A stretch of DNA of 64,000 nt from Promethearchaeota archaeon. Lineage in GTDB: Archaea; Asgardarchaeota; Lokiarchaeia; Sigyniarchaeales; SOKP01. Below, piece by piece: positions 1-64,000 of the stretch. How positions within the stretch are numbered: position 1 is the first letter of the stretch; each line of letters begins with the position of its first letter. The stretch spans positions 1 through 64,000 of the forward strand of contig JAFGGO010000114.1 in NCBI GenBank assembly GCA_016930515.1, given 5' to 3'. Both the position numbers and the translations under genes were made by a program. Under the pieces are notes generated by a model, which had not been told where the DNA came from, did no database searches, and worked only from the letters and a program-made list of their open reading frames with translations.

Positions 1-1598
1 CGACCATTACCGTCAATCCGGCGGACATGTATCCCGAGGCTCACTTCACGCCAAGTTCCACGAGCGTCGAAGTGGGAGGGGAGGTGTCGTTTGAATTCGA
101 TGGCGAATACGGAGATCCCGACGCAACCTTCCTCTGGGACTTCGACGACGGAACCACCTCCACGGATCGCAATCCAACGCATCAATTCACTTCCAGGGGA
201 ACCTACAACGTGAACCTGACCGTGACCGACGCTGACGGCGACGTGGATTTCTATAACGCAACCATTGTGGTTACTCCCATAGTAGCAGATCTCTATCCAT
301 ATGCGAGTTTTAAAGCGAATGCCACGATTATTGTCCAAGGACAATTCGTTAGCTTCGAGTTTAACGGCGACGAAGGGGACGGTTCGTTAACATTTTACTG
401 GGACTTTGGAGACGAAACGAGCAGCACGGACGAGAATCCCATCCATCGGTTCACCAACGTGGGAAAATATAACGTTACCTTGCTCGTGAGAGACGTCGAT
501 GGCGATCCAAGTTTCGCATGGTTGAATATTACGGTGGTCGAAAGCCTTGATATCGCGATCGAAGGCTTGACTGAGGGCGGATCAATCGTCAGGGATTCCA
601 ATTTCGAAATCAGGGTTACGTTAGACGAGGACGTAATTAACGACGTTTCGGTGCGAGTGATTATAAGCGGTCCGGTACAAGCGCCTATAAGGAATTCTGG
701 TACGGATTTCGAATTGGAAATGGTTTTGGAGTCGGGCGCCTGGGTGGGCTATTGGGACGCGAGCGCGTGCGCTCTTGGAGACTACGCGATTACGATTACC
801 GTGTTCGATAAAAACGATAACGTGATCCAAACGCAGTCGATAACGGTAACTCTTGAAAGCGAGATGCACCCCCCTTCGACAGGACTTCCCGTTGGTGTCG
901 TCGTTGCCGTCATTGGTGCTATATGCGCAGTGGCAATCTTGATGCCAGGATATGTTCTGACAAAGAAGTATCGAAACAAGAAAAATACCGTTCGAAATAA
1001 AGAGCTCAACAAGTTTCCAAAACCAAGACCAAAATCAAAATCGGATTCCCCGAACAAATATCGATCAGCAGGGGGAACTGCGGACTCGATGCTGGAGCTT
1101 CAAAAGACGGAAAGCGAGTTGGAGATTTTCGAAGATCGCGATGTGTGTCAAATCCACAAGGGGTTCATTAAAGGCGTTATCTTTTCGTGTCCGAAATGCA
1201 AGGCGAAATACTGCATGAAATGCGCAAGACTCATTGCCCAAAAAGATGAAGGGTGCTGGTTGTGCGGCCAAGATTTTCGAAGAGAGATTGATGCTTTAAT
1301 TCTCGAAGATCTCGAAGCAAATCCAATAGAACTCAAGGATATTTTCGATGAAAAGTCACTACAAGATTTTTTAAAGGAGAGCAATTTATTAAATGCATTA
1401 GGAGAGGGATGCGTTACGCTAGTTCCTCCCGAATTTCTCATAAAAGTCGACTCACTATCGTGGGAAAGCAACGAGGATAAAATCCAATTCTTGAAAGAAA
1501 TAATGGCCGTCCCATCCGAAATACGAGAGGAGTGCATCGAAGAAATGATTCGAGGTTTACAAGACGACTTTGATGGAAACAATGGTGAGGTTTTATGA
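1..1598 (+). CDS. Cell-surface PKD-repeat single-pass membrane protein with a cytoplasmic RING-like Zn finger (5'-truncated by the window)
   Basis: Frame is open upstream of ATG 27 to the window edge. Two PKD repeats (WDFDDGTTSTDRNPTHQF; WDFGDETSSTDENPIHRF), an Ig-like segment, TM helix VGVVVAVIGAICAVAILMPGYVL followed by a basic stop-transfer run, then C-x2-H-x10-C-x2-C-x4-C-x2-C-x10-C-x2-C at 1146-1265. Confidence 0.85.
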   Translation, partial: TITVNPADMYPEAHFTPSSTSVEVGGEVSFEFDGEYGDPDATFLWDFDDGTTSTDRNPTHQFTSRGTYNVNLTVTDADGDVDFYNATIVVTPIVADLYPYASFKANATIIVQGQFVSFEFNGDEGDGSLTFYWDFGDETSSTDENPIHRFTNVGKYNVTLLVRDVDGDPSFAWLNITVVESLDIAIEGLTEGGSIVRDSNFEIRVTLDEDVINDVSVRVIISGPVQAPIRNSGTDFELEMVLESGAWVGYWDASACALGDYAITITVFDKNDNVIQTQSITVTLESEMHPPSTGLPVGVVVAVIGAICAVAILMPGYVLTKKYRNKKNTVRNKELNKFPKPRPKSKSDSPNKYRSAGGTADSMLELQKTESELEIFEDRDVCQIHKGFIKGVIFSCPKCKAKYCMKCARLIAQKDEGCWLCGQDFRREIDALILEDLEANPIELKDIFDEKSLQDFLKESNLLNALGEGCVTLVPPEFLIKVDSLSWESNEDKIQFLKEIMAVPSEIREECIEEMIRGLQDDFDGNNGEVL

Positions 1599-2239
1599 AT
1601 ATGTCAAGTGAACTACTTGAAACAGAAAAAATTGTTTTTGATATGATTCGAGATCTTCTAAGCGAGAAACAAATTTTCGATAGCAAGAAGTTCGTATCGT
1701 TAATTATTTCGAAATTTGCGAATTTATCCATTAACATGAATAAAGAAGGAATCAAGCAGATATTATATTCTCTTATTTCGAAAAATATGATAATAGAAGG
1801 ATCAGCGCTTTCAATAGACGATGTTCTCACAAACGAAAATCGAAAGAATATATACGATCACTTGTGTTTAAATCCCGGAAAGTATGTTGCACAACTTATG
1901 AATGATTTAAAGTTAAGTCATCATGTTGTTGTTTGGCACCTTGCCATTTTGAGAAAATTTAATTTCATAGAAAAACAATCCTTCGATAACCATGTGCTTT
2001 ATTACGATTCAAGGATGGATTTTAGCGATGTGAAAAAATCATATTTAATATCAAAAAACAAGAAAATTCTGGATTATTTAAAACAAAACAACATTGGTGT
2101 TATTAAATCGCAAATTTCTAGTGATCTCAAAATGCACCTCACGACGCTCGATAGAAAATTAGAATTATTAGTAGAACACGGTTTAATTGCCAAGGAATAT
2201 ATTGATAATTCTTACCTTTTCTTTTGTAGCAAGCAATAA
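1595..2239 (+). CDS. Winged helix-turn-helix transcriptional regulator (tandem ArsR/MarR-like wHTH)
   Basis: NENRKNIYDHL-x2-NPG...LMNDLKLSHHVVVWHLAILRKFNFI and a second HTH (SQISSDLKMHLTTLDRKLELLVEHGLI). ATGA overlap with the upstream stop. Confidence 0.8.
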   Translation: MNMSSELLETEKIVFDMIRDLLSEKQIFDSKKFVSLIISKFANLSINMNKEGIKQILYSLISKNMIIEGSALSIDDVLTNENRKNIYDHLCLNPGKYVAQLMNDLKLSHHVVVWHLAILRKFNFIEKQSFDNHVLYYDSRMDFSDVKKSYLISKNKKILDYLKQNNIGVIKSQISSDLKMHLTTLDRKLELLVEHGLIAKEYIDNSYLFFCSKQ

Positions 2240-2410
2240 TACTAACAACATTTTTAAAAAAATATCCAATTTTTTTTATATAATTCTGGGAATCGTGCTT
2301 TTCAACAATTAAAGCAGGAAGAAATTAAGATGGTATAAGCTTTTTTTTTTCAAGATTTTTTAGTATTTTTAGCAACATGTCTTTAATACAATTCAAACAT
2401 TTTATAAATC

Positions 2411-2539
2411 ATGGACAAGTGTAAAAAATGCGGCATGATCCGTTCGATGAAAGACTTGGTGCGCCTCGAAGATGGTTCTTTGCTTTGTTTTTCATGTTGG
2501 AACAAACGCTTGAAAGAACGGGAAAGCGAAGTTGATTAA
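2411..2539 (+). CDS. 42-aa zinc-finger microprotein (not in the ORF track)
   Basis: ATG 2411 to TAA 2539 gives MDKCKKCGMIRSMKDLVRLEDGSLLCFSCWNKRLKERESEVD, with two CxxC pairs. GC-richer than the flanks. Confidence 0.65.
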   Translation: MDKCKKCGMIRSMKDLVRLEDGSLLCFSCWNKRLKERESEVD

Positions 2540-3037
2540 TGAGAACTCATGTTAAATCTTTATAATTTTGAGCTTTTTGAGAATTTAACTTGTCTTGTAT
2601 AATAATTAAATTATTTTTTTTTATAACATCAATTTTTTCAATAATTTTTAGATGTACCGACCTTTCAATACTCCAATCACGGATATGTTTGCAAACGCAA
2701 CGATGTTTAAAACAATCTCAAAAATTTAGATATTTAAATCGATTGAGGCAATATTAACTAATAAAGTAGGATATTCCTTCGAGTTTGATACATTAGAATT
2801 TTAAAAATTTTGTCCTTTTCATAACTTTAGATTTCGCCGTTGGTAAATCTAGCGTTTTGAGTCATTTCTGAAATTCCATAATAGGTTCATTCAAAATTAA
2901 ATTACTCTATTATAAAAAGATTCCAGATTAAAAAAAGAATTAATTGTTTTTAGGATTCTTAAAATTGAAATAACGATAATAAAAGGGTATTAGTGATAGA
3001 ATAATAAATCCTAAAAGGTGGGAGCAATTTAAGCCGT

Positions 3038-3250
3038 TTATTCGTAAGAGAATAAGAAAGTATAATTTTCCAAGGTAAATTTTTTAATCCGAATATCCTT
3101 CTGCGATTTGTCTTTAAGGAGGGGTATCTTAACGACGAACTTGTAATCGTCGAGATAAACATTATCGTAGAAAGTATTCTGGATTTTGTCGAAATCTATA
3201 AACTTGCTTAGATTTAAATTTTCTTCTGCCAAGGGTGTTTGCATGGACAT
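3038..3250 (-). CDS. Small hypothetical protein (70 aa)
   Basis: Isolated ORF with protein-like composition and a minus-strand TATA (TTTATATA) near 3409-3416. No recognisable motif. Confidence 0.5.
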   Translation of the reverse strand: MSMQTPLAEENLNLSKFIDFDKIQNTFYDNVYLDDYKFVVKIPLLKDKSQKDIRIKKFTLENYTFLFSYE

Positions 3251-3421
3251 TTTTTTTCTCGTTTTTCATATTTTACTTTATAGGAGTGATTTTACGACTC
3301 CAGCGTTCATGCCGAAAAAAATCACCTTTGTACTTTCAAACGGTAACTTGGAAAATAGATGAAACTCTTATCGAAAATTGCTCCCATTATGATCGTGGTT
3401 AACCGCCATATATAAATGTTT

Positions 3422-3443
3422 CGACTTTTTGGTCAAAAAGTCG
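3422..3443. promoter_or_regulatory. Perfect palindrome, candidate transcription-factor site
   Basis: CGACTTTTTG-GT-CAAAAAGTCG (10-bp arms) directly upstream of the minus-strand TATA box at about 3409-3416. Confidence 0.5.
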
Positions 3444-3842
3444 TTTGAATAAAAGCGTTTGAATTGATAGAAGCATTTAGCGCTCTATATCGTACAGTAT
3501 ATATTAGTTAAGAATTTAACATTATATCTTGGGAACCTTATTTAAAGGAGAATTTCTAAAAACTTTATTGCGTGATGGATTCACGATCGATATAAAGTTT
3601 TTGTTGATAATTAAAGCGAGTTTATTTTCCCTTGAACATTCAAATTCTAGCAGAAATTTAATAATTTAAAAGGATTTTTAATCTCAATAGAGGGAAAAAC
3701 TAGTTGCTTTAGTTGTATTTTAGGAAATCATTTATACGGAAAGCAACTTTTCCCATAAATAAGTCAGTGAAAAAAAAAGTGATCAAAAACGAGAAAGAAA
3801 GGAGAGACAGATCAATTTAAGGATTACCTCAAGCATCAGGTT

Positions 3843-4265
3843 ATGAATAACGCAAATAAAATTAAGGGAAAGCATCCGCCCATGATTAGGATCGTTGGAA
3901 AAGAGCGAAGAGTTTTAAAAGTCAACGCATTATACGATCTTGATTATCTTTTCAAGAATTTTTTTCTATTCGTGCTAAATGATAAATCAGAAAAGGCTAA
4001 AACCAAATATTACTTAGCCATATTATTGGCAAGCCAGAGTTCTGATTTTTTATCCGAGTTGGCCAAGAAGGGAATGTCTAAAAGCGATAATTTCAAGCTT
4101 ATTCAATATTCAACTTACCCTAAATCTTCTCGCACGAGTTTGTTGCTTCTAAAAGAATGCACATCACTAGAAGAGTATAAATCAACAATAACATTATTAC
4201 AGGAAAATCGAACGCGGTTTCGCAAGAAAATAATTGCCCTAGTTGAACGGGTGGAACCTCAATAA
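3843..4265 (+). CDS. Hypothetical protein (140 aa)
   Basis: Long ORF co-oriented with pyk. No motif recognised. Confidence 0.65.
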   Translation: MNNANKIKGKHPPMIRIVGKERRVLKVNALYDLDYLFKNFFLFVLNDKSEKAKTKYYLAILLASQSSDFLSELAKKGMSKSDNFKLIQYSTYPKSSRTSLLLLKECTSLEEYKSTITLLQENRTRFRKKIIALVERVEPQ

Positions 4266-4341
4266 TTATAAACAAGTAGTTCATAATAATATTAATGTAA
4301 ATTTTTCCAAGAACACTAAAATAGCGTAGAGAAGATAAGTC

Positions 4342-5802
4342 ATGTCGTTTCGAGAACACACGGTTAAAATCGTGGCAACATTAGGCCCTGCCTCGACTTC
4401 AAAAAAGATGCTAAGCAATCTCATTAATGCGGGTGTAGATCTATTTCGCTTGAACTTTTCCCATGGAACGCACGAGGAAAAACGAGAACTCGTCCAGAGG
4501 ATTCGAGAAGTTAGCGACACGATCGGCATATTAGCTGACATTCAAGGTCCAAAGATGCGAGTAGGTACCTTCAAGGAAAAATCGTATAACCTCAATGTCG
4601 GTCAAGAGATCGCCGTATACGAAAAGGAAATCGAGGGGGATAACGAACAATTTTCAATACCATTGCCAGGTTTTTTAAATACGATGAAAAGAGGAGATAT
4701 TTTTTACATTAATGATGGCATCATCAAGGTCCAAGTAGATAAGGTTTTAAAAGACCATCTCGTCGCAAAAGTACTAGCTGGAGGGTCTATTAGCGATAGA
4801 AAAGGCGTGAACATCCCAAGAGGAGACTTGCAACAAAAAGTTCCCACTGAAAAAGACATTAAAGATCTCGAGTTAATAGCCGAGCTCGACCCGGAATACG
4901 TGGCCATCTCGTTCGTGTCTAGTGGCGACGACGTCCTTCATGTTAAAAAGATTCTTGAAAATTACGGTAACGATAAAATCAAGCTTATATCGAAGATCGA
5001 GCGCCCAATAGCCCTGGATAATTTTGATCGCATCCTCACGGTAAGTGATGGCATCATGATTGCTCGAGGTGATTTAGGCGTGGAAATTGAACCAGACCAA
5101 GTACCTCTCAGGCAAAAAGAATTGATCTACAAGTGCAACAGGGAGGGAAAACCCGTGATCGTTGCCACGCAAATGTTAGAATCAATGATAACGAACCCCA
5201 TTCCAACCAGGGCCGAAGCCAACGATATATACAACGCCGTAATCGATAGAACCGACGCCGTCATGTTGAGCGCCGAAACGGCAGTTGGTAAATACCCTAT
5301 TAACGCCGTTAATGTTATGAGAAAAATTTCTCGCACCGCCACCGAGCACATGCAGCCCAGGTCTCCTGACGACTTCGACTCCGAGCGCTTGACACACACC
5401 CAAACCTTAGGACACGCCATTTACGACTTGGCTAAAGAAATGAAGGACCTTAACTTTAGGGGAAAAATTTTAGTCATCACCAGAGAAGGTTTTGGAGTAA
5501 AAATGATTGCTAAGTTTCGCCCAGAACTCCCTATAATCGCCATCACGCCTTCGAAGAGAACCGCTAGAGAACTAAATCTCATATGGGGCGTGCATCCCAT
5601 TTTTCTTGACGACCCAGATTTTTACGAGATGGACGTGGAAAGCATCATAGAGCGATCTGTTAAAAATTCGGTAGAAATTGGAATGGTAGACGAAAACGAA
5701 CATGTTATAATATTACTGGTCTCTAGGAAATACCAAAGAAGAGGTAATGTGATAGGATTGTATTATGTTGGCGAGATTCTCGAAGGTATAAAAGAAGAGT
5801 GA
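4342..5802 (+). CDS. pyk: Pyruvate kinase
   Basis: KIVATLGPAS, FRLNFSHG, DIQGPKMRVG, SKIER, GIMIARGDLGVE, VIVATQMLESM, PTRAEANDIYNAV, DAVMLSAETAVGKYP. Confidence 0.97.
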   Translation: MSFREHTVKIVATLGPASTSKKMLSNLINAGVDLFRLNFSHGTHEEKRELVQRIREVSDTIGILADIQGPKMRVGTFKEKSYNLNVGQEIAVYEKEIEGDNEQFSIPLPGFLNTMKRGDIFYINDGIIKVQVDKVLKDHLVAKVLAGGSISDRKGVNIPRGDLQQKVPTEKDIKDLELIAELDPEYVAISFVSSGDDVLHVKKILENYGNDKIKLISKIERPIALDNFDRILTVSDGIMIARGDLGVEIEPDQVPLRQKELIYKCNREGKPVIVATQMLESMITNPIPTRAEANDIYNAVIDRTDAVMLSAETAVGKYPINAVNVMRKISRTATEHMQPRSPDDFDSERLTHTQTLGHAIYDLAKEMKDLNFRGKILVITREGFGVKMIAKFRPELPIIAITPSKRTARELNLIWGVHPIFLDDPDFYEMDVESIIERSVKNSVEIGMVDENEHVIILLVSRKYQRRGNVIGLYYVGEILEGIKEE

Positions 5803-6046
5803 TTTTATCCTCCATATTTAACCTCACTAGAGAGAATGAAATTGCAGTATAAACATTGAAATAAGATTAAATAGCATTAAAAGTTTATATCGCCCATAAC
5901 GAACAATAATTCTTTACGATACTTTTTTTAAAGTGCACTATTGTGTATAAGGTAGTTCCTAATTTTATCTAACGGATTGAAATTTAGTAAGTTAGTTGGG
6001 GAACAACCTATCATTACAATGTTAAAGCATACATTAATGGTGAAAG

Positions 6047-6358
6047 ATGGTTCAAAAATCAAAAAATTTTAGCGATCAAATCAGGGAGTTAGAAAATCAG
6101 TTGAAAAGTAGTTCTGATTCCATCGTGTCCGTAAACACGAAATATCGGGCTTCACAGGATAAGATCGATAAGCTAAATAGGATATTAAACGAAGAACGAG
6201 AACAAATTATAACGCTTATTCAAGTTATCAACGAGTTGTGCGAAAAATGCGATGAATTAGATTTTATCATCAATCCAGAAGATTTAAAGATGCTCAATAA
6301 TTCAGAGGCCTTAATTTTGATTAATAATGCCATTAGAGCCATTACAAATAAAAAATAA
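6047..6358 (+). CDS. Coiled-coil hypothetical protein
   Basis: Heptad pattern (IRELENQLKSS...IDKLNRILNEEREQIITL). Confidence 0.6.
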   Translation: MVQKSKNFSDQIRELENQLKSSSDSIVSVNTKYRASQDKIDKLNRILNEEREQIITLIQVINELCEKCDELDFIINPEDLKMLNNSEALILINNAIRAITNKK

Positions 6359-6434
6359 TCAATAAAAAGTAGAACAAAATTCAGGTTAGTCCTGCGTTGT
6401 TCAAGTTTATTCATTTAAGATTTATTTCGAATGG

Positions 6435-7694
6435 TTAATCGTTGACAATAACGCCTTTTTTCATCAGTTTTTTGATAATTTTTTGCATCGATTTCGAAAA
6501 ATTAAGAGATGTGTTCATATTTATATTTATAGTTTTTAGTGACTCAAGGGATATTAACGACTCGGGGATATTTTTCAAGTTATTCTGCTGAAAATCCAAA
6601 ACTTCCAAATTGTTAAGTTTTTGAACATCCACTTGGAATGTTTCGAGGAGATTATTCGAAAAAATTAATATTTTCAAGGATTCAAGGCTCGTTAACTGGT
6701 CTGGAACCTCTTTAAAATGATTGTTTTTCAAGATAAGCACTTCCAGATTTCGTAATTTTCCTATTGTTTGTGGCAGGGTTTCCAGATCGTTATCTCGAAA
6801 GTTTAAAAACTTAAGATTAGTCAATTCTCCTATAGAGTTTGGAAGGGTTGATAAGAAATTATCGTGTAAATCAAAATTTACCAGAGATTTTAAATTCTTG
6901 ATGGATTCTGGGAGCGTATTCATCTTATTATCTCCCATATAAAGGATTTCGAGCTTTTCTAATTTAATTAATGGTTCCGGAAATTCCGTAATTCGATTAA
7001 AATGAAGATATATTTCTTTAAGTGCGGCAAGCGTTCCAATTGAATCAGGAAGTACGGTTAGTCCTGCTTCGCGCAATCCAAGTTTTGTTACTCGATTGTT
7101 TTCAACCGAAAAACCCATCTCAGTTTCCCATGTTATCTTATCCACTGGGGAAAATTGCATTCCCGTCATGCGTTCGAGTTCTTGGAGCACATCGACTTCG
7201 AATTGAAATATTTCTGCCCCCCAAAATGGTACAATTTCGTTAGGATCTTTTTTCTTCGCTCTAATATCTTCGTATGCTGTAATCCCACCTATTCCCTTGA
7301 TATCTAATTTTTTCAAGATCAAGGCGTAAATTTCTTCGATCGTTACATCTAAATCCCATGGCTTAAACATTACGCCTAATTTCGTTGTTAACAAGGGAGG
7401 GATGTCTTTCTCTTCGTTAAATATTGGAATGATCTTTTTTTCGATTTTTAAAGCAGATTGCCATTCCATTTCCACGGCTTTTGAATCTAGAGCGTTTATG
7501 GAACAAAAAAGCAACACTAGATCGCATTTTCCTAAGTAATCGTTCATATACTTGTATATATCATCTTTCATGTCCTCTTGCCAATATAGCACATTTTCGA
7601 TTTCGTTCTTTTCAACCAATTTTTCAGCAATTTCTTTTATCTTAAACCATTCTGCGTCTTTCGTTGCGTAACTCACAAATATTAAAATTCCCAT
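6435..7694 (-). CDS. TIR domain + leucine-rich-repeat protein
   Basis: TIR motifs IFVSYATKD, CDLVLLFCSINALDSKAVEMEW and IIPIF. About 8 LRRs of the LxxLxLxxNxLxxLPxSIGxL type. Start placed at MGILIF (7694); the ORF track starts at 7739. Confidence 0.9.
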   Translation of the reverse strand: MGILIFVSYATKDAEWFKIKEIAEKLVEKNEIENVLYWQEDMKDDIYKYMNDYLGKCDLVLLFCSINALDSKAVEMEWQSALKIEKKIIPIFNEEKDIPPLLTTKLGVMFKPWDLDVTIEEIYALILKKLDIKGIGGITAYEDIRAKKKDPNEIVPFWGAEIFQFEVDVLQELERMTGMQFSPVDKITWETEMGFSVENNRVTKLGLREAGLTVLPDSIGTLAALKEIYLHFNRITEFPEPLIKLEKLEILYMGDNKMNTLPESIKNLKSLVNFDLHDNFLSTLPNSIGELTNLKFLNFRDNDLETLPQTIGKLRNLEVLILKNNHFKEVPDQLTSLESLKILIFSNNLLETFQVDVQKLNNLEVLDFQQNNLKNIPESLISLESLKTININMNTSLNFSKSMQKIIKKLMKKGVIVND

Positions 7695-7985
7695 CGCATA
7701 ATCCCGCTTTTTGTGATTTGTTCTATTGATAAACATCATAAAATGACATGTTTTTAAAATATTCTGGTTTAAAACATTTCCGTGAAAATAAACATATCTC
7801 GTGAGTAATTTTAAAATCTAATTTAAAAAAAAAAAGCTGTTTTAGTTCTTAAAAATTGAGGATATCAATTTACTTATACAGAACCCAGCAAATGATTTGT
7901 TTTAATATCTGGGGGGGAAAGGATTTAATTTTTTCCACAATTGATTTTATAATTTTTAAAGACTTGAGTAAATAAAAAAAAAATA

Positions 7986-9032
7986 TTAAGAACTAGACGC
8001 AGATACCGTAATATCACCCGTTACCGTACTAAGGGAGCATATATACGCAGACTCTGCCACATCAAAATCGTTTGAGACAAACTGTGCTCCGCTTCCATTA
8101 CCATTACTCGAGAATCCAGACGCCGCGCCAACGAATGTATTTGAGCCTGTTGTATAAGTACCCGTAAATCTTGCCCCCACATTTGATAGGTTGTCCGCGT
8201 AAGTCACGCGTATCGATCCAGTGGTCGTGGAAAATGATCCCAAAACGCTTGCACCAGGCATCACTTGCTGAATAATATCTGCAGAAACACCCCCCGTTAA
8301 CGTTATTAAGGTCATATCGCAATCACCAGTAAAGACGGGATTCGTAGCGTAGAAAGAGACGCTCCCCGTGACTGCCTTTCCAAATACATTTCCGCCAATC
8401 GAGCAATTTTCAAGGTTTATTAAAACATTTCCAGTAGTTGTTTCGCATGTAATTCCATCGTCAAGCGCTATTTCTGTTCCGATCGCGTCTATCGATCCCG
8501 TGGTTGTTTTCAATCGAATTTCCTTAAAGCAAGATCCTACGATGGTGTTCAAGGAAATATCTCCCGTAATTGCGGTGCACGCAATATTATACTTCACATC
8601 CGTGCGTAACGTGACCACAATCGAATTTCGTTCGGATTTAAACCACGATGAAGGGTTCGCAAAGCTTGAAGGACGACTTTCTAAGGAAAACGATGCCCCC
8701 GTGGAATTCTCCCAGTTGATAGGTTGATAATAATTCGTATATGTCGTTCCTTTCACAAAACCACCTTCAATTAGGAAATTTACATCAACCCTGACCAAAT
8801 GTTCCGTTGGAGTATCGTTGTAACGTATCGAAACGCTAGCAGTTGAGGCGTAAAGGTCGAGTTCTTCGAATGTTGACGGAGAAGTATTATCGTAATAATA
8901 CACGAAGGATTCTTGATATACTGAGTAATTAACCGTGAAAGCAATGGCAAACACGAAACCTGCAGTTAAGAAGGCCGAGATGACGAGACTCGCCACGATT
9001 AACTTTTTATTTTTTATAGTCGTTTTTTTCAC
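7986..9032 (-). CDS. Membrane-anchored beta-strand-repeat (DUF4097/adhesin-like) surface protein
   Basis: Basic N-terminus plus TM helix. Repeated (T)TTG(S/D/N)(I/V) motifs; Ser/Thr/Gly-rich. Confidence 0.75.
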   Translation of the reverse strand: MKKTTIKNKKLIVASLVISAFLTAGFVFAIAFTVNYSVYQESFVYYYDNTSPSTFEELDLYASTASVSIRYNDTPTEHLVRVDVNFLIEGGFVKGTTYTNYYQPINWENSTGASFSLESRPSSFANPSSWFKSERNSIVVTLRTDVKYNIACTAITGDISLNTIVGSCFKEIRLKTTTGSIDAIGTEIALDDGITCETTTGNVLINLENCSIGGNVFGKAVTGSVSFYATNPVFTGDCDMTLITLTGGVSADIIQQVMPGASVLGSFSTTTGSIRVTYADNLSNVGARFTGTYTTGSNTFVGAASGFSSNGNGSGAQFVSNDFDVAESAYICSLSTVTGDITVSASSS

Positions 9033-9267
9033 CTATCTTCTTATTTTTTTTGTTTTTAATTATGATATATCGGCTTCAAAAGAAAAAAGATCTCGAGACC
9101 AATTTTTCGAATTTATAATATAATAATAATAAAAAATTGGAAATTGACTCCTTTTTTAGGAGTAATATCGTGGAAAAATTGCTTAAAAGTTGTCCTAAGC
9201 TTTTAATGAATATTTTAAAAAAAATCGTAATGTTTAAATATGTAAGTTGTCTTATGTAAATTAAAGG

Positions 9268-9296
9268 TTGACAAAACAGATTTTATATGGGATAAT
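9268..9296 (+). promoter_or_regulatory. Promoter of the grpE operon: TATA-like box (TTTTATAT 9281-9288) nested in a sigma70-like TTGACA-N17-GATAAT
   Basis: TTGACA 9268-9273, 17-nt spacer, TG at 9288-9289, GATAAT 9291-9296. SD GGAGG at 9317-9321. Confidence 0.5.
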
Positions 9297-9330
9297 ACAA
9301 AATCAATATAAAACGGGGAGGAAACGATAA

Positions 9331-10002
9331 ATGTTTGAAAATGGAATGTTCGATTTTTTCAACGGACGAAGAACTTTAGAAGATCCAAGGAAAAAGGTTG
9401 TTCTGTTGCAAGAGGAATATGAAAAGTTACTTGAAGACCGCGAGGCTTTAGAATTGCTTTCAGAAAAATTCAAGGAATTAGCGCTCAAGAACAAGGCATT
9501 GGAAGAAGAAATGAAACTGTTAAAAAGCGAATTACATCAAATCGATAGTCTTAAGCAAGAAAAGCAAGAAGTTTTAAATTCATTGATCAGGGCAAAAGCC
9601 GATCTCGAAAACTACAAAAAGTTGATTGAAAGACAAAACAATAACTATAAACTTCAAGCAACCACAAATATTTTGAAAAAGATCATTTCGCATCACGACG
9701 ATTTGGTACGAGCGGTTAAAAATGTAGATTCTCAAGAAAATGGAATTCAAGTAAAAAAAGGATTTGAAATGGTCATAAAAAACCTCGAGAAAATACTGAT
9801 AGAAGAAAATGTGATACCAATGAATTGCGAAGGAGAAAAATTCGACCCATACAAACAAGAAGTTTTGATGGTGAGAGAAGAAGACGAGATCCCCGAAAAT
9901 ACAATATTAGAGGAATTGGAAAAAGGATACTTTTATCACGGTGAAGTCTTACGCCCCGCAAGGGTCGTTATTTCAAAAAAACCAACAACCATATCAAAAT
10001 AA
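9331..10002 (+). CDS. grpE: GrpE nucleotide exchange factor
   Basis: RAKADLENYKK, DDLVRA, GEKFDPYKQE, KGYFYHGEVLRPARVVIS; directly upstream of dnaK. Confidence 0.95.
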   Translation: MFENGMFDFFNGRRTLEDPRKKVVLLQEEYEKLLEDREALELLSEKFKELALKNKALEEEMKLLKSELHQIDSLKQEKQEVLNSLIRAKADLENYKKLIERQNNNYKLQATTNILKKIISHHDDLVRAVKNVDSQENGIQVKKGFEMVIKNLEKILIEENVIPMNCEGEKFDPYKQEVLMVREEDEIPENTILEELEKGYFYHGEVLRPARVVISKKPTTISK

Positions 10003-10048
10003 TAAATAATTGAAAATAAAAAAAATATCAAAAAGGAGTGAATAAACT

Positions 10049-11953
10049 ATGGGAAAAATAATAGGAATAGACCTGGGAACATCTAATTCGGCCGCTGCTG
10101 TATTAGTAGGTGGCAAACCAACCATCATTCCAAGCGCAGAAGGAAATACATTAGGAGGAAAAGCGTTTCCTTCTTATGTTGCATTCACGAAAGATGGTCA
10201 GCGATTAGTTGGAGAGCCTGCACGAAGGCAAGCCATATCTAATCCGGAGAGAACCATTCAAGCAATTAAAAGGAAAATGGGAACTTCATACAAGGTTAGC
10301 ATTGATGGAAAGAATTATACTCCACAAGAAATATCGGCAATGATTCTGAGAAAAATCAAGGACGATGCCAGCGCCTATTTAGGAGAGGAGGTTACCGACG
10401 CTATTATTACGGTCCCTGCTTACTTTAACGACAATCAGCGCCAAGCGACGAAAGACGCGGGAAGGATCGCGGGATTAAACGTGAGGCGTTTAATTAACGA
10501 ACCCACTGCCGCAGCCGTCGCTTACGGCCTTGACAAAAAAGGTCAATCTCTCAAGATTGCTGTTTTGGATCTTGGAGGAGGAACTTTCGATGTTACTGTC
10601 ATGGAAATGGATAATCAAGTGTTCGAAGTCATCTCAACTGCGGGAGACACGGCTTTAGGTGGAACTGACATGGACAAGATCCTCGTTGATCACGTGTGCG
10701 CCGAATTTCAGAAAGACCAAGGAGTCGACTTGAAAAAAGACGCGATGGCAATGCAAAGGATTAGAGAAGCAGTCGAAAAAGCAAAGATAGAATTATCAAC
10801 TTCAGTATCCACGGACATTAACCTGCCCTACATTACTGCCACGCAATCGGGACCAAAACATCTGAACATGACCTTGACAAGGGCAAAATTGGAACAATTA
10901 ATCGATCCAGTCATTCAAAGGTTAGAAGCGCCCATCAAAAAGGCGCTTGAGGACGCCAAGTTGAAAAAAGGAGAAGTTGATAAGGTCATTTTAGTTGGTG
11001 GGCCTACGAGAATGCCGGTCGTTCAAGCAAAATTCGAGAGCTTTTTGGGAAAAATGCCAGAAAGAAGCATCGACCCGATGGAATGTGTTGCTCTTGGAGC
11101 GTCGGTTCAGGGAGGAGTCTTGACGGGAGAAGTCGAAGACTTGTTACTCTTAGATGTGACACCGCTCTCTTTAGGCGTTGAAACGCTCGGAGGAGTGTTC
11201 ACGAAACTCATCGAGCGCAATACCACGATTCCAACCAAAAAAACCGAAACTTTTTCGACCGCAGCCGATAACCAACCAGCCGTGGAAATTCATGTCTTAC
11301 AAGGAGAACGCCCCAAGGCGAGCGATAACATAACACTAGGCAAATTCCATCTAACGGGCATTCCGCCCGCTCCACGAGGCGTGCCACAAATCGAAGTAGC
11401 ATTCGATATCGATCAAAATGGAATCATCAATGTGTCCGCAAAGGACAAGGGTACTGGTAAGAGCCAGTCTATAACCATCACGGCATCCACAAAGATGTCA
11501 GAAGACGAGATCAATCAAAAAGTCAGGGAAGCTGAAAGACACGCCGAAGAAGACAAGAAATTCAAGGAATTGACCGAAGCCAAAAACCAAGGAGAGGCAT
11601 TGATTTATCAAACCGAAAAATTGATAAAGGAGAACGAGACAACGGTTGGAGATCTAAAGGACAAGATCTTGAGCAAGATTTCTGATTTAAAAGCTGCAAT
11701 GGAATCAGAAGATCTCGTAAGGATCAAAAATGCTTCGGAATCGCTACAAAAAGCCCTACACGAGGTTTCAAGCAGAATGTATGGTCAACAGCCCGGACAA
11801 GGTCCTTTCCAGGGAGCTCCCCCCGGAGGAATGGGAGGCGCCCATCCAAGAGAAGAATCATATAAAGGAAAGACCAAGGACGAGATCGAACAGGAGCAAT
11901 TCCGAAGGGCAAGCGGTCAAGATGACGGAGTGGTCGACGCTGAATTTAACTAA
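10049..11953 (+). CDS. dnaK: Hsp70 chaperone DnaK
   Basis: [49 protein letters not shown] and C-terminal DAEF. Lacks the N-domain insert (Gram-positive/archaeal short form). Confidence 0.98.
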
Positions 11954-12122
11954 TAAATTCATTTTTTCTATTTTTTAAAATCAAAGGTTCGTAAAAAAAA
12001 ACGGGGAGGCATAATTGCCTTAGATATCCGAAACGCGGGTTCATTACCTGCCGAACCGGAAATATAATAAGATAGGAATAAGAACGAAAAAAAAAATCAT
12101 TATAACTGAAGAGGTCGATATT

Positions 12123-13130
12123 ATGGCAAAAGATTATTATGGCATATTGGGATTGGAAAAGGGGGCAACTAAGGAAGAAATCAAACGAGCGTTTCGTAAG
12201 TTGGCCAGAAAATATCACCCAGATGTGAATCCAGATGAGAAAAAGTCTGGAGAAAAATTTAAGGAAATAAATGAAGCCTATAGCATTCTTATTGATGATA
12301 AAAAGAGAGAAATGTACGACAAGTTCGGTGTGGTCGATGGAGATCCTAATGCATATCAGCAATGGGCAGGAGGGGGGCCAGCTGGAGGAAAGGTCTATCA
12401 AGGACCAGATGGTACTACATACTATTATTCAAGTTCGGGGGGTCAAGGAGGATTTGATTTTAACGATATCTTTGGATCCGCTGGGGGGAAAAGAAGATCT
12501 GGTGGATTCGATTTTTTTAACGACTTGGGAGACATTTTTGATGTCTTTTCGAACCGAGGAGGAAGCACGAGGGCTAGATCTTCGCCGTTTGGCAATCGAC
12601 CTCGGGAAGGAGACGATCTTAGGTACGACATGGAAATCGAATTCATGGAATCCTTTACGGGAGGTCAGAAAAGGATTCAATATCGAGATCCCGCAAAAGG
12701 GGAACAAACGACCTTAAACGTGAAGATACCAAGAGGAATTAAAAACGATCAAAAATTGCGACTTAAAGGTAAGGGAATGCCGGGAGAAAACGGAGGGAGC
12801 CCTGGAGATTTATATATCGCGATACATGTGAAAAAACATCAAATTTTCAAGAGGAAAAAGGACGATGTGTATTTAGAACGGGAAATTCCTTTTACTACGG
12901 CAGTTTTAGGAGGGAAAATCGAAGTCCCAGGATTGGAAAAGAGTCTGACCGTGACGGTTCCTCCAGGTACGAAAGATTCTACCGTGCTGAGGTTAAAAAA
13001 CCAGGGATTTTATAAATTTAATTCAGAGGAACGAGGAAACGAGCTAATTGAAATAAAAATTGAAGTTCCTAATCGTTTAAACAAGACACAAAAGGAACTT
13101 TTAGAAAAATTAAAAAAAACTGGCATGTAA
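12123..13130 (+). CDS. dnaJ: DnaJ/Hsp40, class B (no Zn finger; CbpA-like)
   Basis: J domain with HPD, G/F-rich linker and C-terminal domain ([16 protein letters not shown]). No CxxCxGxG repeats. Confidence 0.92.
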
Positions 13131-13146
13131 TAGGTGAATTGATATA

Positions 13147-15747
13147 ATGATGAAATTCGATAATTTTACAATAAAAGTACAAGAAGCCCTCATGAGAGCG
13201 CGCTCCTTAGCGGAAGACAATAACAACCAGCAGATCGAGCCCGTGCACATCCTAATGGCGCTTATAGATCAACCAGAAGGTATCACGACACCCTTGCTCC
13301 AAAAATTAGGCGTAAACCTGCATCAATTTAATACGGAGCTTAAGGTATTATACGACAACTTGCCTAAAGTAACTGGTGCGGGAGTTATCGAAGCGATGTT
13401 ATCCCAAAATTCTAAAGTACTACTCGATTTAGCGTGGAAAGAAGCCGAAAAGTTAAGGGATCAATACCTTAGTACTGAGCACCTTCTTATCGCAATGGCA
13501 GATTCCGACAAGTTCAGAGTACAGCAAGTTCTGAAAAAACACGGGGTTACAAAGGATAGAATATATCAGGCGCTCAAGAGTGTCCGGGGAAATCAATCGG
13601 TGACCGATCAAGATCCCGAGGGAAAATATCAAGCCATCGAAAAATACAGCAGGAATCTCACGGATTTTGCTCGTAGGGGCAAGATAGATCCCGTGATTGG
13701 AAGGGACGACGAGATACGACGCCTGATGCATATTCTTTCGAGAAGGACGAAAAACAACCCCATCTTGATCGGAGAAGCGGGAGTTGGAAAAACGGCTATT
13801 GTCGAAGGTTTAGCTCAAAGGATCGCTAATAATGACATCCCAGAGTCCTTAAAAGATAAAGAACTGCTTTCTCTGGATTTGGGGGCACTTATTGCTGGTG
13901 CGAAATATAGAGGAGAATTCGAAGATAGGTTAAAAGCATTTCTCAAGGAAGTGGAAAAAGGTGCGGGGAAATATATCTTGTTTATCGATGAGCTACACAC
14001 TCTTGTTGGGGCAGGTGCGGCACAAGGCGCCATAGACGCTTCGAATATGTTAAAACCAGCCCTCGCTAGAGGGGAGTTACGATGCGTTGGGGCGACGACT
14101 TTAGACGAATACAAGAAATACATCGAAAAAGACGCAGCCTTGACGCGCAGGTTTCAAACGGTTTATGTTGCCGAGCCCAGCGTCGAAGACTCTATAGCCA
14201 TTCTTAGGGGACTGAAAGAGAAATATGAAATTCACCACGGCGTAAGAATTACTGACGCTGCAATTATCTCCGCAGTGACGCTTTCAAATAGATATATCTC
14301 CGATAGATTCCTTCCCGATAAGGCAATAGATCTAATGGACGAGGCCGCTTCGAGGTTGAGGATCGAGATTGACAGCATGCCCACGGAAATTGACGAGATA
14401 GAGCGAAAAATTATCCAACTCGAAATTCAAAGGGAGGCTCTTAAAAAAGAAAACGATAAATCGTGTCAAGAAAAGATCGAAAAGATCAACGAAGAATTGA
14501 GAAATCTCATGGAACAAAGCGACGCCATGAAAACTCAATGGCATAATGAAAAACAAGTCATAACGAACATCAATGAAATTCAAAAGAAAATGGAAACGAC
14601 CAAGATCGAGGCAGAAAGAGCGGAGAAACGCGGGGATTTAGAAAAGGCAGCCGAACTCACATATGGTGTTCTCAACCAATTGAAAAAAGACTTAGAAAAG
14701 TATAAAAACGAATTGAAAGAAATTCAGTCTAATACTTCAATGTTAAAACAAGAAGTCGACGAAGAAGACATTGCCAAAATTGTATCACAATGGACAGGTG
14801 TTCCCGTTTCACGCATGCTAGAGGGAGAAAGGGACAAACTCCTAAAAATGGAGGAACGACTGAAAAAAAGGGTCATTGGTCAAGAGAAAGCTTTAGAAAT
14901 AGTTTCAAACGCCATCAGACGTTCCCGTGCGGGAATCCAGGACCCCAACAGGCCAATTGGATCGTTCATATTCATGGGGCCAACGGGAGTAGGAAAAACC
15001 GAAACGGCTAAAGCACTTGCGGAATTCTTATTCGATACGGATCACGCAATGGTACGAATCGACATGTCTGAATACATGGAGAAGCACAGCGTTGCTCGAT
15101 TAATTGGTGCACCACCAGGTTATGTGGGCTACGAGGAGGGAGGACAGTTGACCGAAGCAGTTCGAAGAAGGCCATATAGCGTCATTCTTTTCGACGAGAT
15201 CGAAAAAGCTCATCCTGAAGTGTTTAATGTGCTCCTACAAATACTCGACGACGGCATTCTCACTGACGGTAAGGGAAACCAAGTGAATTTTAAGAATACC
15301 ATTATCATCATGACCAGTAATGTTGGAAGTGAATATATCCTAGAGGCAAGTAATTCCGGTAAAGATATAAATCAAGAAGCGGTGGTTAAATTACTTAGAA
15401 AATATTTTAAGCCGGAGTTTCTCAATAGGATAGACGATATCGTCGTGTTCAAGTTCCTTGAGAAGGATCAAATCAGGAGCATCGTTGACATTCAAATTAA
15501 AAATATCAACAAGACATTAATTGAAAAGAACATAGAAATTAAACTATCAGACAAAGCAAAAGATTTCTTGAGCGAAAAGGGGTTCGATCCAAATTATGGT
15601 GCCAGACCTTTGAAAAGAACTCTTCAAAAATACGTTTTAGACGAGCTTTCTCTGAAGATAATCGAGGGCAAAGTTAATGAGGGCGATTTAGTTCTCGTTG
15701 ATGTCAACAAAAGAGACGAGATCACCTTTGAAGCACGGGCTAAATAG
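13147..15747 (+). CDS. clpB: ClpB disaggregase
   Basis: Clp N-domain, two AAA+ modules ([14 protein letters not shown]; [18 protein letters not shown]), long coiled-coil M-domain, [19 protein letters not shown]. Confidence 0.97.
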
Positions 15748-15761
15748 GATAATAAATATAA

Positions 15762-16280
15762 TTAATCCATATATGGCTCGAAATCGTCCGCATCGAATCC
15801 GTGCTTACCAGGATCGTAATCGGCACCGAATCTTTCCTGAATGAACCTCACGCAATTAAGGGTGCAAAAGAACATTATTTTTATGGTCTTATAGAAATCG
15901 TTCAGGGAAATTGTTCCGTGTTCGATAAATATCCTGTCAATGAGAACGAATATGGATTTCGAGGGGGTGATATTCATCGCGTGCTCGAAATTTCGGGCGA
16001 TAATAAGCCGCCCTAATGTTTTTATAAATTTCTTTTTTTCACTATTGTCCAATTTATTATAAGCTTCTTGGTGTACTGGATCAAGACGCGTTCCGCAGGA
16101 GATTTCAAAAAAATTCATGTCCTTGGGCTTGATAACCATAAAAACCCTTCCATTTTGGTTTGGATATTTAAATCTAATTCCGAATTCCCAATTTGGGTTT
16201 TTTGGTTCGTTCAATGGTTGGCCTCGTATCTGAAATATGTAATTTTTAATTAATTCTTCGGGCTTTATTGCATTCACCAA
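15762..16280 (-). CDS. Archaeal conserved protein, DUF2299-like
   Basis: PNWEFGIRFKYP...FMVIKPK...LDPVHQEAYNKL...KKKF pattern resembles DUF2299, from recall only. Confidence 0.55.
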   Translation of the reverse strand: MVNAIKPEELIKNYIFQIRGQPLNEPKNPNWEFGIRFKYPNQNGRVFMVIKPKDMNFFEISCGTRLDPVHQEAYNKLDNSEKKKFIKTLGRLIIARNFEHAMNITPSKSIFVLIDRIFIEHGTISLNDFYKTIKIMFFCTLNCVRFIQERFGADYDPGKHGFDADDFEPYMD

Positions 16281-16442
16281 TAAATTCTCTAATATTGATT
16301 AATGCAAGAATTCTTATAAGGATTTTTTGTTATTTTTTTTTCCCAAGAATATATATTTCGATTCAAATTATAATTTAAATAACTCGAATTCTTTTATAGA
16401 TCTAAGGATCAAAATTTAGTTCGTTTTTAAGGGAAGATAAAA

Positions 16443-16853
16443 GTGGCAAAGTTACTACAAGACCTTTGGATACTCATGGACTCTGGTTCAGTATTATATC
16501 ACCGAGTATACGATTCAGAAATCACGGAACAACTATTTGGTGGTCTTATGAGTGCTCTTAATACGTTCGCAGAAACCCTCGTTGAGGGTGGACTTTCTAG
16601 TTTTGAATTAAGCAACAAGCGATTTAATCTTCTAAAAAAGAACAACTTATTTTTTGTTTCTAACTCCGATAAGAAAATCAAGGAAAAAAAAATCATTCCA
16701 GAGCTAGAAAAAGTGGCTGAGATATTTACTAAAAGATACACGCCCGAATTTTTTTGCACATGGGACATGGATATCTCCATTTTCGAAAAATTTGAAGAAG
16801 AAATCAAGGACCAACTAAAGGATCCCGTAAAGACATTTTGGGATGGATTTTAA
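16443..16853 (+). CDS. Longin-like domain protein (eukaryotic signature protein)
   Basis: LWILMDSGSVLYHR...QLFGGLMSALNTFA...LSSFELSNKRF...NLFFV, the beta-beta-alpha-beta-beta-beta-alpha-alpha longin pattern typical of Asgard archaea. Confidence 0.75.
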   Translation: MAKLLQDLWILMDSGSVLYHRVYDSEITEQLFGGLMSALNTFAETLVEGGLSSFELSNKRFNLLKKNNLFFVSNSDKKIKEKKIIPELEKVAEIFTKRYTPEFFCTWDMDISIFEKFEEEIKDQLKDPVKTFWDGF

Positions 16854-16919
16854 AACTTAAATATCTTGATTTATAATTAGCGTATAGTTGGAAGCAATTT
16901 AAAATATAAGTTTCTTTTA

Positions 16920-17591
16920 TTATTCGACGCCTTTAGGATAAAGTCTTCTCTTAAGAGTAGCAGTTCCAGTTTCTTCGTCGTAATCGATAAGATCTACTCT
17001 TGCAAGTTCTTGAACTGATCTCAAAACGAAGGCTCCCGCCACACCCGTGGAGTTCTTCAACTCTTGCCGATTCATAGAGTCTTTAGCGCCGTGTAGGACA
17101 TGTAAGATTCGATAATGTGCTTGACCCTGCCAGATTTCTTCAATTAGAACCCGATATATAGACAAGAGTGCCTGTATCTTCTCAAAATTAAGTTCAGCTT
17201 CCTCTTGCTGGGCGGCAGTTTGAGCGAACTTCTTTAATTCAATTTTAACTTTTTCGTATTCGTCCAGAAGTTTCAATTGTTCTGCGTTCAAGGCACCTAT
17301 TTTCTTGTCCTTTTCCTGTTTTTCAAGCTCGAGTTTTTTCGTTTCTTCTTCGAGTTTTTTTTTTTGTTGCTCTAATCGTTCTTTTTCTTCTTCTAATTGT
17401 TGCTCGCGCTTTTCTAACCTATTTTTAATGGTTTCCATTAAATTTTTTTCTTCTTCGGCTTTTATCCTTTCCTCTTCGAGATTCTTGATTTGAAGCTTGG
17501 CTGCGTGTAAAATATCTCTTAGTTGGCTAAAAATCTGTTCCCCTGTTTGAAGGGCCCCGTCAATGAATTTAATCGCGTTTTCTTTTGACAT
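16920..17591 (-). CDS. Coiled-coil protein with C-terminal winged helix
   Basis: E/K-rich heptads, then HYRILHVLHG...MNRQELKNSTGVAGAFVLRSVQELARVDLIDYDEETG. Confidence 0.75.
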   Translation of the reverse strand: MSKENAIKFIDGALQTGEQIFSQLRDILHAAKLQIKNLEEERIKAEEEKNLMETIKNRLEKREQQLEEEKERLEQQKKKLEEETKKLELEKQEKDKKIGALNAEQLKLLDEYEKVKIELKKFAQTAAQQEEAELNFEKIQALLSIYRVLIEEIWQGQAHYRILHVLHGAKDSMNRQELKNSTGVAGAFVLRSVQELARVDLIDYDEETGTATLKRRLYPKGVE

Positions 17592-17811
17592 GTAATCACA
17601 TCTTTTTACTTTACATTTTTAGTAATGCATATGAAATGAATTCATTTAATATTTGTGATTTCTTATTGTTCGGAAGGTTTTTAATCCTAAAAATTAAATA
17701 TAATTAAACATCAAGATTCAAAAGCAAATAGCAATTTTATAATACAACCATCTAAATTGTTTGGATTTTGTTTTAGTTAGTTATAAAATAATTATTTTTC
17801 GAGTGGATTAA

Positions 17812-19047
17812 ATGGTTGAAAACGAAAGATACGATAAAAATAGGACCATACTTGGCGTTTCAATGCCCATCTTTTTAATGGGATTAGTTTCTCTCTTTAC
17901 GGACATCTCGAGCGAGTCGATACAGAGTTTTTTCTCGTTATATGTCGTATCCGTGGGAGGAACGACCTTAATTCTTGGTTTCATACTCGGATTGACGGAT
18001 GCTCTCTCAAACATCCTAAAAGGCTTTTCAGGGTGGATGAGCGACAAGATCAACAAGAGGAAACCCTTTGTAATTCTTGGATATTCGCTTTCAAACCTTT
18101 CAAAGCCCATAATGGCTTTTAGTACGTCTTGGGAGCCCGTGTTAGGTTTAAAAGCCGCAGATCGGTTTGGAAAGGGATTGAGAACATCTCCGAGAGACAC
18201 GCTTATTTCTTACCACGCTGTCGAAAGAGGGAAGGCTTTCGGCCTTCATAGGGCCCTTGATACATTAGGGGCCGTTATTGGAACTCTTTTAGCAACGATA
18301 CTTCTGCTATTATCTTGGTCTTTCAGTCAAATCATACTTTTCACAATTATTCCAGGTGGTATCGCCATCGTGTTGATTGTTTTTGTGAAAGATGTGGATC
18401 CAAACAAGCTCACGGAAGAAATGATATATAAAACCAAGGATCGACAAATAGATAAAATCGACAAGAGATTAATCAAATTAGTGGTTGTCCTTGGAATTAT
18501 TGAATTTGCGAGCATAAATATGGGATTCCTCCAATTACGATCTTTCGATTATGTGCAAGACCTCTACTTCTTGCCTATCCTTTATTTGATTTCGAGCGTT
18601 TTCTACATGTCTTTATCACCCGTTTTTGGAACGCTCTCAGACAAGGTGGGGAGAAAGCCCATAATTATTGGTGGTTTATCCGTCTTGTTAATTGTATCCA
18701 TCATTCTTGCCGTACCAATCGAGAACTCTTTCGGGTCATTGGTTCTCATAATAATAATGTGGATAATGTATGGCTTTTATATGGCAAGCGTGGATCCCAT
18801 TGCAAGGGCTTATATTGCCGACATGGTAGGAAAAAACAAGCGAGGGAGGGCTTACGGCTATTATTACCTCTCTGTGGGGCTTTTAACCCTAGTAGAAACA
18901 ACATTATTCGGTTTATTGTATGATTCGTTTTCGTACACGGTTGCTTTCGCCTTTTCGTTTATACTTTTACTTGTAAGCATAATTATATTCGCAAAAACGG
19001 ACTTTTCAATCCTAATAGTAAAACCAAAAGTCAATAGTAATGAATAA
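17812..19047 (+). CDS. MFS transporter
   Basis: About 12 TM helices; motif A GWMSDKINKRK and GTLSDKVGRK; DRFGKGLRTSPRD. Confidence 0.93.
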   Translation: MVENERYDKNRTILGVSMPIFLMGLVSLFTDISSESIQSFFSLYVVSVGGTTLILGFILGLTDALSNILKGFSGWMSDKINKRKPFVILGYSLSNLSKPIMAFSTSWEPVLGLKAADRFGKGLRTSPRDTLISYHAVERGKAFGLHRALDTLGAVIGTLLATILLLLSWSFSQIILFTIIPGGIAIVLIVFVKDVDPNKLTEEMIYKTKDRQIDKIDKRLIKLVVVLGIIEFASINMGFLQLRSFDYVQDLYFLPILYLISSVFYMSLSPVFGTLSDKVGRKPIIIGGLSVLLIVSIILAVPIENSFGSLVLIIIMWIMYGFYMASVDPIARAYIADMVGKNKRGRAYGYYYLSVGLLTLVETTLFGLLYDSFSYTVAFAFSFILLLVSIIIFAKTDFSILIVKPKVNSNE

Positions 19048-19059
19048 TGAGCATTTTTA

Positions 19060-20331
19060 TTAATCAGACCACAGGCGAGCCAGGTTAAGTATGACTTCGG
19101 TGGCTTTCTGAAGTGCTAATGTCGGAATATATTCCTTTTTGGAATGGAAAAGAAGCCCACCTGCAAATATATTAGGTGTTGGAATTCCCTGAGCGCTCAA
19201 GGCGGCACCATCCGTACCTCCTCTAATCGAATGAACATTTACATCGATTCCAGCCTGCTCAATTGCCTTCTTAGCCATATCTATCGCTTTTTCTTCTTTT
19301 TCTAAGAACGATTTCATGTTCTGATATTGATGCGAAAAGTTAAGATCGATCTGTAAGCCCTTATAATTTTGCTCGTATTTACTTTTCATTGTTTTGAGAT
19401 GTTCCATTCGTTTCTGGTTGTTATTTTCTTCATAATCTCGAATGATTATATCAGCAATAGCTCGTTCTTCCGTTCCCGATAATTTTGATAAGTGATAAAA
19501 GCCCTCCCTCCCTTCAGTTCGCTCAGGACTCTCACTTTCGGGAATCTCGGCGAGAAACCTACTTGCTAGATGGATTGCATTTACCATGAGCCCCTTTGCG
19601 TGGCCTGGATGTACGCTAAGCCCTCTAAATTCGATCGTGACATTCCACGCGTCGAAACATTCGATTTCTAATTTTCCCATTTCTGAGCCGTCCATCGTGT
19701 AACAGATTTTTGGCAGATAGTCTTTATTAATTTTAATGGTCCCTTTTCCAATTTCCTCGTCAGGAGTAAAACAGACGACAATTGGACCATGTTTAAGCTC
19801 TTTATACTTCTTCCAAGCAGCACATGCTGTTACAATTTCAGCAATTCCTGCCTTATCGTCTGCCCCTAGTAGCGTGTTTCCTTGCGAAGTGATGATATCC
19901 AATCCTATATAATCCTCTAATTGATGGGAATCTTTTATACTTAAAGATAAATCCTGATTTTTAGAAAATAAAATTTCCCTTCCATCATAATTTTCGTGAA
20001 TTACGGGCACGACATTTTCCCCGCTCACTGCAGGAGAAGTGTCAAGATGTGCAATAAAACCAATAGGCTCGAAATGTTCCAAACCATTACTTGCGGGAAC
20101 ATTAGCGTAGACATATCCAAATTCGTCTTGAATTACATTTTTTAATCCTAAATCAATCAATTCCTTCACGAGTATTTTTCCAAACTCAATTTGGTTCGAA
20201 GTCGAAGGAATTGTAGAAGAATTTTTGCTTGAAGAGGTGCCTATTTTTACATAATCACAAAAACGCTTAACTGTTTCTTTTAAAAGGAAAGTCTGAATTT
20301 CTTTAGATAATTCCATGTAATTATTATTCAT
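19060..20331 (-). CDS. pepT: Peptidase T (M20B tripeptidase)
   Basis: IGFIAHLDT, TLLGADDKAGIAEI, FTPDEEIG, HPGHAKGLMVNA, IRGGTDG, FHSKKEY. Confidence 0.95.
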   Translation of the reverse strand: MNNNYMELSKEIQTFLLKETVKRFCDYVKIGTSSSKNSSTIPSTSNQIEFGKILVKELIDLGLKNVIQDEFGYVYANVPASNGLEHFEPIGFIAHLDTSPAVSGENVVPVIHENYDGREILFSKNQDLSLSIKDSHQLEDYIGLDIITSQGNTLLGADDKAGIAEIVTACAAWKKYKELKHGPIVVCFTPDEEIGKGTIKINKDYLPKICYTMDGSEMGKLEIECFDAWNVTIEFRGLSVHPGHAKGLMVNAIHLASRFLAEIPESESPERTEGREGFYHLSKLSGTEERAIADIIIRDYEENNNQKRMEHLKTMKSKYEQNYKGLQIDLNFSHQYQNMKSFLEKEEKAIDMAKKAIEQAGIDVNVHSIRGGTDGAALSAQGIPTPNIFAGGLLFHSKKEYIPTLALQKATEVILNLARLWSD

Positions 20332-20394
20332 TCACAGTTAATTATTTTTACTCTTGTTAGAATTAACTTAAAAAGAATAATTAAAAAAATAAAA

Positions 20395-20439
20395 AGAGGT
20401 GCTTGGTTGATTAAATCAATCTAGCAATCGCCCTCCTCT
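20395..20439. other. GC-enriched stem-loop in AT-rich intergenic DNA, followed on the minus strand by T runs (terminator or structured RNA)
   Basis: Nested pairings AGAGG/CCTCT, TGCT/AGCA and TTGATT/AATCAA. Confidence 0.4.
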
Positions 20440-20480
20440 ATAACCCTTGTACTGTCACGCCTGGATTTAATAAAAAAAAT

Positions 20481-21167
20481 TTACCAAATTTCGAATTTTT
20501 CGTCTAGTTGTAAACCGTATCCTTTGATTCCAAACACAAGCAAATACGGAATGACGAGATCAAAAACACTTTGATACAAATTAATGATCATAGATCCGAT
20601 AAATATCGCCATCCAACCATTAATCTCAGGCATTCCAAAAATTTCTAAATTTACAAAATCTACATATCCTTGAGTTACAATCATAAATACTGCAACATTA
20701 ACTAGAAACATTAGAAAGCACCTGACTAAAATGCTTAAAACGCTTGTAAGTGCGAAATTTTTTGGTTTTTTCAAAATTTTACTGCCATTTTCGCTTTTAT
20801 AAAGCTTTAATATTAATACCGGAACAATTATTAAAGGAATCGTTGCTGCAAATTTCATTACGGGTCCGATCCAGCCATATTGATTCGTATCAAAGGGTAA
20901 AAGGGTAAAAGCGCCTATAATCAAGCTCAAAACGCCCGCTCTTGGACCAAAAATGTAAAAACAAGCGATCCAAATTATAGCAATAAATTCAAATACCGCT
21001 ATTCCCCATCCAGGAACCCTCACCAAATAGGGCGTGGTCAATGCCGATATAATTAAACTCAAGGCTCCAAAGATTGCGGCACCAGCAATTTCTAAGGTGT
21101 ATTGTGTTCTTTTAGACCTTGTTGATTCAAATTCGTCAATTTTTTTTTCTGTTGAATTCAATGTCAT
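20481..21167 (-). CDS. ECF transporter S-component-like membrane protein
   Basis: IAGAAIFGALSLII N-terminal helix, FGPRAG motif, about 6 TM helices. Substrate not determinable. Confidence 0.7.
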   Translation of the reverse strand: MTLNSTEKKIDEFESTRSKRTQYTLEIAGAAIFGALSLIISALTTPYLVRVPGWGIAVFEFIAIIWIACFYIFGPRAGVLSLIIGAFTLLPFDTNQYGWIGPVMKFAATIPLIIVPVLILKLYKSENGSKILKKPKNFALTSVLSILVRCFLMFLVNVAVFMIVTQGYVDFVNLEIFGMPEINGWMAIFIGSMIINLYQSVFDLVIPYLLVFGIKGYGLQLDEKFEIW

Positions 21168-21443
21168 TTTTTATCGTTTTTTGATGATGTTTATTGTTAA
21201 GAAAAAAAATTAACTCAAACATATAAATACTCTCCAAAGAGTGATTTAATTATTATGTGGCTTTTTATGGGCATTTCTCCGTATTAAGAGATTCAATAAA
21301 GATTTAGGATGATTATATATACCAATTACTATTTTTTATCAAATTTATAGAATAATATTAAAATATATCAGCTTTTTTTAATAGTTGTATCTACTCATCT
21401 TTGGAGATTTATAGAGTTATAAAATATTCTTTATGTGAAGAAT

Positions 21444-22802
21444 TTATTCCGATTTTAATAATTTTTTTTCCTTAGCATCGAGCTCAAGCCAATCGCTTAA
21501 AATTTTTAGTTGTTTACGCGAGGAAGAACTCAGAGCTTGCAAAAACGGTACGAAATCTTGCATTGCTTCAAATTGCGAAATTTCATATTTTTCCTTTATT
21601 TTTTCGTACAAGCTCTCTTGGGGAGCAGTCATTGATGTCGAACTGATGTAAATTGGATTCGAAACCCTGCGAAAACCCTTGTTTGAAGCACCGTACCTGC
21701 TTGATATAGCGACCCCACCAGCAAAAAGGTCGTAAAAATACGGTAATAAACCCCAATACATGTTTTTTCGAATCCTACCAAAAATTTCATCGGCGAGAGA
21801 TAAATTTTCGTAAGCTTTTGAAAGATCCATATTATCGTAGATAAATGAGGGTATATTTTCGCTTACCCATTTATAGAGAAAATTATAATCAACATCGGAT
21901 TTATCAGTAAGGTTTCTCGCATCCCGTATAGTCGTTACATCTTGGAATAGCTGCCGAATTAAAGAAAAGATCTCTTCCATGGTATCTCTTCTCAAACTAC
22001 TTAAGAGGCTCATATCTGCTTTTTTAGCTTGACCTTGGCTAATTCCTTGAAGATCGTTGATAACTCCTCTTAAATCGCCATTATTTTTCTCAGCTATAAG
22101 ACCTAAATCGTCTTCGGTAAGACCCGTTACTTTTTCTTTGCTTAAGATCTTTTTCGCTATTTTTATTACTTCAGGCTTCGAAAGGGAGCGCACTTCAAAC
22201 CTTTGAATCTTTTTATAAAGCGTTTGAAGATTCTGCTTGTATTCATTGGAACACATAATAATAGGAAATTGAGTTTCTTGTGCAAGGTCAATAATTGCTG
22301 GGACGGCGCCTCTATCCTTATTTCCATAGATGCCATCGACCTCATCAATGAGTATGAGCTTTTTCTTAGCTTCGACAACAAAGTCCATGATCCCACGAGA
22401 TTTGGTGGTTTCCTTGAGTTTTTTTTCAAGAGCGTCCCTCGTTCTCGTGTCAGATGCGTTGGTTTCTATAACATCCATGTTCAAATCGTTTGCCAGAGCA
22501 TAAACTATTGAGGTTTTTCCAATACCTGGATCACCCTCCAGTAAAACCGCTGCTTGTTCTGATGGAAGCTTTATTTCATCTTTTTGCTTGTTGTCTGGTG
22601 CTGTATGATTATGTGTTCTTATTTTTTTATTAAGTGCGTTTATCTTACTTTTTTCAATAAAAAAATTATTAACGAACTTCGTGAGTTCTTCGGCCAAGTC
22701 GACTTGATGCCCACTTACTTTTGCTTTTGGGAGAGCCATATCCTTCAGACTTTTCGGACGATATTTTTCTACCCAAGGAATATTGGTTTTAAGATTTGAC
22801 AT
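21444..22802 (-). CDS. rfcL: Replication factor C large subunit
   Basis: PWVEKYRPKSL, GDPGIGKT, NASDTRT, LILIDEVDG, NGDLRGVINDLQ, LSLADEIFGRI...W.LLPY. Start reassigned to MSNLK (22802) to remove the overlap with the upstream gene. Confidence 0.92.
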   Translation of the reverse strand: MSNLKTNIPWVEKYRPKSLKDMALPKAKVSGHQVDLAEELTKFVNNFFIEKSKINALNKKIRTHNHTAPDNKQKDEIKLPSEQAAVLLEGDPGIGKTSIVYALANDLNMDVIETNASDTRTRDALEKKLKETTKSRGIMDFVVEAKKKLILIDEVDGIYGNKDRGAVPAIIDLAQETQFPIIMCSNEYKQNLQTLYKKIQRFEVRSLSKPEVIKIAKKILSKEKVTGLTEDDLGLIAEKNNGDLRGVINDLQGISQGQAKKADMSLLSSLRRDTMEEIFSLIRQLFQDVTTIRDARNLTDKSDVDYNFLYKWVSENIPSFIYDNMDLSKAYENLSLADEIFGRIRKNMYWGLLPYFYDLFAGGVAISSRYGASNKGFRRVSNPIYISSTSMTAPQESLYEKIKEKYEISQFEAMQDFVPFLQALSSSSRKQLKILSDWLELDAKEKKLLKSE

Positions 22803-22815
22803 TCTAGCTAATACC

Positions 22816-23862
22816 TCATAAATATTCTGAAAACAAGCATAGTTTGGACAAGAGTGCTGAAACTTGAATATCACCATCTTGACCATCAATCGCTCGAAAG
22901 TCAGCCTCAGCAATCATCTTGATGATCTCACATCGAGCGTAATTATTCAAAGGAAGTTTTTCCAATTCGATAATTAAATGTGAGAATAACTCGTTCGAGT
23001 TAAATCGATAATTCGTTAATATAGTCCGACCAAGTTGTCTAGATTTTTTGAAATCACCTCTTAAGACCATCAATAAGAGGCTTCTTACTAGGTCTTTTTT
23101 GAATTTTTGAGAATTTTCAAAAAGAGTGTTAAGATCTATAGTATCGTTACTCACGCTACAGAGTTGGAGCAAGTCCAATGCCTTGGAAGGTTTCCCTTGG
23201 CATAATTTGTATAAAACAGGAATTACATCTTCTTTTATGTCTAAAGTTTCGTTGCGAGCCACATTTTTAACCATGAGATTAAATGATTTGTAATCCATCT
23301 GAGGGATTAAAAACAATTGACACCTACTTACGATTGGATCGATTATGGCAGATATTTTTGATGTGATTAGAATCATCCGACAATTCGATCCATATGTTTC
23401 CATTAATCTCCTGAACGCTTGCTGGTTAGACCCTAATGATTCAAAGTTTTTTACAATCAGAATCTTGAAAGGAGCGCCCATAACTTTTAATTGCACGAAC
23501 GGTTTAACTTTCACTTGAATAAAAGCGGGGGAAGTCATTGTTTTTCCAGCGGTGCTTCCAATCTTGCTTTTTGAGACGTAAGCTTCAGCTCGGGCTTGGT
23601 TTCGTTCTTCATCGGTCAAGGGTACATTCGCGTAAACAAGTTTTGAATTTGCTTCATGATACTTTCCTAAAAATTGTTTCGCAAATAACATTGCAAGAGT
23701 TGTCTTTCCTATTCCTTCCGAGCCTACAAATAAAAGATGTGGAAAGTTTTGTTGTTTTATTAGATCTTGAAGTTTAGTCTTGATCTCGTCCTGTCCAGGG
23801 ACGTTATCTATGGTTTGGGGCATGTATTTGATTCTCCAAATTGGAACGCTCACTTTTATCAT
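22816..23862 (-). CDS. RFC small subunit paralog 2 with degenerate Walker B
   Basis: WRIKYMP, PHLLFVGSEGIGKTT, QQAFRRLME, IIDPIVSRC. Walker B reads KILIVKNFESL instead of DEAD. Confidence 0.88.
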   Translation of the reverse strand: MIKVSVPIWRIKYMPQTIDNVPGQDEIKTKLQDLIKQQNFPHLLFVGSEGIGKTTLAMLFAKQFLGKYHEANSKLVYANVPLTDEERNQARAEAYVSKSKIGSTAGKTMTSPAFIQVKVKPFVQLKVMGAPFKILIVKNFESLGSNQQAFRRLMETYGSNCRMILITSKISAIIDPIVSRCQLFLIPQMDYKSFNLMVKNVARNETLDIKEDVIPVLYKLCQGKPSKALDLLQLCSVSNDTIDLNTLFENSQKFKKDLVRSLLLMVLRGDFKKSRQLGRTILTNYRFNSNELFSHLIIELEKLPLNNYARCEIIKMIAEADFRAIDGQDGDIQVSALLSKLCLFSEYL

Positions 23863-24858
23863 TCACCTTAAAGGTTTCTTGTTGATTTTTTGTATGATTG
23901 TTGCCAACAATGCCATAAGCTGTATCTTGTCATCAGCACCTTGGTTTATGTTATAATCAGCGTCTCCAAACTTTTTTCGAATTTCTGCCTCTCCTTTAAA
24001 GTCAATTCCAGAAATATTTGATAATTCGTTTAAAATTTGCCTGATTAGATTCCTACTATCTAAATTTTCTAAAGTATTAATGATATTTTTTACAGCGTTG
24101 ATGTTTTTAGCTTCCAGTTCTTGAACGATCTTTAACAACGATTTTTGATCAATAAATCCCGAGATTTTTAGAATTTCTCCCAAATCCAAATCTTTAATCA
24201 AATCAAGAGCCACTGACATTTGCAACGTGTTAATCGCTTTCCTGAGATCTCCTCCAGATACAAAGAATAAAGCTTGAAAAAATTGTTCCTTTTGGCTTGA
24301 TGGAATTGTTAATTTTTCTGATTTTACCACCTGTTCAAGCCGTTCCACGATTTTTTCTTGTGTTAAGGTAACGAATCGAAACACTGCACAACGAGAAATG
24401 ATCGGATCTATTATCCTATTAATATAATTGCACATTAAAATGAATTTAACTCTAGAAGAACTATTCTCAATTATTCTTCGAAGTGCTTGTTGGACTTGAG
24501 TTGGAATATTGTCAGCTTCGTCTAAAAGAATGATTTTTAGAGAATTCTCACCCATAATGACACCTTGATTCGTGAATTCTTTAATCACATCGCGGACTAA
24601 TTCCATCCGGACAGTATCCGAAGCATTTAATTCAAGGACATTTTTATAGTAATCTTCCTTATTTATCAGAGATCTTGCCACTATTAACGCTGTACTTGTT
24701 TTACCCGTACCTGCGGGTCCTGTGAAAATCATGTGAGGCATTTCTCTGCTTTCTACGAAATTTTTCAAGTTATTGATTGCAATACTCTGGCTTACGATAT
24801 CGTCAAAAGATCGAGGCCTGTATTTCTCAACCCATGGAATGTCCAAATCAATAGTCAT
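23863..24858 (-). CDS. rfcS: Replication factor C small subunit
   Basis: PWVEKYRP, GPAGTGKT, LELNASD, LDEAD, QQALRR, IIDPIISRC, GDLRKAINTLQ. Confidence 0.95.
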   Translation of the reverse strand: MTIDLDIPWVEKYRPRSFDDIVSQSIAINNLKNFVESREMPHMIFTGPAGTGKTSTALIVARSLINKEDYYKNVLELNASDTVRMELVRDVIKEFTNQGVIMGENSLKIILLDEADNIPTQVQQALRRIIENSSSRVKFILMCNYINRIIDPIISRCAVFRFVTLTQEKIVERLEQVVKSEKLTIPSSQKEQFFQALFFVSGGDLRKAINTLQMSVALDLIKDLDLGEILKISGFIDQKSLLKIVQELEAKNINAVKNIINTLENLDSRNLIRQILNELSNISGIDFKGEAEIRKKFGDADYNINQGADDKIQLMALLATIIQKINKKPLR

Positions 24859-25063
24859 TTTTTATCACATTCTAACAATTAATGAAGAAAAGAAAGGAAT
24901 CAATTTATAATTAGGTGAGAATGAGATGATTTTATAATTTCTATTTAGGATTTAATATTTAATCGTTTATGGTTAATATTGAAGAGAGTATATAATTATA
25001 TTAAACAAAGAAACATGTACTGAAGGGAATTATTAGAAATTTCACCTCATAAATAACTGATGC

Positions 25064-25573
25064 CTATTTATTTTCTTCTTCTTGATTACCCTCGTAATCC
25101 TCGAGATCTAATTCTAAAACTTCGTAAACTTTTTTAAAATGCGTTTTTTTATACAATTCTGCTGCCTTGGTCGCCCTACTTTTTAAATTAACTTTTACTT
25201 TCTGGACTTTTACCTTTTTTAAGTGTTCAAGCGCTTTATTTAGGAGAATGCGCCCAAGTCCGATTCCTCGATATTCGGATTTTAGAAAAACTTGCTTTAT
25301 ATAACCCTCAGAATCACCGTAGGGATCTATACGGAGTTCGGCAACTATCATGCCAACTACCTCGTTGTTTTTATCCTTGTCTTTGGCAATTAGAATGCCG
25401 TGTCGCTGAAGAGGATCGTATAATCTTCTTCTAATACCCCAATCAAATCGTTTTGGTTCAAATTCTTGATCCAAGTCTTCGACTAATTGCTTCGTTAAAT
25501 CCTTCAAGGCTTCAATGTCGTCGGGAGTCGCAATATCCACTTCAATATTTCCGTCCATATCAATACATCGCAA
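25064..25573 (-). CDS. GNAT-family N-acetyltransferase
   Basis: VFLKSEYRGIGLGRILL acetyl-CoA motif A and AAELYKKTHF motif B. True start may be MDGNI, a few codons downstream. Confidence 0.88.
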   Translation of the reverse strand: MRCIDMDGNIEVDIATPDDIEALKDLTKQLVEDLDQEFEPKRFDWGIRRRLYDPLQRHGILIAKDKDKNNEVVGMIVAELRIDPYGDSEGYIKQVFLKSEYRGIGLGRILLNKALEHLKKVKVQKVKVNLKSRATKAAELYKKTHFKKVYEVLELDLEDYEGNQEEENK

Positions 25574-25749
25574 GTTGTAATATTATTGTATATGATGAAA
25601 TTGTATTCGTTTATTCTTTATAAAGTTACATTAGACATGTTATAATATCATTAAAATGAACAATCTTCTAATAACGGTTTCGATTCTAAGCTTATCGCAT
25701 GTTAAAATAAGAAAGAGAAAAATGAATGAAATATCGATTATTTCCTTTT

Positions 25750-26049
25750 TTAAGGATGTCCCCTGGCAATCCACGCTTTTATTTCTTCGTTCAAGGCGTT
25801 ACATGATGGACATGTATCGGTTACACCCCATAAATCGGTGGAAAGATGGACGCGAGTAAAAAGATTTCCGCATTTATCACAAGTAATATACTTGGCACCA
25901 CATTTTTCGCACATCTTTAGGTTGTCGCCGCGTACGAAAGGAAATTTTCTTTTTAAAATCGAGTCGTTTACCAAACGGAATTCGGATCCACCACATTCCA
26001 CACAATTTATCCCATCAAACGCCATATCTCGTCCCCGGTTGTTGTACAT
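25750..26049 (-). CDS. Small multi-CxxC Zn-binding protein, paralog B
   Basis: CVEC, CEKC, CDKC, CPSC. Likely start at MAFDG (26022), downstream of a G-rich SD-like element. Confidence 0.8.
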   Translation of the reverse strand: MYNNRGRDMAFDGINCVECGGSEFRLVNDSILKRKFPFVRGDNLKMCEKCGAKYITCDKCGNLFTRVHLSTDLWGVTDTCPSCNALNEEIKAWIARGHP

Positions 26050-26052
26050 GAA

Positions 26053-26316
26053 CTAAGATGTCGATATGAAGAAATCTACATCTGGATCCTTATGACCACA
26101 GGAAGGGCATTGCAAATTTACCTCCCAGCTTTCAAGACCCGGGTGCACTCGAGTATATAATCCTTGACATTGTTTGCAAACGAGATATTTAGCACCACAA
26201 CCTGCGCACATCGTTAATTGTCCATTTTCAACAAAGCGGAAGGTTCTTTTCATCCACTCGTCATGGACGAGCGAAAAACTTGTTCCACCGCACGCATCGC
26301 ATACCTTATCTGGCAT
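26053..26316 (-). CDS. Small multi-CxxC Zn-binding protein, paralog A
   Basis: CDAC, CAGC, CKQC, CPSC. Aligns without gaps to the downstream ORF (CGG.F.LV.D, CGAKY..C..C, TRVH, W.V...CPSC). Confidence 0.85.
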   Translation of the reverse strand: MPDKVCDACGGTSFSLVHDEWMKRTFRFVENGQLTMCAGCGAKYLVCKQCQGLYTRVHPGLESWEVNLQCPSCGHKDPDVDFFISTS

Positions 26317-26585
26317 TGTTTCGTTTCACATTTAATTGTGTTTTTTTTATAGTAATATTATAGCGTAAATGTTTTTTAACTTTAGGGTTTAGATCGTTTT
26401 TACGATAATAAGAAGCGTGGATCGATTAAGATGGGGATTATTTCTGATATGCCTTCTTCTTATTTTATTTCAAAGTCAGTTTTAAAAATCTAAATTTTTT
26501 AAGCGCATAAAACAAATATTAAGAACTTGAAAATCTTTCCAATTAGCGGATCTTATCATAAATAAGAATTTAAAAAAAAAACGAA

Positions 26586-26909
26586 TCACATGTTTAGTTT
26601 CTTAGTTGCACCAGCACCTTTAATTTCAGGATTGACTTCTTCAATTTCTCCAATGAGTTGAAAAACTTTATCATCAGATAAAGCTTCAGAATACTTGACA
26701 AGAAATTCCTTATTCCCAACAAATAACCCCTTTCGTTTTAAGGGCTTTCCATCGTCTTTTAGGGGATTTACCTCTAAATAGAGCAACGCGGGTCTAGATT
26801 TAGTTGGGGGTACTTTAACCACAAACACACCAGGTACAGGCGTTTCCATCTTTTCCCAATCTTTACCTTTTTCGAGATGATCTTTTAATTGTGTTTTAAT
26901 ATCAACCAT
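26586..26909 (-). CDS. Conserved archaeal hypothetical protein
   Basis: DWEKMETPVPGVFVVKVP...LEVNP...GKPLKRKGL resembles an uncharacterised archaeal family; function unknown. Confidence 0.75.
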   Translation of the reverse strand: MVDIKTQLKDHLEKGKDWEKMETPVPGVFVVKVPPTKSRPALLYLEVNPLKDDGKPLKRKGLFVGNKEFLVKYSEALSDDKVFQLIGEIEEVNPEIKGAGATKKLNM

Positions 26910-27213
26910 AGTTAATTCATATAATTTTTTATATATGTATATGGTGTTACGTATATGATGTAATAAATATTTTTTGGTGAATAAAAAAATAAAAAAAAAT
27001 CTTTTGTACGATCCATGGCTTTAAAGAGAACGAGAAGCAAGGATTGAGAGTCTTTTACTTGAATTGCTTCTTAAAGACGATATTCGTATCATTTGGTAAT
27101 TATTATTCTTTTGTCGGGCTTCTTGGGGTCTTTTTCCATTGAAATGCTTAAATATCACCTTAATATATATAAATGTAAGGTATTAAAAACAATTAAAATG
27201 GAGTGATAAAAAA

Positions 27214-27432
27214 ATGCAATTAATTAGCGTCAACATTCCCGAATCTTACTTAAAGGTATTGGAAATGTTAGTAATAGACGGTAAATTTCCAAATAGAAGC
27301 GAAGCGATTAGGATTGCTATCCGCGATCTAATAAAAACCGAGTTTCTAATTGACGAAACGATTAAGAAAAGCGAGAATTCTTATATTAAAATTGAAAGCG
27401 AAGAAATTCAGCAAGAGAACCTAGTTTTTTGA
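27214..27432 (+). CDS. Ribbon-helix-helix (CopG/CdrS-like) regulator
   Basis: MQLISVNIP...LEMLV..GKFPNRSEAIRIAIRDLI; SD GGAGTG. Confidence 0.88.
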   Translation: MQLISVNIPESYLKVLEMLVIDGKFPNRSEAIRIAIRDLIKTEFLIDETIKKSENSYIKIESEEIQQENLVF

Positions 27433-27445
27433 TGAAATAAATAAT

Positions 27446-30400
27446 TTATTCTTTTTTGTTCCCTTTTAATAATTCTCTAATCCTTTTTTCTCTTTCAGAT
27501 CTTCTTGCTTCAATTCTTTCCTTAAGTAAATCTCCAGAGATGGAATCTTCTTCTTTATCAATAACTTTTGTTTCGGAAATAACATTCTCTGTTTCTTCTC
27601 CCATTCGTTTCTTATATTTTTTTATGAGGTCGTTAATATTTTGGAGGAATTCCTCGTTTTTGGGTAATTTTATAGATTCAAGGTTATATTTAGCTTCTAT
27701 TAATTGCGAAACGGCTTTCATTGTTCGATTTCGGTATAAAGATATATTTGCTCTATCTAAAGCTTTGTAAGCATCCTCAAATTTATCGAGATTTTCGTTG
27801 TTTTCTGGCGTCTTTATTGTTATTATCGGAACCAAGCTCTTGGTATTTAAATCAGAGATTAATTTTTTTAGTCGTATCACTTCCGTGTGTCTATTCTGGC
27901 CTTTAAAAACTTCAATCAATTTTTTTAAAATTAATATAGCCTCGTTATATTTTAAATTGTCGATTGCCGAGTATGCAACTTCCAATCCTTCTTCAGTATT
28001 GCTTTCAAAGACTTTTGTCTTCTTAATGCTTTCTTTTGGTGCGGTTTTAGACTGTTTTAATAGTTCATTCCTCTGTCTTTTTTCCCTTGTAGTTTTCTGT
28101 CTAAGTAATATCAATTTTTCGTATCTTTTTTGTTCCCTCATCACTTTTAATAACAAATCACTATTTATTCTCGAAACTTCAAGTTGCCAACCAATATTCT
28201 TGAATAGATCGCGAGCATTAATGTATTTTTCTGTAGCCTCCTTAAACTGTTTTTTGTTCAAGAGTTCAGTTCCTTTTTCTAGTAATGCGTAAGCTTCGTC
28301 AGAAATCTCTTTTTCCTGTACTTTCTCTCTTTGTTTTTGAAGAATGATATTTCTTTTATTTTCTTCCTCTAATATATTACGTTCTTTAACTTTTTGGAGG
28401 TGATCGTCAAGCTGATTTTTTACTTTTTCCTTTCTCTCTTGTATTTGTTGCTTTAATTTGTTTTCGCGTTCTAATTTTTTAATTTTTTCTTTTATAGCTA
28501 GGATTGACTCTTTTACCATAGATATACCTTCTTTCCACTCTATCTCTCTTAAAATCACCTCACTTTCTTCGTATAAACTGATTGCCACATGATAATTACC
28601 TTGAACGAGTTCTCTCTTTCCCTGATCCATAAGTAGTAGGGCTTTATCCCTTTTTTCTCTTTTTTCCCGTTGTTTTTGCTCCTGAAACTCTATTTCTTCC
28701 TTCTTTTTACGTTCTATCTCGAGTTTTTCTAATTCTTGTCTCCTCCGTTCAAGTTGCCTCTGTTGAGCGTTTGATTGTTCGACTTTTTGCATTTCTAATT
28801 TTCTCAAGCGTTCATCCCTTTTTTTCTTGTCTTTATAAAACTTGATGGTCGTAATCAATCTGTTTGCCTCCTCGGTCCAATGAATATCGAGAAAAATTCT
28901 TCGAGCTTCCCGATAATTTGAAATAATACCATCAAATGGACTTTCGAGGCTCAAGATGTCCTTTTTCAGCGAAGCTTCGTACAATTTTGCATTAGTTTCG
29001 GCTTCATCTATTAATTTCATTGCTTTTTCCGCCTTCTCGCGCTCAAATACCTTATTTACGACTTGCTTTTCCACAACCGGTTGTTTAACTTGTGATTGAA
29101 CCCTATATGACTCTGCAAATTCCTTGTCTCTTTGTGCTTTTCTCGCTTCTATTTGGCGTAACTTATTGTCTTGTTCTATTTTCGTTTTATAATGCTTTAT
29201 TGATCCATGATAAGCAAGCGCTTGCTGTTCCAATCCTTTTTCCTTTAATAATTGTTGTATATTCCGATAGATTTCGATTATTTTTTCATATGGTCTTTCT
29301 ATAAAATTCTTTTTTTTAAGTGCTAAAGTATATTCCCTATCCATTTTCTCGATTTGCCTGACCATTTCGTCGATTTTACTATTGAAGTCCTGTTCCTCAG
29401 CTTCCTCTTTTCTCATCTTTTCGAGAACATCCATTTTTTTCTCAAATTCCGCGAGATGGGCCTCAATATTTTCCATAGTTTTGATTTCTTCTTGCTCCTT
29501 TTTAGCATCGTTTTGTATCTTTTGATCTTGGATTTCTCTTAATTTATTGTCTTTTTGTATTTTCTCTTTGTATAAACGTATTGGATTGTTATAAATAGAT
29601 GCTGCTTGGTTCAATCCTTTTTCAACGAACATTTTTTGAATCGTTTGATAGATATCAATAATTTCTGGGTAAGGACAAGCAACGAAATTTCCTTTTTTAA
29701 GCTCTAACTCGTAATTCCTATCCATTTTTTGGACTTTATCCAATAATTCATTCACGCTATTTTCAATAGAAAAGTCTTCTTCCCGAACCAGAGGTTTATA
29801 TTCGGGTAAATCTGATTGTTGATTAATATCTTCAATTGAAACGTTAGTTTTATGCATTTCTTCGATTTCTCTTTCGCGTAAAATCTTTTTTTCTTCAATT
29901 ACTCTTAAATTTTCATCTTTTTCTAATTTTTGATGATAAATTTTAATTTGATTCATATATGGTTCGATTAAATCGTTCCAACCTCTTTCAATAAGCATTT
30001 GTTTTATATCTGAATATATTTTGATTGCTTCTTGATAGGGTGCCTCAATTGTATCTAATGCCGTTTTCACATCTTTTCTTAGGGCAGTCTCATATTCCCT
30101 TACTTTTTTCTCAATAGATTCAACCATTTTTGAAATCTTTTCTTCGAAAATGCGGTCTTCCTGTTTCTTGCTCTCTGCCTCTAAAGCACTTTGAATTCTT
30201 TCTTCTTCCATTGGAAGGAGAATCTCTTGATCGAGTGGAGGAGATTCGATTTTAGTTGATTCTTCAATCTCTTCAATTGTAGTTTCTTCCAATGGTATAG
30301 CTTCAGGCTCAATCTTTGGTTTTTCAACATTTAAACTTGCTTTAACTCGTTTTATTTCGTCTAATGCCTTTTCGATCTTAGCAATTTCGTGCCCCCAATT

Positions 30401-31219
30401 CAGTTGTGAAAATAAGATTGAAGCTTCCTCGTAAAACTCAATAGCAGATTTAAAATCCTCCATCTTTGCATTTTGGGAGGCTTTCATTATTAATTTATAT
30501 GCGAGATCGGATAAGTGCCTCTCCTTTTTTTTTTTCGCATCTAATTCTTGTTCGGAAACTTTCTCTAAACTCGATTCGGAAGTTAGCTCTAACTCTGATT
30601 GGGGAATAGGTTCGTTAATAGTCTGAGGGATTTCGCTTCTTTTCAGGAACGCTTCCTTCTTTAGGTAGCAATTCCCAATTAATAATTCAAGCTCGCTAAT
30701 CATATCGTTATCGCTAATATCATTGTATATATTAAGTGCCTCATCGTATTTCTCTATGGCGTCATCGAATTCTTCTATTTCTTCTAGTTCTTGAGCTTGT
30801 TTAATTAACTTTTGAGCAATTTCTGAAAGACTGGAAATTTTTAATTCTGGCTCTTCAATTTGTATTTGTTCGACTGAAGAAGCAATTTTTTCGTCAGTCA
30901 TTTCGGACTTAGTGGCTTTTACTTGATCTTCTATGAAAGATTGTTCCTTTAGTAAGTAAATTTCCGATATTTTTTGTTCGATAGCGCTAATTTCCGCAGT
31001 TCTTTCTATTTGCGAATATATACCTATCGCTTGGCGTAGCGTTTCAATTGCGTCATCGTAATAATGAGAATTTATCAAGTTAATCGCGTGAACAACGACC
31101 TCATAACCTTCTGCGGCTATTTCCTCTTCCATTTCTAATAAATCCGAAAAGAATGCCTCCTTGGTCGGATCAGGTTTGTTTTCGTCCCATTCTTCTTTTT
31201 CTTCGTCCATTAACCTCAA
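27446..31219 (-). CDS. Large all-helical repeat protein (TPR/MIT-like units joined by E/K/R-rich helices)
   Basis: Recurrent A..LI..A...(E/D)F..AI..Y.EA..I(F/Y) units and four PY..II.IY..I...L.E.G repeats. Confidence 0.85.
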   Translation of the reverse strand: MRLMDEEKEEWDENKPDPTKEAFFSDLLEMEEEIAAEGYEVVVHAINLINSHYYDDAIETLRQAIGIYSQIERTAEISAIEQKISEIYLLKEQSFIEDQVKATKSEMTDEKIASSVEQIQIEEPELKISSLSEIAQKLIKQAQELEEIEEFDDAIEKYDEALNIYNDISDNDMISELELLIGNCYLKKEAFLKRSEIPQTINEPIPQSELELTSESSLEKVSEQELDAKKKKERHLSDLAYKLIMKASQNAKMEDFKSAIEFYEEASILFSQLNWGHEIAKIEKALDEIKRVKASLNVEKPKIEPEAIPLEETTIEEIEESTKIESPPLDQEILLPMEEERIQSALEAESKKQEDRIFEEKISKMVESIEKKVREYETALRKDVKTALDTIEAPYQEAIKIYSDIKQMLIERGWNDLIEPYMNQIKIYHQKLEKDENLRVIEEKKILREREIEEMHKTNVSIEDINQQSDLPEYKPLVREEDFSIENSVNELLDKVQKMDRNYELELKKGNFVACPYPEIIDIYQTIQKMFVEKGLNQAASIYNNPIRLYKEKIQKDNKLREIQDQKIQNDAKKEQEEIKTMENIEAHLAEFEKKMDVLEKMRKEEAEEQDFNSKIDEMVRQIEKMDREYTLALKKKNFIERPYEKIIEIYRNIQQLLKEKGLEQQALAYHGSIKHYKTKIEQDNKLRQIEARKAQRDKEFAESYRVQSQVKQPVVEKQVVNKVFEREKAEKAMKLIDEAETNAKLYEASLKKDILSLESPFDGIISNYREARRIFLDIHWTEEANRLITTIKFYKDKKKRDERLRKLEMQKVEQSNAQQRQLERRRQELEKLEIERKKKEEIEFQEQKQREKREKRDKALLLMDQGKRELVQGNYHVAISLYEESEVILREIEWKEGISMVKESILAIKEKIKKLERENKLKQQIQERKEKVKNQLDDHLQKVKERNILEEENKRNIILQKQREKVQEKEISDEAYALLEKGTELLNKKQFKEATEKYINARDLFKNIGWQLEVSRINSDLLLKVMREQKRYEKLILLRQKTTREKRQRNELLKQSKTAPKESIKKTKVFESNTEEGLEVAYSAIDNLKYNEAILILKKLIEVFKGQNRHTEVIRLKKLISDLNTKSLVPIITIKTPENNENLDKFEDAYKALDRANISLYRNRTMKAVSQLIEAKYNLESIKLPKNEEFLQNINDLIKKYKKRMGEETENVISETKVIDKEEDSISGDLLKERIEARRSEREKRIRELLKGNKKE

Positions 31220-31363
31220 CCAATTTAAATTGTACTTTTTTTAGAAATAATTTCCTTATAAGCTATGTATATTATTCAGTAATGCTTTAAAAATTCATTA
31301 TAAACTTAATAGTCTTTTTATTTCAAGGTTTTAAGTCAGGGGAGAGATCTATTTTAAAAAGAA

Positions 31364-31753
31364 TCAAGTAGATCTCCTGAATTTATTAATATATTCGTCG
31401 CAAATCGTGCCTCCTTCGTTTGTGAGCGCCCAACCATCAATGGTCTTTCGAACGAGATTTAACGATTCCACTTCGTTTAATATTGATAAGATATCCCCCT
31501 CCGACTTGGTGATATTAAAATCCTCTTTCAAACACATAGCAATCTGGTCCAGCCTAACGGGTTGATTGAATTCATCCTCCATAACGCCTACTCCGGCGAG
31601 AACTTGGTGCTGTTGTGACATGGTTTCATCCATTTCATGAGACATCTCATCAAGAAGCCATGAATGAGTTGAAAGCATTTCTTTAATTGTTTTATCGTCT
31701 CCCTGTTCAAAAGCGGCTTGAAACTCGTCTCTAATTTTTTTTTTCTTTACCAT
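31364..31753 (-). CDS. Hypothetical protein with C-terminal winged-helix-like segment
   Basis: ILSILNEVESLNLVRK..DGWALTNEG wHTH wing pattern; SD-like GTAGGT. Confidence 0.7.
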   Translation of the reverse strand: MVKKKKIRDEFQAAFEQGDDKTIKEMLSTHSWLLDEMSHEMDETMSQQHQVLAGVGVMEDEFNQPVRLDQIAMCLKEDFNITKSEGDILSILNEVESLNLVRKTIDGWALTNEGGTICDEYINKFRRST

Positions 31754-31906
31754 TTTTGCTACCTACTAAAGGTGTTTAAATGTGTCCTATGTCGCAATTT
31801 ATATACATTTTTAATGATTATATGAAAATATATATCTATCGCTTTTGCTCAACTCGCCATTGCTCCTATTTCAACATAAAAATTAGATTATTTTAAGAAA
31901 GTGAGA

Positions 31907-32404
31907 TTAACTTCTTACGATTATATATTCGCAGGATTTTGCGTTTGGATCGTCAATAACGCATTGAGTTTCAGTGACCATGATACGAGAATTTGGTTTA
32001 TAAATGGCGTATTCTCCGAATCCAACAAGCATTCCTTTGATGAAATAACACATGAATTTTTGAGGATTCTCTAATTCCTTGGCGACGTTTTCCTTATGCG
32101 AAATCACAATCTCTTGTTCCGAAACATTTTTCACTTCAAATTTTCCCCATCCTAGCTGTGATAAAGTGCTAATAAATAGATTAGTCAAGTCTTTGAGAGT
32201 TTTGGGTTTCATGCTAGTCTCCCAGTTTTGTATCAAGTCTCTGCCTGCCCTCTTACCGAGCCAGACAAGCAGGGAAACAACGCCTTCGCCGTATATTGAC
32301 GCTAAAATATCGATGATTTGCGGTGGGAAAAAGACGAACCTTTCCTTGAACAGCTCGTACTTTCCCGTGCTATATTTTAGTCCCGTTAATTTTAAGTTCT
32401 TCAT
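31907..32404 (-). CDS. V4R (4-vinyl reductase; Bet3/TRAPP-related fold) domain protein
   Basis: LGKRAG, LGWGKFEV, CYFIKGMLVGF, VTETQC...SCEYII. Confidence 0.85.
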   Translation of the reverse strand: MKNLKLTGLKYSTGKYELFKERFVFFPPQIIDILASIYGEGVVSLLVWLGKRAGRDLIQNWETSMKPKTLKDLTNLFISTLSQLGWGKFEVKNVSEQEIVISHKENVAKELENPQKFMCYFIKGMLVGFGEYAIYKPNSRIMVTETQCVIDDPNAKSCEYIIVRS

Positions 32405-32625
32405 TATTACTATCTTTGTGATTCTATATTATATAACATTTACTAGATAAATTGACGAAAAAATTCACATTACAGGGTTTAAAAAAGTATCTAATACCTT
32501 TCAAAAGTTATATTATCTTGAGATTTATATGATGATAAATCGTTGGATTGTAAATATTGGTCTAATAATCATTTATAATAGATTAACAATTAAAATCATT
32601 CAATCAAAATTCTAAATCTAAAAAA

Positions 32626-33588
32626 ATGACCAAAATGAATTGCAATACCAATGAAATATGGACTGAAGACTTAACAAAGATTTATGGGAGAGGTCAAAAA
32701 CAACTAATAGCCGTGAATAGTATAAGTTTCGCCTTAAAACCAGGTATTCACGGATTTTTAGGCCCAAACGGAGCCGGTAAAACATCTACGATAAACATGT
32801 TAATAGGAGCAATCTCAGTTACAAGCGGCAAAGCAAAAATTAGGGATTTTAAGATAGGTTCCATTAAAGCGTTACGATTAATAGGATTCCTCCCGCAAAA
32901 CGCTCCTTTTTACGGAAATATGACAGGACATCAATACTTATTGTACATGGCCCGTTTAAACCGCTTGACAAAAGCCGAAGCTTTGACCAAAATAGAAGAA
33001 CTCTTAATATTTTTCGATCTTGTTGAAGTAAAAGATAAAAAAATTGGAAAATATTCAGGAGGGATGAAGCAAAAATTAGGGATCGCAACAGCTTTAATTC
33101 ACGAGCCTGAAATCCTCATTTTAGACGAGCCTACTGCAAATTTAGATCCACTCGCTCGGGCAGATATTATTTCGAAGATTAAAGAATTATCAAAAAGGAT
33201 GAGCGTATTTGTATCAAGCCATATATTATCCGAAATCGAGCAGATGTGCGAGAGAGTTTTAATAATAAATAAAGGAAAGATCCTCGTTTCAGACACCATA
33301 AAAAATATAAAAAAAATGAGCTCGGCCTCAGCTAATCTCTTCGTAATTGATACAAGCGATAACAGAAAAATGATAGAAATATTAAACGCAAAGAATATGA
33401 TAAAAGAAGCACATATTAGAGAATCTGACAATAGGATCGTTGTTATAGCAAATGAAAATAACAACGATGTTTTTCAGTCAATCATTCCGCAACTGGTTGT
33501 AGAAAACAAATTGAAATTGATCGGATTTTATCAACAAGAATCTAGTTTACAAGATGTATTTGTTGAACTTATAGGAGGTGATATTTAA
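32626..33588 (+). CDS. ABC-2-type exporter ATP-binding protein
   Basis: GPNGAGKT, YSGGMKQKL, ILDEPT, SSHIL. Confidence 0.95.
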   Translation: MTKMNCNTNEIWTEDLTKIYGRGQKQLIAVNSISFALKPGIHGFLGPNGAGKTSTINMLIGAISVTSGKAKIRDFKIGSIKALRLIGFLPQNAPFYGNMTGHQYLLYMARLNRLTKAEALTKIEELLIFFDLVEVKDKKIGKYSGGMKQKLGIATALIHEPEILILDEPTANLDPLARADIISKIKELSKRMSVFVSSHILSEIEQMCERVLIINKGKILVSDTIKNIKKMSSASANLFVIDTSDNRKMIEILNAKNMIKEAHIRESDNRIVVIANENNNDVFQSIIPQLVVENKLKLIGFYQQESSLQDVFVELIGGDI

Positions 33589-34565
33589 TGATACAAAAAA
33601 CAGTTCAGCACGAAGATTTAACCGTGTTAAGAAGATTTAAAACAAGCCCCGTACTCGAAATCGCACGCAAGACATTCTTACACGACTTATGCAATGTTAA
33701 AAGGCTTTTAATCACCTTGTTCTTGATGATATTAGTACCTTTTTTTGGAATTTTACTTGTGGATAAGAATCTAATTCCTGATATGACCACGCTTACCGGT
33801 TTCTTAGGTTTACTCGTGTTTATTTATACCTATGGACTTGTCTTCCCGATCATTATTATCATGTCGGGAACACCTCTAATTTCGGATGAATTAAACAATG
33901 GCACTATGTTAACGCTAATAAGTAAGCCCATTCGCAGAGAGGGTATTTATTTAGGAAAATTCATTGCATTATTTGCTTATGGAACCTTACTGAGTTTCGT
34001 ATCAATGTATATCGTGTCCCTCACAGGTTTTGTCAGATATCAATTTTTTGACAGCTTGGCGTTTTTTTGGATACATTTCTCGTATTCCTTCATTGTATTA
34101 ATATTATTTGGAGGGATTTCGATTGGAATTTCTGCGTTTTTTAACAGGCCGAGAAACGCAATGATGATACCCTTGATTATAGTTATCTTTTCCTTTCTAA
34201 TTGAATTATTTATCAAGCAAACAATAATGTGGAGCACTGCCATCGGAGAAAATTCGTTTTACGAGGACTTCCAATTCTATCATTTTGACATATCCTACCA
34301 CATGGCAAATGTGTACCTGTGGATGGTAAATCAAGCCGTACCATCAGCTTCAGACGAATGGGGCTTGTTTTTGCTCATGTTTGGAGTTTATAAAATCGTG
34401 CACCCCTATGTTTGTAATTTTTGGGGATGTGCCCAAGTACCTAGACCTGTATATTCGGGTTTTTATCCGCCCATTTTGTCGGGAGTTTTAATGGTTTTAT
34501 TAGGAATTATAATCTTGCTTGTTGGCTTGTTTTATCTGAAAAAAAGAGACATATATTCAAATTAA
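33588..34565 (+). CDS. ABC-2-type exporter permease
   Basis: ISDELNNGTMLTLISKPIRREGIYLGKF motif, about 6 TM helices; 1-nt overlap (TAATG) with the ATPase gene. Confidence 0.92.
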   Translation: MIQKTVQHEDLTVLRRFKTSPVLEIARKTFLHDLCNVKRLLITLFLMILVPFFGILLVDKNLIPDMTTLTGFLGLLVFIYTYGLVFPIIIIMSGTPLISDELNNGTMLTLISKPIRREGIYLGKFIALFAYGTLLSFVSMYIVSLTGFVRYQFFDSLAFFWIHFSYSFIVLILFGGISIGISAFFNRPRNAMMIPLIIVIFSFLIELFIKQTIMWSTAIGENSFYEDFQFYHFDISYHMANVYLWMVNQAVPSASDEWGLFLLMFGVYKIVHPYVCNFWGCAQVPRPVYSGFYPPILSGVLMVLLGIIILLVGLFYLKKRDIYSN

Positions 34566-34617
34566 ATTAAAAAGAGGTGAATTAAAAACGAAGATCTATA
34601 AAATAGCTATCACATGC

Positions 34618-35370
34618 TTGCTTGGAACGCTTTTATTTGTTCCAATAATTGCTCGAAATGGGAATTGTAATTACCAAATTGGCGAACAGTCACTTGTCGT
34701 AACACCTAGATCCTATGTGGAGTGGAATGTTACGGAATGCCATAATTACGGAATGTGGCATAATCATGCATATAGGTACTCTTCTGTAAACGATAAAATT
34801 AGGTTCACATTTATAGAGGAAGGATATTTTACGGATTACGACACAATAGAGGATTATCCCTGTATCGTGGCAAAGTTGGACTATTATTTCTCTTCAATCA
34901 ACGATTGGAGAGAGTTAGATATCTCGTCTACATATTTAATATACGATCCAGACGATAAATCTTATTTTAGCATAGAAACGCCTTGGGGATTTTGGGATCC
35001 ATACCTGCTATTCGTATTTCCATCCACGATAGACTTGAATAGCTTGATTTATTCCTCTTTCGTACAAGAGGAATATTTCTTACATGATTATGATAATTAC
35101 CACATAAATACCAATTCGATTAATCTAACCAATAGCGACGGTTCTTACAACTACATGGAACTAAGGCTTGATGGAATCGTGAATAGATGGGAATATAGGG
35201 ACAATTGGAGCGATACTCAAATATCCGTGAGTTATCTGGGTCAAGGAAATCTCCAAGATTCCAGCGAAAGCATTCCCTTTGGAACAGGAGTTTTTATTGG
35301 TGTAGGTATATGCGTGATTGGCGTTGTGATTGTTGTTCATAAAAAACGCTTGACCGCGGAAAATCTTTAG
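34618..35370 (+). CDS. Secreted/surface protein with Loki-CTERM-like C-terminal anchor
   Basis: Signal-like N-terminus, D/Y/N-rich body, C-terminal IPFG + TM + KKR. Signal-peptide frame extends upstream to about 34582. Confidence 0.75.
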   Translation: MLGTLLFVPIIARNGNCNYQIGEQSLVVTPRSYVEWNVTECHNYGMWHNHAYRYSSVNDKIRFTFIEEGYFTDYDTIEDYPCIVAKLDYYFSSINDWRELDISSTYLIYDPDDKSYFSIETPWGFWDPYLLFVFPSTIDLNSLIYSSFVQEEYFLHDYDNYHINTNSINLTNSDGSYNYMELRLDGIVNRWEYRDNWSDTQISVSYLGQGNLQDSSESIPFGTGVFIGVGICVIGVVIVVHKKRLTAENL

Positions 35371-35531
35371 TGCTAGATTTATATCCTTTTTTTTTTTCTT
35401 CTTCTCTTTAAGCATACTAATATTTCTTAAAGCTCTTAAAATAGAATCATGCAATATATTTATGTAGACTCTTAGTTTATATATATCACCATTAATAAGA
35501 ATTATCTACACTTTAGATACCTTAAATTAGA

Positions 35532-36094
35532 ATGATGGAAACCTGGAAAGAATTAAAAAATGTTTTAATAAATTACAAAACCGGGAATTATCAACATAGG
35601 TCCTATTGTTCTGAAGCGGATGTTACTAAAGCTTTAGACGAAAAAAAGATATTGTATTTCCAGGTATAATTTATCCTATCGATTTATTTTTATTATTTAT
35701 ACCGATTTTGGTGATTGTTATTTACATTATTATGACAATTGGTTATACATTAAGGTGGGAGATGATATTATTTAACACATTATTCTACATTGTATTGTTA
35801 AATATTGAATTATTGAGTATTTTATAGGTATTTCTTAAATCAAGAATTTATATAGTTATCGGTCCTCAAGATATTCTAAAAATAGGCTATTTTAAAGAAG
35901 AGAAATTTTATTTCGGGAATTCAATAGATAATATCCTATATCTTAAAGATGAATTCGTGATTAATCGAAAAATTCGACTTTATAACAAATTACAACCATA
36001 AAGAATTTCCCGATAGAAATTGGATGAAATTGTTTGGAGATTTAATCCTTTCAATATGGAGCGAGAGAGAAAAATAGCAACAGATACAAAATAA
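35532..36094 (+). pseudogene. Possible degraded gene remnant
   Basis: Protein-like fragments (MMETWKELKNVLINYKTG...; IYIVIGPQDILKIGYF...LQP*RISR*KLDEIVWRF...) broken by stops in an intergenic gap of about 790 bp. Confidence 0.3.
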
Positions 36095-36158
36095 CCTAAA
36101 TTTATTAATTGAATGATCCTTCCATTTAAATGAGAGTAAAAAGATAAAGAAAGTAGAT

Positions 36159-36878
36159 TTATTTCAAATTATTCAAGAATGCTCCAATTTCGTCCTTGGA
36201 ACATATCTTGAATTGCTTGTGCTCGGATTTGACATAGCTAAGCCTTAAGGTGTCCTTGGTGATCTCGTCTTCCACGGACTCTTTCAAGGCGTTTAGTGCC
36301 AAGTTGATGAGTTCGTCAAAAGTGAGGTCTGGCTTATAGTTGTTCGTGATGTATTCACGGGCGGTAGTTTCTCCGCTTCCGATGGCATAACCCTTGAAAG
36401 ACCTGTAAATTCCGCTCGGACTCGTGGTATATATTTGCGTTCCCTTAGCGTCAATTCCAATGAAAAAAAGAGCACATCCAAATGGTCTAATACCGCCGTA
36501 TTGTGTGTACATCTGCTTCATATCAGCAATCGTCTTGACGAGCATGCTAAGGCGGACGGGTTCGTCGTAGGTTAACCTGAACGACTGCGCTTGAACCCGA
36601 GCGTAATTAATAAGCATTCTCGAGTCTGCGTGCAAGCCCGAGATTGCAACTCCAATGTGTTGATCTATTTGAAAAATCTTATCGATGGCGTCGGCATCCA
36701 TGAGGGTCGATGGGACCTTAATTTGCGCTGCAAGGCAGACATCCGTATTGGATTTAACCGCAACAGCCAGTGTACCTCGCCTAACCGCTTCTAGAGCATA
36801 TTCAACTTGATATAGCCTCCCTTCAGGGCTAAAAACCGTGAGAGCTCTGTCATATGCCCTTCCTCCTGCACCAAACAT
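36159..36878 (-). CDS. psmA: 20S proteasome alpha subunit
   Basis: YDRALTVFSPEGRLYQVEYALEAVRRG, SGLHADSR, YTQYGGIRPFG, AIGSG. Confidence 0.97.
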   Translation of the reverse strand: MFGAGGRAYDRALTVFSPEGRLYQVEYALEAVRRGTLAVAVKSNTDVCLAAQIKVPSTLMDADAIDKIFQIDQHIGVAISGLHADSRMLINYARVQAQSFRLTYDEPVRLSMLVKTIADMKQMYTQYGGIRPFGCALFFIGIDAKGTQIYTTSPSGIYRSFKGYAIGSGETTAREYITNNYKPDLTFDELINLALNALKESVEDEITKDTLRLSYVKSEHKQFKICSKDEIGAFLNNLK

Positions 36879-36988
36879 GATGATCGTGAATTATTATTTT
36901 AATTTTATATTGAGTTGATTACGATATTAACTATCTAAATCAACAACAGAATTTTAATTTAATTGATTTTTTTTATAAAAAAGAGTGC

Positions 36989-37537
36989 TTATATTTTTCC
37001 AGAACTTTTTAAAATGGAAATTGTCAGGTCCTTGAAAATGTTTCCTATCTTGATGTCTTGCTTGGCGCTCGCTTCGATGTACGATATTGCCCCTAGCTCG
37101 TTCTTGTAAGATTCACCGTCTTGTGAGCTCACCTCTCTCGTATCGTCGGTGGTTATGTCTAGCTTGTTTCCTACTAGGATATATGGTTTACCAGCACCAA
37201 TGACTTTTTCAACTTCGCTCTTCCAACCTGCCAAGTTTGCAAAAGAGCTCCGCCTCGTCAGATCAAATACGAAGACAACGCCGCCACTCCCCCGATAAAA
37301 AGGAGGTCGGACGAACGAAAAGTGTTTTTGTCCTGCCAAATCCCATAATTGTAATTTTACGGTGACATTTGGATATTCGGGCAATTCCACGGTCTTTGTA
37401 GAGAAGTTGGACCCTATAGTCATGATATAATTTTCCTTGAAAGTGTTTTCGCAGAATCGAAGGACCATCGAGGTCTTTCCAACCCCTCCATCGCCAACAA
37501 CGCAAATCTTATAGATGTAATTCTTGTTATCCGACAT
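36989..37537 (-). CDS. Rab-like small GTPase (Ras superfamily)
   Basis: G1 GDGGVGKT, G2 TIG, G3 WDLAGQ, G4 NKLD, G5 SAK. No C-terminal prenylation Cys. Confidence 0.95.
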   Translation of the reverse strand: MSDNKNYIYKICVVGDGGVGKTSMVLRFCENTFKENYIMTIGSNFSTKTVELPEYPNVTVKLQLWDLAGQKHFSFVRPPFYRGSGGVVFVFDLTRRSSFANLAGWKSEVEKVIGAGKPYILVGNKLDITTDDTREVSSQDGESYKNELGAISYIEASAKQDIKIGNIFKDLTISILKSSGKI

Positions 37538-37746
37538 GATTCAAAATATGCAATTTGTATTTACTAATAATGACAATAAATCAATATTGTAAATATTGCT
37601 TAAAAAATTTTTATTTTATTTACAACAAGATATTAATCCTACTATTTTAATGTATTTTTTTTATAATCGAAATAAAAAACATTTTAATAATAAAATCGAG
37701 ATTAGTAAATAAATTAAATAAACAAGAATGGACAAGGAGGATTAAT

Positions 37747-38031
37747 ATGGATAAGCTAGCAGATAAGCTTTCTCCAGAGCTTCAAGAAAAAATAGGAAAA
37801 AGCGTGGAAAAAGTATTTTCTAAAATGCTTGAAAAAGCATCAAAAGGAGAATCAGTAGAAGGTTTAATAAAAGCATTACTCGTAGAAAAAGTAATGAACA
37901 TGGTTGGTGCTCTCATCAAGCGTCCCGTCGTTAAAAAATTAGCTAAAGTGGCAGTAAAAAAAAGAGTGGATACCATGTGGGAGAAAAGAAAGGACCAACT
38001 ACTTTCGAAGATAAAAATAGAACTCCCTTAA
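37747..38031 (+). CDS. Basic amphipathic-helical hypothetical protein (94 aa)
   Basis: Strong SD AGGAGG. K/L/V-rich helices; 4-nt convergent overlap with the ligase gene. Confidence 0.7.
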   Translation: MDKLADKLSPELQEKIGKSVEKVFSKMLEKASKGESVEGLIKALLVEKVMNMVGALIKRPVVKKLAKVAVKKRVDTMWEKRKDQLLSKIKIELP

Positions 38032-39749
38032 TTGGTTCTATTTCGTAATTGTTTTTTATCAATGTTACCTTCAGCAGTTAAGGGTAAATCGTCTACAAAT
38101 TGAATGATTTTTGGTACTTCGTACGGAGAACATCGTTTTCGGGCAAAATCCTCGATTTCTTCCTTGAGTGATTTCTCATCTTTATCTGTTTGATAATCTT
38201 CATCTATTTTAATAAAAGCTTTCACGATTTCTGAACCAGGCCGTTTTGGATTTGGAACGCCAATTATTGCGAGGTTATCAATGGCGGGATGCCTATAAAT
38301 TGTTTCTTCGACTTTCTTTGAAAAAACCTTGTATCCCGATACGATTATCATATCCTTACTTCGATCCACTATCTTGAGATATCCCTCTTCGTCCATCACG
38401 GCAATGTCGCCCGTGTGAAAAAAGCCTTCTTCATCAATCGCGTTCTTCGTTTCTTCGGGCTTGTTGTAATAGCCCTGCATTACTTGCGGACCTCTAACAA
38501 AGATTTCTCCAGGAGCTCCTAAAGGTACTTCTTTATTAGAAATAACATCCACGATCTTGATCTCAGTATTCATAATGGGCAAACCAATCGACCCGGGTTT
38601 TTTCTTTCCCTTAAAAGGATTAATGGTGATTACCGGAGAAGTTTCGGTCATGCCGTATAATTCTAATAATTTTCCCTCCCCGATCACGGATTCTAAATCT
38701 TCGTAGATTTCAAGAGGGAAAGGAGCTGCGGATGTGAAGCAATATTTTAGATTGGAAAAGTCAAGTTTTTTGAAATTTTCGTTATTAAGTAAGAGTTGGT
38801 AAAGAACAGGAACATTAGTTATTATTGAGGGTCGATTATTTTTTAGAGCATCAATGATATAGTTGATATCACGAGGGTCCGGCACGAGTACTTGTTTCTG
38901 AGCGTTAAACAAGCAATTTAAGCAGAAAGACAATCCAGCTATGTGAAAAAAAGGGAAACCAGTGCAAGCAACGTCCTCTCCTCTTTTTAATCCAAACCAT
39001 TCATTTAATATCACGAGGTTTGAAAGAATATTCGAATGAGTTAACATTGCACCTTTTGGGGGTCCCGTCGTGCCACCCGTATATTGTATGCAAGCAATAG
39101 CGGAAGCGTCATGATCCACATCTAACGGTGTCGAGGGATATTTTTCTAAGATATCTTCGTGAAAATCCAGAAGACCTTTCCGGAAGAGTGGTTTTATTCG
39201 ATTTTTCGTGTATCTACTTTTAAGAGTGTCCGAATCGCTTCTAAATTTTGATATAAAAGCATTGAAATCGCTAATAACAACGAGTTTTAATTGAGGAAGA
39301 GTAGATATAATTTTTTCAACTCGATTAACAAAGTAAGTATCTAGCGTTACGAGTGCAACCTTTTTTCCTGCTTCTAATATATCGCTGAGTTGGTATTGGA
39401 TTTGAACATCTCTAGAAAGAATGCTAACGCCCGAGACGATACAACCCGCTTTTAAGGTTCCTATTAAAGCTATTACATATTCGATATTATTCGGTAAGTG
39501 GATCGCAACCACGTCTCCCTCTTCTAATCCGTTCTCGAGTAATGCGTGGGCAAACTGATTTGAATATGCGTTTAATTGATTGAAAGTAAGTTCCACTCCT
39601 AAAAATTCTAGCGCGATCTTGTCTGGAAAATCGTCTATAGATTTTTGAATTGCGTTAGCAATCGAACCTAACGATTCCCACCTATCAGGATCCAAGTCCT
39701 CAAGACCTTCGTCCCAATATTTTTTCCAAAATCGATCTTCATGCGACAT
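38028..39749 (-). CDS. Long-chain fatty acid-CoA ligase family protein (A10 Lys replaced by Asn)
   Basis: QYTGGTTGPPKGA, YGMTETSP, FHTGD, DRSKDMIIVSGYKVF; C-terminal LPLTAEGNIDKK. Confidence 0.93.
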   Translation of the reverse strand: MSHEDRFWKKYWDEGLEDLDPDRWESLGSIANAIQKSIDDFPDKIALEFLGVELTFNQLNAYSNQFAHALLENGLEEGDVVAIHLPNNIEYVIALIGTLKAGCIVSGVSILSRDVQIQYQLSDILEAGKKVALVTLDTYFVNRVEKIISTLPQLKLVVISDFNAFISKFRSDSDTLKSRYTKNRIKPLFRKGLLDFHEDILEKYPSTPLDVDHDASAIACIQYTGGTTGPPKGAMLTHSNILSNLVILNEWFGLKRGEDVACTGFPFFHIAGLSFCLNCLFNAQKQVLVPDPRDINYIIDALKNNRPSIITNVPVLYQLLLNNENFKKLDFSNLKYCFTSAAPFPLEIYEDLESVIGEGKLLELYGMTETSPVITINPFKGKKKPGSIGLPIMNTEIKIVDVISNKEVPLGAPGEIFVRGPQVMQGYYNKPEETKNAIDEEGFFHTGDIAVMDEEGYLKIVDRSKDMIIVSGYKVFSKKVEETIYRHPAIDNLAIIGVPNPKRPGSEIVKAFIKIDEDYQTDKDEKSLKEEIEDFARKRCSPYEVPKIIQFVDDLPLTAEGNIDKKQLRNRTN

Positions 39750-39904
39750 TTGGACTTAAAAAATTACGATTTAATCTCTATTTGTTTAACCAAAGAATAA
39801 ATAATTAAAGAATTGGTGTTATAAATTTCTTTTTAAAGTTCCATCGAACAATATTCAAACTCTCATTCACACTGATTATTCGTTTTGTTTAATCACTAAA
39901 AAAA

Positions 39905-41725
39905 CTATTTCTTTCTATTTTTCACAGCATCATAAGTATTTGCCACAATATCCTCATCAAGCCATTCTTCTTTGAGGAGAAATCGTTGGATGAACTGGTT
40001 TGGATTCTTTGGAATTTCTGTTCTAAATTCAATATATCTAGGAACCATAAAGTACGCAAGTTTTTCTTTCATAAACTCGTACAATTGCTCGTATGAAAGC
40101 GCTCCTTTTTTCTTTTGTACAACACATATTTTTAATTCTTTTTTTTGGGTTGTTTTGTCTATAACCTCAAAAACTGCACTTTCTACAACAAGTGGATGAG
40201 AATTTGCAACACGCTCAACATCCATAGCGAAAAAAATTTCGTTATTACGTTCGATCATATCGTCCTTTCTTCCCAAGAAATAGATATAGCCCTCGTGATC
40301 TTTATAACCAAAATCACCTGTAAATACCCAGCGGTCTGGCCCAATTTTCATTGAAGTATCGTCTTCCAAGTTATAATACTCGAATTGAACGGGTAATTTC
40401 GCTCGCGAACATATTTCACCGATGTTATCTCTACCAGGGGGTAGCTCGTTTCCTTTCGAATCTACTATCTTTATCTCGTATCCTTTAGCAGGTTTTCCTA
40501 CTGAACCGCTTTTACCGCCTTTCGAACCCAAGATATTCATGGCTATTCCCACGCCTTCGATTAAGGTCCAAAATTCAATTATTTGGATTCCAAACCTTCT
40601 TTCTATCGTATCCCATATGGTTTTCAAGGCTCCTGGACCAAATGCGTATTTAATCGAGTGTTTTCTCTCTTTTTCTGAAGGAGGTTGATTAACTAGTTCA
40701 GACAAATACGCAGAATAATAACAAAAACAATCGGGCTTATATCGATCAATATCGTCCCAAAAGGTGTTCACATCGAATTTTTCAGTTAGCACGATTGATT
40801 TATTATAATACATTGCAGGAATTACGATTAAATATCTCGCTAGCGCTTGAGCTAAAGGTAATGGACAATAGAACTTGTTCGGTCCGAGGCCAGGTCCTAA
40901 TTCTTCAAATTCTCTTCCTACAGTAATACCAGATAGCGTGTAAAAGTTCCAATAAAAAACACCTTTCGGATTTCCTGTGGTTCCAGAAGTGTAAGAAATT
41001 TCAAGTGGAGAATGACTTCTAATGTCGATGTTTGGATTAGAATCGTCTTCTGATATAATTTCATTGAAATCTATTTCGTCATCATTAAAAATATGTGTTT
41101 TTGGAACATTTCGAATAATAATCGTCGAAATATTTTTGTAATTATCCCTATATTCTTTAAAAAACTTGTAAAATTCGTAGTCGATAATTATGATCTCAGT
41201 ATCGCTGTTTTTTAAGATGTATTCTATAATTGACAATCGAAATGACATGTTGATTGAAACGAACATGGCACCTATTTTCGCGATTGCAAACCAGGTAAAA
41301 AGTATTTCAGGACAGTTTGGGAACAATACGGCTATTTTAGGGGTTTTTAACTTTAACTTTTCGAGTAATTTTAAAAGTCCATTTGCATACCTGTTTGAAA
41401 TGTTATTTACATCTTGATAAGAATAAACCTGATCCTTGAAATACAGGAATGGCAAACCTTTATTCAATAAGGCTTTATCCTCCACAATTCTTGCAACAGT
41501 AGCGTCTTCAATTCCAAACCTTTCAGTAATCTCGTGTAAATCATAACTTTTTTTTATAATAATACTTCCTCCCCTGAGCTCTACATTGACTTCTTCTTTA
41601 TCCCTAAACGGAAAAGAAGGATCTTTCGATATTTTACTAGGAATATAAACCCATAGACTGCTATAACCTCGATTTCCTGATTTTTTCTTCGATATCTTCC
41701 CTTTACCCGATTTCACAATTTTCAC
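39905..41725 (-). CDS. AbrB/MazE-type DNA-binding domain fused to a degenerate CaiC-like acyl-CoA ligase
   Basis: N-terminal YSSLWVYIPSKISKDPSFPFRDKEEVNVELRGGSIIIKK. ANL motifs SYTSGTTGNPKG, FTGDFG and GRKDDMI are present; A5 reads FWTLIE and A10 reads PKNPNQFIQR. Confidence 0.88.
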   Translation of the reverse strand: MKIVKSGKGKISKKKSGNRGYSSLWVYIPSKISKDPSFPFRDKEEVNVELRGGSIIIKKSYDLHEITERFGIEDATVARIVEDKALLNKGLPFLYFKDQVYSYQDVNNISNRYANGLLKLLEKLKLKTPKIAVLFPNCPEILFTWFAIAKIGAMFVSINMSFRLSIIEYILKNSDTEIIIIDYEFYKFFKEYRDNYKNISTIIIRNVPKTHIFNDDEIDFNEIISEDDSNPNIDIRSHSPLEISYTSGTTGNPKGVFYWNFYTLSGITVGREFEELGPGLGPNKFYCPLPLAQALARYLIVIPAMYYNKSIVLTEKFDVNTFWDDIDRYKPDCFCYYSAYLSELVNQPPSEKERKHSIKYAFGPGALKTIWDTIERRFGIQIIEFWTLIEGVGIAMNILGSKGGKSGSVGKPAKGYEIKIVDSKGNELPPGRDNIGEICSRAKLPVQFEYYNLEDDTSMKIGPDRWVFTGDFGYKDHEGYIYFLGRKDDMIERNNEIFFAMDVERVANSHPLVVESAVFEVIDKTTQKKELKICVVQKKKGALSYEQLYEFMKEKLAYFMVPRYIEFRTEIPKNPNQFIQRFLLKEEWLDEDIVANTYDAVKNRKK

Positions 41726-41891
41726 AATGATTTTTTACTTAAGTACTTTTATGATTAGTTCGTCAAAAAAGATTACTAATTTTCTTCGAAATATTACCAT
41801 TATAATTGAAAAATCTGAGAATAAGAAGAAAAAAGAATTTTTATTTTTTTTGTAATAAAAATAAATACGTTAGAACAATGCAATGTCTAAT

Positions 41892-43895
41892 TTATATGGG
41901 AACATCTCGATATTGGTCCTTGAGATTTTCAAAATTATCGAGATTATAATGAGGAAAGTATAAGGAAAACGCATATTCTTTTTGAAATAATGGAGAAGAT
42001 GCAATTTCGTGATATTTTACCTCGTGAGCGATCCTATCAGCAAGATTTCGTTCTTCGTAATCTTTAATGAATAATTGAGCTCCCATTCCAGCAGAATTTC
42101 CTACTTGATAGATTTGCTCGGGAGCGATTTCGGGGAACAATCCTATAAAAGCAGCGTTTTCTTTCTTAATATAGTTCCCAAAACCACCAGCTAAAAGTAC
42201 TTGTTCGAGATCGAGCTTGCTTTTATTCTCCGAACCAAGAAGTAAATTAGCAGAGCTAAGAAAGGCTCCTTTCGCAAGTTGGAGTTGTCCCAAGTCTTTT
42301 TGAGAAATCGTTATTTCCTTAACATCACTTTCTTTTGGATCCAAATCTAACGCTCCAATATCCCATTCTGATTTGTAAACGATGTAGTGGGGTCCGTCCT
42401 CTCGTTTTACGATTCGTCGGTGATTTGCGACTTGATCTGATTTCAAATTAAACTTACCCGCTCTTGTAATTATCTTGGATTTTAACATTTCGGCAACAAT
42501 ATCAATAAGGCCTGATCCACATAAACCGAGGGGATTCACGTTTCCAATGACTCCTATCGATGGTTCCAAGGAGTTCCTATCGATATTTACAGACTCGATG
42601 GCCCCTTCACATCCTCTCATTCCGCATGATATGTGTGCCCCTTCTAGGGCGGAACCTGCGGCGCAGGATCCTGTAACCAAACCATTCTTGTTACCTAAAA
42701 CGAGTTCACCATTGGTTCCTATATCGATCAAGAGCGAATATTTATCGTATTCGTATATTTTCGAAGAAACTATGCATCCAATGGTATCCGTTCCTACATA
42801 ACCTGCAATGACAGGAGGGGAATAAATATTGATATTTGGACTGCAATTTATGCCCATTAATCCCGCACTCACATTAATCGGAGCTTTAAAGACGGGTACA
42901 TAAGGAGAAATGGAAAGATATTCCGTTGGGATCCCAAAAAACATGTGATGTATACCCGTGTTTCCAACGATTGCGATATCTTTAATTTGAGCAAGGGAAA
43001 TTTTTGCTTTTTTGGCGCAATCTTCCATTAGTTCATTAATGGCGCTTATTAATAGGCTTTTTGCGCTCTCTATGCTTTTATGTTTAACAATATATGTGAT
43101 TCTCGAGATTAAATCCTCTCCAATAACAACTTGAGGATTTAACATTGAAGATATTGCCGTAAGTTCTCCCGAATCCAGGTTTATTAGATATCCGACCACG
43201 GTTGTTGTCCCGATATCGAACGCCATGCCATATATATCATTAAAATCGTGTCCAGCCTCTACATCAAAAAGATTCCATTCGTTTTTGCCAGTATTTCTCC
43301 TAAAAAACGCTGTAATTGCACCTTCCTTTTCCCTCATGAGAAACGGAAGCTTTTTAGAAATATTATATAGGCAATCGTTTACCTGCAACGATGAATTATC
43401 GTCGTATAGTTTATGATTGCTCTGATCGCTTAATATTGCGTCATTCAAGCCAGTCAAATCGTTTCTTTGAGTTTTCAAATCCGTTGTTTTGATAACATAT
43501 TCTCGAGCAGATACGAGCGGTTGCATTTTATGTACGATTTCGATGCCTAAGGCGTTCAAATCCGAATCAATTAAAATTTGACTCCCCTTTGGAATTAATG
43601 CCTCGGTTAAATAAACCCTCAAGTCTCCAAGTACTTGAGCCTGGCATGCAAGTCGATAACCATCAGCAATCTTTTCTTTTCCAAGCACCTTTAGTTCTTT
43701 TTCGTTCGGTTCGGAAATTTTTGGTTTCGGGTCCATGATACGGATCAAACATTTCCCACAGGTACCCTTACCAGCGCATAACGCACCAATCGGGTAATTC
43801 AAGGCTAATAAGCCTTCATAAACCGTGGAACCGTTCTCCACGTGCAATCTTTTTGATACGGGTTCCAATATAAGAGTACTTCTTTTATGTTCCAT
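41892..43895 (-). CDS. ATP-dependent reductive activator of corrinoid proteins (RACo/RamA; 2Fe-2S + ASKHA, DUF4445)
   Basis: CAGKGTCGKC...RLACQ ferredoxin; FDIGTTTV, NPQ..GEDLISRI, IDIGTNGE, CAAGSALEG, GLCGSG, QLAKGA, LAGGFG, VGNSAG. Confidence 0.93.
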   Translation of the reverse strand: MEHKRSTLILEPVSKRLHVENGSTVYEGLLALNYPIGALCAGKGTCGKCLIRIMDPKPKISEPNEKELKVLGKEKIADGYRLACQAQVLGDLRVYLTEALIPKGSQILIDSDLNALGIEIVHKMQPLVSAREYVIKTTDLKTQRNDLTGLNDAILSDQSNHKLYDDNSSLQVNDCLYNISKKLPFLMREKEGAITAFFRRNTGKNEWNLFDVEAGHDFNDIYGMAFDIGTTTVVGYLINLDSGELTAISSMLNPQVVIGEDLISRITYIVKHKSIESAKSLLISAINELMEDCAKKAKISLAQIKDIAIVGNTGIHHMFFGIPTEYLSISPYVPVFKAPINVSAGLMGINCSPNINIYSPPVIAGYVGTDTIGCIVSSKIYEYDKYSLLIDIGTNGELVLGNKNGLVTGSCAAGSALEGAHISCGMRGCEGAIESVNIDRNSLEPSIGVIGNVNPLGLCGSGLIDIVAEMLKSKIITRAGKFNLKSDQVANHRRIVKREDGPHYIVYKSEWDIGALDLDPKESDVKEITISQKDLGQLQLAKGAFLSSANLLLGSENKSKLDLEQVLLAGGFGNYIKKENAAFIGLFPEIAPEQIYQVGNSAGMGAQLFIKDYEERNLADRIAHEVKYHEIASSPLFQKEYAFSLYFPHYNLDNFENLKDQYRDVPI

Positions 43896-43983
43896 TTGAG
43901 ATTCCTTTTATCAAAATATTTCCATAAATAAATAAATATCATAATAAATTTAATGTAAAAAAAATAGATTACGAAAAATAATT

Positions 43984-44646
43984 TTAATTTCTTAACCAAA
44001 TATCGATAAAATCGACTCCTTCGATAGCGTCCTTTGTAAAAGCGTCTACTTTCAATTCTTCTGCGATATCTTCAGAAACGGCAGCTCCACCGAGAATTAT
44101 CTTAGGGTTTAACTCCAGATTTCCGTTTTTCAGGAGTTCTACCGCTCTCTTTACGGCGGGCTCCACGGAAGAGAGAAGGAACGATATTCCTATAACTTTA
44201 ACATCTGGCAATTTTGCGGCTTCTAAAAAATCTTCGGGACTTACATCAACACCAAGGTCTATTACATCCATTCCAAACGATTTCATTATAGCAATTAAAA
44301 TACTTTTTCCCAAGCTATGGATATCTCCTTGGATCGTTCCAATAACGACTTTTCCCTTATAATTTCGAGCCCTTGCAAGTTCTTGCCTTTTTTCTTCGTC
44401 AATCGTGAGTAGTCCGTCGCTTAAAGCTTCAGCGGCCAAGATGAGTCCCATCTCTCCCGAATCTTCAAGGCCTTCGAGAACTCCTCTTTTAATTATTTTA
44501 ATGGTCGATATGCCAGCGTCTATAGCGTCCTTTATTACGGCTTTCATGGAATAAAAGTCCAAGGATCTCACGGCGTCTACGATGTTATCGATGTATTGCT
44601 TATCTTCTTGTAAGAGTTCTACATGTTCGGTCTCAACATTCTGCAT
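43984..44646 (-). CDS. Cobalamin-binding corrinoid (methyl-carrier) protein
   Basis: GTIQGDIHSLGK (DxHxxG), DLGVDVSPEDF, IGISFLL, LGGAAV; shortened four-helix cap. Confidence 0.92.
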   Translation of the reverse strand: MQNVETEHVELLQEDKQYIDNIVDAVRSLDFYSMKAVIKDAIDAGISTIKIIKRGVLEGLEDSGEMGLILAAEALSDGLLTIDEEKRQELARARNYKGKVVIGTIQGDIHSLGKSILIAIMKSFGMDVIDLGVDVSPEDFLEAAKLPDVKVIGISFLLSSVEPAVKRAVELLKNGNLELNPKIILGGAAVSEDIAEELKVDAFTKDAIEGVDFIDIWLRN

Positions 44647-44689
44647 TTTTAACCATCTCTTTGTTTAAAATTAAAAAAAAATTGTTGAA

Positions 44690-45496
44690 TTACATGATAA
44701 ACACAATTCCGTGCCACGCAACATAAGGCACGCCAGTCTTATCGTGTTCGGGATTAATGACATATAAGGGCTTCTCTCCGCACTTAACGGCAGTTGCGAA
44801 TACATCAACTCCACACGCTTCTAAAGCTGGGCGCGCTCTTAAATACTGTCGGCACAATTCTCCCTCGAGAGAAGGACATTTTGGAAGTTTTTTTTGTTGC
44901 ATCAAGTCCTTAAAGAACTCTGCAGTCCACATTCCACATCCAACACAAGGACCACCTTTAAAGCCCATTGCGAGGTAATATCCGAGGTAGGTCGCTTCTG
45001 CTTCCACCCACGAAACGATCTCGTTCAGTAAATTCACGTCGCCGTGAACGCCAGTCAAGATACTGGGAAAGATGTTGTTTTCCACTGGCGGGTAAATTGA
45101 AACCATGATGGCGTAGTTATAGCAATCCACGATTTCCCGCATTTCTTCTGCGGTGGGCGAATGTGGCGGACAATTCAAGTTGGAACCGTAACCGAAACAT
45201 ATCGGAACTCGGCATTTCATTCGAACACGCGGATCAATAATGACATTTCTCGGATCGATGAACTTGGCGTGACCAACACATTCAACCTTATACTTCTCAA
45301 TCGCGTCTTTTATATATTTATTGGCTCTCTTCAGGAGCTCGTCGAAAATCTCTTGTTTTGGTTCGAGCTGCATGGGCGAGGGTTCCCTTCCATACTTTTT
45401 TGGCAATACCCTACGCCACTTGTAGGCCATCTTCGAGTCTTCCCGGTCTACATCGGGGATTGGGACTGGTTTAGACGATTTAGTTGGATTTTGCAT
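44690..45496 (-). CDS. DUF2284-type Cys-rich metal-binding protein
   Basis: VRMKC..P.C.GYG.NLNCPPHSP, GGPCVGC, CRQYLRARPALEACGVDVFATA. Confidence 0.85.
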   Translation of the reverse strand: MQNPTKSSKPVPIPDVDREDSKMAYKWRRVLPKKYGREPSPMQLEPKQEIFDELLKRANKYIKDAIEKYKVECVGHAKFIDPRNVIIDPRVRMKCRVPICFGYGSNLNCPPHSPTAEEMREIVDCYNYAIMVSIYPPVENNIFPSILTGVHGDVNLLNEIVSWVEAEATYLGYYLAMGFKGGPCVGCGMWTAEFFKDLMQQKKLPKCPSLEGELCRQYLRARPALEACGVDVFATAVKCGEKPLYVINPEHDKTGVPYVAWHGIVFIM

Positions 45497-45841
45497 TAGT
45501 TTTACCTTGTTTTTCTTGTTAATCTAGTTTTCCTATTGTTTTATCATATTACTAACGTAAACCGAGGCTTAGGTTAGTAGTGTTATAACTAATATTAATC
45601 GATTGTTTAAAAAGATATCTAATTGAATAAGCGTTCATTTGAACCGGCATTCACTTTATTAAAAACGCTCGAATATATTAATAAACCTCCGAATCGGGTA
45701 TTTCAAGCGAATATTTTGATATCTTTTTAATTTCACGGAATATAAACAAGATATAAATTCTCAATTCCATAGTTATAATTTAAAGACAATTTCTGCTCAA
45801 AATCTAATAAATTAGAAGATTTGATACATTCTGAAAATTTA

Positions 45842-46168
45842 TTAGATACATTTAAAAATTAAAAAAAGATTCAAAAAAAAATCTATTTTAGGTGATTTTT
45901 TGATTATTATCGCTGCAACAATAGAGATCCGTGCTAATTCCAGCAAACAGTAGCAAGAAATAGACTCATCTGACTCTGAAAGCTTAACAAAAACAGAGAT
46001 CTCATTTGACAGAGAATTCCCATTTTCGTTAAATGCCATAACTTGGAAGTAATATCTTCTGTTATCCCACCAAGATATATTCGCTCCTCCCGAACCATCG
46101 CTAGTTATCTTGGAGTGATATCGAATATTCGTTGCGTTGTAAATTAGAACGCCCGAGGGATTCCACAT
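45842..46168 (-). pseudogene. Internally deleted remnant of a surface protein
   Basis: A SDGSGGANISWWDNR repeat fragment abuts an FN3 tail (YYFQVMAFNENGNSLSNEISVFV) and a decayed CTERM anchor (SISCY...IVAAIIIKK). Confidence 0.55.
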
Positions 46169-46423
46169 TTCCTGACGAATCTAATTTCTAAGATCGTATT
46201 TCCTCGTAAAATACATCATACTACTAATAATCGCATTATAATAATCAGAATTAAATTCTTTTTATTTTTACTTCCAACCATCTCTCCCTTGTTGGTTCAC
46301 GATCAATATAGGGACTATAAAGGTGAAATTAGGCATTAAATTAGAGATCCTTTTCGCTTCCGCGCCTATCAGAAAATTGTCGGACCATGAACATTTTATT
46401 CTTGTGAATTACTACCTCGCGAG

Positions 46424-47176
46424 ATGCAGTTTGACTCGGGATTTAGTGTGTTTCGATCGAACAAGGAGCGTTCTATCGTCCCTAGCGGGGAAAAAGCCTT
46501 GGACGAGATTCTTTCGGGAGGTTTCCATCGAGAGCTCGTCTATCTCATCTACGGAGACAAGAAAAGGAGCGCAAGCGTCTTGCTTAGCACCTCAGTCGAG
46601 GCGCAAAAGGCTTGCGTCAACGGAGGAATCGGAGAAAGAGCGCAAGTAGCATTCATAGACGGTACGAATCGATTTAACCCTTATGACATCAGCAAATACG
46701 CCGTTTCGCAGCGTTTATCGCCACAACGAGTGTTGGAAAACATTCTTGTCGCTCGAGCGTTTACTTGGGACCAAATGATAGAGATCTTGGAAAATAGACT
46801 TTCTAATCTCGAGGGGATCAAGGTATTACTCGTCTCGGGAATCACGTGCCTGCTTCAAAACCACGATAAGCGAACCTTCGAAGACTTGCTCCGGGCAATA
46901 GGCGGTATAAAAAAAGCGCTTGAAAAGTCAAGGCCCTTGATCGTTTTAACCGCCCCCTTGAACGAATATTCCCTGTTTCGACCCGAAGGGGGAAAAATTC
47001 TCGCTCATTTTGGAAGCGTGTTGGTCTTGATAAACGATAACGAGCGCTTCACGGAATATACGCTCGTTCAGCACCCCTACCTCCCAGAACGCAGGATTTT
47101 GAGGTGGAAGCCCAGAAGAAGCAAGAGGCCCCTGTCCTGCACCACGCGAAACGCCAAGATTGACAATTGGTTTTAA
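46424..47176 (+). CDS. Inactive RecA/RadA-superfamily protein (ImuA-like, PolB2-associated)
   Basis: SGEKALDEILSGGF, degenerate Walker A (YGDKKRSAS), FIDGTNRFNPY, ILVARAFT; C-terminal PIP-like NAKIDNWF. Confidence 0.85.
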   Translation: MQFDSGFSVFRSNKERSIVPSGEKALDEILSGGFHRELVYLIYGDKKRSASVLLSTSVEAQKACVNGGIGERAQVAFIDGTNRFNPYDISKYAVSQRLSPQRVLENILVARAFTWDQMIEILENRLSNLEGIKVLLVSGITCLLQNHDKRTFEDLLRAIGGIKKALEKSRPLIVLTAPLNEYSLFRPEGGKILAHFGSVLVLINDNERFTEYTLVQHPYLPERRILRWKPRRSKRPLSCTTRNAKIDNWF

Positions 47177-47183
47177 CATGAGA

Positions 47184-48356
47184 CTATAATTTTTTCATTT
47201 CCTTGATTAAAGAAACGATAGCTTGATATTTTTCGAGCGCTTCAGCAACATTTTTTTTTTCCAAGGCGTTCAAGCAGGCTATATTTATCGATCGTATTTG
47301 ATTCTTGAGATTTTTGCTTTTCTCGAGTCGTTCTTTTTCTTCGTTTATCGATTTTTTGATGTCGTCCAAAAATGCCTGATATTTCTGCTCAAGTTCCTGA
47401 TTGCCCGATGAACGCGAAAAAGAAATGATGGTCTCACAATTTGAGATCGCATTATCGAAAAACCCTTCTTTTAGATTTTGTTGAAAGTCCAGCTCTAATT
47501 GAGCAATATTTTCTCCAACTTTTTGAAATTCTTCTATAGCAGTGGTGATTTCTTTTAAGCGATTCTCTAACTTGGGAAGCAGTTCGTTCATCTCCTTTAA
47601 TTTAATCAAGGCGATTTCAAGAGTGATTTCATTCTTAGCTTCTTCAAATTGACCGCTTTTTTCTAGTTTTTTGCTCGTGTCGATTACTTTTTCGATTTTT
47701 TCGTATGTCTTTCGAACTTCCTCGTATTCCTCGTATTTTAATTTTTGTATGAGGCTGTGCTCTAAAGTGCCCCATTTTCTCTGATATAATTCTTTTTTGA
47801 CACCTTCGAGGGTATATATATGTTCCCAAGCCCGGTCTATAACATCGTTTGCCTTATCAATAGCTTGGAGCCTTATGGCGTTATAAAATTGAATTTCCAA
47901 GCGATCGAGAGATTCTACTTTATTATCTTGTTCAACTTGATACCCCTTCCAAATTTCTTCGTCCTTATTAATACAATAATTTGCCGAAGGATAGCGAGAG
48001 AGGTTATAATGTTGTTGATATTTTTGTTTGAACTCCATTACGAGCTCGTGGGCTTTTTTAATATCGTCCACATCCAAGTAGTCGTCAAATTTTTCTTTTA
48101 ATTTATCGCTCAATAGTACAAGGTCAACGGTTTTTGATTTATTGGTAGAAGTAGATCGTATTTTTTCTATGTAATCTTGTTGTTCTTTTACAAATTGCTC
48201 CAAGTTTATCTTCCGAGCTAAATCAATTATCCTTTCCGAAATTTTCAGGGCTTGATCGACTTTTCCCGTGCTATAGCAACTAGCTTGTGAAAGTTTAAGC
48301 TCTTCTATTTCAGCTATGATTGCGATCTTATCGAGGTTATCTGATTTTGAAGGCAA
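47184..48356 (-). CDS. Helical-repeat protein, paralog of the rod of 48370-50772
   Basis: ISERIIDLARK aligns with ISDRIIELSKE, AHELVMEFKQKY with AHKLVSDFKKKY, and AISNCETII with AIKNCESLL. Confidence 0.82.
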   Translation of the reverse strand: MPSKSDNLDKIAIIAEIEELKLSQASCYSTGKVDQALKISERIIDLARKINLEQFVKEQQDYIEKIRSTSTNKSKTVDLVLLSDKLKEKFDDYLDVDDIKKAHELVMEFKQKYQQHYNLSRYPSANYCINKDEEIWKGYQVEQDNKVESLDRLEIQFYNAIRLQAIDKANDVIDRAWEHIYTLEGVKKELYQRKWGTLEHSLIQKLKYEEYEEVRKTYEKIEKVIDTSKKLEKSGQFEEAKNEITLEIALIKLKEMNELLPKLENRLKEITTAIEEFQKVGENIAQLELDFQQNLKEGFFDNAISNCETIISFSRSSGNQELEQKYQAFLDDIKKSINEEKERLEKSKNLKNQIRSINIACLNALEKKNVAEALEKYQAIVSLIKEMKKL

Positions 48357-48369
48357 GAAACAATATCAC

Positions 48370-50772
48370 CTAGGAATCGTTTTTAAAGTCCTCGAGTTGT
48401 TTAATGATCGTTTCAAAAGCGTCCAAGGATTCGTTAAACTTGCTCTCGTCCAGGAAATTAATTCCCTTATTACTCAAGAGTACGATTTGGTCTAGCAATT
48501 GTTCGTATTTTCGAGATTCTACCTCTTTGATTTCGTTTTCCAGCTCATCTTGGAGAGACGCTAATATTTTCTTAAATCGTTCTTCACAACTCTTTTCGTT
48601 GTTGTCCCGAGCTATTTGTAGTGCTTTTTTACAATTCTCCATTGCTTTCTCAAGCTTGTGCTCGTTCCTATCTGATTCAATACTTTTTTCAATATCTTCA
48701 ATTTCATGTAATATACTGGTCTTTTTTTGTTTCAAGAGTTCCATGTCTTTTTTGATATCGTTGATCTTGTTCTTGAGGTCATTAAAACAAGCATCTTGAA
48801 TCTCTTCTTCGATTGATACGATTTTAGAAATTGCTTCTTTAATTTTATCTTCATTCTTCAATTCCAAGACTTCTTGAAGTAATGAATCTGCTACTTCCCG
48901 AGTTTCTTCTATTTCATGATTGATGTCTTCAATCCGCTCAGAGAAATTCTGTACCAACGCATTTTCCCCACTTTTCTTAGAGATCTCAATGATTTTTTCG
49001 CAAATCTTTATTGAATCGCTAAATTCGTGTTTATTTTCGCTTTTATCTAATTTTTGCTTTAGTACATTCAATTCAATCCTAAATTGTGCTTGATTCTCTT
49101 TTTCTTTTAATAATTCGTGTTTCATATTTTCTAATTGGGATTTTTGATCCTTAAAGTCGGGACCGTGTAATTCCTCTAGCATGGAATTGATTTTAGATAT
49201 CGCTTCATCGAGCTTGCCCATCTTTTGAAGCTCCATAAGTTCTTCAATCAGGGTTTCGGCAATTTCCTTGGTTTCCTTGAGTTCTAGCTCGATATCTTCT
49301 TTAAGAAGCGTGAATTTCTCCACGAGTGAGTCATTTTCCTTTTTTTTAGATAATGCGATTATGTTTTCACAGGCAAGTATTGCTTGGGTCAAGAAATTAT
49401 TATTCTTACTCTCCATAAGATCAAGCTCTAAAGAATTAATTTTTTCGTTAAAATTAGCGAGTTCAAATAGTTCAGAAGTTAAGCTTTTTTCTAGCTGTTC
49501 TAATTTTTTCTTTTCTTCAATAAAATCAGAACTACTTAATTTTTTCATCACGGAAGAAATTTCTTTAATAGCTTCTTCAAGACGATTTTCTTCTTTTAAT
49601 ATCAAGATTTTTATCAAGCTCTTTTCATACGCTTGCCTGTAATTATCCAATTTTTGTCTCAGGGTTTTGGAGATTTCCACATATTTTTTCTCCAGGCCAA
49701 ACTTTTCTGTTCCAGGCAAAATTGATAATAAAGACTCGCAATTCTTGATTGCATCTCCTAAATGATCGTCTTCCAGATTAGATTTTATCTCCGATTCCAA
49801 AAGATCTATTTTGTTCAGGATTTTTATTCGTTCTTCTTCCGTCTTTTTTTTTTTAGAATTGAATTGAGTTTCTAACGATTGCCACTTCTTTTTTATCCCC
49901 TCGTCAACGACCTTGTTTAACAACTTTTTGGCTTTTTCAAGAGCTTCAGTTGCGCCTTCCATTTCGTTTTTACTAACAAGCTCGGAAAATTCGCTTTCAA
50001 TTCTTATTAGTGATTGAAGGTTTTTATCAACTGATGCCATTGCAGCTTGCTGAGCGTTATCGTCCTTTAAGAAAAGCTCCTCGATGATCGGAATGGAAGA
50101 AAGGTTCACATTAAATGTGCTGTATTTTTTCTTGAAATCACTGACCAACTTGTGTGCCTCTTCATATTTATCGTTTTCCAAGAACTTATCAAATAGTTCT
50201 TTTACTGCTTGAGCTTCGTTGGTTATATCTTTGACTAAATTCTTAAGTTGCTCTCGTTCCTTTAGATTTTCAATGAGTTCTTTTTGATCTTTTTCGAGTG
50301 CTTTGTCTTTTATTTCTTTTGACAATTCGATAATGCGATCCGAAATGACAGTCGCTTCTAGATATTTTTCTTCCTTGATAAGAGAATCCATCTCGTCTTT
50401 TAATTCGTTTATTTCATCCACGATAGGAGCAAGGATGTCCTCTTGGGCTTTAATGTGTCCTTCTAGGTCTTGTTTCTTGAAACTAAATATTTTAAAAAAG
50501 TCAAAGGGTTCTTCGCCAGATTCAATAGTAATATTTCTCAAAACCGCAAGATCGGGGTATTTTCGGGCAAATAATTCTCTTATTTGAGGAATATATGCTT
50601 TAAGCGTATAACTAGCTGATTTACTCACCCAGATATACATTCTTTTCGACTTTCGCGAATATATCGCCAATATCGTGTATAACGTAAATAGATCAAGGGG
50701 ATCGTCTGGAGTTTGCTCTTCAAATGTTCCTGAGTAGCTTAATTTATAGATTTTAATGTCTTTATCAGCCAT
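48370..50772 (-). CDS. Gelsolin-like domain + long helical repeat rod
   Basis: N-terminal KIYKL...RMYIWVSKSAS...ITIESGEEPFDFFKIF (gelsolin-type W and GxEPxxF), followed by about 3.5 repeats of 123 aa. Confidence 0.8.
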   Translation of the reverse strand: MADKDIKIYKLSYSGTFEEQTPDDPLDLFTLYTILAIYSRKSKRMYIWVSKSASYTLKAYIPQIRELFARKYPDLAVLRNITIESGEEPFDFFKIFSFKKQDLEGHIKAQEDILAPIVDEINELKDEMDSLIKEEKYLEATVISDRIIELSKEIKDKALEKDQKELIENLKEREQLKNLVKDITNEAQAVKELFDKFLENDKYEEAHKLVSDFKKKYSTFNVNLSSIPIIEELFLKDDNAQQAAMASVDKNLQSLIRIESEFSELVSKNEMEGATEALEKAKKLLNKVVDEGIKKKWQSLETQFNSKKKKTEEERIKILNKIDLLESEIKSNLEDDHLGDAIKNCESLLSILPGTEKFGLEKKYVEISKTLRQKLDNYRQAYEKSLIKILILKEENRLEEAIKEISSVMKKLSSSDFIEEKKKLEQLEKSLTSELFELANFNEKINSLELDLMESKNNNFLTQAILACENIIALSKKKENDSLVEKFTLLKEDIELELKETKEIAETLIEELMELQKMGKLDEAISKINSMLEELHGPDFKDQKSQLENMKHELLKEKENQAQFRIELNVLKQKLDKSENKHEFSDSIKICEKIIEISKKSGENALVQNFSERIEDINHEIEETREVADSLLQEVLELKNEDKIKEAISKIVSIEEEIQDACFNDLKNKINDIKKDMELLKQKKTSILHEIEDIEKSIESDRNEHKLEKAMENCKKALQIARDNNEKSCEERFKKILASLQDELENEIKEVESRKYEQLLDQIVLLSNKGINFLDESKFNESLDAFETIIKQLEDFKNDS

Positions 50773-50933
50773 GTGACTATTCTCGTTTTGGTTTACTTAT
50801 ATCAAAAATAAATAATAATTTCTATATAAATATCGTTATATCAAAAAGGTAGGATGGTATTATTAAGTTTAGTTTTGGCGAAATGATTAAATTAAAAAAA
50901 AAAATATGGATATTTTTAATGGCATAAACGGCA

Positions 50934-51329
50934 TTAAGGTCCGAATATAATCCCAATACCAAGTGTTATTCCCATAATTATCCCTATCGTGACGAACACG
51001 GCAAGTATAACCAAGAGCGCGATTACAAGCGCCAAAATTGCTACGATTATTGCCATACAAAAACCTATATCGTGGCGCTTTCCAATAAAATAAAAAATCA
51101 AGATCAGCATAATAATCGCGATTATCCAATGAATAAATACAAAGGAAAAAAGAATGGTGACCACGAAAGCCGTGAGAAATACCTCTCCAAAATCAGTATG
51201 TTTTGCGTTCACGATTGCCAGTGCAATTTTAAGAAAAATGGTTGTAATGACCAAGTTAATGATGATCCAAAAAAATATTATTAGTGTTATTGTCAAAACA
51301 TCTAAACCAGTCCACCAAGCGTATATCAT
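50934..51329 (-). CDS. Small polytopic membrane protein
   Basis: About 4 hydrophobic segments, Ile/Leu-rich. Confidence 0.75.
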   Translation of the reverse strand: MIYAWWTGLDVLTITLIIFFWIIINLVITTIFLKIALAIVNAKHTDFGEVFLTAFVVTILFSFVFIHWIIAIIMLILIFYFIGKRHDIGFCMAIIVAILALVIALLVILAVFVTIGIIMGITLGIGIIFGP

Positions 51330-51419
51330 ATTTTATTCTAACTCGTTATATTAATAAATTTTTTACATTTTAAGGATTAAAATAAGTATCTTTTTTTAAA
51401 TATCAATTTGCTTGAGAAT

Positions 51420-51848
51420 TTAACCTTCTTTTTTCTTGTAAAAATTTTCGTTCTTTGACGCCAAGGTTAAATCGTCTCCACCATACCTGACCTTTCTGGC
51501 GTTATAATATAAAATTGTTTTTTCTTCGCAAATCTTGTTCCATTCGATGATCCCGTGTTTCTTGATCATTAAAAGATTATAGATCTTGGAGTTATGGGGC
51601 AAAAAAATCTCGTAATTCACGATCGGCTGGAGTTTTTCGCATGGAAATTCGTCGCACTCGTAGCAAAAATTATAACTCTTTCCAACCACGCACTCGTATG
51701 TCTTACAAACGGGAAAATTCTTGACTTGTCCACCCTGTTCTCGACAACCCCTACAGTCGTGCGCTTTTTTTCCAGGGCATTTCTTGCAGTAAATACCGCA
51801 TGGAGCGTGATCGTTGAAATACAACCCAAAGGAACACAAATTTGTCAT
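51420..51848 (-). CDS. DUF3795-type Cys-rich protein
   Basis: APCGIYCKKCP, CRGCR, CKTYEC, FCYECDEFPCEKL. Confidence 0.85.
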   Translation of the reverse strand: MTNLCSFGLYFNDHAPCGIYCKKCPGKKAHDCRGCREQGGQVKNFPVCKTYECVVGKSYNFCYECDEFPCEKLQPIVNYEIFLPHNSKIYNLLMIKKHGIIEWNKICEEKTILYYNARKVRYGGDDLTLASKNENFYKKKEG

Positions 51849-51956
51849 GGATTATTATCATGATTACTTCTTAAAAGATTTGATGGTAAATCAGAAAACA
51901 CGCGAAGGGGAGCTTTATTTATTGCGCCTTGAGTTTTTTTCCTCAAATCAGTATAG

Positions 51957-52238
51957 GTGAAGAATATAGGTCGCACCGTCCCATCTTTTCGTCCCGCTCT
52001 CGAGTACGAGATAGAAAGCTGGAATAATTTCAAGAGAGCGCTCAGGCCCGATGATCAAGAGAATTTTCATAAATTAATGAACCACGCCCGCATTCATTCA
52101 GACGCTGGAAGTATGAGCGCCCGGCCAATGCTTTCGGAGGTTATTTTCATGTCAATTGCGATCGAGCAAGAAAAACGAATTAAAAAATTACAAACAGAGC
52201 TTGAAGCATTGAAGAAACAGGTCGAAAGGAAGGATTAA
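51957..52238 (+). CDS. Small PolB2-associated protein (arCOG07300-like)
   Basis: GRTVPSFR..LE.EI..W..FKRALR..DQ..F..L...AR motif directly upstream of PolB2, the conserved arrangement. Confidence 0.82.
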   Translation: MKNIGRTVPSFRPALEYEIESWNNFKRALRPDDQENFHKLMNHARIHSDAGSMSARPMLSEVIFMSIAIEQEKRIKKLQTELEALKKQVERKD

Positions 52239-52245
52239 AAACAAT

Positions 52246-54651
52246 ATGGCTTTTCAAGAAGATTTTTATGGTTGGTTGCTAGACGCCACAACTTCCGGAG
52301 ACGGAATGTTGCTTTGGGTAAAATTAATCAAGGAGAAAAAGAACGTGCTGCTTCACCACGATTTTCACCCAGAATTTTTTGCCGTCCCAAAATCAGGGAT
52401 TGGTAAGGATTTTACTACTCTAAAGCAAGTGTTGATGTCCCATCCTGGCGTGAAAAGCGTGCGAACCTGCGATAAATATATTAGTTTAGAAGATCAAACT
52501 AAATCGACGGTATTCGGGGTGCGCATCGAAAAACCTTCCTTATTCAAATCGACGACTAAAGAAATAGGCGAGATTGATCTTTTCACCTTATATAACATCG
52601 ATATTCCCATTTCTCAAATGTATTTTTATGAGAATGACTTATTTCCAATGGCATTCTGCCGTTTTAAAGTTGCACTCAATAAGAAAGGGCTTGATTCAAA
52701 GGAGTATATTCGATTGATCTCCTTGGATTTAATGGATAACAACGAGAAGTTGTATTACGAGTTACCACCACTTAAAGCAATTTGGTTAGATGTTAATATT
52801 CGTAAAAAAGGACTGAGACCGTATTTTAACGATCCCTTGATATGCACAGAAATTAGCATCGTTGAACAAGACGAGAGCGGAATACCAAGAGCGGACGGAA
52901 AGCGAAAAAGAAAGATCTGCATAGATCTAGCGGACGAAGCAGAGATCCTAAAAAAGACAAGCGAAGTTATCGAAGAGCTCGATCCCGACATCGTCCTCAC
53001 ATGCGGTGGAGACGAGTTCGTATTCCCGTATTTAATTGCTCGAGCTTCAGAGAACGGGGCATCTCATAAACTCTACTTTTCGCGAACGAAAACACCTTTA
53101 AAGCAATGCATTTTTAACCTATCAGGAGGATCCGACCACTACATGTCGTATGGAATGATAATGCGTCGATCAAAAACCCAGGTCTATCTAACAGGAAGAT
53201 TCCACTTGGATACGACAGCGTATGGAAGCCTTCATTTCAGCGAGGGAAACATTCCAGGTGTCATCGAAGTAGCTCGTGTTTCTCGCGTTCCTCTCCAAAG
53301 GTTATGTCGCATTACCATAGGAGGAGCACTACAATCCATCCAATTTTACAACGCTTACAAGCTGGATCACTTGATTCCGCCTTTTAAAAAAAGTCCGGAA
53401 GGATTTCGAACGGGAATGGACTTGATTAAAGGCGATCGCGGGGGACACATCTTCGAACCCATAGTAGGAGTATTTGATCAAGTGGTCGAGCTGGATTTTT
53501 CGTCTATGTATCCTTCTCTCATGGCAAATTTTAACATATCTTCGGAAACAATCAATTGTGCCTGTTGCAAGGACGACGGCACGGGCATCAAGGTACCGGG
53601 ATTGAACTTTTACATCTGCTCGAAAAGGGAGGGCATCATATCCAAATCGATACGACTCCCGCTCGAAAAAAGGTTAAAGTACAAGAAAATCGCTCGCGAT
53701 ACCGGCAACCTTCGATATAAGTTTACCGATATTGCCTTGAAATGGGTTCTTGTAGTTTCTTTTGGATATTTAGGGTTTCGAAACGCGCGCTTTGGCAAGA
53801 TCGAAGCGCATCAGACGGTGTGCGCGTTCGCTCGCGAGTTCTTGATGCGTTCCGCAGAAATCGCGCAAAATCACGGCTGCAAGGTCGTTCACGGGATCGT
53901 GGATTCGATATGGCTTCAAGACGAGAAGAACAGGGATCCAGAAGAGTTTAAAGAAGTAACCCGAAAAGTTGCTCAAGAGATCACGGAACACACCAGCATT
54001 CAGATGAGTTGGGACGGCTTTTTCGATTTCATCGTCTTTCTTCCCTCTCGCGCCGAGCCTGACATACCGACGCTCAATCATTATTGGGGCATCAAGAAAG
54101 GGGGTGAAGTGAAGGTAAGAGGGATCGAAGCTCGCAGGAGAGACGCACCAAACATCATAAAAGAAGCGCAACTAGCGTTTATCGAAGAATTTAAAGGAGC
54201 AAAAACGGTAGAAGAGTTCGTTTCAAGAGTTTCCAAGGCAAAAAGTGTTTTCTACGAATACATTGACAGGATTGAAACGGGTCGAGCATCGAGGGAGCAA
54301 CTCACGATCAAGCAAAAAATCTCCCGTTCACCCGCCCAATACAAGGTAAACTCGTATCAAGCAGTTGCCGCCAAGCAATTGGAACGATCTGGCGTCGTTG
54401 CTTCCGCCGGAAAGAATGTGCGCTATATCATTTTAGACGCCGAAGCAAGTCCCGATTTTCCTGAAAGAAAAGTCGTACTATCCGATCTTTACGACCCCAA
54501 GAAACACCATTACGACAAGAAAAAATACGTGGAATTACTGAAACGAGCGTTCGAAAACATCGTGCCGTTCCCGATTCCCGAATTGGACGATCTTGTAAAG
54601 TCCGATTTTAACAGGAAATCCACGCAAAAAAATATCACGAATTTCGTTTAA
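52246..54651 (+). CDS. polB2: Family B DNA polymerase, PolB2/Dpo2 group
   Basis: Motif A DFSSMYPS, motif B KWVLVVSFGYLG, altered motif C HGIVDS (vs YGDTDS), KVRGIEARRRD, degenerate exonuclease; C-terminal PIP QKNITNFV. Confidence 0.92.
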   Translation: MAFQEDFYGWLLDATTSGDGMLLWVKLIKEKKNVLLHHDFHPEFFAVPKSGIGKDFTTLKQVLMSHPGVKSVRTCDKYISLEDQTKSTVFGVRIEKPSLFKSTTKEIGEIDLFTLYNIDIPISQMYFYENDLFPMAFCRFKVALNKKGLDSKEYIRLISLDLMDNNEKLYYELPPLKAIWLDVNIRKKGLRPYFNDPLICTEISIVEQDESGIPRADGKRKRKICIDLADEAEILKKTSEVIEELDPDIVLTCGGDEFVFPYLIARASENGASHKLYFSRTKTPLKQCIFNLSGGSDHYMSYGMIMRRSKTQVYLTGRFHLDTTAYGSLHFSEGNIPGVIEVARVSRVPLQRLCRITIGGALQSIQFYNAYKLDHLIPPFKKSPEGFRTGMDLIKGDRGGHIFEPIVGVFDQVVELDFSSMYPSLMANFNISSETINCACCKDDGTGIKVPGLNFYICSKREGIISKSIRLPLEKRLKYKKIARDTGNLRYKFTDIALKWVLVVSFGYLGFRNARFGKIEAHQTVCAFAREFLMRSAEIAQNHGCKVVHGIVDSIWLQDEKNRDPEEFKEVTRKVAQEITEHTSIQMSWDGFFDFIVFLPSRAEPDIPTLNHYWGIKKGGEVKVRGIEARRRDAPNIIKEAQLAFIEEFKGAKTVEEFVSRVSKAKSVFYEYIDRIETGRASREQLTIKQKISRSPAQYKVNSYQAVAAKQLERSGVVASAGKNVRYIILDAEASPDFPERKVVLSDLYDPKKHHYDKKKYVELLKRAFENIVPFPIPELDDLVKSDFNRKSTQKNITNFV

Positions 54652-54859
54652 AATATCGTTTTATTTTTTTAATTGGTAGAGACCTATTAAAATATTTGAC
54701 CTATTAAAGAACTTAATATTTTGTTCCTGTATAATCTAGAGAAAATAAAAAAAGTTGCCCATAATGTTAAGATAATTTTATGCTAAAGTAAAATGAGTTC
54801 TAAATTTCAATTAAAATAAAAAAAGAAAGATTTAAGTTTGAATTTTTTAAATTTTAGAA

Positions 54860-55066
54860 TTATTTGGGAAGTTCAGCGTCTGGTCTCGCTTCCGTGGCAG
54901 GCTTTCCTTCAATACCCCAATGGGCTTTTGGGACCTCGTGAACGAGAACCTCAACCGCTTGTTTCGGAATTCCGATGTTAACGAATACATCAGTCACTCC
55001 AGCAATTACTTTTTTTATGATTTCGTCAGAAATTCCCTTCCACAAATATATTTGAGCTAATGGCAT
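54860..55066 (-). CDS. 4-oxalocrotonate tautomerase family protein
   Basis: Catalytic Pro1 after Met; GIPKQAVEVLVHEVPKAHWGIEGK. Confidence 0.9.
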   Translation of the reverse strand: MPLAQIYLWKGISDEIIKKVIAGVTDVFVNIGIPKQAVEVLVHEVPKAHWGIEGKPATEARPDAELPK

Positions 55067-55172
55067 TTTTATATCCTCGTTTTTTTTTATTGATTATTGT
55101 TTATTCTAATACTGAGGGAATGTTAAAAAATATTTACTTGAAGAATTTAAGAGAAATTTTTATTCGTTACTA

Positions 55173-55865
55173 TTACCAAATAAAAGGAATGAGTCTTTTT
55201 CTCACTTTCTGAGCGTACTCTGCATATCCTTCAAGGTTTTTTAGTAAAAATCTTTCTTCAATAATGATCCGCAATACAAACAAACCCGCCATGAAGAAAA
55301 CTGGAATAAGCCCATAGAAAGAACCCAAAGCAATTGGAAGCGAAAAAAAGGCCAATAAATACCCAAAATACATTGGATGGCGCACGATGGCATAAGGACC
55401 CTTTGTGGCAACTTGATGTTCCACTAACTCTTCAATTTTTATTAAGATCGCAGCGAAAGAATTTTCTTTTAACGAAATGAATTTTATTATAAAACCTAAA
55501 GCTAACCCCAAGTAGCCCATTAAATTACACCAAATTGGCACGAAAGTCCAGCGATAAGACCCACCGTCCAAGCTAACAATAATAAATAACGCTAAAAAGA
55601 GAAGCCCAAGCAGGCTTATAAAAACGATATCTTTTTTTAAAGCATGTTTCAACGACAAGCGCCTTCTTAACACTTCTGGATGGTATTTATTGAACCAAAA
55701 AAGAGAATACGCTCTTAAAGTACCATATAAAATCAAACTTACCCACGCATCTACCCAAAAAATATTACCCGAGAAAAAAAATAAAACAAATCCAAAAAAC
55801 CCAACTTCACCAATTATTGCTAAAAATAGAATAAAAAAAGGAAATTGTTTTGCATCCTCTGGCAT
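55173..55865 (-). CDS. Isoprenylcysteine carboxyl methyltransferase (ICMT/Ste14/PEMT) family membrane protein
   Basis: ENSFAA, HQVATKGPYAIVRHPMY, RIIIEERFL, GYAEYAQKVR.RLIP. Confidence 0.88.
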   Translation of the reverse strand: MPEDAKQFPFFILFLAIIGEVGFFGFVLFFFSGNIFWVDAWVSLILYGTLRAYSLFWFNKYHPEVLRRRLSLKHALKKDIVFISLLGLLFLALFIIVSLDGGSYRWTFVPIWCNLMGYLGLALGFIIKFISLKENSFAAILIKIEELVEHQVATKGPYAIVRHPMYFGYLLAFFSLPIALGSFYGLIPVFFMAGLFVLRIIIEERFLLKNLEGYAEYAQKVRKRLIPFIW

Positions 55866-55931
55866 ACAATAAGAAATTACAATATCCCAATTAAATTTGT
55901 TTATAAAAAAGAAAAATAGAGTAAATATATT

Positions 55932-56525
55932 TTACATGAAAGGTTGTCGAATGAAATTTTTCATCATTCCAACTTTAACTCTATTCTGATTGCTGATATA
56001 TATTTCGTGATTTTTCTGCGTGATGTCCATCGAAAGTGCCACCGTTTTCCTTGATAAAAGCATTTAATTTCTTGATTGTTAATGGTTCTTCCGAATAGGA
56101 TCCAATATGTGTTAATTGTGCTGCCCTTCCTTATTTAAGCGACTTGAAATACAGCCTATCAAGCGTTTCGGATAATTCTGGCTTCTTTTTTTGGTGGTCT
56201 CGATAGCTTCCTTGACATCTTCCTCCATTATCCCGTCGGGTAGCATTATCATTATAATCCATTTCCAGTTTACTCCATTCGATTGGACGGACCTCCTCAT
56301 ACTACCGCGGCTCATTAGGGTCGCTTAGAAGGATTCGACATAATCCTTGCATTGTGTATTACTCGTAGGCTTGATTATGTACGAGGCAGGATATATAGTG
56401 GTCATTTCATAAATACATTCTTGACATTCTCCCGGGAAGTCTTGCCCGTCAACGATTAGGTATTGCTATTCTGGAATTTCAACGAGAACGACTTCTTTTG
56501 AACCAGATTGAAATTATTCCTTCAT
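55932..56525 (-). pseudogene. GyrI-like small-molecule-binding protein pseudogene
   Basis: Reconstructed frame: MKE*FQSGSKEVVLVEIPE*QYLIVDGQ...KDYV...*...NWKWIIMIMLPD, frameshift, GRAAQLTHIGSYSEEPLTIKKL, frameshift, HEIYISN...IRQPFM. At least 4 stops and 2 frameshifts. Confidence 0.8.
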
Positions 56526-56556
56526 GGTTTATTTAAAATCCATTATTACCGCTATA

Positions 56557-56691
56557 TTAACTCCCTCGCTGTTGGAAACTTCCTGTTGGGCATTTATCCA
56601 CGTTTGCGTTTGCGGGAACTTCGTGTCCAAAACAGTCCCCCTTCACATCGTCTAGTGGTTTGTAAAATTTACAATCCTTACATTGTGCCAT
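56557..56691 (-). CDS. 44-aa four-Cys protein (BssC/HiPIP-like Fe-S or Zn microprotein)
   Basis: MAQCKDCKFYKPLDDVKGDCFGHEVPANANVDKCPTGSFQQRGS. Start moved from 56781 to 56691 (SD-like AGTGATG). Confidence 0.7.
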   Translation of the reverse strand: MAQCKDCKFYKPLDDVKGDCFGHEVPANANVDKCPTGSFQQRGS

Positions 56692-56760
56692 TTTTTTCAT
56701 CACTTTTGATTTTTCGTTTTTTTTCATACTTTTTAATTTGACTATCAATGATATTATTAG

Positions 56761-56820
56761 GATTTGTGACAATAATAACATATTGATAAATCAAAATCCT
56801 TATATATGGTGTCACAAATC
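56761..56820. promoter_or_regulatory. Inverted 11-bp operator pair in a divergent promoter
   Basis: GATTTGTGACA (56761-56771) and TGTCACAAATC (56810-56820) flank the TATA box TTATATAT (56800-56807). Confidence 0.6.
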
Positions 56821-56858
56821 ATTTCATTAAGATTATCAGTTATTTTAAATATTTAAAA

Positions 56859-57875
56859 ATGAACGAATACGACCTTTCTTACTTGTTTGAGATTGGATTT
56901 AATGAAATTCAAACCAATACCTATAAATATCTCCTTTCTCACAAGTCTGGCACGATAAACCAGATCAAAAACGATTTAGGATATTCTTACGCTCAAGTTA
57001 ATAATGCGCTGATTTTTTTAAAAGAGAAGAATCTCCTCGAGGTTTCCTCAGATTCAAAACCTAGTCTATTCGTTCGAAAAAATCCAAAAATCGCCTTGAA
57101 CAACTTATTTAACGAGTGGTTCCAGAAAATTGAAAAAAGCATCAAGCAACTCGACGAGGTCATCAAGATTCAAGAGACTAAATTTGGTCGATGTGTAAAA
57201 GAAGTCACCTTCTATTATTATTCGGATCTGGCGTTGGGAATAAATAATTTAGAAACGATGATCGAGAGAGCGGAATGCGAAATTTTAATGACTTCCTTAC
57301 CAATATCGCTTTTAAAAAAGATCGAACCGTCGCTTTACAACGCATTCACTAGAGGAGTTTCCCTTAAGATGTATTTTTCAGAAGCCGATTTTGAACGAAC
57401 TGAAAACTACCTAGAACGAATTTTAGACCTTTTAAAACGCGTGAGGATTAGAATAATCCAAACAGGAGAAAAAATCTGCCAAGTTGTGAGGTACAACGAC
57501 GAGATAGTAAACTCTGGAAATGTTTTTATCGACAATAAATTCTTGAACTCTATCGTTTTTAACGAGAACAACGTGCTTGCTTTTGATGGGCATTTTAATC
57601 CTGGCGTGATTCAACAAGTCAAGAAGTATTTTGATCTAAAAACAGCAATAAAGATTATTGAGATAGAATATCCAGAGCCGATCAAAAGCGTTTTGAACGC
57701 TATTGAACGAAAAAAGGAGATCAAAACCAGAGATCTGAGCCAAATATTAAAAATAAGCGGAAAAAAGCTGAGAGAAGTGCTCGATTTTCTGATAAACGAG
57801 GGAATTATTCGTGAAGAAATCGTGCAACAAGAACAAGTTGGTAGACCTAAAAGAATTTATTCTATCGTAGAATAA
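56859..57875 (+). CDS. TrmB-family transcriptional regulator with extra C-terminal HTH
   Basis: LFEIGFNEIQTNTYKYLL...QVNNALIFLKEKNLLE...KPSLF..NPK TrmB wHTH; effector domain (MIERAECEIL, AFTRGVSLKMYF); C-terminal HTH with GRPKRIY. Confidence 0.85.
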   Translation: MNEYDLSYLFEIGFNEIQTNTYKYLLSHKSGTINQIKNDLGYSYAQVNNALIFLKEKNLLEVSSDSKPSLFVRKNPKIALNNLFNEWFQKIEKSIKQLDEVIKIQETKFGRCVKEVTFYYYSDLALGINNLETMIERAECEILMTSLPISLLKKIEPSLYNAFTRGVSLKMYFSEADFERTENYLERILDLLKRVRIRIIQTGEKICQVVRYNDEIVNSGNVFIDNKFLNSIVFNENNVLAFDGHFNPGVIQQVKKYFDLKTAIKIIEIEYPEPIKSVLNAIERKKEIKTRDLSQILKISGKKLREVLDFLINEGIIREEIVQQEQVGRPKRIYSIVE

Positions 57876-58000
57876 TCAAGCGATTTTTCAATCGTATTTA
57901 GAATCGTTCATATCAAGTCGATATTATCAGCTCGTAAATAATTTACTATTTAAAAATTCTGTTCTAACTATAAAATAAAATAGAACTGTTTTGAGCTTCT

Positions 58001-58261
58001 ATGGAGATTTTCATAACTTATATTTCAATGGGACTGTCATTAGTTTTAATTATCGGATTCTTATACTTGTTGTTTTCTAATAAATCGCTTAAAAAGCGAT
58101 TGGAGGATATTAAAAACGATATAGACCTTTCAACTGCGATTTACGAGATAAACGACGAAAGACAGAATAAATTTAAGAAAGCACCTCCCTTGAAAGCGAA
58201 ATTAAAAACAGAGGTCGAAGACTCATGTCAATTATCGTTAGATTTTTTTTTCAAAAAATAG
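58001..58261 (+). CDS. Single-pass membrane microprotein with C-terminal PIP box
   Basis: TM at residues 3-25, charged linker, terminal QLSLDFFFKK. Confidence 0.65.
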   Translation: MEIFITYISMGLSLVLIIGFLYLLFSNKSLKKRLEDIKNDIDLSTAIYEINDERQNKFKKAPPLKAKLKTEVEDSCQLSLDFFFKK

Positions 58262-58402
58262 TGGTGCTTGCTCAAACAAGTTTATTTATAAAACTTCATT
58301 ACCTATAAGGAAAGAAAATCACATCTATCTATATTTATTTGGTGGTGTAAAATTCGATATATTGAATACCAAGTCGTTTTAGGAGATTCTCCCGGAAGGT
58401 TA

Positions 58403-59449
58403 GTGGTAGAAGACATCAAGAAAGTTGCAAGTAAGGGAGAAAAAAAGGAGCAAGCACCATTACCTCAAGAACAAAAGAATGTCTTATATGGAGAAGGTAT
58501 AATCCATCCGCTCTCTGAAGAGACTTATCTTTGGACCTATTCCCTAATCTATAGGAACAAGAATTTCGATGTCATAAAGTTTAAATCAAGCTGGTCCTGG
58601 AAGGCCGATCCAGAAGGTGTTCAAGACTTAGTTATGGACAAGGCTTCTCATGTAGGTGTCGTTGCAGGTGTGTTTTTCATAATGATTGACGATCAAGTCG
58701 AGGAGAACTTTTCAAAGCTAGCAGATATGATGGATGCATTTATTGAAAAAACCAGCTCGCAAGAAGCCCCATTTATCGTGTATGGATTGATAGAAAACAA
58801 GCAGAAAATCGCTGAACTCAAAACTAATAAGGACCAACTAAAGAACTTGTCAGATGTGAAAAACTGGGTGCAAAAAAACGGGGGAGAGTTTCGACTCGAA
58901 AATCTAACTGAAATACAGGCAAATATCCAATATTTGGTCTCAGATTACACGCACTTCATCTTGACGAGCACAAAAGCAACAACTAGCTATCCTGGACTTA
59001 AAATAGGAGAGGTTCATTTCTTGGATTACGAAGACCTTAGCGCCTTACAAGAAATCGAAAAAGCCTTAAAGGAACAACTTAAAGCGGGTGAAACCGTGGA
59101 TAATTTGCTTTCCCAACTGTTTTTCAAGTACCTCAAAAAAATAGAGTTCAAAGAGGAGATATTCGAACGACCCGTTGAAGTCGTGGAAGCAAGCGTGCCT
59201 ACAATAGAACCAGGGGTACCGCCCCCCTCTAAAATCAAGATAATTTTAGAGGAAATTCGAAGAGGGATCAGGCGCCAATGTCCCAAGTGTTTTAACTCGG
59301 ACAGGGAAATGATACGAGAAGTGATTGATCACGATAACTTGATATACGACTTTGGGACCGATAAGATTTATGGATTTAAATACATCTGCGGACAGTGCGG
59401 TCACGAGTGGAAAACTGAAAAAGATTGGGCTTCCGAAACGGTTGATTAA
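58403..59449 (+). CDS. Hypothetical protein: degenerate GTPase-like alpha/beta domain + C-terminal Zn ribbon
   Basis: GVFFIMID...ENFSKLADMMDAF...APFIVYG segment; RRQCPKC...YICGQCGHEW. Confidence 0.75.
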   Translation: MVEDIKKVASKGEKKEQAPLPQEQKNVLYGEGIIHPLSEETYLWTYSLIYRNKNFDVIKFKSSWSWKADPEGVQDLVMDKASHVGVVAGVFFIMIDDQVEENFSKLADMMDAFIEKTSSQEAPFIVYGLIENKQKIAELKTNKDQLKNLSDVKNWVQKNGGEFRLENLTEIQANIQYLVSDYTHFILTSTKATTSYPGLKIGEVHFLDYEDLSALQEIEKALKEQLKAGETVDNLLSQLFFKYLKKIEFKEEIFERPVEVVEASVPTIEPGVPPPSKIKIILEEIRRGIRRQCPKCFNSDREMIREVIDHDNLIYDFGTDKIYGFKYICGQCGHEWKTEKDWASETVD

Positions 59450-59522
59450 TGATCGAAACCTTTTTAATTCTTTTTTAATGTTTTATCGTACGCATTTTCA
59501 CTTCTTATTTTAAAGTAAATGG

Positions 59523-60704
59523 GTGTTAAGAATTAAAGTCACATACGCAGATAGGATTGGCAGGCTCCCTAAATACATTTTTGCCGCCATCGAAGAATTA
59601 AAAGCTGAAAAAAAAAGGGAAGGTATTGATCTCATTCTTTTAGGAATAGGAGACCCAGACCTCACGACGCCAGAATTCATCGTAAACGAGTTGATCGAGC
59701 AGGTCAAGCGCCCTGAAAATCAAAATTATCCCACTAGTATGGGTGAGCAAGACTTTCGAGAAGCTGTTTCGAGATGGTATAAGGTACGATTTGGCTTGGA
59801 TCTCGACTCTGGAAAAGAAGTGACGCACTTGTTAGGGGGAAAAGAAGGAATCGCCAACATTGCGCGCGCGTTCGTGAATCCAGGAGACGTGGTACTCTGT
59901 CCAAATCCGGGATATCCCGTATACGAGAACGGAGCAACGAAATTATGCGACGGAAATCCGTATATAATGCCCTTAACAAAAGAAAACGAATTCCTTCCAG
60001 ACTTGGACGCGATTGATAAAAGGGTGCTTAAAAGGATTAAAATGATGTACTTGAATTACCCGAACAACCCAACGGGCGCAATTGCCCCCATGGAGTTCCT
60101 AAAAAAGGCATCCGATTTTGCCGAAGACAACGGATTTTTCATCGTTTACGATAATCCTTATTCCGAGTTTACATTCGACGATTATATTGCCCCTTCAATC
60201 CTTCAAGTATCTGAAAACCATGTGGAAATAAACAGTGTCTCTAAGATGTTTAATATGACGGGATTTCGATGCGGGTGGGCAGCAGGAAATTCGGATATTG
60301 TCGAAGGTTTACGAAAGGTCAAGTCCCAAATCGATTCAGGAGGATCAATATTCATACAAAAAGCGGTTATAAAAGGACTTGACCAATACACTTCCGAAAA
60401 AAAACCTGAGATCGTGCAAAAAAATATGAAAATCTACGAAGAACGACGAGACATACTCGTCAATGGATTGAACGATATGGGCTGGAAGACCGAAAAACCA
60501 GTAGCGACGTTTTATGTGTGGACACCTATTCCAGAAGGAGAGAAAGATGACATGGAATTCGTCAAAAAGCTCATTAATGTTGGCGTTGTTATAACGCCAG
60601 GAGTGGGGTTTGGAGAACACGGAAAAGGATTCGTGAGGTTTGCCTTGACTCAACCTATTGAGAAGATAAAAGAGGCCTTGGAAAGAATTTCTAAAGTCAT
60701 CTAA
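59523..60704 (+). CDS. PLP-dependent class I/II aminotransferase, LL-diaminopimelate aminotransferase-like
   Basis: LGIGDPD, GGKEGIAN, PNPGYPVY, LNYPNNPTGA, YDNPYSE, SVSKMFNMTGFRCG, TPGVGFG..G.GFVRFAL. Confidence 0.9.
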   Translation: MLRIKVTYADRIGRLPKYIFAAIEELKAEKKREGIDLILLGIGDPDLTTPEFIVNELIEQVKRPENQNYPTSMGEQDFREAVSRWYKVRFGLDLDSGKEVTHLLGGKEGIANIARAFVNPGDVVLCPNPGYPVYENGATKLCDGNPYIMPLTKENEFLPDLDAIDKRVLKRIKMMYLNYPNNPTGAIAPMEFLKKASDFAEDNGFFIVYDNPYSEFTFDDYIAPSILQVSENHVEINSVSKMFNMTGFRCGWAAGNSDIVEGLRKVKSQIDSGGSIFIQKAVIKGLDQYTSEKKPEIVQKNMKIYEERRDILVNGLNDMGWKTEKPVATFYVWTPIPEGEKDDMEFVKKLINVGVVITPGVGFGEHGKGFVRFALTQPIEKIKEALERISKVI

Positions 60705-60750
60705 TTAAAATTATTTTAAGTTTAATTTTTACTTAAGAAAATAAATACTT

Positions 60751-61242
60751 TTATTCTTTAAGTCTTCGAAGAGTTTCTTCCAAGATTTTTATTACTTGTT
60801 TCTTATAAGAGTCCTGTTCAAGATAATTATAACTAAAAGTTTTCCAATGAGGTCGCTTATGGCCAATTTTAAATTTAACGCCGTTCATTTCGGTCATATA
60901 CGAATTTGCATCGAGCTTGGTTGCAATTTGATCAGCTATTATATACCAATGATATTTTGTTTGGACATTTGCTCCCGAATTAAAAGGTGCTATATGCATT
61001 CTTGATTTCAAGCTATTGAAGGAAAAGCTCCATTGATTAGGACTCAATTTCGTTTCGTGCCACTTGCCGTTATTGTAATTCCAGTTATGTGAATGCCCAA
61101 TCGTCATTCCAGAATATGTGGAGTTATTATACGATTTTAACTTGTTATAACTATCCTTTCTAGGTTGATTTTTTTTATATTTTTGACATGTTAGATTTTG
61201 ATGTTTTAAGAGTATCATGTTATCTATTTGTTCGTCCGACAT
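60751..61242 (-). CDS. Conserved hypothetical protein (W/H/Y-rich, basic)
   Basis: YSGMTIGHSHNWNY..GKWHETK, YHWYIIADQ.ATKLDANSYMT.M.GVKFKIGHKR resembles an uncharacterised family I recall from bacteria. Confidence 0.75.
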   Translation of the reverse strand: MSDEQIDNMILLKHQNLTCQKYKKNQPRKDSYNKLKSYNNSTYSGMTIGHSHNWNYNNGKWHETKLSPNQWSFSFNSLKSRMHIAPFNSGANVQTKYHWYIIADQIATKLDANSYMTEMNGVKFKIGHKRPHWKTFSYNYLEQDSYKKQVIKILEETLRRLKE

Positions 61243-61429
61243 ATAATAGATACTGTTTGAATCTCTATTAAAAGGGTAGAGGCATCTAGATTTTCGATTT
61301 TTGAAGAATTTATAATTTTTTTAGATGCATTCAAATGAATCTTACTAACATTAAACATAGTGCCGATTATTTCCTTATAAATTAAAATGAAATCGTCGGG
61401 TATGAAAACAGAATAAAAAACAGAAAAAA

Positions 61430-61627
61430 CTAAGAAAGTTTTCGATATTTCTTTCTTAGATGGGCATTTTTGATCTCGTCTTCAATTTGAGTGAAAAGAC
61501 CAGAAGGTTTAAATTCCTTGCTCGTAGTTTCAAGCACCATTTCGTTTTGGTTGTCCTTAGTCCTCTCTTCTTCAGAGAGCTGTTTTTCTCCTTCTTTTTC
61601 GTAAAAATCCGTGGACATTCTCTCCAT
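61430..61627 (-). CDS. Small hypothetical protein
   Basis: Charged C-terminal 65 aa of the track ORF 61430-61831 looks coding; start uncertain (61627 or 61618). Confidence 0.45.
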   Translation of the reverse strand: MERMSTDFYEKEGEKQLSEEERTKDNQNEMVLETTSKEFKPSGLFTQIEDEIKNAHLRKKYRKLS

Positions 61628-61892
61628 TTTCTCGCACTTGCTGTGGTTTTCGCTTGTCAAATAATTGAATTCTTGTAAATTAAGGTCGAAACGAATATTT
61701 AAACGTTCTGAATTAGATTTTATCAACGATTTTATCTCAATCCTCATAGCATGGTAAAGCCTTATAATCTTTGTTTGGTATATTAATCTATTAAAAAACA
61801 AAAATTGGTCTCCTTTTGATTTAAAAAGCAAAGGAAAGATATATAATATAAGCGGGCGTTATTGTTTCCGTGATAGATTCGGTGAAAATCTC

Positions 61893-62837
61893 ATGAAATC
61901 AAGTGCATTTGATAAAGATGAATCAGTTTACAAGAGAAGAATGAAATATATTTGGAAGTTTTTCTGGTTTTCAATATTTTTATTCGTGTTTCCCTTAATC
62001 TCAGGCATTGTTGGTGGTTTAACCATTAATTTCGTTATTGGCGATGGTTACATTGCATTTTGCATAGGTTTCATGATCGCAATTTTTGTTGGGATATATT
62101 TTTATAGGCATTACGATAAGTACAGAAATAATCCCTTTTTTACGAACCAAAAAAAAAACTTGAGATCCCGAATTGATATTGCGTTTATAATTTCCATTAC
62201 ATCATTGCTTGTTCCGTTCATGATAAATATTGTTAGTTTCTTGCTTGTCAAGCTTTATCTATTTGAAGCATACGCCTTAATTTCGTATATATTAATCTAT
62301 CCGTCCGTTTTTATCTATAATTTTTACAAACCCATTGATTACTACAATCCATCTGATAAGGAGTTTAAAAATAGCAAGAGTTTCAAACTTTCAATGAAAA
62401 TGATTTATAACAACATATATCTTGTGAATTATGTTGTTAACATCCTATTCCTCGGAATATTCATCCGATTGCGATTTTTTTATTCTTCCTTAATCTTGAT
62501 TTATGCTATATTCTATTTCATCACCATTTTCAACACAAAAAAAGAGCGAAATAGAATTTTGAAGTTAATGGAAAGAGAGGAAGATTTCTTAAAATCATTG
62601 ATATCATTTAAAAAAAATATGACTAAAGCAATAATTGGATTGATTTTCAGTATAGTCGTTTTCGGCTCGATCGTTGTTATTATTGAACAAGGTACCTTAC
62701 CAAGTATTTTCTATGGTTCACTGTTGGTAATTACTGGCATCTTGTTGTTATATAAAACGATTAATTATGTGAACATACATTTTGAAAGCGTTCTTTCTTA
62801 TTTAGAAAATCCCATCAAAGGAGATGATCTTTCGTGA
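61893..62837 (+). CDS. Polytopic membrane protein
   Basis: About 8 TM helices, F/I/L/Y-rich. Confidence 0.75.
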   Translation: MKSSAFDKDESVYKRRMKYIWKFFWFSIFLFVFPLISGIVGGLTINFVIGDGYIAFCIGFMIAIFVGIYFYRHYDKYRNNPFFTNQKKNLRSRIDIAFIISITSLLVPFMINIVSFLLVKLYLFEAYALISYILIYPSVFIYNFYKPIDYYNPSDKEFKNSKSFKLSMKMIYNNIYLVNYVVNILFLGIFIRLRFFYSSLILIYAIFYFITIFNTKKERNRILKLMEREEDFLKSLISFKKNMTKAIIGLIFSIVVFGSIVVIIEQGTLPSIFYGSLLVITGILLLYKTINYVNIHFESVLSYLENPIKGDDLS

Positions 62838-64000
62838 ATGATTCTACCGATAGATTAAATAAATACAAGAAATACAATTCTCTTTTAACCGGATTACTCA
62901 TTGCAAGCTTTCTATCGTTCTCTTTCTTAGAACTTATTTTATTAGGGAGCTTTATCTTATTTATCGTACAAGTTTCATTAGTTGCTCCGTTAATCTACTT
63001 ATTAGCATACATCGAACACGAACGCCATTTAAGCAACAATAAAGAGAATATAGCCACTTATTTGGTAAACACGATAAGTCTAATAACGGGAATAATTTTT
63101 GGACTTTTAGGATTTCTTCCTTTTAACGTGCAAATCGTCATTTTTTGTATTTTCATGCTTTTCAGCTTTGAAGGATTCGTGAGAATTGGTTTTTTCAGAA
63201 AGGAAACGATAATATGGTTTCAAGATATTTTAGCAATGATAGTATATCTCCTAATCACATATTCTTTCGGGTATCCCGCAATTGAAAGTGCAATCTTAAA
63301 TACATTTCATTCCCAAATCTTAGAAACCGCAACTATCATATTAGTTAATGGCATGATAATCTCTGGAATGTTTTTGCTTTCTTTTTATCTTTTATCTATT
63401 AGAAAGGCTTGGAAAAACGAAGCGAGGGTATTTCACTTGTTAATAACGATAAATTTCTTGATATTAGAAACTTTTGCGTTTGTGTATATTAATTTGTGGT
63501 TTTATTATTCTTATCAAATAACCGCTTTCTTAAACTCCTTGGTTTTAAGCATCGTTTTCTTTCCCACGATCTTGTTACTTTTCTTGTTTCTAAACTGGAC
63601 GATAAAGATATTTTCGTACGATAGATTTAAGATATATTTTTATAACGCCCTTTGGTTCCAAGTTTTTACCGTTTTAGGCTTAATTGAAGTAATTCTAATT
63701 AACGACATCCAAGGAATATTGTTTTGGATCATGTTGGATGTCTTGCTTTTCTTTATCGTTTTAAATTTCATCTTAAAACTAGGGAATTCTTTGGGGAAAA
63801 TAAATAATATGACTAAAAGCACTTTTAAGACCATATTTTCCATTGTTCTGGTCTTTGAATTTCTTGTTTTATCGTTTCTCTTGTTATCGCAGATAGTATT
63901 GATAAAAATCCTTGCTCCCATTGATAATATCATCGTGTCGTCTTATATCGCACTAATATTCATGACTACACTAGCCAACGCGTTGTCCATAGAAGAGAAA
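62834..64000 (+). CDS. Large polytopic membrane protein (3'-truncated by the window; not in the ORF track)
   Basis: GTG 62834 overlaps the upstream TGA (GTGA), with SD GGAG. Frame stays open for 389 codons to the window end (MNDSTDRLNKYKKYNSLLTGLLIASF...), with about 11 TM helices. Confidence 0.8.
   Translation, partial: MNDSTDRLNKYKKYNSLLTGLLIASFLSFSFLELILLGSFILFIVQVSLVAPLIYLLAYIEHERHLSNNKENIATYLVNTISLITGIIFGLLGFLPFNVQIVIFCIFMLFSFEGFVRIGFFRKETIIWFQDILAMIVYLLITYSFGYPAIESAILNTFHSQILETATIILVNGMIISGMFLLSFYLLSIRKAWKNEARVFHLLITINFLILETFAFVYINLWFYYSYQITAFLNSLVLSIVFFPTILLLFLFLNWTIKIFSYDRFKIYFYNALWFQVFTVLGLIEVILINDIQGILFWIMLDVLLFFIVLNFILKLGNSLGKINNMTKSTFKTIFSIVLVFEFLVLSFLLLSQIVLIKILAPIDNIIVSSYIALIFMTTLANALSIEEK

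Follow-up and report, generated by a model that had tools for sequence, protein, structure and literature searches.

In a 64,000-nt stretch of an Asgard archaeal genome (contig JAFGGO010000114.1, positions 1 to 64,000; hereafter the window), a gene on the minus strand joins a small N-terminal module to a complete ANL (acyl-CoA ligase) body. The open reading frame 39905-41725 encodes 606 amino acids from its first GTG. However, orthologues begin (MKxGKG) at the position of the second GTG (41716) and the identical database protein is 603 aa long, making 41716 the likelier start. The gene is co-directional with, and last in, a unit whose other genes encode a DUF2284 protein, a B12-binding corrinoid protein and a RACo-type activator. 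The features referred to below are as follows (residues in 606-aa numbering).

39905..41716, minus strand: AbrB-ANL fusion gene, 603 aa from GTG 41716; the frame is open back to GTG 41725 and the stop codon is at 39905-39907
41540..41716, minus strand: predicted N-terminal AbrB/MazE-like swapped-hairpin module, residues 4-62 (β1 10-15, β2 22-27, short helix 30-33, β3 46-51, β4 54-59)
41501..41539, minus strand: linker helix between the module and the ligase body, residues 63-75 (helix 63-70 in the full model; the least conserved segment)
40262..41500, minus strand: ANL large (N-terminal) domain, residues 76-488
40961..40993, minus strand: A3 P-loop YTSGTTGNPKG, intact in this protein
40556..40573, minus strand: remodelled A5 motif FWTLIE (canonical YGxTE)
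39908..40261, minus strand: ANL small (C-terminal) domain, residues 489-606
39992..39994, minus strand: codon of Phe578, at the position of the catalytic A10 lysine
41735..41746: candidate operator in the gene's own promoter, GTACTTAAGTAA on the gene strand, with one mismatch to TTAC-N4-GTAA and its centre 24 nt before GTG 41716
45549..45560: exact operator TTACGTTAGTAA (gene strand), 58 nt upstream of the DUF2284 start codon (45496)
44690..45496, minus strand: DUF2284 gene (PF10050), first gene of the conserved four-gene unit and putative target
43984..44646, minus strand: B12-binding corrinoid protein (PF02310)
41892..43895, minus strand: RACo-type reductive activator of corrinoid proteins (PF14574, PF17651, Fer2)

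Predicted fold of the N-terminal module

The first-pass annotation had described this gene as an AbrB-type DNA-binding domain fused to an apparently dead acyl-CoA ligase, and had named modelling of the N-terminus as AbrB as a condition for that reading. To examine this, we first compared the module with sequence profiles. Pfam's AbrB model (PF04014) did not hit residues 1-75 at E ≤ 10, nor did any other Pfam model. A PF04014 scan of the whole genome recovered 16 other sites but not this gene or its paralogue, and none of 35 family N-modules matched the model, although 4 of them weakly hit a B3-like DNA-binding barrel (best E 0.0035). A profile search of PDB sequences returned only a meaningless hit at E = 1. 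In contrast, profile-profile comparison (hhalign) with 12 PF04014 domains of the same genome gave a match with a probability of 72.9% and E 3.1e-5 over 42 columns in the correct register, covering the IP motif, helix, β3 and β4, which is moderate rather than overwhelming support; HHpred against PDB70 or Pfam was not run.

AlphaFold2 predicted the β-β-α-β-β topology of AbrB both for the module alone (pLDDT 81) and within the full-length model (pLDDT 72-86). Among 48,161 PDB chains, only six reached Z ≥ 2 in a VIA structure comparison, and all six are AbrB-fold proteins: 5itj, VapB1, SpoVT, VapB2, AbrB and C56 (Z 2.2-3.3, RMSD 2.5-5.7 Å over 44-64 residues). Similarly, the top 10 Foldseek hits were all MazE, VapB or C56, albeit at E 0.3-0.9. 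These scores are low, as expected for half of a 50-aa swapped barrel, but are not decisive; dimerization into an interleaved barrel and sequence-specific DNA binding were not assayed, the only evidence on them being the indirect one of a palindromic 12-14 bp operator co-inherited with the gene (below), and contacts between the module and the ligase body were not examined. Consistent with the structural prediction, lysine or arginine occupies positions 10, 14, 31, 34 and 59, at loop and helix positions, in 92-105 of 105 homologues, and five residues (Y21, P29, F38, P39 and F40) are invariant in all 105, arguing that the module is not a chance extension. A search for stand-alone or differently fused copies of the module found only contig-end fragments of the same family.

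Catalytic motifs across the fused family

The remainder of the protein is an ANL body by both sequence and predicted fold. Pfam detected AMP-binding (PF00501) at residues 88-441 (E 6e-49; 167 bits against a cut-off of 30) and AMP-binding_C (PF13193) at residues 503-576 (E 7e-9; 37 bits against a cut-off of 24.5). The full model had a pLDDT of 89.9, and the best Foldseek hit was 4wv3 (E 5e-38, TM 0.71/0.82), with the model adopting the adenylate-forming conformation. The best NCBIfam matches, PRK06187, PRK06155 and CaiC, all scored far below the curated cut-offs. For CaiC crotonobetaine/carnitine-CoA ligase (NF005947), a label that some sources give homologues, the score was 237.9 bits against an equivalog cut-off of 651, so the protein does not qualify as CaiC.

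Residue-by-residue alignment to solved ligases showed that the P-loop is intact and that the A7 Asp (D471, in TGD), the A8 Arg (R486) and the hinge Asp are kept, whereas the A10 lysine, aligned to the GK of 4wv3 and 5bsw, is replaced by Phe578. The observation made in the first-pass annotation is thereby confirmed, although two of its details were overstated. The A5 motif, which it had called lost, is remodelled: FWTLIE keeps the aromatic residue (Trp) and the Glu, which is invariant in 105 of 105 homologues, while Gly is changed to Thr and Thr to Ile. The A8 Gly is indeed absent from this protein (ERNNEI, where relatives have RRGENI), but many homologues keep a Gly there (50 of 105 or 35 of 105 at the two candidate columns). 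The protein thus has the ANL fold and descent but does not fit the catalytic definition of the superfamily.

It had also been proposed in advance that orthologues be collected to ask whether the fusion and the loss of the A10 lysine co-occur. They do: more than 100 full-length homologues, mostly from Lokiarchaeia and 37-62% identical, form one clade (support 1.0, on a long stem), and the A10 position is non-Lys in 103 of the 105 analysed (L38, F29, R11, M8, E8, Q5, T2, K2, Y1, D1). The unfused sister ligases, which are CaiC-like or PRK06155-type ATP-dependent acyl-CoA ligases with 30-35% identity, lack the N-module and keep LPLFH, YGxTE, RRGENIS and Lys or Arg at A10, while the fused clade is degenerate at A4, A5, A8 and A10. 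A strict P-loop pattern is intact in only 59 of 105 family members. The A10 lysine is described as the key catalytic residue of the adenylation step (PMC8388817). That the enzyme is dead is nevertheless an inference from motifs only, as no ligase activity was measured.

A conserved palindrome upstream of the fusion gene and the DUF2284 operon

We next asked whether a potential operator is inherited with the gene. In 39 loci (580,596 bp, 11% intergenic) we found 65 exact TTAC-N4-GTAA palindromes, of which 57 are intergenic. Of these sites, 26 lie within 200 nt upstream of the fusion gene and 19 upstream of DUF2284, with others upstream of genes for a conserved 171-aa protein, SBP_bac_5 and an ABC permease that neighbour the fusion gene in clade B, one of the other clades of the family. 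Five control patterns with other spacings or half-site order gave 9-14 hits each, mostly coding, and only 0-1 upstream of the gene. An exact site lies within 100 nt of the start in 23 of 38 loci, against a genome density of 0.0016 per 100 nt, and does so across clades whose promoters are otherwise unalignable. As the loci are related, the naive P values overstate the significance, and seven close orthologues have no site within one mismatch in their own promoter.

In the window, the site in the gene's own promoter has one mismatch and on its own is at chance level (26 one-mismatch sites found in the window, 30 expected), but it lies at the same position (-24 to -30) as exact sites in orthologues. 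An exact site precedes DUF2284. Indeed, 29 of 30 orthologous DUF2284-corrinoid-RACo operons carry an exact site upstream, 28 of them at this proximal position, and 9 have a second copy 85-87 bp upstream. A clean negative control could not be made, because close DUF2284 operons lacking the fusion gene were not found where the assembly allows a check; four divergent DUF2284 loci without an adjacent fusion gene have no site. The order DUF2284, corrinoid protein, RACo, fusion gene is kept in 14 of 19 close loci. Across loci the neighbours vary (corrinoid system, CoA-transferases, thiolases, enoate reductase, ABC transporter), and the fusion gene is the only gene common to the different neighbourhoods that carry the motif, no other candidate regulator being conserved there.

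The motif is not enriched genome-wide: there are 65 exact sites in 4.0 Mb, as for other spacings (47-86), and only 11 are intergenic, which fits a local regulator with few sites. An Rfam search of 39700-46000 returned nothing, so no known RNA element explains the palindrome. We consider an RNA hairpin unlikely, since the half-sites are invariant rather than covarying, the stem comprises only 4-5 A/U-rich pairs, and copies recur at about 85-87 bp spacing.

The first-pass annotation had suggested that the gene may control a second ligase directly downstream of it and had named 39750-39904 as a region to test for binding. This region contains no site even with one mismatch, and the second ligase follows the gene only in this genus, so that it is not a conserved target. 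The conserved partner is instead the upstream DUF2284-corrinoid-RACo operon.

A candidate one-component regulator with an enzyme-derived sensor

Taken together, we propose with moderate confidence that the gene encodes a self-regulating, local one-component transcription factor of an undescribed architecture. In this model, two copies of the N-terminal module would pair into the usual dimeric barrel, which reads the palindrome tTTAC(G)-NN-(C)GTAAa (as a duplex, TTACGTACGTAA). Sites in the gene's own promoter suggest autoregulation, and in the closest orthologues a site sits between the TATA-like box and the start codon, suggesting repression; at the DUF2284 promoter, in contrast, the site lies about 12 nt upstream of a TATA-like box. 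The ANL body, descended from CaiC-like acyl-CoA ligases, most likely no longer turns over substrate and probably binds a carboxylic acid, possibly with ATP/AMP or as a CoA ester, that belongs to the regulated pathway. Ligand-driven movement of the ANL domains would then change DNA binding. Our analysis shows the fold, the motif states, the single clade, the operator and its co-inheritance with the gene, whereas DNA binding by this protein, loss of catalysis, the ligand class and the sign of regulation are inferred without experiment, and the motif could belong to another factor whose regulon includes this gene. The interpretation offered in the first-pass annotation, a pseudo-enzyme reused as the ligand-binding module of a transcription factor, is therefore partly supported: the AbrB-type module, the co-occurrence of fusion and lysine loss, and a palindromic operator travelling with the gene agree with it, the second ligase as target is not supported, and a fatty acid as the ligand is untested and has no specific support, the neighbours of the gene being varied.

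One-component regulators with an enzyme-derived sensor (BzdR, RbkR and BirA; a functional class, not a homology family) combine a DNA-binding domain and a sensor in one chain, with a conserved operator in the gene's own and its pathway promoters, and the architecture and operator statistics found here fit this description; ligand-dependent binding was not measured. SpoVT of Bacillus subtilis (PDB 2w1t; Z 3.0, RMSD 2.5 Å over 44 residues) likewise places an AbrB-type swapped hairpin at the N-terminus of a one-component regulator with a C-terminal ligand-type domain. However, its sensor is a GAF domain rather than a ~530-aa two-domain ANL fold, and the present protein is archaeal and not detectable by PF04014. 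In BzdR of Azoarcus sp. CIB, a shikimate-kinase-like domain that lost its activity was recruited as the benzoyl-CoA sensor of a local regulator of an anaerobic acid/CoA-ester pathway (PMC3602430), but both its DNA-binding domain (HTH-XRE) and its enzyme ancestor differ from those described here, where the ligand is unknown. The archaeal wHTH-riboflavin kinase RbkR, whose operators in front of its own gene and pathway genes were predicted in the same way by comparative genomics and then validated (PMC5397151), also joins a DNA-binding domain to a nucleotide-using enzyme with autoregulation. BirA of E. coli is built on the same principle and uses a self-made acyl-adenylate as corepressor, a possible model here. 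RbkR and BirA are active enzymes of different folds, whereas the key adenylation lysine is missing here.

Our literature searches found no description of an AbrB-ANL regulator, of an ANL pseudoenzyme or of any regulator built from an ANL ligase fold, and transcription control in Asgard archaea is almost unexplored. New here is the palindrome in front of the gene and of the DUF2284 operon; the case combines a predicted operator, predicted targets and a natural Lys-less ANL body. If confirmed, it would add a class of one-component regulator and show a natural counterpart of biosensors in which ANL hinge motion has been used as an engineered sensor principle (PMC10590383). Its ligand would also help identify the substrate of the uncharacterized DUF2284-corrinoid-RACo system that it appears to control. 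A further reading, which we regard as tentative, is that this is the founding member of a class in which the large ANL domain rotation, normally part of catalysis, has become the allosteric switch that sets DNA binding by an AbrB-type dimer. In Lokiarchaeia it would be the dedicated switch of an uncharacterized DUF2284/corrinoid/RACo methyl-transfer pathway, sensing that pathway's carboxylate substrate and giving a direct handle on both the ligand and the function of the pathway.

Among the alternatives, a bifunctional "trigger enzyme" of the BirA or RbkR type is less likely but possible. In this case the ANL body would still make an acyl-adenylate or acyl-CoA, slowly or with another residue replacing the A10 lysine, and that product, or the substrate/product ratio, would control DNA binding. 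The intact P-loop, A5 Glu, A7 Asp, A8 Arg and hinge Asp of the window protein, the adenylate-forming conformation of the model and the conservation of the ANL body (83 of 413 columns at 90% or more, as conserved as the N-module) leave room for residual or altered catalysis. Sister ligases often carry Arg rather than Lys at A10, so this subfamily tolerates change there, and the operator evidence applies equally to this reading. On the other hand, the A10 position is not merely changed but unconstrained, the A4 His, A5 Thr and A8 Gly are also relaxed, the P-loop is degenerate in 46 of 105 members, and for BzdR loss of enzyme activity was reported as essential for the regulatory role (PMC3602430).

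It is unlikely that the protein is a metabolic ligase or ligase-like enzyme of the neighbouring pathway whose N-terminal barrel serves oligomerization or protein docking, with the palindrome bound by an unrelated regulator. The position of the gene at the end of a metabolic operon, its location among acyl-CoA metabolism genes in other clades, the absence of a Pfam DNA-binding hit to the module and the low fold scores are compatible with this view. Against it stand the fact that the fusion gene is the only gene shared by all neighbourhoods that carry the palindrome, the presence of the motif in the gene's own promoter across clades, fold hits that are all DNA-binding AbrB-type proteins, the conserved basic residues, and the missing catalytic lysine. 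Finally, although several catalytic motifs are degenerate, a decaying, non-functional ligase gene with a chance N-terminal extension is refuted by the conservation of more than 100 intact full-length homologues without stops and with a shared N-module, two paralogues occurring in this genome alone.

Sequence and family of the fusion protein

The open reading frame at 39905-41725 on the minus strand is real and encodes 606 aa from its first GTG. Because orthologues begin with MKxGKG at the position of the second GTG (41716), and the identical database protein has 603 aa, 41716 is the probable start. The positions discussed below are:

39905-41725, minus strand: fusion gene, probably starting at GTG 41716
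39992-39994, minus strand: codon of Phe578, at the position of the catalytic A10 lysine
38028-39749, minus strand: second, canonical-looking ligase, downstream of the fusion gene
41892-45496, minus strand: DUF2284 > corrinoid protein > RACo unit
41735-41746: palindrome with one mismatch in the promoter of the fusion gene
45549-45560: exact palindrome, 58 nt before the DUF2284 start

Pfam assigned an AMP-binding domain to residues 88-441 and its C-terminal domain to residues 503-576, whereas residues 1-75 hit nothing. NCBIfam placed the body nearest to PRK06187, PRK06155 and CaiC-type ligases, although far below every curated cut-off. To define the state of the catalytic motifs, we aligned the protein to solved ligases. 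The P-loop YTSGTTGNPKG is intact, and the A7 TGD and the A8 Arg are kept. In contrast, A5 reads FWTLIE, in which the Glu and an aromatic residue are kept but the Gly and Thr are lost, the A8 Gly is replaced by Asn, and the A10 lysine by Phe578. The first-pass annotation, which had described a ligase lacking A5, the A8 Gly and the A10 lysine behind an N-terminal AbrB-type domain, was thus correct in what it observed, with the loss of A5 somewhat overstated.

The protein belongs to a conserved family. More than 100 full-length homologues exist (~600 aa, 37-62% identity, 96-100% coverage), most of them from Lokiarchaeia (labelled "Promethearchaeota"), some labelled Hermod-, Thor- and Helarchaeota, and one from a Bathyarchaeota-like MAG. 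In 400 genomes of the phylum, matches fell into two groups: family members score more than 480 bits, start at query residue 2-8 and are almost all in the window's own taxonomic family, while ordinary ligases score 260 bits or less and start at residue ~77. The window's genome contains a second member with 39% identity on another contig (C175, 15936-17711, plus strand), in a different neighbourhood. An exhaustive search revealed the same gap, with 526-667 bits for fused members followed by 397 bits and below. In a tree of the ligase body, the fused members form one clade with support 1.0 on a long stem. One sequence without the N-module, the 544-aa homologue P0127, is nested inside this clade and also lacks the A10 Lys and the A4 His, reflecting either a secondary loss of the module or a mis-called start.

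The predicted AbrB-like module and the state of the ligase body

The N-terminal module is strongly conserved: Y21, P29, F38, P39 and F40 are invariant, and K/R occupies positions 10, 14, 31, 34 and 59 in 92-105 of 105 sequences. AlphaFold2, run on a 35-sequence alignment, predicted a b1-b2-short helix-b3-b4 arrangement followed by a helix (pLDDT 81), and the same elements appear in the full-length model (pLDDT 89.9). An AbrB/SpoVT match in a fold comparison had been set out beforehand as the expectation for this region. We compared the module with known structures and profiles. The ten best Foldseek matches are all MazE, VapB or C56, but at E values of only 0.3-0.9. A Foldseek-independent search of 48,161 PDB representatives returned only six chains with Z>=2, all of them AbrB-fold proteins (the Sso7c4-type 5itj, VapB1, SpoVT, VapB2, AbrB and C56). 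A profile-profile comparison with 12 PF04014 domains of the same genome gave a probability of 73% and an E value of 3.1e-5 in the expected register, although Pfam's own AbrB model does not detect the module. We therefore call it AbrB-like by fold and profile, but not a member of PF04014. A search for stand-alone or differently fused copies found none.

We next asked whether loss of the A10 lysine accompanies the fusion across homologues, a check proposed in advance for the pseudo-enzyme reading. In 105 homologues, the A10 position is L in 38, F in 29, R in 11, M in 8, E in 8, Q in 5, T in 2, K in 2, Y in 1 and D in 1; it is lost and unconstrained. The nearest unfused relatives keep LPLFH (A4), YGxTE (A5), RRGENIS (A8) and K or R at A10, whereas fused members are degenerate at all four motifs and some also in the P-loop, where a strict pattern holds in 59 of 105. 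Yet the body as a whole is about as conserved as the N-module, with mean majority fractions of 0.64 and 0.62 against 0.67. The fold is therefore under selection for something other than canonical adenylation. The A10 Lys is described as the key catalytic residue, contacting the alpha-phosphate in the adenylation conformation (PMC8388817).

Gene neighbourhood and a conserved palindrome

In 14 of 19 close loci, including the window, the gene order is DUF2284 > corrinoid protein > RACo > fusion gene, all on one strand and often preceded by two CoA-transferase subunit genes (PF01144). The three-gene unit in the window has no recognisable methyltransferase gene. Other clades place the fusion gene beside thiolases, an Fe-S/molybdopterin oxidoreductase pair, an OYE-type reductase, a conserved 171-aa protein and an SBP_bac_5 ABC transporter; beside FAD_binding_4/CCG proteins and other ligases; or beside acyl-CoA dehydrogenases. 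The second ligase follows the fusion gene only in this genus. It has intact A3, A5, A7 and A8 motifs but also lacks the A10 lysine, reading LPLTAEGNIDKK with Asn for Lys. This loss is confined to the genus, where five orthologues have N, N, F, L and F, while the 29 matches in the other 25 orthologous loci keep GK(I/V)DKK.

Inspection of the upstream regions revealed a palindrome, TTAC-N4-GTAA, in otherwise unalignable promoters. In 39 loci (580,596 bp, of which 63,011 bp intergenic) we counted 65 exact copies, 57 of them intergenic. Of these copies, 26 lie within 200 nt upstream of the fusion gene and 19 upstream of DUF2284, while others precede the 171-aa gene, the SBP gene and the permease genes of clade B. 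In contrast, five control patterns (spacers of 2, 3, 5 and 6, and reversed half-sites) gave 9-14 hits each, mostly coding, with 0-1 upstream of the gene. An exact site lies within 100 nt of the start in 23 of 38 loci, and a site with at most one mismatch in 29 of 38, against a genome-wide density of 0.0016 per 100 nt. The naive P value of ~1e-54 overstates the significance because the loci are related; however, the sites recur in clades with under 50% protein identity. The extended consensus is tTTAC(G/t)nn(C/a)GTAAa. In the window, no Rfam family matches the region 39700-46000.

Of 30 orthologous DUF2284 operons, 29 have an exact site, 28 of them at the proximal position, and nine have a second exact copy 85-87 bp upstream, about eight helical turns away. 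Each site is followed about 12 nt later by a TATA-like box, TTTTA(T/A)AAAT in the DUF2284 promoters with paired sites (loci L083-L096), so that the pair looks like a duplicated promoter-operator unit. Four divergent DUF2284 loci without an adjacent fusion gene have no site. In the window, the exact site precedes DUF2284, and the one-mismatch site in the fusion gene's own promoter lies at the position of exact sites in orthologues. The region 39750-39904, upstream of the second ligase that the first-pass annotation had suggested as a target and had named for a binding test, contains no site.

Genome-wide the motif is not enriched: 65 sites occur in 4.0 Mb, of which 11 are intergenic. Three of these 11 lie next to genes that neighbour the family in other genomes or in this one, namely DUF2284, a thiolase/PurE-like pair and an SDR-like gene. 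The latter two sites are exact: TTACGTGAGTAA (contig C35, position 19738) lies between a thiolase and a PurE-like gene, and TTACGTGCGTAA (contig C50, position 126) lies before the SDR-like gene. As homologues of these genes neighbour the fusion gene in other genomes (loci L041, L044 and L048), they are candidate regulon members. The second family member of the genome has a one-mismatch palindrome, TTACGATCGTAG, about 78 nt upstream. The 171-aa protein, which has no Pfam match, lies next to the fusion gene in one clade (loci L034-L040, L043, L045 and L047; for example L037, 6344-6856). In most of these loci an exact palindrome sits about 90-115 nt upstream of it, often shared with a divergent SBP_bac_5 ABC-transporter gene.

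A candidate autoregulated transcription factor

The fusion gene is the only gene common to all motif-bearing neighbourhoods. It carries an AbrB-like module with conserved basic residues, and a palindrome suits a dimeric swapped-hairpin domain. The best reading is an autoregulated local transcription factor whose ANL body serves as a ligand sensor; this function is inferred from the motif states, the modelled fold and the distribution of the palindrome, which are what the analysis itself shows. The same logic applies to two known regulators: BzdR, an enzyme-derived sensor whose loss of activity was reported as essential (PMC3602430), and RbkR, an archaeal enzyme-regulator whose operators were predicted in the same way and then validated (PMC5397151). 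Engineered sensors already exploit ANL hinge motion (PMC10590383).

In the closest orthologues' own promoters a site lies between the TATA-like box and the start codon, which suggests autorepression. At the DUF2284 promoter, however, the site lies just upstream of a TATA-like box, so activation is equally possible, and we assign no sign of regulation. The ligand was not identified; a carboxylate or CoA ester of the regulated pathway is the natural guess. The interpretation put forward in the first-pass annotation is thus supported only in part, as a regulator with a ligase-derived sensor remains the best reading whereas a fatty acid as its ligand has no specific support. The main rival is an active trigger enzyme resembling BirA or RbkR, which remains possible because the nucleotide-binding motifs of this protein are intact and the model adopts the adenylate-forming conformation.

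The concept of an enzyme-derived one-component regulator is known, whereas the architecture, the predicted operator and the link to the DUF2284-corrinoid-RACo operon are new; our literature searches found no AbrB-ANL regulator. Elsewhere in the window's genome (contig C7, 19125-21331), two canonical PF04014 AbrB genes (19125-19256 and 21203-21331, minus strand) flank an ordinary 545-aa ANL ligase gene (19380-20915, minus strand), which may represent an unfused AbrB-ligase neighbourhood or a coincidence.

Follow-up and report, generated by a model that had tools for sequence, protein, structure and literature searches.

The 86-aa microprotein encoded in the window (the whole stretch of 64,000 nucleotides analysed here, G000:C168) probably holds or sequesters the clamp PCNA at the cell membrane. 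We consider it reasonably likely, from sequence comparison, that this is a membrane-anchored PCNA-binding microprotein, and competing capture or sequestration of the clamp is the action that we favour for it. An earlier note on this DNA had described an ORF of 86 aa with an N-terminal membrane helix and a canonical PCNA-interacting (PIP) box, QLSLDFFF-KK, at its C-terminus. The ORF listing and the hydropathy bear out this anatomy, and the comparison with relatives goes further, since the motif behaves as a PIP box across the orthologues and mirrors that of the host's own FEN1. The features discussed are collected in Table 1. In our labels, G stands for genomes, C for contigs, L for loci and P for database or metagenome protein sequences; G000, the host genome, has 35% G+C, consists of 190 contigs and is 94% complete.

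Table 1. Features of the microprotein gene, its neighbours and the PIP-tailed proteins of the host genome (positions are those of the window unless a contig is named)
Feature	Position	Strand	Remarks
A/T-rich TATA-like box	57970..57981	+	20-31 nt upstream of ATG, read from sequence
Microprotein gene	58001..58261	+	86 codons + TAG; ATG start (ORF listing)
Membrane helix, residues 3-25, invariant Y-L-L at cytoplasmic end	58007..58075	+	hydropathy 2.26; AF2 pLDDT ~90
Basic juxtamembrane stretch and conserved amphipathic helix, residues 26-60	58076..58180	+	alignment, AF2
K/R-rich linker, residues 61-76, weakly conserved, predicted disordered	58181..58228	+	pLDDT <50 (residues 61-78)
PIP box, residues 77-84, Q-L-S-L-D-F-F-F	58229..58252	+	alignment, codon changes, matrix rank
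T9 homopolymer within Phe codons	58243..58251	+	sequence
Two Lys codons and stop	58253..58261	+	stop three codons past F83 in every orthologue
TrmB-family regulator, upstream neighbour	56859..57875	+	PF01978, PF11495
365-aa protein, no known family, C-terminal Cys4 ribbon, downstream neighbour	58352..59449	+	
PolB	52246-54648		tail Q-K-N-I-T-N-F-V; confirmed family-B polymerase, PIP-like tail
PolD DP2			C-terminal tail Q-Q-K-L-S-D-F-F
Y-family polymerase			tail Q-Q-S-L-T-P-F-L...
FEN1	G000:C126:23449-24339		tail Q-V-S-L-D-N-F-F-K-K-N-K
FEN1 paralogue			PIP-pattern tail
Nre-like protein			PIP-pattern tail
DUF72 protein (L070)	G000:C78:2040-2906		canonical PIP-box tail
DUF72 protein (L071)	G000:C120:3984-4790		canonical PIP-box tail
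Deoxynucleoside-kinase / thymidylate-kinase-like protein (L072)	G000:C139:4005-4724		tail Q-M-N-I-N-K-F-F

The gene sits in a spacer of 527 bp, where an open frame of 86 codons is not rare, and the ORF listing contains no competing frame of at least 40 aa on the opposite strand. The putative TATA box has a near-identical counterpart, at equal spacing, in the alignment with the G003 orthologue locus. Being so close to the ATG, such a box would leave the mRNA with little or no leader.

Six-frame searches of 60 relatives gave two clear matches, both from the same genus (G003, E 2e-15; G005, E 2e-7). When 1.84 billion representative proteins were searched with a profile, three further sequences and nothing else were returned: P0002, which belongs to a sister strain of G003, P0003, which is 86 aa long, and P0004, which is truncated at a contig end. 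These five orthologues are syntenic, all complete ones are exactly 86 aa long, and the start (ATG/TTG-GAG-AT) is conserved among them. Wherever it can be read, the gene order is constant: an HTH/TrmB regulator (replaced by a cupin in G005) comes first, followed by the microprotein, the Cys4-ribbon protein (about 365 aa) and an aminotransferase, and the last gene, on the opposite strand, encodes about 160 aa. The TrmB regulator itself is syntenic in G003 and in its sister strain (L076), and an HTH protein takes this place on the contig of P0003. Uncorrected pN/pS amounts to 0.287/0.62 between G000 and L076 and to 0.199/0.507 between G005 and L075; in the linker (codons 52-76) pN is 0.42-0.65 in the more distant pairs and 0.25 in the closest one (G005 and L075). 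Judging from these comparisons, the gene is real and selection acts on it at the level of the protein.

It may be asked, nevertheless, whether a functional protein is made at all. The conserved 3' end could be a DNA element, for example the site of a regulator ahead of the promoter of the downstream gene, or the ORF could be young and drifting. The protein is indeed an orphan: Pfam and NCBIfam contain no family that matches it, a word-indexed protein search returned only the protein itself, the ESM Atlas has no look-alike at 0.9 or above, and the single match among PHROGs (phrog_8566, a family of unknown function, E 4e-4) was judged to be at chance level or compositional. In addition, a conserved TATA-like box follows about 50 nt downstream of the motif. 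Further, the gene of G003 (C361, L006 about 1650-1700) is frameshifted by a deletion of 4 nt within a TTTATTTA repeat. However, the 86-codon frame is intact in the sister strain (L076, about 3000-3060), so the deletion is either an assembly error or a very recent decay. Moreover, the motif DNA varies where the amino acids are kept: the orthologues use TTA or CTT for L78 and for L80, TCG or TCA for S79, and TTT or TTC for F83. Such synonymous variation in the motif, next to a linker that diverges, argues for conservation of the protein and against a DNA element. The length stays at 86 aa across pS values of about 0.6-0.7, conservation extends to the membrane helix and its Y-L-L-K boundary, and Rfam gave nothing meaningful for the region. 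In our opinion, it is very improbable that no functional protein is encoded here.

The N-terminal part of the encoded protein has the features of a membrane helix. Residues 3-25 are without charge and K/R-rich residues follow; averaged over 19 residues, the Kyte-Doolittle hydropathy is highest at residues 7-25, and the five-sequence alignment (A3) shows no change in Y22, L23 or L24. A cleaved signal peptide was considered and rejected, as a basic n-region is missing, the hydrophobic span runs uninterrupted for 23 residues, and the positive charges come after it. The helix is preceded by M-E and followed by four K/R within nine residues in all orthologues. According to the positive-inside rule, this distribution of charges would place the tail in the cytoplasm.

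The earlier note had stated that the protein has room for no other domain. This has to be corrected, as residues from about 28 to 55 form a second conserved element, predicted to be an amphipathic helix, in which K31, I37, D42 and A46 are invariant (A3). The hydrophobic residues of this stalk are spaced i/i+4/i+7/i+11 and are conserved at positions 30, 34, 37 and 41. The stalk could lie on the membrane or associate with itself; the signal is weak. An AF2 monomer model built from the five-sequence alignment has a single helix over residues 2-60, with confidence declining after the membrane part (mean pLDDT 66), then disorder over residues 61-75 and a short helix at 76-85. Such a predicted arrangement, a helix, a disordered stretch and a short terminal helix, is how tethered PIP peptides typically appear.

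At the extreme C-terminus of the protein stands Q-L-S-L-D-F-F-F-K-K, encoded at 58229-58258. The published consensus of the PIP box is Qxxhxxaa (PMC6204406). Residues 77-84 fit the pattern Q-x-x-[L/I/M]-x-x-[F/Y/W]-[F/Y/W or hydrophobic], and so do the corresponding residues of all five orthologues. In alignment A3, Q77, L78, S79, L80, D81 and F83 are invariant; position 82 is F, F, F, I or N, and position 84 is always hydrophobic (F, C, I, L or M). Counted from the glutamine, positions 1, 4 and 7 are fixed, position 8 stays hydrophobic and position 6 is free, which is, as far as the alignment tells, the register of a PIP box. The motif would also be well exposed, since it ends two residues before the stop and follows the K/R-rich stretch 61-75 that is predicted to be disordered. 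The earlier note had suggested a check across Lokiarchaeia for joint conservation of a membrane helix and a terminal QxxLxxFF. In the orthologues Q77, L80 and F83 are fixed and positions 82 and 84 vary, and the family was found in one genus only.

The earlier note had also cautioned that the Phe codons lie in a homopolymer. The run is T9 in G000, T8 in G003 and L076, and T6 in G005, and it is absent from L075. We reject a frameshift artefact at this place because the runs of the orthologues differ, yet all of them stop three codons after F83, so that the end of the frame is unchanged.

How easily could such a tail arise by chance? The strict pattern Qxx[LIM]xx[FY][FY], required within the last 14 residues of ORFs of 50-100 aa, is present in 11 of the 7,859 short ORFs of G000, and about 0.2 occurrences are expected per 64-kb window. 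At this rate a single occurrence is not significant; the significance comes from the comparison of orthologues. On a position matrix trained on nine client tails of G000, with the microprotein left out, the microprotein ranks 12th of 11,916 ORFs. Two ORFs that did not take part in the training stand above it; both are located inside longer genes, in other frames, and were discarded.

Eight replication and repair proteins of G000 end in the PIP pattern, and the tails collected in Table 1 allow a direct comparison. The tail of the microprotein differs from that of FEN1 essentially at two x positions. The PolB gene is in the same window, and this proximity to the microprotein gene may be a coincidence. 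Among the membrane proteins of G000, no second one with a convincing PIP tail came to light; an FtsX-like permease that ends in Q-V-S-I-K-N-Y was judged to be a chance match.

Several of the other tails deserve attention in their own right. DUF72, a TIM barrel, has UV-damage endonuclease as a relative and shows enrichment near polB2 (PMC11791011); the PIP tails on the two DUF72 proteins support a clamp-linked role in repair. The kinase-like protein (L072) may be an enzyme of dNTP salvage that docks on the clamp. A small GTPase of the Ras family (G000:C111:79485-80159, L073) ends in Q-D-S-I-E-K-F-V-A, a relaxed PIP-like sequence that may be due to chance.

The PCNA gene was not found in the G000 assembly with PF00705, PF02747 or a tblastn search using the PCNA of G005. 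As 19 of 21 relatives have the gene, the microprotein carriers G003 and G005 among them, this absence is probably a gap in the assembly (94% of the genome is covered). The PCNAs of G003 and G005 are 266 aa long and match solved archaeal clamps with E ~1e-31. G003 contains, besides, a second, divergent PCNA-like gene (G003:C145:1744-2106, L055) that is located beside small proteins rich in Zn fingers; it may be a clamp of a mobile element or virus, or a contamination.

Certain features of the motif can be held against PCNA as the partner. Motifs of the PIP type are short, and position 8 is a Cys in one lineage. Further, L78, S79 and D81 are invariant although they correspond to free positions of the PIP consensus, and for this reason the pocket that receives the tail could belong to another protein, or could be a clamp pocket with extra demands. 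Hence, one may propose that the tail has a different partner, such as the protein encoded by the downstream gene, and that its PIP resemblance is coincidental; the 365-aa Cys4-ribbon gene does follow the microprotein gene in every locus found. We consider this quite improbable. The same S and D positions are found in the FEN1 tail of the host, and the Cys4-ribbon gene occurs throughout the family without the microprotein, and has a promoter-like box and a Shine-Dalgarno sequence of its own. In addition, by an estimate from residue frequencies, a conserved terminal octamer would come to lie in the PIP register with a chance of roughly below 1 in 1,000.

The Cys4-ribbon gene has a peculiarity of its own. 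Its conserved N-terminus (x-R-Y-I-E-Y-Q...) begins with ATG in G005, G014, G028 and L075. The aligned codon is ATT in G000 (window 58340-58354), G003/L076, G001, G015 and G006 (loci L026, L029, L030, L033, L076). A Shine-Dalgarno sequence, GGTGG or GGTGA, is found 4-6 nt upstream of this ATT, and there is an in-frame stop just before it; G009 and G010 also have Ile at this position. An ATT start codon seems to have been retained in several genera, and the gene probably does not begin at the GTG (58403) that the ORF listing gives. The AF2 model of the protein (pLDDT 44.6) was too poor for use.

We now turn to the distribution of the microprotein. A search of 121 family genomes from 13 genera with the A3 profile found it in G000, G003 and G005 only, which means 3 of the 6 species genomes within the genus and none of the 115 other genomes of the family. 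Upstream of the 365-aa gene, no such ORF is present in the syntenic spacer of G001, which belongs to the same genus, or in that of six other genera; the contig of G004 ends at this spacer. A degenerate DNA pattern of the tail with its stop was also run over 161 genomes of the class, and it gave the three known loci and 8 further hits, against 8 in the reversed control. One of the 8 extra hits is a real ORF (G150:C102:2220-2252, L086), which encodes an unrelated, soluble protein of 306 aa in another genus. This protein ends in Q-L-S-L-D-R-F-L-L-K and is another candidate client of the clamp, as yet uncharacterised.

Based on this distribution, the microprotein gene is a young, genus-restricted addition. 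Given its absence from the syntenic site of G001 and its narrow distribution, the protein must be dispensable. The earlier note had seen in it a possible chromosome-membrane link in Asgard archaea. A general link of this kind is not supported: a protein found in one genus only, and absent from the syntenic sites mentioned, would rather be a lineage-specific partner or modulator of the clamp.

The same evidence bears on the idea that the microprotein is a structural tether, which anchors DNA-loaded clamps, and hence forks or fresh DNA, to the membrane and serves the positioning of the replisome or segregation. The anatomy of the protein agrees with this idea just as it does with our preferred reading. 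The homotrimeric clamp offers three sites, and the weak heptad-like pattern of the stalk could bundle several tails. There is also a precedent for the location, as EdU and PCNA1 foci are seen at the cell periphery in Sulfolobus, where the authors proposed a membrane tether (PMC3384333). On the contrary, a core tether should be widespread, whereas this family is confined to half of the genomes of one genus, with seven syntenic absences, and the microprotein evolves fast outside its motif. We regard a core structural tether as unlikely, and less likely than a lineage-specific modulator.

Our preferred reading, capture or sequestration of the clamp by a membrane-anchored microprotein, would work as follows. 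The microprotein would span the membrane once, its N-terminus facing outward and its tail reaching into the cytoplasm. On the cytoplasmic side a helical stalk (about 35 residues) would lead, through a basic and disordered linker (about 15 residues), to the C-terminal PIP box, which would plug into the hydrophobic pocket of PCNA under the interdomain connector loop. As this pocket is the site of FEN1, PolD, PolB and other clients, the microprotein would compete with those, and PCNA would be held at a distance of no more than about 10 nm from the inner membrane face. The likeliest effect would be a local capture or sequestration of the clamp by a lineage-specific modulator acting in the manner of p21 or TIP, though bound to the membrane. 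We favour this effect because the distribution is narrow, the gene is dispensable and the tail copies that of FEN1.

PIP boxes are known on soluble proteins of replication, repair and the cell cycle. In the literature we found no description of an integral membrane protein with a PIP box as its only other recognisable feature, nor of membrane-anchored PIP proteins in archaea. If the tail does bind PCNA, some of the clamps of the cell are located at the membrane. This could be a new control of replication by sequestration, or it could be a physical contact of membrane and replisome, such as was raised for Sulfolobus with no molecule known (PMC3384333). Were the tether to prove true, it would be the link that was proposed for peripheral archaeal replisomes and never identified. 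The generality of the finding is limited, in any case, by its restriction to one uncultured genus.

Among known systems, the closest likeness is offered by FEN1 of the host itself. Like the microprotein, it carries Q-x-S-L-D-x-F-F-K-K at its extreme C-terminus after a flexible basic stretch, and both presumably use the same pocket of PCNA. However, FEN1 is a soluble nuclease of 340 aa, while the microprotein has no enzymatic domain, is membrane-anchored and shares no homology with FEN1 outside the motif.

Other parallels are more distant. p15/PAF is a short, largely disordered protein, and its PIP box competes with replication enzymes for PCNA. The C-terminal PIP box of p21(CIP1), likewise a short and largely disordered protein, competes with these enzymes as well (PMC6204406). 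The microprotein resembles both, but they are soluble, nuclear and restricted to eukaryotes, they have no membrane anchor, and their sequences are not related to it. The bacterial beta-clamp motif, QL(S/D)LF, has a Q-L-S-L core identical to that of the microprotein (PMC6204406). The spacing to the aromatic residue differs (Q-L-S-L-D-x-F in the microprotein), and in an archaeal host, which has PCNA, a beta clamp is unexpected; we take this resemblance as convergent. Finally, TIP, the Thermococcales inhibitor of PCNA from T. kodakarensis, targets PCNA near the interdomain connector loop (PMC6204406), and it is a small, lineage-restricted archaeal protein, as is the microprotein. TIP is soluble, uses a non-canonical motif together with an amphipathic helix of 17 residues and breaks the trimer, whereas the motif of the microprotein is canonical and terminal, and the protein is bound to the membrane.
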